This document shows positions 1 through 64,000 of a stretch of 64,000 nt of DNA, piece by piece; within the stretch, counting starts at the first letter, position 1, and each line of letters opens with the position of its first letter. Both the position numbers and the translations under genes were made by a program. The notes under the pieces were generated by a model. It did no database searches. It worked only from the letters and a program-made list of their open reading frames with translations, and was not told where the DNA came from. This stretch comes from Eledone cirrhosa (taxonomy: Eukaryota): positions 9,796,001-9,860,000 of the forward strand of contig OZ024751.1 of NCBI GenBank assembly GCA_964016885.1. The letters are read 5' to 3'.

Positions 1-440
1 AAAACTGGAACACAATAGACCTGACCTGGTGGTTGTGGACAAAGAAAAAAGATCGTGTCTGATTGTGGATGTGGCCTGCCCGTTCGACACGAGAGTGCAA
101 GAGAAGGAGAGGGAGAAAATTAACCGATACCAGGACCTAAAGTGGGAGGTGAAAAGGATTTGGAACTGCCATGAAGTCAAAGTGATCCCGATTGTCATAG
201 GCGCACTGGGGACTATCTCCAAAAGTTTCCAGGGATGGTTAAAGAAAATCGGCCCCTTCACGCTTTTTGGAACGCTTCAAAAGGCATGCTTGCTTGGAAC
301 AGCAAGAACCCTCCGATACGTCCTGAATATCTGAGGCTGCAGGTAGTGGCTTGATATTCAATCCAACGGACTTTCCAGTTAACCAACATCAATGACTGAG
401 ATTCAAGGAATAACAACAATAATAATAATAATAATAATAA
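1..440 (+). mobile_element. R4/Dong-type non-LTR retrotransposon family A, 3' end (copy A1; 5' part outside window)
   Basis: Restriction-like endonuclease motifs [26 protein letters not shown] to stop 334, then 3' UTR and (TAA)n tail; near-identical to 5757-6190. Confidence 0.93.
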
Positions 441-476
441 TGAACAAAAAGAAATGGATAGGAATAATAATAATAA

Positions 477-1617
477 TGAACAAAAAGAAATGGATAGGAA
501 GACTAGGAAGCTATTGACTATCTACAACATGTTCCACAAGAGGAGTGATGTCGATAGACTCTACCTAAGGAGATCTGAGGGTGAAAGAGGTCTTATCAGC
601 ATAGAGGACTGTGTTCAGATGGAGAAAAACAACCTATACAAATACGTGACCTATAGTAAGGAGCCAATGCTCAGAACTGTACTGAAGGAGGGGACAGTAG
701 GCCAGGGGATGTCCAAGGAGGAAATAACATCAAGGAGGAAGAGCAGCCTTAAGGGAAAATCCCTTCATAGTACCTTCTTTGAGAAAACTGAATTTAGAGA
801 TCCACAGACATGGAACTGGTTGAGAAGAGGAGACCTCAAAAAGGCTACAGAAGGAATGCTAATGGCTGCGCAGGAGCAGGCCCTCAAAACGAAGTGGTTG
901 AAGCACCATATCTACAAGGAGGAGGCTAGCCCACTTTGCAGGATCTGTGGAGAGAGAGAGGAGACTGTGGCTTACATTGTGTCCGAGTGTAAACACCTAG
1001 CCCAGACCCACTATAAGGGCTGGAGACACGATGTGATGGGCAGGGTGATCCACTGGCACCTGTGCAAAGTAAACAATTTACCACATTCTGAGAAATGGTA
1101 TGAGCATAGGCCAGAGGCGGTGATGGAGAACAATCAGGTGAAGGTGCTGTGGGATTTTAGGATACAGACGGACAAAAAACTGGAACACAATAGACCTGAC
1201 CTGGTGGTTGTGGACAAAGAAAAAAGATCGTGTCTGATTGTGGATGTGGCCTGCCCGTTCGACACGAGAGTGCAAGAGAAGGAGAGGGAGAAAATTAACC
1301 GATACCAGGACCTAAAGTGGGAGGTGAAAAGGATTTGGAACTGCCATGAAGTCAAAGTGATCCCGATTGTCATAGGCGCACTGGGGACTATCTCCAAAAG
1401 TTTCCAGGGATGGTTAAAGAAAATCGGCCCCTTCACGCTTTTTGGAACGCTTCAAAAGGCATGCTTGCTTGGAACAGCAAGAACCCTCCGATACGTCCTG
1501 AATATCTGAGGCTGCAGGTAGTGGCTTGATATTCAATCCAACGGACTTTCCAGTTAACCAACATCAATGACTGAGATTCAAGGAATAACAACAATAATAA
1601 TAATAATAATAATAATA
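477..1617 (+). mobile_element. Dong family A, 5'-truncated copy A2
   Basis: Matches 5058-6190 with a few substitutions; CCHC knuckle [24 protein letters not shown]; (TAA)n on both sides. Confidence 0.93.
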
Positions 1618-4600
1618 GGGAAGAAGACGCACGAGGTGGCGGAGGTCATGAAATCGCTCCCGTAAGTTTTGAATTTTTAACATATTTAAATCATTTGTGA
1701 AATAACAACTCTTAGTACAAATGCTACGTAAAGCACCCGGCTTGAGCCCCAAACAATTCGGACCCAAAATATATTGTTATAAGGCTCAAATATTCAAATA
1801 TTCAACTTTGTATTGTACACTGTATATCCAAAAAAGAAAATGGCTATAAATGGAAGAAGAACCCCCCCCCTCCTCTCCTCTGTCTACACTATATAGAACA
1901 GCCAAACTCACCAACACCAGAAACTAGATACACCACCCACCCCATCACCTGTGTACACTAAACACAACAGCCAGATAACGGCATTTTCACCACCACCGCT
2001 CACTACCGCCATCATTACCACCATTATCCCATCACTGCCGCCACCACCCCTTCACTCCTTCACTGCTGCCACCGCTACAGCACCATCACTACAGTAATAC
2101 GGTCACATCACCGCCACCACTGCCTCGGTATCGACATCACCACCACCACTGTCTCAGTATCGCTACCGCCGCCAGTCCCCACTTCTCCCAGCTGACTGCT
2201 GCCACCACATTATAGAATCCCTACTGCTAAAAAAGAGGAAGGCATCAAAACATCAAAATATATAGATAGACTCAAAAGAAAAAAGAAAAAACAAACAACA
2301 AAACCAAAGCAGCACAGCAACAACAGCAAAAAACTAGAAAAACAAACAGAGAAAAACAAAAACAAAAAAAAAAACCCCCAAAAACGTAAAGAAAATAAGA
2401 ATGAAGAGAGAAGCAGGCGGATGGACAGAGAAGAGGGGGAAAAACTAAAACTTAAAAAACAAAAACTAAGTCAGACATTCGAACACTACATTACAATGAA
2501 ACTTATGCTTATTCACTTTTGGGGCCCTTTCTGCCTGTGTGTTTGTTTGTTTATGTGTGTTCGTATACAGCGTAGTGATAATGCCACACAAGGGCCAAGT
2601 GGAATGGCGGATCCACAGATGGCTATGTAACCATACATTCGCCAATCCTCGATAAGAGTGTTTAAATATCGAACATAAACAGTTCGAATAACGGTGAAAT
2701 GGAGACTAGAACGTCATGTGACAGACTCTCACCCAACAGGTGCCCCCTGGCTCAGCAGCAGGAACCTGACTGTCAACCAACTACTGCTGATGTTGGAGGA
2801 AGGAGAAGAAGGAAAGGGGCCAGAACCAACTGGACGAAAGAATTGAATAGAACTGTTATGCAATGTTACCTGAAAAGTAACCCCAAGGAGAGGGGCTACA
2901 GGAGACGGATGCATAACATCTGGAACGAGATTGGTTTATTTAAATTAGATGAACAAAAATTGGCCGGGCAGGCTCGGGTAATAAGAACTAATGGGTGGAT
3001 AAGCGAGCTGGAACTGGAGGAACTGAGCAGAGAGAATAGCTTGGAGATGGCGGGTGTAGTATGCCAGACAAGCGAGCCAGTGGGAAATGAAGGTGAAGAG
3101 GTCCTGAGAACGGAGGAACCACCCGAAGCAGATAATGATCTGAATACTGAGATAAATAATACCTGGAACAGAGATACGGCCACTGAGGAGATGAATGCTG
3201 ACGGGCTAGGACAAGATTCGGTTGACATCCTAAATTTAGTGGTAGATGAATTGAACAATGATAATGGGAGACCTATGAACCTAAGATTTGTAGACAAGAA
3301 AAAGTTAAAAGAAACAACAGCTAAGGTAAACAAAGTCATCCCATACCTTGAGGCGAGGAGCCTTCACCAGTGCAACAATATCCTCAAAGCAACAGCAAAT
3401 ACGGTGAGGAAACTACTTGGTATAAAAGCGAGAGGAAACAACAGACAAGAAAGAGCAGAGCCGTGGTGGAAGAAACGACTGAGTGGGCAAATCGGGGAAA
3501 TGAGAAATGACATAGGAAAGCTTGAGTCACTACTGAATGGGACACTAAAAAACATAGGCACTAAAAATAGACTGGAAATAAAATACAAAACTAGGAGGAA
3601 AAAGCTAAATATTATCATAGAGGAACTGAAGCAACGCATTGTAGCAAAGAGTGCAAAAATCAGGCGATACGAGAACAGAGTCAGTCAGTATAAACAGAAC
3701 CGCATGTTCGACAACAACCAGAAGATGCTGTTTGGACAGCTTGAGGGGAAAGAAAGAGGCAACGACTTGATCCCTGGGGCGGAGCAAACTAAAACATTCT
3801 GGAGAGGAATATGGGAGCAGGATGTTAGACATAATGTCCAGGCAGGGTGGATTGAGACAGTACAGAGGGAGATCGGTGAGCAGGCACAGCAACAAACTGA
3901 TTTGAGTATCACAGTTGAAACTCTTAAGGGGCAGGCCAAAAAACTAACCAACTGGAAATCACCAGGCCCAGATGGTGTGCAGGGGTATTAGATTAAACAT
4001 TTAACATCCCTCCACCCGAAGCTGACGGCTATGTTCAATGACTGCTTGGTGTCGGGTGAGGTGCCAGAGTGGTTGACAAAAGGTACCACAGTTCTGATAA
4101 TGAAAGACCGAATCAAGGTTAATGATGTTACCAACTATAGACCTATCACATGTCTGTCCGTAATGTGGAAACTGTTGACGAGCATGTGTCTGAGGAAATC
4201 TACCATCACCTCCACACAAACAACTTGTTACCGGACGAACAGAAAGGATGCCGAAAGAAGTCACGTGGTACAAAGGACCAGTTACTTATTGATAAGATGG
4301 TAATGGGGAATTGCAGGAGGAGACACACTGATCTTGCCATGGGATGGATAGACTACAGAAAGGCATTTGACATGGTGCCTCATTCTTGGATCACCAAAAG
4401 TCTGGAGATCTTCAGGGTGGCAGATAACATCAGACAGTTGCTAGGCAGGAGTATGGGGTCCTGGGAGACAGAGTTGACATCAACTGGAGTATCCTTGGGA
4501 AGCGTGAAGATCAAGAGAGGTATCTTCCAGGGAGATAGCCTGTCCCCTCTGTTGTTTGTCCTTGCCCTGATGCCCTTGACCATTATGCTGCGAAAAGTGA

Positions 4601-6190
4601 GAGCAGGATACAAGTTGGGAAGGGGAGAGCTTACCATCAATCACCTCCTCTTCATGGACGATCTTAAGCTCTTCGGGAAAAGTGAGAAGGAGTTGGATGT
4701 GCTTGTTGACACTGTCCGTATTTTCAGCAGTGATATATGTATGCAGTTTGGTATTGGTAAATGTGGAGTCATTGTGATGAAGAGGGGTAGGTTGAGCAGA
4801 AGTAACGAGATCCAGATACCAACAGGTGAGATGATAAAGGAAATTGACTCTGAGGAAGGATACAAGTATTTGGGCGTTCTGGAGGCTGATGGCATAAAGA
4901 ACAAAAAAATGAAGGAATTGTTAAGAACTGAATACATTCGGAGAGTAAGGAGCGTATTGAAGTCACATCTGAACAGCAGAAATGCCATAAGCGCAGTAAA
5001 TTCCCGAGCTGTGTCTATTATTAGGTACAGTGCGGGAATTCTGAGATGGAATGTTGCTGAACAAAAAGAAATGGATAGGAAGACTAGGAAGCTATTGACT
5101 ATCTACAACATGTTCCACAAGAGGAGTGATGTCGATAGACTCTACCTAAGGAGATCTGAGGGTGGAAGAGGTGTTATCAGCATAGAGGACTGTGTTCAGA
5201 TGGAGAAAAACAACCTATACAAATACGTGACCTATAGTAAGGAGCCAATGCTCAGAACTGTACTGAAGGAGGGGACAGTAGGCCAGGGGATGTCCAAGGA
5301 GGAAATAACATCAAGGAGGAAGAGCAGCCTTAAGGGAAAATCCCTTCATAGTACCTTCTTTGAGAAAACTGAATTTAGAGATCCACAGACATGGAACTGG
5401 TTGAGAAGAGGAGACCTCAAAAAGGCTACAGAAGGAATGCTAATGGCTGCGCAGGAGCAGGCCCTCAAAACGAAGTGGTTGAATCACCATATTTACAAGG
5501 AGGAGGCTAGCCCACTGTGCAGGATCTGTGGAGAGAGAGAGGAGACTGTGGCTCACATTGTGTCCGAGTGTAAACACCTAGCCCAGACCCACTATAAGGG
5601 CTGGAGACACGATGTGATGGGCAGGGTGATCCACTGGCACCTGTGCAAAGTAAACAATTTACCACATTCTGAGAAATGGTATGAGCATAGGCCAGAGGCG
5701 GTGATGGAGAACAATCAGGTGAAGGTGCTATGGGATTTTAGGATACAGACGGACAAAAAACTGGAACACAATAGACCTGACCTGGTGGTTGTGGACAAAG
5801 AAAAAAGATCGTGTCTGATTGTGGATGTGCCCTGCCCGTTCGACACGAGAGTGCAAGAGAAGGAGAGGGAGAAAATTAACCGATACCAGGACCTAAAGTG
5901 GGAGGTGAAAAGGATTTGGAACTGCCATGAAGTCAAAGTGATCCCGATTGTCATAGGCGCACTGGGGACTATCTCCAAAAGTTTCCAGGGATGGTTAAAG
6001 AAAATCGGCCCCTTCACGCTTTTTGGAACGCTTCAAAAGGCATGCTTGCTTGGAACAGCAAGAACCCTCCGATACGTCCTGAATATCTGAGGCTGCAGGT
6101 AGTGGCTTGATATTCAATCCAACGGACTTTCCAGTTAACCAACATCAATGACTGAGATTCAAGGAATAACAACAATAATAATAATAATAA
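1618..6190 (+). mobile_element. Dong family A, full-length copy A3
   Basis: Starts GGGAAGAAGACGCACGAGG right after (TAA)n; ~1.08 kb 5' UTR, single ORF, short 3' UTR, (TAA)n tail. Confidence 0.92.
2699..6090 (+). pseudogene. Dong A polyprotein: N-terminal domain, reverse transcriptase, CCHC knuckle, restriction-like endonuclease; one nonsense codon and one frameshift
   Basis: [51 protein letters not shown]; TAG at 3989-3991 where Trp is expected; frame change near 4185. Confidence 0.9.
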
Positions 6191-6198
6191 TACGATAA

Positions 6199-9100
6199 TA
6201 GCCAATATACGAAGAAATATTGTAAGAAAAAAGTTACTAACTGATATAGAAATTGATCAGATCAAGCTATTAGCACAAAGTCAGCGAAGGGAAAATGAAA
6301 CATGTGTCAATGAAAACGAGGTAAACTGTAACACTTCGAATCCCAGGGTTGGGGCGGAATCACTGGCAACAGAACAAATTAAAGAAAGGATAGAAAAAGT
6401 GGAGGGAGTGCATGCTCAGGATGAAACTCCAAATGAAAATAATGAGATCGTAAATGATAAAGAAATGAATGAGAATGAACTTGCCAACTTGAAGGATGAA
6501 ATTATGATCGAATGGATGAAAATGAAAGAATCTGACATGGGGCAACGAGACACCCTCCCTAAGATCCAGAACTCCAAACAGAACCAAAAGATAATACACA
6601 AGACTAACATAATTCTCAAAAACATTATCATCACAAACAAACTAAACATTACTGATTTAAATCATCTCTATTATGCATCGGCTAAAGTCACCACTCACTT
6701 ATGTGGAGTGAAGATGAAAAAACAAAGGAATTCCCACAAGAAATCTACTTGGCAAGAGAACATCAATCGCCAAATAAACCTTCTCCGATCTGACATAGAA
6801 ATTTTAACAAACTATAAAGTAGGTGAACATGTTAAACAAACTAAACTTAGAAAATTGAAAAAAAAGTACAGTATAAAATCAACAAGTGACATAGACATGC
6901 TGATAGAAATAATCAAGCAAAAAGTTGTCGGCCAAAGCTGCTCGTATAAGGCGCTTTGAAAAACGATCTAGATTCTATAAGGACAATAATATGTTCAAAA
7001 ACAACCAAAGAAACTTCTACAGAAAAATTGGTAAGTCAACAATAACTGCTAAATCAATACCACCCAAGGAGGAAGTGCAAGAATTCTGGGAAAAGATCTG
7101 GGCCGAAGAAAAAGTTCATAACATACATTCCCCATGGATAGACAGACAAATGAAAGAAACAGCTCACCTTGAGGAACAAATATGAGAAAATATAACAGTT
7201 GAATAGTTGCGCTTGGCTCTAAGAAAAACCAGCAAATGGAAATCGCCAGGAAAAGACAAAATACAAAACTTTTGGATAAATGCCTTCACAGAGTCTCATG
7301 AGCTGTTAGCCCAACTTTACAATGAAATAGTTAAGGAGCCAGAAAAGATATCATCATGGCTAATTAACGGCATTACATTCCTGTTTCCGAAGAATGATGA
7401 GACAAACAATCCCAAAAATTAGAGACCGATAACTTGCTTGACCACAATGTATAAAATTTTAACATCAGTCCTAACTGAATACACATATGACCACCTGATA
7501 ACAAATGACCTATTTCAAATTGAGCAGAAAGGGTGTAAACGAGGCTCATATGGCTGTAAGGATCAGCTTCTGGTTAACAAAATGATACTGGAAGATTGTC
7601 ATAATAGACACAAAAATCTATCGATTACTTGCATAGATTATAAAAAGCATTCGATAGTTTGCCACACAGTTGGATTGAAAAATGTTTAGAGATTTTCAAA
7701 ATAACCCCCGTTGTCAGGAGGTTTCTGTCATTGAGTATGAAGACATGGAAAACGACACTCCTTTTGAATAGTGAAACAAAATCACTGGAAGCTGGAGAAG
7801 TTAATATTAATTGTGGAATTTTTCAGGGTGACTCTTTATCACCGCTTTTATTCTGCATCGCGCTTATACCATTAAGTAAAATGCTCAATGAAACAAAACA
7901 TGGATATAAAGTCTATGACAAAACCATTAATCACTTGTTCTACATGGATGACCTGAAACTATTTGCAAAAAATGATGAACAATTGCAAGGGCTATTATAC
8001 ACTGTGGAGCAGTTCAATGATGACATTAAAATGGAGTTTGGACTAGATAAATGCGCCAAAGCAACGTTCACCAGAGGAAAGCTGCGGAAGAGTTCAGACA
8101 TTAATCTTGATCGGGGGAACGTGATAAGAGAACTTGATCAAGAAAAAACTTACAAATTTCTAGGTGTTTGTGAAGGAGACGGAATCAAGCACTCGACAAT
8201 GAGGAAAAGGATAAGGAAGGAATGTTACCGCAGAGTAAGAGCAATCTTAAGAACGGAATTGAATGCAAGGAATAGGATCGATGCCATAAACACGCTTGCC
8301 ATACCAGTAGTAACCTACAGTTACAATGTCATCAAATGGTCAAGCACAGAGATCCGTAGGCTCGATACAAAAATTCGAAAATTCTTAACAATGCACAGAA
8401 TGCATCACCCTAAGGCAGATATAGATAGAATATATCTCCCTAGGAAAGAAGGAGGACGTGGGTTAATCCAGTTAGACATTGCGTTGAAAACTGCAACAAT
8501 TGGATTATCTACATATCTAAGGGAATCACATGATTGGATGATCAAACTCGTTTTGAAACACGAAAGCATCAAAAGATCATATTCCATTACAAAAGATGCA
8601 CAAAGATACAGTAATGGACTACAAATTTCAGAAGTCCCATTTACTGCTGAAATGGAAAACACAGAAAAAGCAAAGCAGGTAAAAATAACTGCAAAGAAAG
8701 AACTGCTACAGAAACTGGCTAAGAAATGGCAAGAAAAGCCTCTGTATGGAAAATACCCAGAAAGAGCTAACAATCCTGATGTTGACAAAACTTTAACCCA
8801 TCAGTGGTTGGTATCCTTAGACTGAAATCGAAGACTGAATGACTGATTATATCAGCACAAGATCAGTGTCTGCCAACAAAAAATTACCAAGCCAACATAA
8901 TAAAAAATGGATGCAACCCATTATGCCGTGTATGCAAAAAACAACCAGAGACCATTGATCATATAATTTCAATGTGCAGTCCTATAGCTCCAACCGAATA
9001 CCTAAACAGGCATGACAGAGCTGCACAATACATACATTGGATAATGTGTAAGCATTTTGACCTGCCCCATCAAAAGAATTGGTGGGAGCCTCAACCACTT

Positions 9101-9663
9101 CCCACACTGGAAAAAGATCACATCTCAATTTGGTGGAACCTTAGCATGCAAACAGACCGAAAAATAGATGCAAATAGACCTGATGTTATACTGAAGGACT
9201 TTAAAAAGAGGGTATGCCTGCTAATTGATATGTCCGTTCCAATAGACAAGAATGTATCTATAAAAACATTTGAAAAATTGAGCAAGTATAAAGACCTGGA
9301 GATAGAAATTGGAAAAATGTGGAAATTGAGAACTAAAACAATACCAGTGGTTGTAGGCGCTCTAGGAATGATACCTAAGGGGTCTAATGATTACTTATCG
9401 CAAATCCCATGAAACCCGCGTATAGGAGAAATACAAAAGATAGTACTAATGGGAACTGCCCATATACTAAAGAAGATTCTGTCAATATAAGTACATCACA
9501 AGTCTAAACACTAAAGATGCATGTGTGAGTGTGTATGTTCTTTCTTGAACATGGCGGACCTTGTTGTCTCTTGAGGTCACTGGTTGTGACTTGGTGATAA
9601 CTCGTATGAACATAAAACAAGATAAATGCAACTGTAATAATAATAATAATAATAATAATAATA
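6199..9663 (+). mobile_element. Dong family B, 5'-truncated decayed copy B1
   Basis: ORF fragments with [29 protein letters not shown]; several stops and frameshifts; homologous to the reverse complement of 30052-33458; (TAA)n tail 9635-9663. Confidence 0.92.
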
Positions 9664-10266
9664 CATTAGTTAATGTGAATAACAATAACAATTGTTTAAA
9701 TACGAATAATAGTAGAACACCTAGAAATAATAATGATAATACGAATAGTTCCGGTTATAGAAATAACATGGAGTTGAACTGTAACTGTAGAAGGAAATTT
9801 GATTGCCCTTTACAAAATAATTGCCTTGACAAGAATTTAGTATATAAATGTACCATTAAGACAAATAATAATAATACTTATAACTACATTGGTACCACTT
9901 CATTAAACTTTAAGTTTCGCTTTTCCAATCATAAACATTCATTCTCTAATCCAATTAAAAAATTCTCTACATCATTATCACAATTAATATGGTCTTTAAA
10001 AGAGAAAAATATTAAATACTCAATTTCTTGGAGTAAACGAAAGAACTCTGACTCCTATCGGAACGCTTCCATTTCCCCAAATTGCAATCTTTGCAATGTG
10101 GAAACTCTATTAATAATTACAAATTATGGTAATTTAATTAATAAGAAGAAATAATTATTCGGAACTTGTCTACATAAGTCTTGAAGAAACTTTCAAGCAT
10201 TATACAAATTTCGAAAAAATTACTGACTACGAAGGAAAAAATATTGACTATTAATGATTCTTGAAA

Positions 10267-10303
<37 letters not shown>

Positions 10304-10520
10304 TAACGTTTTGCCTTAATTTAAAAATTGTATATCGTTTTTATATAGTAAATTAATCTCATGATGAGACTCGGTATCATAAGTTAGGATTTAGAATGGT
10401 CATTGTGTAACTAGAAATTTCTGAATTTGCGGTTTGGAATATCTTTTGGCTTTCAAAGCACTTAAATATCATAAATGTCCACACAAGTTGAACGAGTTAT
10501 CCTCCTTTATTTAAATTCTT
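9664..10520 (+). mobile_element. PLE 3' remnant: GIY-YIG endonuclease with CxC-x5-C linker (Naiad-like) and 3' UTR
   Basis: CNCRRKFDCPLQNNCLDKNLVYKC..YIGTT..FKFRFSNH..CNLC; right boundary approximate. Confidence 0.82.
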
Positions 10521-10789
10521 CGTAAATAATTTTGTTCTGTCCAAATAGATTGATAATGTATATTTAACATGATTTATACAGCTTAATAATATACGAAAAA
10601 TCCTTAAAGGGAAACTATATATAATAAGATGTAATTACAGAAGTAAAATCGAAATAATAATAATTTTAAGAGTAAATATAACTACTTATTAATCCTGTAA
10701 TGAAATGACAACCAATGAATTGAAATGATTTTATAATGAAAATAGAATAATTCAGATAATAATTCTTAACATTATATGAAATACATATA

Positions 10790-10980
10790 GGAGTGGTGGA
10801 TTGGCAGTATCGGTAGAGGGTCGGACGATATTCTTTGCAGCAAAGAGTTACGTCCCTTTATGGTCTGAGTTCAAATCCCGCCGAGGTTAAATTTGCCTTT
10901 CATCCTTACGGGGTCGATAAAGTAAAGTACCAGTAATGTACTGGAAAATTTCTGGCCTTGTGCCAAAAGTAGAAACAATT
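10790..10980 (+). mobile_element. tRNA-derived SINE (octopus-type)
   Basis: A-box-like TGGCAGTATCGG, B-box GAGTTCAAATCC, core TTTGCCTTTCATCCTTACGGGGTCGATAAA, tail GGCCTTGTGCC..GAAACAATTATT; several copies in window. Confidence 0.88.
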
Positions 10981-11063
10981 ATTTCTATTGCTATTATTGT
11001 CAACATTATTTTTAATCATCATTATCACCATCATCATTACCATTATTATTATTATCATCATCA

Positions 11064-11255
11064 AGGGCGGTGGATTGGCAGTATTGGTAGAGGGTCGGAC
11101 GTCATGCTTTGCAGCAAAGAGTTACGTCCCTTTATGGTCTGAGTTCAAATCCCACCGAGGTTAACTTTGCCTTTTATCCTTACGGGGTCGATAAAATAAA
11201 GCACCAGTAATACTCTGGAATAATTGCTGGCCTTGTGCCAAATGTAGAAACAATT
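11064..11255 (+). mobile_element. tRNA-derived SINE, second copy of a tandem pair
   Basis: Same motifs as 10790-10980. Confidence 0.88.
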
Positions 11256-11856
11256 ATATGAAATACATATACTGATGGTGTTATATGCATAGGTTGTACT
11301 AAATATACTTATACATATTTAATAGGTATTTAAACTTGCTTTATAGTTAAAAATGTATTTGAATAGTGTAACAAAATATTTAGTAAATATATTAATTAAA
11401 CTATGCTTCTGATTACTATAGAAAATATTTTTATATTGTTTAATTTTGATATAATATATTAGTATAATTAGCTTATACATAACCAAATACAAAAGCTATT
11501 AAAAAATTTCATGGTATTTGATGGTCGTTTCTATTTGACTTAATATTTGAAAGCAACGATCACACATCATTTCTCTTTATTCCTTTCTTTCTTTCTTTCA
11601 TTTTTCTTTCTTTCATTTTTCTTTCTTTCTTTCTTTCTTTTTTAACAGTTACGTCTTTCTTCTTCTCTCTTCTATCTTTCTCTCTTCCTTTTTCTTCCTT
11701 AACACGTATATTTACGCATTTAAATATTTGAGGTATGTCATACATCAGTTCATGTATTTTATCTGATGAAAAGGTACTGAAAAAACAGCACAGACCGTCG
11801 AAATAAAACATATATTTTGATTATGTGAATGTCTTCATTTATTAATATTTTGAATA

Positions 11857-12018
<162 letters not shown>

Positions 12019-12019
12019 A

Positions 12020-12375
12020 TAAGCAAAAGGGATATTCAATTTGGTGGTAATTCAACAAATATAAATGTTTATAACGGATTCAGAGCACTCAACAAGTTAT
12101 CTGGAGTATCATATTCAATGATATTAAATGAATGGAAACTATATTTATAAAACCATATTTATTCTATTATATATATTTCAAGGGTACCAAAACTTTGGTA
12201 TGCTTTCATCAGATAAAATACAAAGTTTGTTTTATAAATTTTGACATAACCAAAAAAAGATACCTTAATGGTCCAAGTTTTTCTTGACTATCCAAGAAAA
12301 ACTTGAACCGTTAAGGTATCTTTACTTGGTTGTATCAAAATTTGTAAAGTAAACTTTGTATTTTAGCTGATGAAA

Positions 12376-12380
<5 letters not shown>
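12020..12380. mobile_element. Solo PLE pLTR fold-back with HHR (minus 12160-12220) and truncated plus-strand partner near 12360
   Basis: Reverse complement reads TATTTTAT-CTGATGA-stem II-GAAA-TATATA-TA-ATAGAATA; internal inverted repeat; same family at 36625, 43828, 57625. Confidence 0.78.
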
Positions 12381-12413
<33 letters not shown>

Positions 12414-12455
12414 TTTCTAATATATATATATATATTCATATATATATATATATAT

Positions 12456-17180
<4,725 letters not shown>

Positions 17181-17181
17181 C

Positions 17182-17312
<131 letters not shown>

Positions 17313-17313
17313 A

Positions 17314-17575
17314 GTAATTTCGTGGAAAAGGTAAAGGAAAGAAGAATGCTCTATGTATAGTACAGAGCTATTTAATTATGTAATAAACAACACAATATAA
17401 TTATTCCATTACCCAAGGTTTCACGAAGTCGTTCTGAAATCGTTCATCAGGTAGAAATCTTTATATAAATAAGATTTCTATCTGATGAACCACTTCAGAG
17501 GCCTCTGTTAGAATCGTCTGACTTCGTGAAACCTTGGGTAATGGAATAATTATATTGTGTTGTTTATTACACAAT
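17314..17575. mobile_element. Solo pLTR fold-back with two outward-facing HHRs (minus 17404-17456, plus 17476-17546)
   Basis: TTCTAT-CTGATGA-AC..GT-GAAA-CC TTG GG-TA-ATGGAA on both strands; family also at 21120, 40270, 46680. Confidence 0.8.
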
Positions 17576-17587
17576 CATATATATATT

Positions 17588-17666
<79 letters not shown>

Positions 17667-17792
17667 AGAGAAAGAGAGCGAGAGAAAGAGAGAGAGAGAG
17701 GGGGAGAGAGACAAATAGATAGCTAGAAAGATATGTGTGTTTGTTTGTGTGTGTATGTATGTGAGTGTGTGTCCATTTAGATATATTCATGC

Positions 17793-17872
<80 letters not shown>

Positions 17873-17874
17873 GA

Positions 17875-18082
17875 TGTGAGAAAAACCAGAGCTTCTATCT
17901 CAACTCTACTTTTGAAAAGCAGAACAACTGCGAAACCGGTAAAGGAACCAAATAAATATATATATTTTTTTTTTTAAATAAGACTCCAGTTGCATTTTCG
18001 ATTTCATCTTTTTTTCTTTATACTTTCACTCGTGTAGGACACCTCAGTTATTTTTCATTTTGTAAAAAAACCTCACTTTCTA
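17875..18082 (+). mobile_element. Solo pLTR end of the 12456-17180 PLE family
   Basis: Homologous to 17042-17180 and to the reverse complement of 12456-12660; flanked by (TA)n. Confidence 0.82.
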
Positions 18083-18774
18083 ATAATATATATATATATG
18101 CGTGTTCTGTGTGTATGTATGTGTCTGTGTATGTATATGCATTTATATGAGCGTACATGTGTGTGTGTAATGTTGTTTTACACACGATTACTTGAGACGA
18201 CCTATTGTGATTCTGCAAACATTTCCATAATAAATTTGTTATGCAGGTCAAAATTCAAAGGCCGTGTCTTAAGAAAAAACATTAACACATAACCTTAGAA
18301 AATGTTATTCGTTTCTGAACAATTTCACGTGGTATTTCATATAAACATTTTATATGATCATGCCAGTCTTGTTTTCCTCAACAACACAAAGAAAGTCACA
18401 GCTACTTCATGAAAATAAAAACAATCTTTTAGAACCTAGACATATACAAGAAGCAATTAGAACGAGCAACGTGAGGACGAATGTTAGTTATTTAATAGTA
18501 CTAAGGATCTTTCTTTGTGATGTAACATCCTCAACAGAGGAACGACTGCATGAACAAGACGCTAAGCATGAAAAAGAAGCAATTAGAATGAGCAAAGTGA
18601 GGACGAATCCTTAACATAGGAACGACTGCAAAATAATAACTACATTTTGTTTTCAGAGCCAGGAAAAAACTCCGGTCCTTGATATTCTTTAACACAGTGA
18701 GATATGGTGACCCAAAAGTTACTAGAACATTAGAAGTGTATTTATTATTTATAAAAGAATATGATGACAGTTAA

Positions 18775-18980
18775 TTGGCAGTATCGCTAGAGCGTCGGGA
18801 AACCTCCTTTGCAGCACAGAGTTACGGCCTTTTACGTTCATATTTCGAATCTCGCCAAGATTAGTGTTTGCCTTTCATCCTTATGTGGTCAATAAAATAA
18901 AGTACCAGTAACACACTCGGGGCGATGTAATCAATTTCCACCAACAATTGTTCCACTTGTGCCTAAATCAGAAACAAGTG
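18775..18980 (+). mobile_element. Diverged tRNA-derived SINE
   Basis: TTGGCAGTATCG..TTTGCCTTTCATCCTTATGTGGTCAATAAAATAAAGTACCAG..CTTGTGCC. Confidence 0.75.
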
Positions 18981-19174
18981 TTTATAAAAGATTAAACTTT
19001 TATTTAATAAATAGAACGTTTATACAATATCATGAAGGGCTATTAGCATTATTTTAAAATAATTGAGCAGTATCTAATAAAAATAAAACATAATACTATG
19101 AAGAAGAAAAAAGGAAATGAAAAGGAAAAAAAGAAAGAAAGATCAAGCGGAAAAAGAACGGGAGGGGTGAGAGA

Positions 19175-19389
19175 CAGTCAGTACACCCTAGTCTGAGTGG
19201 TGCCGCAAAAGCGTTACTGAACAGTCACTCCACCTCACAGGGTTCCCTCCTCAAGCGGACACCGTTTTTTCGACTTTCCGGATGAAATCAGCTATGCGGG
19301 GACCAAGGACGCCAGAAGTCTCGATGGAGACCGATGCAAAAAGGAAGCAGTCAATCAGGCTCTGGTATTTGACTATCATCCTCTCCTTT

Positions 19390-19410
<21 letters not shown>
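19175..19410 (-). pseudogene. Fragment of a CRE-like non-LTR restriction-like endonuclease C-terminus
   Basis: Reverse complement translates as KERMIVKYQSLIDCFLFASVSIETSGVLGPRIADFIRK, resembling the KY..L..F.P..ET.G..G..A..F motif. Confidence 0.55.
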
Positions 19411-20872
<1,462 letters not shown>

Positions 20873-21119
20873 TATATATATACATATATGTTTGTGCGTG
20901 TGTGTGTGTATTTATATATATAAATATGTGTATATGTGTGTGTATGTGTACGTATATAGACGCGTGTGTCTATGTATATGTATATGTACGTGTGTATGTA
21001 TGTATATGTGTATGTAAATATATGTGTGTACAGGTACGTATGTTTATGTGTATGCATAGGTAGATGCTTATATATGTATGTCTATATTTATATATATGTA
21101 CATATATATTTATCATTTT

Positions 21120-21386
21120 CCCACATTTCATTACGTCTGTTATTTTAATTTAAATCAGCCTCGCTTTCAATTCTTTTAGGCTTTGTTTTTGAAATCCATA
21201 TCTCACTTCCTCTTCAAATAAAATTTCATTCTGGTGAACGATTTCAGACGTCTGTGTCGAGCTCTTCTGTCTTCATGAAACCTTTGGTAAATGGAATAAT
21301 TATCTTATACTCTTTATTACATAACTAAATAGCTCTGTAGCCTACATAAAGCACTCTCCTTCCTTTATCTTTCCTACGGAAACACT
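21120..21386 (+). mobile_element. Solo pLTR (17314 family) with decayed HHR (core CTGGTGA)
   Basis: TTTCATT-CTGGTGA..GAAA-CCTTTGG-TA-AATGGAA. Confidence 0.72.
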
Positions 21387-21541
21387 TTAAATGTGTATAT
21401 ATATATATATAAATATATAGTGTGGGTTAAACAACGAGATACTTGAGCCAATCTTCAGCGCGTAGCAGGTTGATAGGCAATAAATATTGTTCATATGAAA
21501 ACGAAACTTCCTCGTGTTTTCTAGTATATATATATATATAT

Positions 21542-21660
<119 letters not shown>

Positions 21661-21711
21661 GAGAGAGAGAGGGAGAGAGAGAGAGATAAATAGATAGATA
21701 GATACATATAC

Positions 21712-21762
<51 letters not shown>

Positions 21763-22249
21763 CATAAATATATACATACATATATACATATGCGTATATA
21801 TATATACACACATATATATACGCATTTATATGTGTATATATATAAATATATATATATGTATATACATATATATGTGTATACATATATATACATTTTGTGT
21901 TTTATGTAGATAAATAAATAGGTAGGTCAAGTTTTAGGTGGTTGTTTATAATATGAGTTACAGGGGACGTTGATTTTGTATTTTATGTAAATAAATAGGT
22001 AGTTAAAATTATGAATTTATATATTTGAATATCTTGTTAATCATAACAAAATCAACATCCCTCGTAACTCATATTATAAACAACTAATAATTGCAAATTA
22101 TCTCTTTAATAATAATACATATGCTATTATTAAAATATATATAGATATTTATATATTTAACCCACTACAATATTATAAGATAAATACTTACAAACATAAT
22201 TCTCCATATAAATATATACATAATATAGGTAAATATTCAATTTTTTTCC

Positions 22250-22560
22250 CCAAAATTAACGTATATAAAGATCGCTGGAATAGCCATAATCATTCTTTCA
22301 GAAGATCTGATAAAAAATCTTCCACTTCTCTTTCACATCTCATATGGAACTTAAAAAGTAAGAATATAGACTATTCAATATCTTGGAAAATGATTTCTTA
22401 AGCACCTGCGTACTGATTTATGACTTGATCAATATTCTGTAAATTGTGTATCGAAGAAATTTTTTATATAATTAACTGTCAAAACTCTATTAATCTCAGG
22501 ACAGAATTATTTTCTTCTTGCAGACATCACCAAAATTCTACATTGAGAACTATGTCTAAT
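22250..22560 (+). pseudogene. PLE GIY-YIG C-terminal remnant
   Basis: YKDRWNSHNHSFR..STSLSHLIWNLK..YSISWK..CKLCIEE..LFSSCRH, with stops. Confidence 0.75.
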
Positions 22561-23178
22561 TTATAATATTCCTATACATCTTCAAAATGATCCTATCTTC
22601 TTTAAAAATTTAAATTTTTTATATTTTAATATATTAATATTTCTAAATGGTAATATCTCTAATATGTGTAGTACTTTCACCTTTCAGCAAACACTTCTTT
22701 TAATATATATATATATTTATTTATATATATATATGTGTATAGACATTTATATATATTTATGTATATCTATATAATTTTAAATTTAATTTTTTAATTCTTT
22801 AATTCTTACATTATATTTTTCCATTGACACCCTCTAAAGCTATTTTTAAACGTAGATTAATAACCATTAACTGACATTAGAAAAATGTATCCTATTCAAG
22901 ACCTTTTTTTAAACATTCACACTTCTTTCGTCTAAATAATTAATTAATCTCATACAAACTCTTAAAAAATGTATCGATTAACAAACAAAATTAGAGTTAT
23001 CTTTCCTTTCTCAATCATATAAACTTATTACATTATTATATACGTAACTCCGTTAAATTAAAACATTCTCAAAGCCGAACAAGATATTCAAATATATAAA
23101 TTCACAATTTATCATTGTCAGCGATTAAAGATTTTTAATGTATTAAAGGCTTCTTTGTTGATTTATATAATATATATA

Positions 23179-23254
<76 letters not shown>

Positions 23255-23448
23255 TTAGGTTTGAAGTTTCACCACTGGATAGAGCTGGTCATTCCTTATG
23301 GTCAGTCTTGATGTAATAATATGGAGAATACTCAACGTCAAGCAGCTCAACCGTCTTCGTTTGTGTAGTTGGTGGTGCGAGTACGGAGTTAAATATTATA
23401 ATAAAATAACAGGAGGCTGGACTTGTGTAAATCCTTGAAAGGTTTATT

Positions 23449-23506
23449 ATACTATGATCATTTCAATGACCGGGTTCCGTATGAATCTGGTGATATCATC
23501 AGGTAT
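23449..23506 (-). ncRNA. Type I HHR in a solo pLTR (about 23255-23610)
   Basis: ATAC-CTGATGA-stem II-GAAA-TGATCA-TA-GTAT. Confidence 0.72.
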
Positions 23507-24109
23507 TCGAAATATAATAAATGAATGTAACAGATAAAATCCATGGGGCTGAAAATCATAGACCCGAGGACGATCGACCATCTAGCATCCTCCACTTTAG
23601 CCGGTCGCCCATTATATATATATATATATATATATACATACATATATCTACATATGTATGTACTCTATATTTCTCACTCTATCTCTCACTCCTCAGTATA
23701 CAGTTAAATGCTAAAGTCAATATCGTTTCATTTTATTTTATTTTATTCTATTTTATTTTTATTTTAACAAAAAACTATATTTAACCCCACTCCCATAAAA
23801 TATTGCATTCTTACAATCGAAAAGTACTCTTGTATCAAATATATTTGTCTTAAAGAAATATTTTCTCGTTAGAAAAAGAAAATGTATTATAATGAAAGAA
23901 TGAAAACAAAAAAGAGAAAGTAAGGTGCTAAAAGAATATTTAGCTTGTAGATCCTCATATTGTCAGAGTTCAATTTCTATAATATTGACTCTGAAATGAA
24001 GAGAAAATTCCCTCGAGGAATATTTCCAGTCAGAAAGTAATCTTTGACTTCGCTTTTGTCTGTTTGTTTGGGGAGTTTGGTTTGACATATTGTAACATTA
24101 GTGCCATTG

Positions 24110-24510
<401 letters not shown>

Positions 24511-24653
24511 CCACGTATATGGAACTTTGGAGCAATTCCGTTTATTCGGCTTGTATTTCAAATTGCACACACAGAGACAGACATGCTCACACATACACTC
24601 ACACACTGACATATATGTGTGTGAACGCATATGTGTCTGCGCATGTGTGTCAA

Positions 24654-24694
<41 letters not shown>

Positions 24695-24760
24695 GCTCCT
24701 CTATGTTTGTATATTGTCAGTAAATGTGTATCTATGCGTGTCAAATTCGAGACGTTTCCG

Positions 24761-24831
<71 letters not shown>

Positions 24832-24869
24832 TATATATATATATATATATATATTAATATATATATATA

Positions 24870-24955
<86 letters not shown>

Positions 24956-25374
24956 TATATACGTATATAATGTATATGTACATATATATATATATAATAT
25001 ACATATATATATATTATATATATATATAATATGCATATATATATATATATATATATATACATAGACATATATATAAATATAGATATATACATATGTATAT
25101 ATATAAGTTTATATACATTGTATGTGAGTGTGTGTATGAGAGTGTATGTATGTGTATACGTGTGGAGACGTATACACATGGGAGAATATGTGAGGTAAGA
25201 GACATTCGCTAGAAAGAATATGTTAAGAAAACGATATTAAAAAGGGAAACCAAATAGAAAGTTGCAGTGTTTATTCAATTTGGTATTGTGGTAAGACTGT
25301 AAACATATTTGGTTGTGACTGAATACATGAGAGGATCAACGTGGAGAGATAGAGTGTGTGAGTGAGCGTGGGAG

Positions 25375-25870
25375 GTAGATTAGGGTGATAGAGTAAGAGA
25401 GGATAGAGAGAGGGAGTGAGAGAGAGCAGGCGCGAGAATAGATTAAGGTGATAGAGTAAGAGAGGAGAGAGAGGGAGTTAGAGAGAGCAGGCAGGAGAAT
25501 AGATTAAGGTGATAGAGTAAGAGAGGAGAGAGAGGAAGTGAGAGAGAGCAGGCGGGAGAATAGATTAAGGTGATAGAGTAAGAGAGGAGAGAGAGGGAGT
25601 GAGAGAGAGCAGGCGGGAGAATAGATTAAGGTGATAGAGTAAGAGAGGAGAGAGAGGGAGTGAGAGAGAGCAGGCGGGAGAATAGATTAAGGTGATAGAG
25701 TAAGGGAGGAGAGAGAGGGAGTGAGAGAGAGCAGGCGGGAGAATAGATTAAGGTGATAGAGTAAGAGAGGAGAGAGAGGGAGTGAGAGAGAGCAGGCGGG
25801 AGAGTAGATTAAGGTGATAGAGTAAGAGAGGAGAGACAGGGAGTGAGAGAGAGAGCAAGGAGAGAGAGAT
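25375..25870. repeat. ~60-bp purine-rich minisatellite, about 8 units, decaying rightwards to ~26250
   Basis: Unit GAGAATAGATTAAGGTGATAGAGTAAGAGAGGAGAGAGAGGGAGTGAGAGAGAGCAGGCGG. Confidence 0.92.
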
Positions 25871-26459
25871 TAAGGTGATACTATAAGAGAGGAGAGAGAG
25901 AGTGATGGAGAGAGTGAGGAGGAAGAGTGATTAAGGTGATATAATTAGAGAGCTAGTGAGAGAAAGAGAGGGAGAGAGCGGGGAGAAAAAGAGAGAGACA
26001 GAGTGAGGGAGAGAGAGGGGAGAGAGATTTAGCTGATAGGCGTGAGAGAGGGAATAAGAGAGAGAGCGAGGTGGGAAATAGATTAAGTTGATAGTGTGAG
26101 AGATAGAATGAGAGAGAGAGAGAGAGCAAGGAGGAAGATAGTTTAAGTGAGAGATAGAGTGAGAGAAAGAGAAGGATCAGCGATAGAGAGCGATAGAGAG
26201 AGATAGAGAGTGATAGAGTGAGAGAGAGATTAAGGTGATGGGGTAAGAGACTGAGAGGGATCAGCGAAAATAGGCAAAAAAATAAAAGGAGAAATATGGC
26301 GGAGGGAGTAAAAAAATGAAAGAAAAAAATTTAAATAAAGAGAGAGAGAGAGTGTGTGTGTGTGTGTGTGTTACTGCCATTTTTCTTGTCGCTGTCTTTT
26401 TTGCCTTTTTGTGTGCGAATGAATGCATGAGGAATCAGCGCAGAGACAGACTGGGGGAG

Positions 26460-26760
26460 AGAGGTAGGAGAGAAAGATTGAGTAAGTAGAGAGAGATAGT
26501 AGAGAGAGACAGAGGGATATAGATGGGGAAAGGGTAGGAGTGAAAGATGGAGTAAGGAGAGAGAGTAAAGAGAGACAGAGAGATATATAAGGGAAAAGGG
26601 TGGGAGAGAAAGATAGAGTAAGGAGAGAGAGTAAAGAGAGACAGAGAGATATATAAGGGGAAAGGGTAGGAGAGAAAGATGGAGTAAGGAGAGAGAGAGT
26701 ACAGAGAGCCAGGGGGAATATAGCGAGGGAAGAGGAGGGGAGAAAGAGAAAGTAAGGAGC
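26460..26760. repeat. ~65-bp purine-rich tandem repeat, about 4 units
   Basis: Recurrent GGGTAGGAGAGAAAGATGGAGTAAGGAGAGAGAGTAAAGAGAGACAGAGAGATATATAAGGG. Confidence 0.8.
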
Positions 26761-27282
26761 GATAGTAAAACGATGAGACACAAAAACAGCTAGAGAGAGA
26801 GTAAGAAGGCAGGGATAGTAGAGCGGAGTAGAGAGAGAGTAAGAAGGGAGAGATAGTAGAGAGGAATAGAGAAAGAGTAAGACGGAGAAATAGAAGAGAA
26901 AGATAGATAGAGAGAGATGGGGAAGAGAGAGAGGGATAAAGAGAGAAAGAGGGAAAGAGAGACAGAGAGAGAGAGAATTAGAAATATAGAAAAAGAGAGA
27001 GACATAGAGTATTACTTTTTTACTGAATTTGTTATTTTTTATTTCCTTATTTCGTTTCGTTTTTCTCTCCTATTTTTGTATTATTTTTCATCCTAAAATA
27101 TTCATCGTCAGAATTGTTTGTTGAAATAGGCCGTTATTCTTACACAATAACGGACCCATAACTTCTCCCATTGTATTCCACAAGTCATATGAATGTTTGC
27201 TTTGTCATTTTGTTTGTTTGTTAATGTTGGTTTTTCTTCTTTGTGTTGTTGGTATTTTTGGAGAAAGGGGGTGTTAATCGAT

Positions 27283-27359
<77 letters not shown>

Positions 27360-27644
27360 GTGTACACATACATGTATTACACAAGCATACGTATATGTTT
27401 AGTGTGTCGTAAAGTTTGATATATGAGAACATTTGAAATAATACATACTGTCCAAATGTTCTTGTTATTAATATCTTAGAAATAAAATATATATACTAAT
27501 GAAACAAAATGGCCGAGGACCTGACCAAATAGGTGATGTCATGTGGCATTTAGTTATATAAATTTACGTATGAAGTTCAAATCGAAGTAGAGTCAAGTTT
27601 TGTAGCCATTCTTCTCGGGATTTTGTTATTTTAAATGTTAGTAG

Positions 27645-28050
27645 TTGGTCAGCCCTGATTAAGAAGTACCTCTATTATGTACCAGGTCAATCTTGATTGA
27701 GAAGAGCTCTCTATTATAACACCAGGTCAGCCTTGATTGAGAAGAGCTCTCTATTATAACACCAGGTCATCCTTTATTGAGAAGAGCTCTCTATTATAAC
27801 ACCAGATCAGTCTTGATTGAGAAGAGCCTTCCATTATAACATCAGGCCGGTCTTAATTGAGAAGAGCTCTCTATTATAGCACCAGGTTAGACTTGTTGAG
27901 AAGAACCCTTATTATTGTACCAGGTCAACCTAAGAACCTCCATTATAGCAGGAGATCAGCCTATAAACCTCTCTTATAACACCTGGTCAGCCTTGATTGA
28001 GATCAACCCCTATTACAGTTCCAGATTAGCTTTGATCGGAAAGAGACCCT
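27645..28050. repeat. 40-bp minisatellite, about 10 units
   Basis: Unit ACCAGGTCAGCCTTGATTGAGAAGAGCTCTCTATTATAAC (in phase at 27721, 27761, 27801, 27841). Confidence 0.92.
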
Positions 28051-28248
28051 AGCAAAGGTTTACCAATCTTGACCATTGTAGTTTTATTTTTGTAAGGTTT
28101 TTTTCTTTCATATTTATAAGCCCGTTTCACACTGTAACCATTCCTTTGTTTAAGGTAAGGAGCTATGATTTGGGGGAATTTAGTTGCTATGTATAGAGGA
28201 TCAGGTTTTGCAATAATAGTGATGTTATTTCAAGCAGTAAAACGTAGT

Positions 28249-29120
28249 CCTACCTAGCAAGGTCGCCTACCTAGCTAGATGGCCTACCTAGAAAGATGGC
28301 CTACCTAGAAGATGGCCTACCTAGAAAGATGACCCTACCTAGAAGATGGCCTACCTAACAAGTTGACCTCCGTAGCAAGGTGGCCTACCTAGCTAGATGA
28401 CCTACCTAGTAAGGTGGCCTACCTAGTAAGGAGACCTACCTCGTAAGGTGAACTACCTAGCAAGATGACCTACCTAGGAAGGTGACCTACCTAGCAAGTT
28501 GGCTTACCTAGCAAGGTAGCCTACCTAGTAAAGTGACCTACCTAGCAAGTTGGCCTACCTAAAAATATGACCTACCTAGTAAGGTGGCCTACCTAGGAAA
28601 GTGACCTACCTAGCAAGCTGGTCTACCTATCTAGATGACCTACCTAGTAAGGTGGCCTACCTAGCAAGGTGGCCTAGCTAGTAAGGTAACCTACCTAGCA
28701 AGATGGCCTACCTAGCAAGATGACATACCTAACAAGATTACCTACCTAGCAAGATGACCTACCTAGCATGATGACTTATCTAGTACGGTGGCCTACCTAG
28801 CTAGATGACCTACCTAGCAAGATGACCTACCTAGTAAGGTGACCTACCTAGTAAGGTGGCCTACCTAGCAGGGTGGCCTACCTAGTAAGGTAGCCTACCT
28901 AGTAAGGTGGCCTACCTAGTAAGGTGGCCTACCTAGCTAGATGACCTACCTAGTAAGTTGGTTGGCCTACCTAGTAAGGTGGCCTAACTAGGAAGGTGAC
29001 CTACCTAGTAAGGTGACCTACCTGGCAAGATGACCTACCTGGAAAGGTGGCCTACCTAGGAAGGTGACCTACCTAGTAAGGTGGCCTACCTAGTAAGGTG
29101 ACCTACCTAGAAAGATGGCC
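28249..29120. repeat. 17-bp minisatellite, about 50 units
   Basis: Unit AAGGTGGCCTACCTAGT with variants. Confidence 0.95.
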
Positions 29121-29171
29121 GGACTATTTTTTACTTTAACAAAAATAATCTAGAAAGGAAAACAATGTTAA

Positions 29172-29238
29172 TGCTAGGATTCGGGATTCAAACCACCGAA
29201 CTTTAATTGATAATCTACTACCTTATCCTCTCAACTAT
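29172..29238 (-). other. Decayed tRNA-like or SINE head
   Basis: Reverse complement reads TAGTTGAGAGG (A-box-like) .. GGTTTGAATCCC (B-box-like). Confidence 0.4.
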
Positions 29239-30051
29239 TTGTTCCCTCTATCTGTTATGTCATTGCTCTTCAATTAATGCTTCACACACTGAATGTAGAT
29301 GTCATACAGCAGCTAGACTTAAGTGTTTTGACAACGAATAGAGAAGAAACTGAAAATCTTGTCCAATTGATCTGACACCTTTTGTTCGCATGTTCAGCTG
29401 TGAATTGACATTAAAACATGATGGTCTTTAAGCAACGTTAAGTGTTGAAAAATAGTTGTCATCCATGTAAGAGATTTGTATTGGTTCATCAGAATTCCAG
29501 CTCTTATAATAAACAATCAAATGAAAATTAAAGAAAAGTTTAACTTAAGGTTACCACAGAATAACTGACACATACTTCACAGACAGATCGATAAAGAGAC
29601 AGAAAATAGATAGATACAGGGGTTCTATAGAATTTTGTTTTCCATCATTTATTCACTATTGGAGACGTCTATTAGTAACGTTGAACAAGTTTCTTACATT
29701 CCACCTGGGACATGCCATTATGTCGCCAAATGTGTATGTTTATATAATTGAATGAATTCAATGCATTCGAACATTAGAGTCGTTTCTTTATTCCTTTTAT
29801 ATTATAGTCTTAAATCAAATTATTATTTCAGTTATACGACACTGTTATCACTCAATTACATTCCAACACTATTGTATTATCATCATCATCATTATTATTA
29901 TTATTATTATTATTATCATCATCATCATCATTATTATTATTATTATAATTATTATTATTATCATCATCATCATCATCATCATCATCAATAAAGAAAGCAT
30001 TATCATCATCATCATCATCATCATTATTATTTTTATTATTATTATTATTAT

Positions 30052-33000
30052 TTGCATTTATCTTGCTTTATGTTTATACGAGTTATCACCAAGTCACAAC
30101 CAGTGACCTCAAGAGACAACAAGGTCCGCCATGTTCAAGAAAGAACACACATATTCACACATGCATCCTTAGTGTTTAGACTTGTGATGTACTATATTGA
30201 CAGGATCTTCCTTAGTATATGGGCAGCTCCCATTAGTACTATCTTTTGTATTTCTCCTATACGCGGGTTTCCTGGGATTTGCGATAAGTAGTCGTTAGAC
30301 CCCTTAGGTATCATTCCCAGAGCGCCTACAACCACTGGTATTGTTTTAGTTCTCAATTTCCACATTTTTCCAATTTCTATCTCCAGGTCCTTATACTTGC
30401 TCAATTTTTAAAATGTTTTTATAGGTACATTCTTGTCTATTGGAACAGACATATCAATTAGCAGGCATACCCTCCTTTGAAAGTCCTTCAATATTATATC
30501 AGGTCTATTTGCATCTATTTTTCGGTCTGTTTGGATGCTAAAGTTCCACAAGATTGAGATGTGATCTTTTTCAAGTATGGGAGGTGGTTGATGCTCCCAC
30601 CAATTCTTTTGATGGGGCAGGTCAAAATGCTTACACATTATCCAATGTATGTATTGTGCAGCTCTGTCATGCCTGTTTAGGTATTCGGTTGGAGCTATAG
30701 GACTGCACATTGAAATTATATGGTCAATGGTCTCTGGTTGTTTTTTGCATACACGGCATAATGGGCTGCACCCATTTTTTATTATGTTGGCTTGGTAATT
30801 TTTTGTTGGCAGACACTGATCTTGTGCCGATATAATCAGTCCTTCAGTCTCCGATTTCAGTCCAGAGGATGCCAACCACTGAAGGGTTAAAGTTTGTCAA
30901 CATCAGGATTGTTAGCTCGCTCTGGGTATTTTCCATACAGAGGCTTTTCTTGCCATTTCTTAGCCAGTTTCTGTAGCAGTTCTTTCTTTGCAGTTACTTT
31001 TACCTGCTTTGCTTTTTCTGTGTTTTCCATTTCAGCAGTAAATGGGACTTCTGAAATTTGTAGTCCATTACTGTATCTTTGTGCATCTTTTGTAATGGAA
31101 TATGATCTTTTGGTGCTTTCGTGTTTCAAAACGAGTTTGATCATCCAATCATGTGATTCCCTTAGATATGTGGATAATCCAATTGTTGCAGTTTTCAACG
31201 CAATGTCTAACTGGATTAACCCACGTCCTCCTTCTTTCCTAGGGAGATATATTCTATCTATGTCTGCCTTAGGGTGATGCATTCTGTGCATGGTTAAGAA
31301 TTTTCGGATTTTTGTATCGAGCCTACGGATCTCTGTGCTTGACCAGTTGATGACATTGTAACTGTAGGTTACTACTGGTATGGCAAGCGTGTTTATGGCA
31401 TCGATCCTATTCCTTGCATTCAATTCCGTTCTTAAGATTGCTCTGACTCTGCGGTAACATTCCTTCCTTATCCTTTCCCTCATTGTCGAGTGCTTCATTC
31501 CGTCTCCGTCACAAACACCTAGATATTTGTAAGTTTGTTCTTGATCAAGCTCTCTTATCACGTTCCTCCGATCAAGATTAATGTCTGAACTCTTCAGCAG
31601 CTTTCCTCTGGTGAACGTTGCTTTGGCGCATTTATCCAGTCCAAACTCCATTTTAATGTCATCACTGAACTGCTTCACAGTGAATAATAGCCCTTGCAAT
31701 TGTTCATCATTTTTTGCAAATAGTTTCAGGTCATCCATGTAGAACAGGTGATTAATGGTTTTGTCATAGACTCTATATCCATGTTTTGTTTCATTGAGCA
31801 TTTTACTTAATGGTATAAGTGCGATGCAGAATAAAAGCGGTGATAAAGAGTCACCCTGAAAAATTCCACAATTAATGTTAACTTCTCCAGCTTCCAGTGA
31901 TTTTGTTTCACTATTCAAAAGGAGTGTCGTTCTCCATGTCCTCACACTGAATGACAAAAACCTCCTGATAACGGGGGATATTTTGAAAATCTCTAAACAT
32001 TTTTCAATCCAACTGTGTGGCAAACTATCAAATGCTTTTTTATAATCTATCCAAGCAATCGATAGATTTTTGTGTCTATTATGACAATCTTCCAGTATCA
32101 TTTTGTTAACCAGAAGCTGATCCTTACAGCCATATGAGCCTCGTTTACACCCTTTCTGCTCAATGGGAAATAGGTCATTTGTTATCAGGTGGTCATATGT
32201 GTATTCAGTTAGGACTGATGTTAAAATTTTATACATTGTGGTCAAGCAGGTTATCGGTCTGTAATTTTGGGGATTGTTTGTCTCATCATTCTTCGGTAGC
32301 AGGAATGTAATGCCGTTAACTAGCCATGATGGTATCTTTTCTGGCTCCTTAACTATTTCATTGTAAAGTTGGGCTAACAGCTCATGAGACTCTGTGAAGG
32401 CATTTATCCAAAAGTTTTGTATTTTGTCTTTTCCTGGGGATTTCCATTTGCTAGTTTTTCTTAGAGCCAAGCGCAGCTGTTCAACTGTTATATTTTCCCA
32501 TGTTTGTTCTTCAAGGTGAGCTGTTTCTTTCATTTGTCTGTCTATCCATGGGGCATGTATGTTATGAACTTTTTTCTTCGGCCCAGATCTTTTCCCAGAA
32601 TTCTTGCACTTCCTCCTTGGGTGGTATTGATTTTTCTGTAGAAGTTTCTTTGGTTGTTTTTGAACATATTATTGTCCTTATAGAATCTAGATCGTTTTTC
32701 AAAGCGCCTTATACGAGCAGCTTTGGCCGACACTTTTTGCTTGATTGTTTCTATCAGCATGTCTATGTCACATGTTGATCTTATACTGTACTTTTTTTTC
32801 AATTTTCTAAGTTTAGTTTGTTTAACATGTTCACCTACTTTATAGTTTGTTAAAATTTCTATGTCAGATCGGAGAAGGTTTATTTGGCGATTGATGTTAT
32901 CTTGCCAAGTAGATTTCTTGTGGGAATTCCTTTGTTTTTTCATCTTCACTCCACATAAGTGAGTGGTGACTTTAGCCGATGCATAATAGAGATGATTTAA

Positions 33001-34919
33001 GTCAGTAATGCTTAGTTTGTTTGTGATGATAATGTTTTTGAGAATTATGTTAGTCTTGTGTATTATCTTTTGGTTCTGTTTGGAGTTCTGGATCTTAGGG
33101 AGGGTGTCTCGTTCCCCCATGTCAGATTCTTTCATTTTCATCCATTCGATCATAATTTCATCCTTCAAGTTGGCAAGTTCATTCTCATTCATTTCTTTAT
33201 CATTTACGATCTCATTATTTTCATTTGGAGTTTCATCCTGAGCATGCACTCCCTCCACTTTTTCGCTCCTTTCTTTAATTTGTTCTGTTGCCAGTGATTC
33301 CGCCCCAACTCTGGGATTCGAAGTGTTACAGTTTACCTCGTTTTCACTGACACATGCTTCATTTTCCCTTCGCTGACTTTGTGCTACTAGCTTGATCTGA
33401 TCAATTTCTATATCAGTTAGTAACTTTTTTCTTACAATATTTCTTCGTATATTGGCTAGTTTGTTACTGTCAATATAGCCTCTGTTTTCGGGATGTTTCT
33501 TTTTCCAGTTGATATATGTTTGCTCTGTATTCGATGTATTTGATGGGTAGTACATGGCAGTGTAGAAAGCCTCAAGGACTTCTTTATTATCTTCCCTTGA
33601 CCATTTTTCTCTCTTTTTCTTTGGATTTCTTGGTGGTGAGCATGGAGGGCCAACAGTAGGAGTATTCCGGTTATGGGAGGTCTCCAGCTCCGAAGTGATG
33701 GGAAGGTTTGAACCATTAGCTGATTTTTCGACCCCAGTCTGGTTCCTCTCTGAGGGACGCGGCCCTTTTTTACCCGGGTGACGGCCGATCCGGTATGAGA
33801 TTTCATCATTAGACATCTACTTTATTTTGTCGCGTTTTATCCTTATCCGCCAAGGGGTAATCTTTTCGTGTTACCACTTCTAGAACGAGTGTCAACCAAG
33901 ACTAGAGGGGTCGTTCTCCCCTAGAGACATGGCTATTCCCCGCCGGCCGCCATCCCGGTATTTCTTGGTCACGAGGTTTTCTTTTTGTTGTTTTTTTTAA
34001 ATTGTTATTATCATGAGTGGTTCCTTAATGTGAGCATTGCGTGGCTTAAGAATGAAATTATTAATAATTGTCTCCACTCCAGGCACAAGGCCAGCAATCA
34101 CCCAGTGCATTACAATAATATAATATACTTTTTGTTGTAGTTGGCTGTTATTGCTGCTGGCTATGTCGGTGGTGGTGCCGGGGCTTTTTATATTGTTGGT
34201 GAGGAAGGGGTGAGCCAGCAGTCCCATAATTGTTGATGTAGACGTTTGTCCGTGGCAAGGTCACCAAGTCAATCTATTTATATCTTTTGCTAGCCTCTCT
34301 CTTGTCTAGTGCTACCACCACCTTCCCTTTTCTCTCTCAAGTTAACAGGGGAATAGTGTCAGTAGCATTGAATGAGTGGTGGCGGTGATGATGGATGTGG
34401 TGGGGTGGTGGCAGCGGTGGTGTTGTGGTTACTGATATAGTATCTATGAGTTTGTGTTCGTATGTTTAATATATATTTTCATTATATTTTGTGTTGACAT
34501 ATTCCCGTAAAATTTGAATTAAACATTTTTTAAAATTTGAGACAATAATAATAGTAATTATTATTATGATGCCGGTGAAGTTGCCGTTATATTTAGTGTG
34601 ATGGGATAGGTAGTGTATCAAGTTTCTGGTGTTGGTGAAATTGAAATTGCCGCTGTTCTATATAGTGTAGACAGAGGGTGTTTTGTTCCATTTATAACCA
34701 TTTTCTTTTTTTGAATACAAAATATATAATACAAAATTGAATATTTGAGCGATACAACAATATAATATGGATCCGAAACTTTATGGGACCTCATTTGGTG
34801 CCTTTATGCAACATTTGTGCTAAGAATTGTTCTTTCACAATTGATTTAAATATGTTAAAAATCAAAAAACTTACGGGAGCAATTTCGTGACGTTCTACCA
34901 CCTCGTGCGTCTTCTTCCC
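30052..34919 (-). mobile_element. Dong family B, full-length copy B2 embedded in (TAA/TGA)n (29870-30051 and 34920-35060)
   Basis: 5' end GGGAAGAAGACGCACGAGG, ~1.1 kb 5' UTR, RT/CCHC/RLE ORF pieces, 3' UTR matching 9490-9632. Confidence 0.92.
30192..33816 (-). pseudogene. Dong B polyprotein (RT, CCHC, RLE) with about four frameshifts
   Basis: ORFs 32542-33816, 30887-32533, 30408-30875 and 30192-30404 join into one protein: WIDYKKAFD, LFYMDD, CRVCKKQPETIDHIISMC, RPD. Confidence 0.9.
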
Positions 34920-34925
34920 TTATTC

Positions 34926-34986
<61 letters not shown>

Positions 34987-35019
34987 CATCATCATCATCA
35001 ATATTATCATTATTATTAC

Positions 35020-35059
<40 letters not shown>

Positions 35060-35932
35060 GCTATCTGTTCCTTTCTTCCTTTCCAACAATATAACCAACT
35101 TATATAATGATATTTTCGTCGTTACGCTTCCATTTGAAATAAAGCTAATCGTTCGATTTGTTGCTGATGAGTTTTTCTTTTTTTTCCTTTCCTTTTTTCG
35201 AATGTAAAGGAATCATAGAATTGTTGCGTATCTCCTGTGACCGTAGGGTTAAGCTGATAAGTGGCATATCTTCGATTGAACATTACATTACTATGTTAGT
35301 TGTTTGGTTTTTTTTTCTTGCTTGGGGGAATTGAATTTATCAGAGTTAGCCAACGAAATAATTGATCATATAACTTACAGAACATGAACCAAGTAAAAAT
35401 TAAATTCGCAAAATCGACTTCTGTTCTCGAAACTGTTGACTCACTGGATAGATCCCAGTTAATCCATCAACAGGTACATGTACGTAAATTCACTGAACCG
35501 TTAAGAGCTATGTATGATAAAAATTATTTCACATAGGTCAATATCGATCATGCAGACCAGAAGACCAATGATCAGCAAAACACTCTAGCCAACTATTCCG
35601 TCTTTGTGTATATCTAGGACTTCATTTACCAAAGAACATTTAGAACATTTTCTACTTTAACATGACTATCTCAATAAAAAGTGAAACTCGGTAGAGTTTT
35701 ATGATTAAAATATAAACCTGACATGGACAATTTCTTTCGAGCAGTGGGTTGCATAGGACGTAGCTCATTATAAGGCAAGGAGAACTACTAAAAAATTCAA
35801 GGCAATTTTGAAATTAGGCGTGCCATTCAGAAAGCAAAACGGACCCATCATTGATGGAAACATTCCACATTTGTTACATAATTTTCTAGGTATTTTGTTC
35901 TCATATTATCAACATAAGTATGGAATATGTGA

Positions 35933-36176
<244 letters not shown>

Positions 36177-36194
36177 CTCTACGGTTTTTATATA

Positions 36195-36336
<142 letters not shown>

Positions 36337-36339
36337 CAA

Positions 36340-36580
36340 TGTAACGGGAGGAAACAATAGCACCACTGACGATGTTGTAGATGTGCAACGAAAGATTTAT
36401 GATAAACTATATATATGTGTTTGTGTCTATATTGTATCTGTATTATTTTTGACCGTCGGTCAGTCAATGGCAACATTGAGGACCGAATAAATTAGATTAC
36501 CGATATAAAAGACACAGAAGCGAAAAGCGAAAACCAACCAAGCAGTGAGTGTGTTCTGTTATTAATTCTGCCAATATTAC
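36340..36580 (+). mobile_element. Solo pLTR with HHR (36361-36401) of the 59270-62130 PLE family
   Basis: CTGACGA-T-GTTGTA/GATG/TGCAAC-GAAA-GATT-TA; homologous to the reverse complement of 59270-59495. Confidence 0.7.
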
Positions 36581-36893
36581 ACAAATATGACCCTCCCCAA
36601 GTATAACAATATATATATATATATAAGCAAAAGGGATATTCAATTTGTTGGTAATTCAACAAATATAAATGTTTATAACTGATTCAGAGCACTCGACAAG
36701 TTTTCTGGAGTATAATATTCAATGATATTAAATAAATGGAAACTATATTTATAAAACGTGCACGTTAAAGTATTATCTCTGCGAGTTCGTTGTCAGTGAT
36801 GATCATGTTTCGCGACCTATGTCTCCGATTCCAACGGTGGTTTACACACACGCACATGCACATGCACACGCACACACACACAAACTCACACAG

Positions 36894-36971
<78 letters not shown>

Positions 36972-37159
36972 ACACACACATATATATACACACACATGAA
37001 CACTCACACACACACATATATATACACATAAACACACACAAACATGCACACACACACACACTGTAAACAAGACAATGCACTCAATACAGACGTTTTCTCT
37101 TCTGCCGGTCTTCTCTTATCATTTGTTAACTTTGGCGAAGCTGGATACCTCAGCTAGTA

Positions 37160-37835
37160 TATTATGTTTTCAACAGTAATATTATGCTATACTATACATT
37201 TTCAACAGTAATAATATGCTATACTATATATTTTCAACAGTAATACCGTACTATATATTTTCAACAGTAATACTATACTATACTATACTATACTACACTA
37301 TACTATACTATACTATATATTTTCAACAGTAATACCGTACTATATATTTTCAACAGTAATACTGTACTGTACTATATATTTTCAACAGTCATACTATATA
37401 TTTTCAACAGTAATACTCTACTATACTATATATTTTCAACAGTAATACTCTACTATACTATATATTTTCAACAGTAATACTATACTATACTATACTATAT
37501 ATTTTCAACAGTAATACTATACTAGACTATACTATATATTTTCAACAGTAATACTATACAATACTATATATTTTCAACAATAATACTATACTATATATTT
37601 TCAACTGCAATACTATACTATGCTATTTATTTTCAACAGTAATACTGTACTATACTATATATTTTCAACTATAATACTGTACTATACTATATATTTTCAA
37701 CAGTAATACTATACTATACTATATGTTTTCAACAGTAATACTATACTATATGTTTTCAACAGTAATACTGTACTATATATTTTCAACAGTAATACTATAC
37801 TATATATTTTCAACAGCAATTCTATACTACATAGA
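37160..37835. repeat. Variable-length minisatellite (TTTTCAACAGTAATAC plus (TATAC)n), about 22 units
   Basis: Direct reading. Confidence 0.9.
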
Positions 37836-38397
37836 CAGCTTATCATCTGTTTATCCAAACGAAGCTAGGTACGTCAGCTATATATACATATACACATCTG
37901 GATGCCGTAGAACACGCCAATGGTAGCCGGGTGACAGCCAGACGGGACAGCTAGTATATTAATATATATATATATTGTATAAAAAAACAAATGGGACTAG
38001 ATTGTTTGAACACCTGTCAGAGTTATTCCCCCTGCTCTGAGATAATAACAGCACATGCAAGTAGGAGAAGAATGAACTCTGATGTTAATTTAACCGTGAA
38101 ACCCCTAATGGGTCCTGTATTGATCATTTTTTTGTTTTCCATGCCCTTCATAAGCCCATTTCGGGCAAAAGGTACGTAGGCGCACTGTTATATAAACATG
38201 TTCTAACGGTTTTAAACTCCTTGTATTCATTTCTTTTATAATCGCTCTGCTTATTTTTTCTCGCCCACTAAATATTGACGCTTCTGTAGGCACGAGTATT
38301 GAGCACATATACATATACTATTGGCAACTAAATATATGTATCGCCTATCTTTCCTTTTTTCTCTCTCTCGATATTTAAACATTCTCTATATATATAT

Positions 38398-40255
38398 AGG
38401 AACGAGTAGGACCCCGACGGCTGAGCTCAAGCCGTTTCGACGGCTAATTCTGGACTAAATGAAAAATTTATCCTGGAATTTGAATAGCCGAGCTTCTCAA
38501 GGGGTAATTCCATATATGGTAGAAGTGATTGTCACAAGGATTGGTCAAAAGTTTATTGTTGAGACATAATAATTCTATCATGGCAATTTGTGGAGGGAAG
38601 GGGTAGAAGAACCTGCCAGTAGGAGAAAGAGGGAGAGGGGTGGAGGAGACCCAGTCATGCATTGATAGTGCCGACTACAGCTGGGCATGAGGTCAAAGAG
38701 GATACTAGGGAGGGGGAGGGGGAGGAAGTCGAAACAATAAGTAAAACAATATGGGGTAAAAATATAGAAAAATACCGAGAGTGTTAAAAAGCAATTAAAT
38801 GTAAAAAAAAATAAACAATTTCTGGTTACTACGACCTAAGGACTGCTATCAAGTCTCTCACTTGTACTGCTAGGCTAAAGAAAGGTTTACTAGGTGGGAT
38901 GGAATTATAATGAGACCCTTTTAAGAGGTATAAGTAATAAACCGAGTGTATCTTACGGTGACGGGTCAACAAGTGAGGGGCCAAAATACTAAAGAAACTA
39001 CCACGAAATAATAAATAAAGGTTTCTACCCCAGGCACAAGACCAGAAACCACCCAGTGCAAAAAAATAAACTAATACGAATAATAATTCAGAATCCAGAA
39101 AAAGAATACTAATACTATCTCTAAGGGTGCCGCCACGATACAAAAATTCTAGTGCAAACTACATAAATGCTCGTACGAAGTATATGTAAAATTTGATACG
39201 GAAAATTAATTCAGAATCCCCCCCCCCCCCAACCCCCAAAAATAATAAATACTGATATACGAGAAATTAAAGCAAAGATACCACTAAGAAATATAGAAAG
39301 CACGGAAAAGGGGCAGCGATCGGATAAGAAGGCAAGTATCCGGGGTCTAACACATCTGCTATAAAAAGCGGTGTCGGCCAAATCTATCATAGAATAGGGG
39401 AAGGGGTGGGGGGTACTGAGGCTACAAAGGAACGAGGGGCTGCCTCGGGTGGGCGAGAAAATGAAAAGGACGACGACAAAGAAAGAGGACTGGGGTGGAA
39501 GGACTAGGGAGGGATGGGGGGAAGAAGGAAATATAGAGGAAGCGATAAAAAGATATAAAAGAAGATCTTACGTCTACCTTTGCAAGCGGGGTTACCCGTT
39601 ACAAAATCGGCAGGTGGGGTGTTATAGCCCTAGTCTACCCTCCCGGGTCATTATGGGGTTTGAGGGCGAGGTAAGTCCTGCGCAATCTGTGTTTACATGC
39701 AGTAACCAGTTCATCTTTCATGTTTAGGAGTTGGTCCGTCGAAAACAGCATTTTTAAAGTTTCCTCCGAGCATAAATTGCACGGGCGGCGTCCTCCCGTA
39801 TAAGAGTTGGCTCTGAACAGTAAGCTCCAAGTGAGATCATAGGTAATGTTGTTATCCTTGAGGTCCCATATGTGGCCCGAAAGTGTAGTGGCGTGACGCC
39901 GGGTCGGGTTTCGGAAGGTATGTCTGTGTTGGTATAGCCGGGTCTTGAAGTCACATGCGGTTAATCCTATATAAGCTTTGTTGGAGGTGTCCGTCCTCAC
40001 GTTGCACTGGTAGATCACATTACGATCTCTGCTTCTGTTGTCGAGGGGGAAAATGGATCCATCAGGACAGTTGCACCTCCTGGTCGGCTCTCCACTGCTA
40101 TTTAGGTTATTTCTTCCATAGGGGTTGAGTTTTTTGTTGTTAGAGGAGACGATGTTTTGTGCGAAGTTTGGTGTGGTGCTGTAAGAGAGTTTGATGGTAT
40201 TTTTGTTAATTATGTTGTGGTAGCGGTGTTGTAGTGGGAAGTGTTTTTCAATGAG
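38398..40255 (-). mobile_element. 5'-truncated PLE (Naiad-like): GIY-YIG 39635-40250, long 3' UTR/pLTR
   Basis: KLSYSTTPN..RCNCP..IYQC..AYIGLT..FKTRLYQH..CNLC..ACKH; terminal HHR. Confidence 0.82.
38411..38505 (-). ncRNA. Type I HHR, U3-A8 core variant, GUC cleavage site
   Basis: ACCCC-TTGAGAA-G..CGGCTA/TAGCCG..C-GAAA-CGGCT/AGCCG-TC-GGGGT. Confidence 0.78.
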
Positions 40256-40269
40256 CCTATATATATATG

Positions 40270-40530
40270 AAGTATTTCCGTAGGAAATGTAAAGAGATGG
40301 AGGGTGCTCTATGTATACTACAGAGCTATTTAATTATGTAATAAACAACATAAGACAATTATTCCATTTACCAAAGGTTTCACGAAGGCAGACGAGCCCA
40401 AAAGAGACGTCTGAAATCGATTATCAGAATGAAAATTTAATATAGACGTAAGATATGAATTTAAAAACAAAGGCTATTACAATTGAAAGCGAGGCTGATA
40501 GATAATAAAATAAAGATAAGAAATAATATA
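40270..40530 (-). mobile_element. Solo pLTR (17314 family) with decayed HHR (core CTGATAA)
   Basis: Reverse complement homologous to 46680-46885 and 21120-21386. Confidence 0.75.
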
Positions 40531-40589
40531 AAATAACTGTTAAATACTTCCTCCGTTATATCCCTTATATTCTCGTATAATAATATACG

Positions 40590-42380
40590 AGAGAAAAGTT
40601 TAGATTTACCCAATTTGATATTGTAGATTTCTACCCCTCTATTACTGGACCCTTATTAACTAAAGCTTTATAATTCGCTAGACAATTTATTAATATATCC
40701 AATTTAGATGAGGATGGTATTTTACACGCTGGGAAAACGCTACTTTTCGCTAAAGAAGAAACATTGGTTAAAAAATCAAACCCAGAAAACCCTTTTGACG
40801 TCTCTCTAGCTTCGTTTGACAGTGCCGACGTGTGCGATTTAGTTGGATTATTCCTCCTCCACACTCTTAAAGTAAAATTTCCCGACCATACTATCTGCTT
40901 ATACCGAGACGATGGATTGGCTGTCTCTCATACCAACAACGGCCATAACCTCGACAAATTCTGTAAAGATTTAATTAATAACTTTTCTAACCTAAACCTC
41001 AAAATTACTATAGATACTAACCTAACTAATACTAACTTCCTCGACATCAATATTGACCTATTTACTGCCTCTTTCAAACCCTACCATAAAGCTAACGAAA
41101 ATTTAAAATATATACACAAAGAGTCTTGCCATCCTCCTATTGTAATTAAAAACCTTATTCCTAATATTAGTCGTAGGATCTCTACTTATGTAGACATTTT
41201 TAATAAAGCAGCCCCTCATTATAATAAGGCCCTTAAAAATAGTGGTTTCAGCGAACAAATCGAATATATACCCACTCATCCTACTACCACTAAACACAAA
41301 ATTAGGAAAAGAAAAATAATATGGTTTACTCCACCTTTCTCTTTAACAGTTAAAACTAACATTGGAAAAAAATTCGTTGAACTTCTAGAAAAACATTTTC
41401 CCCAACAACGTAGATATAATAAGATATTTAATAGAAATTTAGTTAAAATTGGCTACTTTTGCTGCCCATCCATGAAATCTAAAATTACCAACATGAGTAT
41501 CAATAAATGAAATCCGGGATGTAGTTGCAGAAAAGCTGAAGAATGCCCTTTACAGGGAAAATGCAATACGAAATCAATCGTATACGAGGCTAAAGTAACA
41601 CCTATTGTGAATAACCAACGAGCCATGAGTGAGCGATATGTGGGTATGACGCAAGATAGATTCAAAATCAGATACTACGCACATGTCGCTTCCTTCAAAC
41701 ACCCAGACAAAAGAACAACTACAGCGCTGGCAAATAAAGTGTGGGAGTTAAATGAACGTAAGATTCCATATTTGATTGATTGATCCATTTTAGACTACTC
41801 AAAAGAATACCAGAAAGGCTCAAAGAAATGTTCTTTCTGTATAACCAAAAAATACAGAATCTTGCAAAATATGAAATCTGCTAATACTTGCCTCAATTCT
41901 AAAACTGGATTCATCAGAAGTTGTCCACACATGAAATCACATCTTCTTTCCAGCTGGTATAATATACCTTTGGACACTCAACTACCCTAAACTTTCTCAT
42001 TTTACAAATTAACTCTTCCACTCATTACCCTGATCTCTTTATGAACATATACATTTAACTACAACCATTACACACAATAAACACCCACTTATTTATTTTA
42101 ATTATATCCCCCTCCACTTTTTTTTATACCTTTAACACACACATACCGACCAGTTTCATTCTTTCCACCCTTCATAACCTATTAGAGACTTAAAACACTT
42201 CTTCCTTTTTAACATTTAGCCTACCTTTATCTACAACCAAAAACACTCACTTATTCACTTTAATCACATATCCTTTGTCATACCCTTAACACACACACTC
42301 TGACTATCCTCATTACTCTATCATAGCCCTTTTCTTTTTTCCTAATAGTTGTACTATTGTTCTACATACACCTTTACATT
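40590..42380 (+). mobile_element. PLE (Naiad-like) RT plus GIY-YIG pseudogene and 3' UTR
   Basis: FDIVDFYPSI, FDSADVCDLVG, LYRDDGL, RKRKIIWFTPPFS, CSCRKAEECPLQGKC..IVYEA..YVGMT. Confidence 0.88.
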
Positions 42381-42382
42381 TC

Positions 42383-42575
42383 GTGGATTGGCTGTATCGG
42401 TAGAGGGTAGGACGCCATGCTTTGCAGCAAAGAGTTACGGCCCTTTATGGTCTGAGTTCAAATCCTGCCGAGGTTAACTTTGCCTTTCACCCTTACGGGG
42501 TCGATAAAATAAAGTACCAGTAATGTACTTGCTGTATTTGCTGGCCTTGTGCCAAAAGTAGAAACAATTATTATA
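42383..42575 (+). mobile_element. tRNA-derived SINE
   Basis: Same family as 10790. Confidence 0.87.
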
Positions 42576-42814
42576 ATAACAGGAACTCCAATTCTATCTT
42601 TCAGATAATATATTCATAGATATATATGGTTATATGCCTGTTTATGTATGTATTTATGTATGTGTTTATGAATAATTGTGTGTATTCTTGTATTTATATG
42701 TGTATATGTATAATTATAATTATATATGTGTGTATGTATGTGTATGTCTATGTATGTGTGTGCATATGTTTTGCATCTACATATGTGTGCATGAGTGTAT
42801 AAACGTGTGTATAT

Positions 42815-43827
<1,013 letters not shown>

Positions 43828-43831
<4 letters not shown>

Positions 43832-44250
43832 ATATTAATAAATGGAAACTATATTTATAAAACCATAATTATTTTATTATATATATTTCAAGGGCACCCA
43901 AGGCAAATTTTGGTGCGCTTTCATCAGATAAAATACAAATTTGTTTTATAAATAAATATTGACATACCCGTATAAAAACAACCTTAACGGTTGAGGTTCG
44001 TTGAGGTTGTCTTTATGCGGGTATGTCAATATTTATTTATAAAAAAAATTGTATTTTATTTGATGAAAGCGCACCAAAATTTGCCTTGGGTGCCCTTGAA
44101 ATATATATAATAAAATAATTATGGTTTTATAAATATAGTTTCCATTTATTAATATTTTGAATATTTTTATCCACAAAACTGTTGAGTGCTTTATATCAGT
44201 TATAAAAATGTTTAAGCTTGTTGAATCCCAACAAATTAAATATAACTTCT
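43828..44250. mobile_element. Solo pLTR fold-back with HHR pair (minus 43870-43935 intact, plus 44052-44117 with C3U only)
   Basis: Near-perfect palindrome centred at ~43995. Confidence 0.82.
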
Positions 44251-44252
44251 GC

Positions 44253-44345
<93 letters not shown>

Positions 44346-44658
44346 TGTATCCCTATTTGTATATGTGTGTATCCCTATTTGTATATGTGTGTGTGCGTGT
44401 AGATATTTATCTACGTATATGTTATAGTGTATATAATTTTATATATTTACTTTTTTTAGCTATGTATATACACATTTTTCCTATTATATGCATTTCCATA
44501 CTTCTATATCTGCGTACATGCGTACATGCATATGTATATTTATGTATGTACGAATATAGGTATATATATATATATATACAAATATATATGTGTGTATGCA
44601 TGTATATGTGTGTATATATATAAGGAAGTTTAGTAATATATATATTTATGTATGTATG

Positions 44659-44712
<54 letters not shown>

Positions 44713-44812
44713 TTAGAACCCTGTAACCATTAAGCTCTAAGTTTTTCAACCCTTGTAATTTTAGACACACGGTTTACTGTGTTTCTTACTATATATTGTA
44801 TATATATATATA

Positions 44813-44869
<57 letters not shown>

Positions 44870-45027
44870 GTGCATGTGTATATATATGTGTGTATATATG
44901 CCCATGTATATGTGTGTGCGTGTTTATATATAAATACTTTCTTGTCCGTATTTCTCATCTCTATATTCTATAAAGTTTATATACGCATATATATGTGCCC
45001 GGAATATTGTTTGCATTTCAATATTTT

Positions 45028-45202
45028 TGGCAGTATCGGTAGAGGGTCGGACGCCATGCTTTCCAGCATACTTACGTCCCTTTACGATCTGAGTTCAAAT
45101 CCCGCCGAGGTTGACTTTGCCTTTCATCCTTACGGGGGTCGATAAAATAAAGTACCAGTAATGAACTGGGTTATTGCTGGCCTTGTGCCTAAAGTAGAAA
45201 CA
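45028..45202 (+). mobile_element. tRNA-derived SINE with target-site duplication AATATTTTTG
   Basis: SINE motifs; direct repeat at 45020-45029 and 45203-45212. Confidence 0.87.
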
Positions 45203-45483
45203 AATATTTTTGTCTAATTAATTTATCTTTCTGATACGATTTTATAAATGCGTCTGTATATATGTACGTATTACTTTTTATGTGTGTGTGTGTGTATATA
45301 TTGAGTGTATGTATGTGTGTACATATATATGTGTATCTATTTATATATGTATATATATATATATGTGTGTGTGTGCATGTATATATATGTATGCACGTGT
45401 ATGTATGTATGTTTGTATATATGTGTGCGTATGTATGTATATATATACACATGTGTGCGTATGTCTGTATGTATGTCTATGTA

Positions 45484-45535
<52 letters not shown>

Positions 45536-45757
45536 TTAGAGCAAACATCACGGGCGCTCTATCTCAAAATTATTTTTGAAAAGCATTAGAAATGCGCAAC
45601 CGGTAAAAACTTAAAACCAAAACTGAATACTAACCAATACTTATTACTAATTTTTACTTATTCCTAATTAAACTATTTTTCACTGGGAACAATTTGTCAG
45701 CATTTTCTTTTCCTTTTACCAATATATCATAACTCGTGTGTTACACCTCTATTCTTT

Positions 45758-45802
<45 letters not shown>

Positions 45803-45837
45803 TTGAAAATTGCAAACTCGACTGTCACCACATATCA

Positions 45838-45876
45838 TGAACCTGAAGATTGCGAAAGCATGAAAGTACTTGTTCA
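45838..45876 (+). ncRNA. Minimal type I HHR in a solo pLTR
   Basis: TGAAC-CTGAAGA-T-TGC/GAAA/GCA-T-GAAA-GTAC-TT-GTTCA. Confidence 0.75.
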
Positions 45877-46115
45877 ATTAACACTTAGAATTTAATATTC
45901 TATCATACTATTTCATTATAATACCATTATATATTTTAAAGGATTGTAAATAAAACGAGTAAATCAGACAAAGTTGGAATTCCTCTTATTAATATATATA
46001 TATATATATACATATGTGTGTATGTTTGTATGTATGTCTATGTACGTGTATTTATATATATATATGTATATATATATATAAATACACGTACATAGACATA
46101 CATACGTACATAGAC

Positions 46116-46189
<74 letters not shown>

Positions 46190-46679
46190 ATATATTTTCA
46201 TTTACATACTCTTATGTAATTTTATGTATTTTTTTGTACGCCAATGTGTTTATGTACGAGTTGCGCGTGAGTGCGTGTGTTTGTATTTAGACCTTACTAT
46301 TTGTTTGTTACTTTTCTCGGCTGTCTGGTCAGTTGGATGCATATATTAAATCAATTACCCAAAATGCGCTTATGTTCGTATGTATATATACTCACGCATG
46401 TATATATGTATGTATGTGTATGTATGTGTATGTATGCATATATGTATGTATGTATATATATATATATATATATGTATATGCGTATGTGTGTATGTGTGTA
46501 TGTATGTGTGTATGTGTGTGTATGTACGTATGTTTGTGTGTATGTATGGGTGTGAGTATATGTATATATGTGTGTGGATAGGTATATATATATATATGTA
46601 TGTGTGTATATATATGTGTGTATTTTTATTTTTACCCCATAACCTTGCGTTCTGATTCAGTGTGTATATTTTTCCCGTT

Positions 46680-47060
<381 letters not shown>

Positions 47061-49039
47061 CCAAACAACACTGCTAACGTGCCATTCATCCTTAACATTA
47101 AGATCGTTAGATTAGGACTCATCAGAATTACATAAGGTATAGTTGTCTTAAATATGACATTTAAGAAACAGAAAATATATAACATACCGGTGTGTTATAT
47201 ATTTCTTGTACATAATATCATATTTAAAACACGTACATCAATTTTCATCGGCACAGGTTGAACAAGCTGATCAAAGTAACTGGCCTAAATAATTATATAT
47301 ATATATAAAACTTGGAAATTACTTTATGGGCATATGCTTTTTGGGGAATATTCAGTAACGTCTGCGTTAATTTAACGTGTAGGACGTTCTATTGATCACA
47401 CAACTGATTGCCTTTATCAAAACCGATTGAGGATCCAGCATCTGGAAATAGGATGGAGTAGTTACGCCTGTAAATGCTTTGGTTATATGTCTGCTCAATC
47501 GATGTCAACCTGGGGATAAACAGCCAAACATGCAAAACTTTGTAATTTATTTATTTCATTTTGACTAGGCACGAGGATTTAATAGTTTGCTTGAGTTACA
47601 TGGAATATTGTGACATTTATGTTTTGGGGGTTTTTTTCTCAACATCAACTGACGTAAACGAATGTTTAAACAGCTTTCAGACTGGGAATTGAAATCCCGT
47701 TGTGAACTATACTTGTCAACAGATTAACACAAATCATAATCTATTGAACAAAAAGTAATTTATGCTTGTGTCGATTTAATGGCAAGTTCAGCGTAATAAA
47801 CCTCGTTACCACACTAAAAATTTAAGTACTACGGCATTTAATGAAAATATTTGCGATCACCTGATATCTGTTTTGACAGGTCTTTCTTAAAGGAGACAGA
47901 AGCGTAAAGCTGATATTCTTGGCCAACTCACTTAACACTCGGTTCGGCTCTCAGAAGCGAAAAAGAAAACATTTTCATTTGTATTTCTCATAGCATTTGT
48001 TGACGTAATAAATTTCAATATTAGCGACATCTGGACAGTATTTTGACATAATCGATACTTGGAGCTTAAAAACAGTTTACAAATGCAATTTAAAATTTTT
48101 TACAAATATTATATCAAATCCAGAAAAAAGATCGATATTGCAAATATAATTTGGTGAATCTGATAACATGATAAATCGGAGGGACACTATGGAAAACTTT
48201 ATCTTTATGCTGTGTAAGTCAGCTCCAGTGACCTCATCTTTCTCTCCTCAAGCTTATGAAATACTCGTATAGGTTTCCAATAGTCATGAAGTAAGATTTA
48301 TCTAATTTATCTATTTAAAGTAGTTGTTGGTACCGATGTGGACTTGAGTTGCTACTGCTGTTGCTTATGTCCACGTCAAACTAGATGGCACATATGGAAT
48401 TTGAAGAAAAAGCACGAATCGTGTTGTTACCGTATGAAGTAGTGCAGGAAAATCTCGAATTATGCGCACCAGATAGCTGTGCCAAATAATTTCAGAGTAG
48501 ATAGTGATAAATGCACCAGATGACCAATTGGTTTGTCTCAAAATGACAAAGAGACCGGAATCAGCTCCGGTCTGTTGAATGTCTGGGCTTGAGACATACT
48601 TAACTTAAAGTTCAATTAAGCAACTAATAATTTCTGGTGAAACAAAAGCATGAACATCGCTTTACTTTTCAACAAACCAGAATCAAGACAAAAATCATTA
48701 GAAAAGTGAAATATTGTGAATATATACATATGTTTGAAATGATAGAATATTTATGACTGTAAACAATATATCAGTTCATCTCCTCTGAGAATTTAATCCA
48801 GGCGGAGATTAGAATTCTATCTACGAGAAAATGATTAATGAGTCATAACCACGATGTAAACTGGACATAAATCCTGGCCTCGTGAGACCGACAGAAAAGG
48901 ATTAAACTTAAACAGAGTAAAATGTTTCAGTTCAATTTATTAGATCACATGACCAATTCGGAGACGTTTTCATTGCAAAACAAGTATTCCCAAATGAACT
49001 ATAATAATTAGTTTATATATATAAGTATATATACATATA

Positions 49040-49102
<63 letters not shown>

Positions 49103-49229
49103 ATATAATATAATATAATGTAATATATTATAATATAATATATATATTTTTAGTTTTTCACATTCTATACTGTCAACATACATCAACTAATAAATATTTG
49201 AAACATCCAACATATATATGTGTGTGTGT

Positions 49230-49269
<40 letters not shown>

Positions 49270-49452
49270 GATGTCTCAAATATTTATTGCGCTGATGTAT
49301 ATATATAAAACATGTCCTAAAATCTAGCTCATTTGTCATAAATTGTACAATATCTCCACTACCAGCTATACTTTGGATATCTGAGAAAGATAACTCTATT
49401 TACTGATCTGTCTATATATGTGTTGTATATATATATGTGCGTGTGTGAGTAT

Positions 49453-49560
<108 letters not shown>

Positions 49561-49682
49561 TAACAAGGACGATTGATTACTCCTTCATTGCATTTATTGA
49601 TAGGTGACGCGCGTTTATATATATATATATATATGTTTGTTATGTATGTATATGTGTGTATATATATATATATATTTATATA

Positions 49683-53363
<3,681 letters not shown>

Positions 53364-53392
53364 ATATATATTTATGTATATATATATGTGGG

Positions 53393-53453
<61 letters not shown>

Positions 53454-53664
53454 GTACATATATATATATATGTATATATATATGCATATATGCATATATA
53501 TGCATATATATGTGTATATATATATGTAAAAGGTAAACAGAAATAACAACACAATCGGTACAGTATATGGAAGGTATATAAGGTTAACGCTTGATATAGC
53601 AGGAAGAGAGTCTTAACGTTTCGTGCTATCGTTTCTGCGTGCAACTGCGCCACCGAGATAATTT

Positions 53665-54090
53665 CTGGATATTTAGACACCATCCTCGCCCCGTTGGTCG
53701 GCAACTCCCCTCCTACATCCACGATACAAATCATGCGCTTAGACTAACCAACAGACTCCCAATCTTATCTCGACTTCACCTCCTCCCATCCAACCCACAC
53801 CAAACACTCCATACCCTATTCTCAATTACTCTGTCTTCGTCGACTCTGTAGCCGGGACGATGATTTCGAAACCCATTCCCTTCGTATGGCTTCCTGCTTC
53901 ATCCAGCGTGGATATCCCCCACCTTGATCCAAGCTGCTCTCACCCGCGCCCGTGAAACAGACCGCACCACAGCCCTCTCACCTCACCCCCGCCCTCCTAA
54001 CACCCGTGTTCCTTTCCCTCTGACCTACCACCCCATCACCCTACCACTCCGGGTACATATCCTCCGTTCCTTCCGTATCCTCTCTTCTGT
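53665..54090 (+). pseudogene. Internally deleted PLE RT/thumb remnant
   Basis: [23 protein letters not shown]; SIPYSQLL..RRLCS; FIQRGYP..RVPFPLTYHP. Confidence 0.72.
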
Positions 54091-54092
54091 GA

Positions 54093-54935
54093 TCAGAACT
54101 GCAGACACTAATGTTTCTGGGTATCACCCTTCATCAGTACAGCTCACTGTTCACCTGCCAAACTGTCAGAGCTAATGAAAATATATGCTATTTTCAAAAA
54201 TACAGTGACTGATCGGCCTGATTTGCATATTAGCAGGCTGGCTGATCAGTCAGATCTGCATATTAGCAGATCCACTGATCATTAGCTCTGACAGTTTGGT
54301 AGGTGAACAGTGAGCTGTACTGATGAAGGATGATACCTAGAAACATTAGTGTCTGCAGTTCTGTTCGCATTCCAACACAAGAGCAAGAATGAAGTGTTAA
54401 TTCTACTGACATGGCTATAAAATTGAGGCTTGTTTGCATAATTGCAAACGAATTGAATGTTATTATTAATATTCGAAAAACTCAGATTACATTTATTGTA
54501 TTCAGCCATGTAGGGCGAAATTTTCTTTTTTATTTGAATTTGGCAAAGCCGACCATTTATCGCTCGTATACAGGAAACTGACTGGCCAGTCTGCTGATAT
54601 GCAAATCTGGCTGATCAGTGGATCTGCTAATATGCAGATCTTACTGATCAGCCAGTCTGCTAATATGCAAATCAGGCCGATCAGTCACCGTGTATTTTTG
54701 AAAATAACATATATTTTTGAAAATAGCATATATTTTCACTAGCTCTGACAGTTTGGTAGGTGAATAGTGAGCTGTACTGATGAAGGATGATACCTAGAAA
54801 CATTAGTGTCTGCAGTTCTGTTCACATGCCAACACAAGAGCAAGAATGAAGTGTTCATTCTACTGACATGGCTATAAAATTAGAGGCTTGTTTGCATAAT
54901 TGCAAACGAATCGAATGTTATTATTAATATTCGAG
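54093..54935. mobile_element. Non-coding HHR repeat: one inverted (54096-54145) and two direct (54312-54361, 54769-54818) type I HHRs
   Basis: GAGCTGTA-CTGATGA-AGG..CCT-A-GAAA-CA TTAG TG-TC-TGCAGTTC. Confidence 0.8.
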
Positions 54936-54937
54936 CA

Positions 54938-55058
54938 TTACGTCCCTTTACGATCTGAGTTCAAATCCCGCCGAGGTTGACTTTGCCTTTCATCCTTACG
55001 TGGTCGATAAAATAAAGTACCAGTAATGCACTGGGTAATTGCTGGCTTTGTGCCTAAT
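54938..55058 (+). mobile_element. 5'-truncated SINE
   Basis: B-box and core present; flanking direct repeat TTATTAATATTCGAGCAT. Confidence 0.8.
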
Positions 55059-55199
55059 TATTAATATTCGAGCATAACGTGCCAATTATTAATATTCGAG
55101 CATAACGTAATATCTACTTCCCAACCACCAAATGGGAGACAAGTATTACACAACCCACTTGTACTGTTATCCCAACCTATCAATGGTACAGTTGTTACC

Positions 55200-55640
55200 C
55201 ATAACACAAACTGCAATGCCACCAGCCCGAGAGATGCCTATTGAAGAATAAATGTCTGGAGTCCAACATTGTTTATCAATGCACTGTCGAATCAAACGAC
55301 CAGAAATGGTATTACGTCGGGTCTACCACTACCTCCTTTAAATCACGCTGGTATCGTCATCGATTTTCGATTAAACATCCTAATCACCGTTATGTAACTA
55401 CACTAGCTAATAAGACCTGGCAACTCCGTTAATACAACCGGCAGTTCACCCTAAAATGGGATAAATTATCCAGCGCTAGTGCATATCGGAGTGGATTAAA
55501 ATACTGCAGATTATGCAACCTTGAACTTTTTTATATCTTGAAATCTAAAATCAATTTACTAAATTACTGAATCGAACGATTGTTACACTGCAACCACAAA
55601 CTGAAGGTTAAATGTTCTCACTATAAAAGTAACTTAACAT
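55200..55640 (+). pseudogene. PLE GIY-YIG remnant
   Basis: NKCLESNIVYQC..YYVGSTTTSFKSRWYRH..CRLCNLE. Confidence 0.8.
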
Positions 55641-55848
55641 AATTTGAACCCGAGACTACTATACCACTTTCTCGCTAACTAATTTCACTAAATACTTCCT
55701 TCCTAACTATATCCCCCCGCATTACTAACCAGTACCTTGCTTATCGTAATAAATGGATACTCAAGTACGATCAGCAAACTACAACTATCGACTTGGTGTA
55801 TATCGCCTTTCCTTCCCCTTCTCTTAACTTTTTTCTGTCCACCCCCCT

Positions 55849-55882
<34 letters not shown>

Positions 55883-56119
55883 CTATCTCCCTCCTTCTCT
55901 AATTTCTATTAACCTGCTCTCTGTGGCAATAAATAAGTCCAAACTTGTCAATATAAACACAATGCCTAAGTTGTCACTTTGAGAGTAAGCAGTATAATAA
56001 AACCACTTGTTGAACCTCTATCACAACATTTAGATTAAGCTATCTGTATTCTTCAAACCACTCTCTCCCATTTCTCCTACCCCTACATCTCTCTCTCTCT
56101 CTCTCTTTCTCTCTCTCCC

Positions 56120-56209
<90 letters not shown>

Positions 56210-56452
56210 TCGCTCTCTCTCCCTCTCCCTTTCTTTCTCTCTTCCTGTTCTACTCTATCTTCCCCAATTAAGAAATACAAAGAAACCATAATCCAGCCAT
56301 ACGAACAGCATTTGAAAATTGAGTATCTACAAATAAATAACTACCAATTTGCATATAGCATGACTAGGCTGTGTAACAACTAAGGAAACATTTGTAAACA
56401 CTTGGAATAAATTACCTTTTTATGATGTTTACCTGTTTTATTAATCATTCTT

Positions 56453-56498
<46 letters not shown>

Positions 56499-56499
<1 letters not shown>

Positions 56500-56722
56500 G
56501 TTATTCCGGGTTGAATCGGAGGTAACCACAGTAAGTAAGGTACTCAATACATTGCAGAGTATAAAAGTTTTAATATAGATGAGATTCTACAAGACTAGAA
56601 CTGTTTCATTCTTTAGAAATCATCACGAGATTCCTGATGATTTCTAAAGAATGAAACAGTTCTAGTCCTGTAGAATCTAGTGAAACAGTTCTAGTCCTGT
56701 AGAATCTCATCTATATTAAAAC
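56499..56722. mobile_element. Mini fold-back of the 49683 pLTR family: truncated minus HHR abutting intact plus HHR (56628-56678)
   Basis: Direct sequence comparison; flanked by (TA)n. Confidence 0.82.
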
Positions 56723-56761
56723 TTATATATATATATATGTATATATATATGTATATATATG

Positions 56762-56792
<31 letters not shown>

Positions 56793-57192
56793 GTGTATAT
56801 GTATATGTATATATATGTGTATATATATGTATATATGTATATATATGTGCATGTATGTATATATGTGTATATATCTATGTGTGTGGGGGGGGGGGTATAC
56901 ATTTATGCGCGAAGTAGCCATAGTATATGTCGTTCAAATGAGGTGAAGAAAGGCAGGGACATATAACCAGAGAGACAGATAAGTATGTTTGACGAAATTG
57001 AAAACAGGAATTAAAGCAGGAATAAAAGATCAGACTAAGATCATAATTATTTCTTATTATTGTTGTTTTTATGTCATTCCTCAGATTTTACCCCCGTTTC
57101 TCTACTGCCATGTTTGTTCGTCTTTCGTCCAGTTCAACGCAACAGTACTCTCTCATCACTTTGACTTTTGGGTTACACACATACTTACATAA

Positions 57193-57315
<123 letters not shown>

Positions 57316-57484
57316 GATATATATATATATTACCTGCTCTACTACCTTAAGTATTGAGTCATCTGTCCACATAGGAATGGTGGAGTATTTTTAAAATATG
57401 GAAATACAAAGAACATTAGATATTAAAGTCCCTTTTCGCTTCAATTTAGGATTACATCCTAATTGTAACCTTATTATGTAAGAA

Positions 57485-57562
57485 GCTGTCTGGTGAGATC
57501 ACGGCACTAGGTACTACTCGGATTTGCGTGGTCACTGTCGTCATCGAAATATGTATTACGGC
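57485..57562 (+). ncRNA. Type I HHR-like motif with A6G core change
   Basis: GCTGT-CTGGTGA-GAT..ATC-GAAA-TATGTA-TT-ACGGC. Confidence 0.55.
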
Positions 57563-57624
57563 CTCATCAATACAGGACTTTAACATCTAAAGTACGTTGT
57601 ATTCCTTATTCTATATATATGTAC

Positions 57625-57982
57625 AATATATTAATAAATGGAAACTATATTTATAAAACCATAATTATTTTATTATATATATTTCAAGGGCAACCAAGGT
57701 AAATTATGGTGCGCTTTCATCAGAATTTCAACCGTTGAGGTTGTCTTTTTTCCGAGTATATCAATAGTTATTTATAAAACAAATCTGTATTTTATCTGAT
57801 GAAAGCGCACCATAATTTACCTTGGTTGCTCTTGAAATATATATAATAAAATAATTATGGTTTTATAAATATAGTTTCTATTTATTAATAGATTGTATAT
57901 TTACTCCACTAACTGTTGAGTGCTTTATACCAGATATAAAAAATGTTTAAGCTTGTTGAATCCCAACAAATTAAATATACCC

Positions 57983-57985
<3 letters not shown>
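57625..57985. mobile_element. Solo pLTR fold-back with HHR pair (minus ~57666-57725, plus 57788-57853)
   Basis: Same family as 43828-44250. Confidence 0.82.
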
Positions 57986-58043
<58 letters not shown>

Positions 58044-58212
58044 ACGGCCTCGATATAAATACCCCCTCCGCCTCCGTGGTATTTTCTTCGGGGTTATAAG
58101 AGGCTTAGCTCTGTTTCTCGACCGTTATATCGCGTGACTATCTCCCCCTCCGCCTTTTGGGATTCTTTCTCACATCGTGTAGACGCGTTCTTGAGACTAG
58201 TAAAATGAGGTA

Positions 58213-58302
58213 TCCTCTTGATAAGTCGGCAGACCTCGCAAGGACTCTATATCTTTATGATATATTGTTTTTGTTTATGCCACGAAACTATGTAGTCGAG
58301 GA
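58213..58302 (+). ncRNA. Type I HHR, U3-A8 core variant, GUC cleavage site, in a solo pLTR (58042-58372)
   Basis: TCCTC-TTGATAA-GT(C)GGCA..TGCCAC-GAAA-CTA TG TAG-TC-GAGGA. Confidence 0.75.
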
Positions 58303-58371
58303 ATTTAGGAGCAGTTTAGGTATGATACATTTTATTACTAATTATATCTAAATGTTTCTTCTCTCTTCATA

Positions 58372-58445
<74 letters not shown>

Positions 58446-58664
58446 ATATATATATCTTTATTAAAATAACAGATTAAAGTTTAAGCAAAGAATCGCTGCT
58501 TTCGCCCTTAACGGGATCCTCCGAAACTAACAAAGGCAATCCGTGAACGCAGAACCGAATATTTCAAAAAAACGTTGCAACCGGAGTAAGACAGGAAGAC
58601 GATACTTTGGTTCGTGGAAACGTTCCCTTGCAAAGAACGGGAAAAAACGAATATAATACGCCAT

Positions 58665-58779
<115 letters not shown>

Positions 58780-58863
58780 CACAAATTTAAATGAAAACCA
58801 AACAATGCATTAGAAATATTTGTGTTTCCTATTCAACAATGCTTCAAGCAAGCTATATATATA

Positions 58864-58993
58864 TTCCTGATGATTTCTCCCGAATGAAACAGTTCTAGAC
58901 CTGTAGAAGCCATTTCTATATTGAATATTTATACTCTGGTATGTATTGGGTACCTTACTTACTGTGGTTACCCCCGATTGAACTTGGGATAAA

Positions 58994-58995
<2 letters not shown>
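58864..58995 (+). mobile_element. Solo pLTR end (49683 family) with HHR 58864-58908
   Basis: TTC-CTGATGA-TTTCTCCCGAAT-GAAA-CAG..CTG-TA-GAA. Confidence 0.78.
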
Positions 58996-59055
<60 letters not shown>

Positions 59056-59077
59056 GGGGAGGGTCATATTTGTGCAA

Positions 59078-59260
59078 TAATTGTTTCTACTATTGGCACA
59101 AGGCCAGCAAATTACCCAGTACATTACTGGTACTTTATTTTATCGACCCCGTAAGGATGAAAGGCAAAGTTAACCTCGGCGGGATTTGAACTCAGAATGG
59201 CAAGGGCCGTAACTCTATGCGTCAAAGCATGGCGTCCGACCCTCTAACGGTACTGCCGTA
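59078..59260 (-). mobile_element. tRNA-derived SINE
   Basis: Reverse complement of the 10790 family. Confidence 0.87.
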
Positions 59261-59269
59261 ATAATATTG

Positions 59270-62130
59270 CCAGAATTAATAACAGAACGCACTCACTGTT
59301 TGGTTGGTTTTCGCTTCTGTATCTTTTATATCAGTTAATTTAATTTATTCAGTCCTCAATGTTTACCGTTGACTGATCAACGGTCAAAAATACAGATATA
59401 ATATAGACACAAACACGTATATATAGTCTAACAAAGTTCTTTCGTTGCACATCTGCAACATCATCAGTGGTGCTATTATGTTTCCTCCCGTTGTATTGTA
59501 TGCCTACGCCATCGTTATTTAGTCTGTTTATTTATTTATTTATTTATTTTTGTCTTCTTCTCTGCGCATGCGTTTGCGTGTGTGTATAGTGTTTGATGTG
59601 TGTTCGTGTTTGGGTGACTGTGTATTGGTTATTGTATACTATCTTAGTTTACTAGTGTGTGTTTATATGTGTTTGTTGTTATTGTGCTTGTGTATGTATT
59701 TATTTATTTATTTATTTATTTATACTTCTATTAGGTCAGTATTGTTTGTTTGGGTGTTGTTGATATTCCATTCAATTTTTTCTGTTTAGCTTTGGCCTTC
59801 TAATTTCTATTTCGCTGGCTTCTCTGATTTGCCTATCTGCTGGGTCATTTCTATGTTTAGATATTATTTTAATTTATATGTTGTCTATGTTACCGTCGTG
59901 TTGTTGTCTGGCATGTTCGTATAGTACTGAACCGTTTTTTCGTCCTTTTAGTTCCCCCCATGTTGGTCTATCCTTTCACCTATGCTACGAGCTGTCTCGC
60001 CTATGTATGTTGTTGTCATGTTTCTGCAAGTACCCTCTGTACATCTTATACTATAGACTACGTTTCTAGTTTTACAGTTTATCCGGGGGTTAAACTTTAC
60101 ATATAATACATTTCCGATTGGTACAGTGGGTTTTCTTAAAAGGGTAGGTTTTGCTGATCAGGGATTTTATGGTGGTTCCTGGCGTTTCTACCACCTTAAT
60201 CTTTAAGTGGGTCTTTCTCAGGGCCTTTCTACACTGGTTAGCTAATTTCCCTCCAGGCGTAGCGTCCACAAACATGACACTCTGGTATCTCTGGTTGTCG
60301 TACCATGAGGTGGCTTTCTCTATCTTATGTCTAGTCCTATCTAAGCTATTCCATGATTTGCTCCTGTATAATGGGCAAATTCTTTTCATGTCCAGTTCTA
60401 TACTTCTCCGTGGCTCCTTCGTATACTCTGATTCTGTCTCTTTGGTTGTAGCCAGAGAACTGCATGCGGTTGATGAAGTGTTGGATGTGTCTTTCCATTT
60501 CTGTTGAGTCGCACATGCGTGACATGTTCTTCATCACTCGTACCAAGTCTGCGATCAGAATATTAAACTTAGCACTACTGGACATTGCTGTGTTTTGAGT
60601 ATCAGGTATTTGGAGGCCATGGGTTTAGCATAGTGTGAGTGGAGGATTTGGGCTCTCTCGTCTATAGCGTTAATCCAGAGTTCCGTGTCTAATACAGGTA
60701 GTCTATTGTTAGGGTATTTGGAAAGGTAGTCGATAGTTACAGTTATACTCTGGTGTATGGAATTAGCTATCTGCTGGATGCTTTCCATTGTGCTACGTTC
60801 TAAATCAAACTTGTTAGTACTCTCTTGTGGGGATGTCCTTATTATTATATTGATGTCATCTACGTAACGAGAGTACATGATGAGGTCTATGGAGCTCTCA
60901 TCAATGAGATCTTTGAGTCTCCTTTCCCACCATACCATAAAAAGATTGGCAACGTCACTAGCTATGCTGACGCCAATGGCTGCTCCCTCATTTTGGGTGT
61001 AGATCTTCTCGTTGAATTTGAATATGTGGCCCTTTAGGGTAGTTTTGATACTAGCTCCTATTGAATGTGCGACCATTTTTCTTACCTGATCATTGTTTTG
61101 GGTTGTCCGTATAGCTTTGGTTCACCCAATCCACCTTCCCATGGGAGTATTTTTTGCCATTGAGGTTATGGTGGGGGGGGGTCTACTTCTTATGGGTCTA
61201 CTGGAGCAGAAACGTCTAAGGTCGTAGCTGTCTAGGTAGTCAGTGTCATAGGTAAGTCTAAGTAGGAGGCCCAGTTCGTCTGTGTCGACGTCGCAGAACT
61301 CCACCTCACTCTCAATGATCATCTCCACACATTTTTCCACAGCAAAATCAATGTTAAAGGATGGGTACAGTGATACCATATCCATGCTGCCTATTATGCA
61401 GTTGGATAGGTTCCTATTTTTGTTGCACTCACTGTTTCTGCTGAGGAGGTCCTCTGTACTATCACATACATCTGGGGACATCTTGATTATGGGGCGTATA
61501 ACCATTGAGAGGAAGTAGGAGATCTTGTAGTTGCTAGCTATATTGGCTCCGCATACAGGTCTTGTTGGTGGTCCTGTTGTCGGGTCGTCGACTGTCTTAT
61601 GGTCTTTGCGGAGCACATACAAGGGAGGTATGCCATTGTTAGACGCCTAGAAGTTGTTGGTAGTGCGTCTGCTTGGCTTTAGGATGTCGGTCCACATCAT
61701 CATGTGAGCGTTGAGGATTTTCTCTCTCCCCTCATGTATTTGCTGTGCAATTTCGCTCGTGTTGGTGATGTGGGGTTGCATAGCTTTGATGTAGTTCGGC
61801 ATGCTGTCTATTGACATCCTACCAGACTTATCCGTGGGTAGACATACTACCTCACCATCCCTTGTGCGCTGCTTGAAGCTAACCAAGCCTTCTACAGGTT
61901 TCCTCCCAAGTTGTTCGACCTCTGGTCTGCTTTGTCTCTTAGTATACCGGTCTACTATTTGTCTAATCTTATTTCTAGCTATGGTGAAATGTGCCTCTGT
62001 CTCGTCATCTATTTGTTGTGGTATACAAACCCTTTTATTAAAGGGTAACCTCGAAGGATGGATATTACCCATCTTATATGTTTTGTCAGCTGGATTGAAG
62101 AATAGTTTCTCTAAGGGGTTGTCATTATAT
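59270..62130 (-). mobile_element. PLE pseudogene (RT, thumb, Cys-rich linker, decayed endonuclease) with terminal HHR at ~59432-59472
   Basis: CLPTDKSG, LRKDHK..TRPVC, SMDMVSLYPS, QNEGAAIG, RYVDD, LPVLD, KVVETPG..CTNRKCIIC. Confidence 0.85.
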
Positions 62131-62320
62131 CTATCGTCATAGTTGTGTGTGTTGCTATTATTGTTATTGTTATTATGCTGGTTGTTGTTCCTTATCTTTT
62201 TTGTTATGATTGCTAGATGTATTGTTGCTGTGATTGTTAGAGGTATTGTTGTTGTTTTCTCCACCGTTATTGTTGTTGTTACTGTTATTTCTACCATTAT
62301 GGTTGTTTATTCGTGTCATT

Positions 62321-62392
<72 letters not shown>

Positions 62393-63364
62393 CGTGCGTG
62401 CGTGTGTGTGTGTGTGTGCGTGTGTGTGTATACGTGCATGTGCGTGTATGTATGTATCCATATATCTGCATATGAATATATGTAGATAGATATATAGATT
62501 GATGCATACATACATACATACATATACATGTACACTTTTCCATCCATTTCCATGTATTTGTGTGTATGTGTGTATATGTATATGTTTGTATTCGAAAAAA
62601 TAACGCTCTCGGTAAGTTTTCTCTTATGTTATGCAATATATATTATCTGTTTAATTTTTTTAGGGGTTTGTACATATAGGATTACATTATCCAATGTGTT
62701 CTTTCAAACCTTTTAAAGAAAGATCGAAACTTATGAAATAATGGAATATGAAAGGTAAAGAAAAAATGTTAAAATAACTTTTAAATATTTATAAGAAAGT
62801 TATAAATTAGTGAAATAGACTTGGAAACATTTAATAACTTTTGAACATATATAAGAAAACTGGAAAGTTTAAAAATTCTGAAATGTAAAATTATACTTTG
62901 TTTTGTTCTCCTTGCTTTACGTAAACAACATTTCCTTCGTTTCTTTAAAATTATATTTGCTAGACTGTCTGGCGGATGTGACAAAGAAGTAAATTGAAGT
63001 TTAAAGATGGAGACGGGAAGTCGAAGAGACGTTGACCTTAGTGGATGTGAGCTGCAGAGACTGAGCTATGGCTTTTCAGTAAAGTTGCTGTTTTATGTGA
63101 AAAATATGGCGATATTTTTTATTAAAATATATCAAGATTGTAATGTTTAATATTTTCCTATCATTTTAGATTGATCTAAATGTATGTTTAGTCATGGTTA
63201 CATTTATAAGTATGTTTGCATTAACATCATTATATATCAAATATATTCTACATTTAGCTTTCACTGTCGGCTATACTCTGCTTCAGCTAATGATTGGGGG
63301 TCTCAATAGTTGTGGCAACTTTTGAGAGTATCGCTGCTTGTACCAGCTCAAAGCAACATTAACG

Positions 63365-63960
63365 CTAACTGGAAATATCCGGAGTGTATGCCCACAAACT
63401 ATCATACTTTTTCCTGACGTTATCCATGCAGTTCCCCACAAGCTTATTTGTTCTGGGCGTTAGCTTCTCACAAATTCTACTGCTATATTTATAATGAAGC
63501 ATTTTCTGCTTCCCGCTCCAATTGATAAATCGATTCTCTGATGCCCCTTCTAAGTGCAATATTAGCCAGGTAGGGCAGAATGTATTTAGCTACAAGGCTT
63601 GACTCTCCATTATCTCCATTCTTCTCAAAAGTATTTCGTAAACTTAGAGGGATCATAATAAGAACTTCGGCAAAAGGCCATGTTGGTAACTCCACAGCTT
63701 AACTTCTCTGCTGAATTACTGTAATCGCAGGTAACTCCTGTTTCAGCTTCGCCTCTATCTCAATTGTCCTTTTGCCAATATTATATTGTCACAGCTACTG
63801 CAAAGTTTTTGAGTTTATACATCCTTTAGATTCTTATTTCCTATTCCCATTATTGTGAGAGATGTAGACAGATTCAGAAGGTGGTTCCAACAAGAAAAGA
63901 ATCTCTGATCAAGTTGTTCATCTTTTTTTCAATCTACAGAAAAATATTTAAATAAGGTAT
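63365..63960 (-). pseudogene. Possible decayed hAT transposase C-terminal (dimerisation) region
   Basis: LPYLANIALR..ASE....R..KL..KLV pattern spread over frames; weak. Confidence 0.3.
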
Positions 63961-64000
63961 GTTGGGATATTTAAATTTCTAAATACGTGTGCTTACATTT

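What the first reader, a model, noticed from the sequence alone, without database searches (positions are those of the whole stretch)
38411..38505. U3-A8 hammerhead variant 2: full three-stem ribozyme at the end of a Naiad-like PLE
Seen: perfect 5-bp stem I (ACCCC/GGGGT), core TTGAGAA, long stem II, GAAA, 5-bp stem III and a GUC site, in the expected place and strand for the 38398-40255 element. Its sequence is unrelated to variant 1. With 17080 and 58213, three independent families use U3-A8, suggesting a sizeable ribozyme population in this lineage that canonical searches overlook.
Basis: partly seen in the sequence, partly recalled or inferred. Interest (0 to 1): 0.75.

Follow-up and report, generated by a model that had tools for sequence, protein, structure and literature searches.

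The report
Retrotransposon hammerhead core broke, then repaired
This is a real hammerhead self-cutting-RNA motif at the end of a very abundant jumping gene; its swapped core pair is already published, but the family's tree shows the pair broken for about 1,800 copies and later restored, which suggests that efficient self-cutting is likely helpful but not required for the element to spread.

Summary
The motif is real: a type I hammerhead on the minus strand (38505-38411) with a U3-A8 core, 17 nt inside the 3' end of a 5'-truncated retrotransposon inserted in (TA)n. The element is a Hydra-clade Penelope-like element (PLE), not a Naiad. U3-A8 cores are published (Perreault 2011; about 1,300 hits in Schistosoma PLEs, Cervera 2014), and this scan noted them before on other DNA (e1-9560118, e1-9525137). 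The three window families give about 23,600 U3-A8 copies genome-wide, yet canonical C3-G8 motifs outnumber U3-A8 19 to 3 in 780 kb sampled elsewhere. Not found in print: of 7,487 family copies, 5,477 are U3-A8 and 1,830 carry a C3·A8 mismatch. An ORF tree orders the master lineage U3-A8, then C3·A8 (about 0.06 substitutions per site), then U3-A8 again; the window copy is among the revertants. Helix III is a palindrome, and folding predicts a double hammerhead, including mixed dimers. Best reading: a weak, dimer-dependent ribozyme under soft selection. No cleavage or expression data.

The parts
38411..38505 (-). Type I hammerhead motif, U3-A8 core
   Evidence: pair counts
38501..38505 (-). Stem I 5' strand (ACCCC)
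38494..38500 (-). Core U3 U4 G5 A6 G7 A8 A9
38439..38493 (-). Stem II: G10.1-C11.1, internal loop, 6 bp, variable long loop; compensatory pairs between subfamilies
38435..38438 (-). G12 A13 A14 A15.1
38418..38434 (-). Helix III and loop: 16-nt palindrome with one extra U; predicted dimer interface
38415..38417 (-). U16.1-C17; predicted cleavage between 38416 and 38415
   Evidence: hammerhead consensus
38411..38415 (-). Stem I 3' strand (GGGGU)
38399..40257 (-). 5'-truncated, damaged copy of a Hydra-clade PLE (full unit 3,531 bp), between two (TA)n tracts
39635..40257 (-). 3' end of the ORF: CxCX5C linker (damaged in this copy) and C-terminal GIY-YIG endonuclease
38387..38398 (.). (TA)n tract at the element's 3' junction
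40258..40268 (.). (TA)n tract at the 5' truncation junction

Best explanation
This is a type I hammerhead motif with a U3-A8 core at the 3' end of a Hydra-clade Penelope-like retrotransposon, which likely cuts the element's tandem transcripts weakly and as a dimer, and whose cutting is probably helpful but not required for copying. Shown: motif, position, clade motifs, copy numbers, tandem 3,531-bp units with one motif per unit 191 nt before the next ATG, and the order U3-A8, C3·A8, U3-A8 along the master lineage (rooted on one sister-subfamily copy). Predicted: the palindromic helix III joins two units so that the core of one cuts the GUC of the other; mixed dimers would let paired-core RNAs cut C3·A8 RNAs in trans. 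Inferred: selection on the 3-8 pair is soft, enough to favour reversion and keep the rest of the core, too weak to stop about 1,830 mispaired insertions. The window copy is promoterless, truncated and most likely inert.
For: Core free to vary, first 100 of 6,068 matches: U4, A6, A9 100 each, G5 99, A8 98, N7 all four bases, position 3 U 76 / C 24. Whole-genome counts: 5,477 U3-A8, 1,830 C3·A8, 117 non-A8, 63 purine-3 by subtraction, of 7,487. A 721-copy subfamily chosen by letters outside the core is C3 in 94 of the first 100. ORF tree of 46 copies: 2 changes at position 3, both forced by well-supported branches; one C3 clade rejected, p-AU 7e-52 (rooted drawing). Stem II shows compensatory changes (G-C/A-U in 10 of 36 rows). 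Dimer gain -14.9 kcal/mol against a median -7.9 for 200 loop shuffles, 1 as good. The double hammerhead is the best dimer for 60 of 70 intact copies and for 4 of 4 old x C3·A8 pairs. The youngest subfamily folds better (median P 0.34 vs 0.017). Papers: metazoan PLE hammerheads cleave weakly and as dimers (PMC4209133); hammerhead mutants do not impair PLE insertion in vitro and cleavage needs the protein (PMC11167929).
Against: No cleavage assay and no RNA evidence: the one RNA run laid 0 contigs. [quoted passage not shown] The long trunk time with C3·A8 (0.062 substitutions per site) fits no need for cleavage equally well. One U-to-C change and one reversion, both transitions, could be drift. 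The root rests on one outgroup copy with a 110-residue match. Copies were sampled on purpose, mostly from contig C1. Folding energies ignore proteins and the 3.5 kb between units. Two of the four whole-structure covariation counts did not beat shuffles (pairs with two-sided change 417 of 500; further pair types 497 of 500).
Confidence: 0.6

Rival explanations
1. The motif no longer needs to cut. It is kept as a folded RNA landmark (protein binding, dimerisation or end definition), and the 3-8 pair drifts.
For: 1,830 mispaired copies and a small U3·G8 side group amplified. No C3-G8 subfamily seen (8 of the first 100 of 117 non-A8 matches). Hammerhead mutants insert normally in vitro (PMC11167929). 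Copy ends lie 17 nt or more past the cut site, not at it.
Against: The other core letters and the GUC site stay fixed while loop II diverges (14 of 14 vs 14 of 32). The lineage returned to a Watson-Crick pair.
Confidence: 0.2
2. C3·A8 stayed active, through a C·A wobble or a shifted register in which C3 pairs with G7 and A9 becomes the extra base before stem II. Cleavage was then needed throughout.
For: C3 copies nearly all have G7 (94 of the first 100). U3-G7-A8 copies with the old stem II exist (4 copies). An extra base between 9 and 10.1 is common in PLE hammerheads (PMC4209133).
Against: Linkage to G7 may only reflect shared descent. Single mutants at this pair have low activity (PMC9901934; C3G and G8C in PMC11167929). 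The later reversion would then be unexplained.
Confidence: 0.15
3. C3·A8 copies are independent post-insertion decay or a non-autonomous side branch, not a stage of the master lineage.
For: One isolated C3 copy sits inside the young U3 clade (L178), so single changes do occur.
Against: C3·A8 is 29 times the purine-3 class (1,830 vs 63). It is 94% within one subfamily. The C3 rows form a ladder leading to the young U3 clade.
Confidence: 0.04
4. Chance resemblance to a hammerhead.
For: The monomer's best fold is not a hammerhead; no Rfam match.
Against: Shuffle controls, conservation pattern, expected position in a PLE clade known to carry hammerheads.
Confidence: 0.01

Closest known systems
Hydra clade of C-terminal-endonuclease PLEs (Craig et al. 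2021, PMC8557442; passages, Hydra section, supplementary tables S1-S2 and parts of S4 seen)
   Same: Single ORF with RT then GIY-YIG; RW[K/R], DKT, CxCX5C, no CCHH, CxxC and CxH; (TA)n target; 3' hammerhead; tandem and inverted copies. By eye co-linear with the printed part of Hydra-1_Obim.
   Different: All 26 Hydra rows of table S2 have C3-G8, short stem II and a small loop III. Here: U3-A8 or C3·A8, a 55-nt stem II, a 16-nt palindromic helix III, a 3.5-kb unit and thousands of copies.
U3-A8 minimal hammerheads of Schistosoma mansoni Cercyon PLEs (Cervera and de la Pena 2014, PMC4209133; parts 1-2 of 4 read)
   Same: U3-A8 core in a PLE terminal repeat, missed by a canonical descriptor (about 1,300 hits); G10.1-C11.1; palindromic helix III region; proposed dimer action.
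   Different: Those lack helix III; this has 6 bp plus a palindromic loop. The parts read describe no C3·A8 subfamily or lineage history.
Natural U3-A8 hammerheads (Perreault et al. 2011, PMC3088659; passages read)
   Same: Same compensatory core pair, reported in several natural examples and stated to be active in vitro.
   Different: Rare examples, no copy-number or lineage data in the passages seen.
PAc Poseidon hammerhead of Anolis (Frangieh et al. 2024, PMC11167929; parts 1-2 of 4 read)
   Same: Hammerhead near the pLTR-ORF junction; copy ends and tail lie downstream of the cut site.
   Different: Canonical core, Poseidon clade. Tested in vitro there (protein-assisted, dispensable for insertion); untested here.

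Membership tests
Type I hammerhead ribozyme | Three helices around the core, open at stem I | tested here: met
Type I hammerhead ribozyme | U4 G5 A6, A9, G12 A13 A14, A15.1-U16.1, H17, G10.1-C11.1 | tested here: met
Type I hammerhead ribozyme | Watson-Crick 3-8 pair (canonical C3-G8) | tested here: met
   U3-A8 in the window copy and 5,477 of 7,487 copies; absent in 1,830 C3·A8 copies
Type I hammerhead ribozyme | Hammerhead is the preferred monomer fold | tested here: not met
   P about 0.01 for the window copy; met for the youngest subfamily (MFE, P 0.39) and as a dimer
Type I hammerhead ribozyme | Self-cleavage after C17 | not testable with these tools
   no assay; no RNA reads
Type I hammerhead ribozyme | Loop I - loop II tertiary contact | not tested
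   only secondary-structure folding was run
Hydra-clade PLE | C-terminal GIY-YIG after RT in one ORF | tested here: met
   717 aa; YRDD at 348, VIY...YIG at 591; by motif only, Pfam gave no hit
Hydra-clade PLE | RWK motif, DKT, no GxKF/Y | tested here: met
   RWR at 37 (conservative variant), DKT at 117, no GxKF/Y
Hydra-clade PLE | CxCX5C linker, no CCHH, CxxC before E and CxH after N | tested here: met
   one Cys between VIY and YIG
Hydra-clade PLE | (TA)n insertion and 3' hammerhead | tested here: met
Hydra-clade PLE | Placement in the Hydra clade in an RT tree | not tested
   reference proteins not available to the tools; compared by eye only
Naiad PLE | N-terminal GIY-YIG endonuclease | tested here: not met
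   endonuclease is C-terminal
Naiad PLE | DKA motif, CX2-5CxxC and CCHH fingers, no canonical hammerhead | tested here: not met
   DKT; no CX2-5CxxC; no CCHH; hammerhead present
Neptune/Nematis PLE | CX2-5CxxC linker and CCHH motif | tested here: not met

The most novel reading that the evidence does not exclude
PLE hammerheads work as a shared pool. A master element with a dead C3·A8 core kept transposing for about 1,830 insertions because paired-core transcripts cut it in trans through the invariant palindromic helix III, until reversion restored self-sufficiency. This would be a natural ribozyme cheater with compensatory repair recorded in one genome.
Probability: 0.2. Interest if true: 0.75.

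Novelty: new variant of a known kind. Interest (0 to 1): 0.45.

Why it matters
Whether PLE hammerheads must cleave for the element to move is open (PMC8557442 discussion passage; PMC11167929). This family supplies a natural allelic series in one lineage (U3-A8, C3·A8, U3-A8, a minor U3·G8 group), with relative order and copy numbers, and an intact young element to test it in. It also shows that canonical searches here miss about 25,000 motifs (U3-A8 plus C3·A8 in these three families), though canonical cores remain the majority. The U3-A8 core alone is not news.

Tried and rejected
Rfam: no hammerhead hit (one search showed only the best 150 of 319 matches, none a hammerhead). Pfam: no hit for P0001 or the 717-aa ORF. 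Naiad and my own first guess, Neptune, were rejected on motifs. Expression: one RNA run with an 8% word share laid nothing; two DNA runs under other organism codes hold pieces, too few to read a core history, and were not used. The first tree on 3' UTR DNA dropped 108 of 171 copies at the filter and was replaced by ORF trees. Rows left out of the final tree: of 76 copies with a protein match, 11 failed the length or distance filter, 16 near-identical youngest copies were thinned, and L178 (lone C3), L191 (long branch) and L309 (A3) were removed; with those three in, the tree needs 3 changes, p-AU 4.9e-6. Two sampled stretches next to the window were left out of the 780-kb count. 'U3-A8 dominates this lineage' was rejected. 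Przybilski and Hammann 2007 and Lunse et al. 2017 are not held and could bear on C3·A8 activity and prior report. Supplements of the other papers were not read. No report of an amplifying C3·A8 subfamily turned up in searches (open-access library only) or in the summaries of earlier notes.

Full report
1. Observation. The minus strand of 38505-38411 reads stem I (5 bp), UUGAGAA, a 55-nt stem II closed by G10.1-C11.1, GAAA, a 5-bp stem III on A15.1-U16.1, UC, and stem I. A structural descriptor found it and three more U3-A8 motifs in the window (17082, 17911, 58217), against 0.1 U3-A8 hits per shuffled replicate of 464 kb (20 replicates). Rfam gave no hammerhead at E<=10 on a 271-nt slice. The monomer's best fold is a competing hairpin; the hammerhead costs 1.8 kcal/mol more and holds about 1% of the ensemble.

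2. The element. The motif ends 12 nt inside an insertion spanning 38399-40257 between two (TA)n tracts. The insertion carries the 3' end of an ORF. Relatives are abundant, and many have intact 784-codon open frames. One array has units of 3,531 bp, more than 99.9% identical, each with one hammerhead, plus a short inverted copy at its 5' end. The ORF is 717 aa from the ATG, 191 nt after the predicted cut. It has RWR, DKT, YRDD, a CxCX5C linker, a C-terminal GIY-YIG without CCHH, CxxC and CxH. These are the Hydra-clade features of Craig et al. 2021, and the printed part of Hydra-1_Obim is co-linear by eye. The window copy is 5'-truncated and has lost two cysteines near the linker. Of 27 distinct 3' ends, 11 run into (TA)n, 12 carry the tail and 4 are other.

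3. The motif is under selection. With the seven core letters free, the first 100 of 6,068 matches keep U4, A6 and A9 (100 each), G5 (99) and A8 (98); N7 takes all four bases; position 3 is U in 76 and C in 24. Against an older sister subfamily the core is 14 of 14 identical, stems 28 of 30 and loop II 14 of 32. In 36 aligned copies 91% of cells pair, stem II has three pairs with two-sided changes, and slid controls reach at most 52%; two pair-count measures did not beat shuffles.

4. Population. Exact patterns give 5,477 U3-A8 copies for this family, 6,131 for the 58213 family, a 591-bp tandem repeat, and 12,163 for the 17080 family; the last two are U3-A8 in 99 of the first 100 listed. The total is about 23,600. 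In 78 stretches of 10 kb taken at fixed steps, the descriptor found 19 C3-G8, 3 U3-A8 and 4 mispaired cores; shuffle means were 0.1 and 0.15. That scales to about 73,000 canonical (44,000-114,000) and 11,500 U3-A8 (2,400-33,700). U3-A8 is large but a minority.

5. The mismatch phase. Of 7,487 family matches, 1,830 are C3·A8, 117 have another base at 8 (8 of the first 100 are C3-G8), and 63 have a purine at 3 (by subtraction). C3·A8 is a subfamily state: 94 of the first 100 of a 721-copy group defined outside the core. Trees of the ORF's 3' end are ladder-shaped. Rooted on a sister-subfamily copy, old U3-A8 copies branch first, a C3·A8 grade follows (node 99/93), and a U3-A8 clade holding the window copy and the youngest elements sits on top (99/96). 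With three rows removed the tree needs exactly two changes and a single C3 clade is rejected, p-AU 7e-52. The C3·A8 trunk spans 0.062 substitutions per site. Limits: chosen sampling, 600 columns, one outgroup row.

6. How it likely works. Helix III is a 16-nt palindrome with one extra U. Two copies co-fold into a double hammerhead, with helices I and III between units and helix II within each, 14.9 kcal/mol better than two monomers; 1 of 200 loop shuffles did as well. This holds for 60 of 70 intact copies and for all 4 old x C3·A8 mixed pairs. The other two window families also have palindromes there. In this geometry the core of one unit cuts the GUC of the other, so a mispaired unit could still be cut. 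The youngest subfamily gained changes that make the hammerhead its best monomer fold. I infer weak, dimer- and possibly protein-assisted cleavage of tandem transcripts under soft selection. Rivals: a non-catalytic landmark, or a C3·A8 core that stays active. Cleavage and expression are untested.

7. What is known. U3-A8 is reported in natural hammerheads (PMC3088659, passages) and in about 1,300 Schistosoma PLE motifs (PMC4209133, parts 1-2 of 4). All 26 Hydra rows in Craig's table are C3-G8. Core mutants did not impair PLE insertion in vitro (PMC11167929, parts 1-2 of 4). In one type III hammerhead only G3-C8 rescued the pair (PMC9901934, passages). Also seen: PMC7229834, PMC6765202 and PMC7151607 (passages), PMC2920678 (part 1 of 2), bioRxiv 10.64898/2026.07.22.740005 (part 1 of 5). 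Earlier scan notes report U3-A8 motifs and a Hydra-clade copy with long stem II on other DNA; I reached the Hydra assignment before seeing the Hydra notes. I found no report of an amplifying C3·A8 stage, but two key papers were unavailable. Hammerhead numbering is standard knowledge. The host is called octopus-like in earlier notes; I did not test that.

8. Verdict. Observation confirmed; interpretation partly supported. A known core variant in a known clade, with a lineage history that makes the need for PLE ribozyme cleavage testable. Interest 0.45.

Noticed in passing
window 58213-58305 (+); L241-L260: U3-A8 hammerhead of a 591-bp tandem repeat, 6,131 pattern matches, retrozyme-like; helix III palindrome, with a CpG-type change in the window copy.
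   Followed up: partly
window 17079-17118 and about 17911 (+); inverted decayed copy within 12557-12849: Short U3-A8 hammerhead family, 12,163 matches; the inverted copy lies downstream of a GIY-YIG/RT PLE remnant at 13664-15177 (-).
   Followed up: partly
L051 about 6315-6365 (tail after the 3' end): The optional tail folds into a hairpin; a similar motif is visible at the 3' end of Hydra-2_Amil in the supplement. Earlier notes link such a hairpin to the start of copying.
   Followed up: partly
window 40602-41930 (+), also 9726-10202, 22264-22542, 55214-55606: Other decayed elements related to this ORF (33-39% identity); one sits back to back with the finding's element.
   Followed up: no
L215, L350 (sampled stretches): A canonical C3-G8 family shows G3·G8 twice and U3·U8 once; it may hold mispaired subfamilies too.
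   Followed up: no
L101, L108, L111, L122, L123, L126: A small U3·G8 group with its own stem II letters.
   Followed up: no
L016, L017, L019-L027: One G5U copy repeated about every 100-300 kb on contigs C20 and C27, likely within a large tandem duplication.
   Followed up: no
window 6181-9489 and 30193-33476: Inverted pair of a 96-97% identical LINE-like RT element.
   Followed up: no
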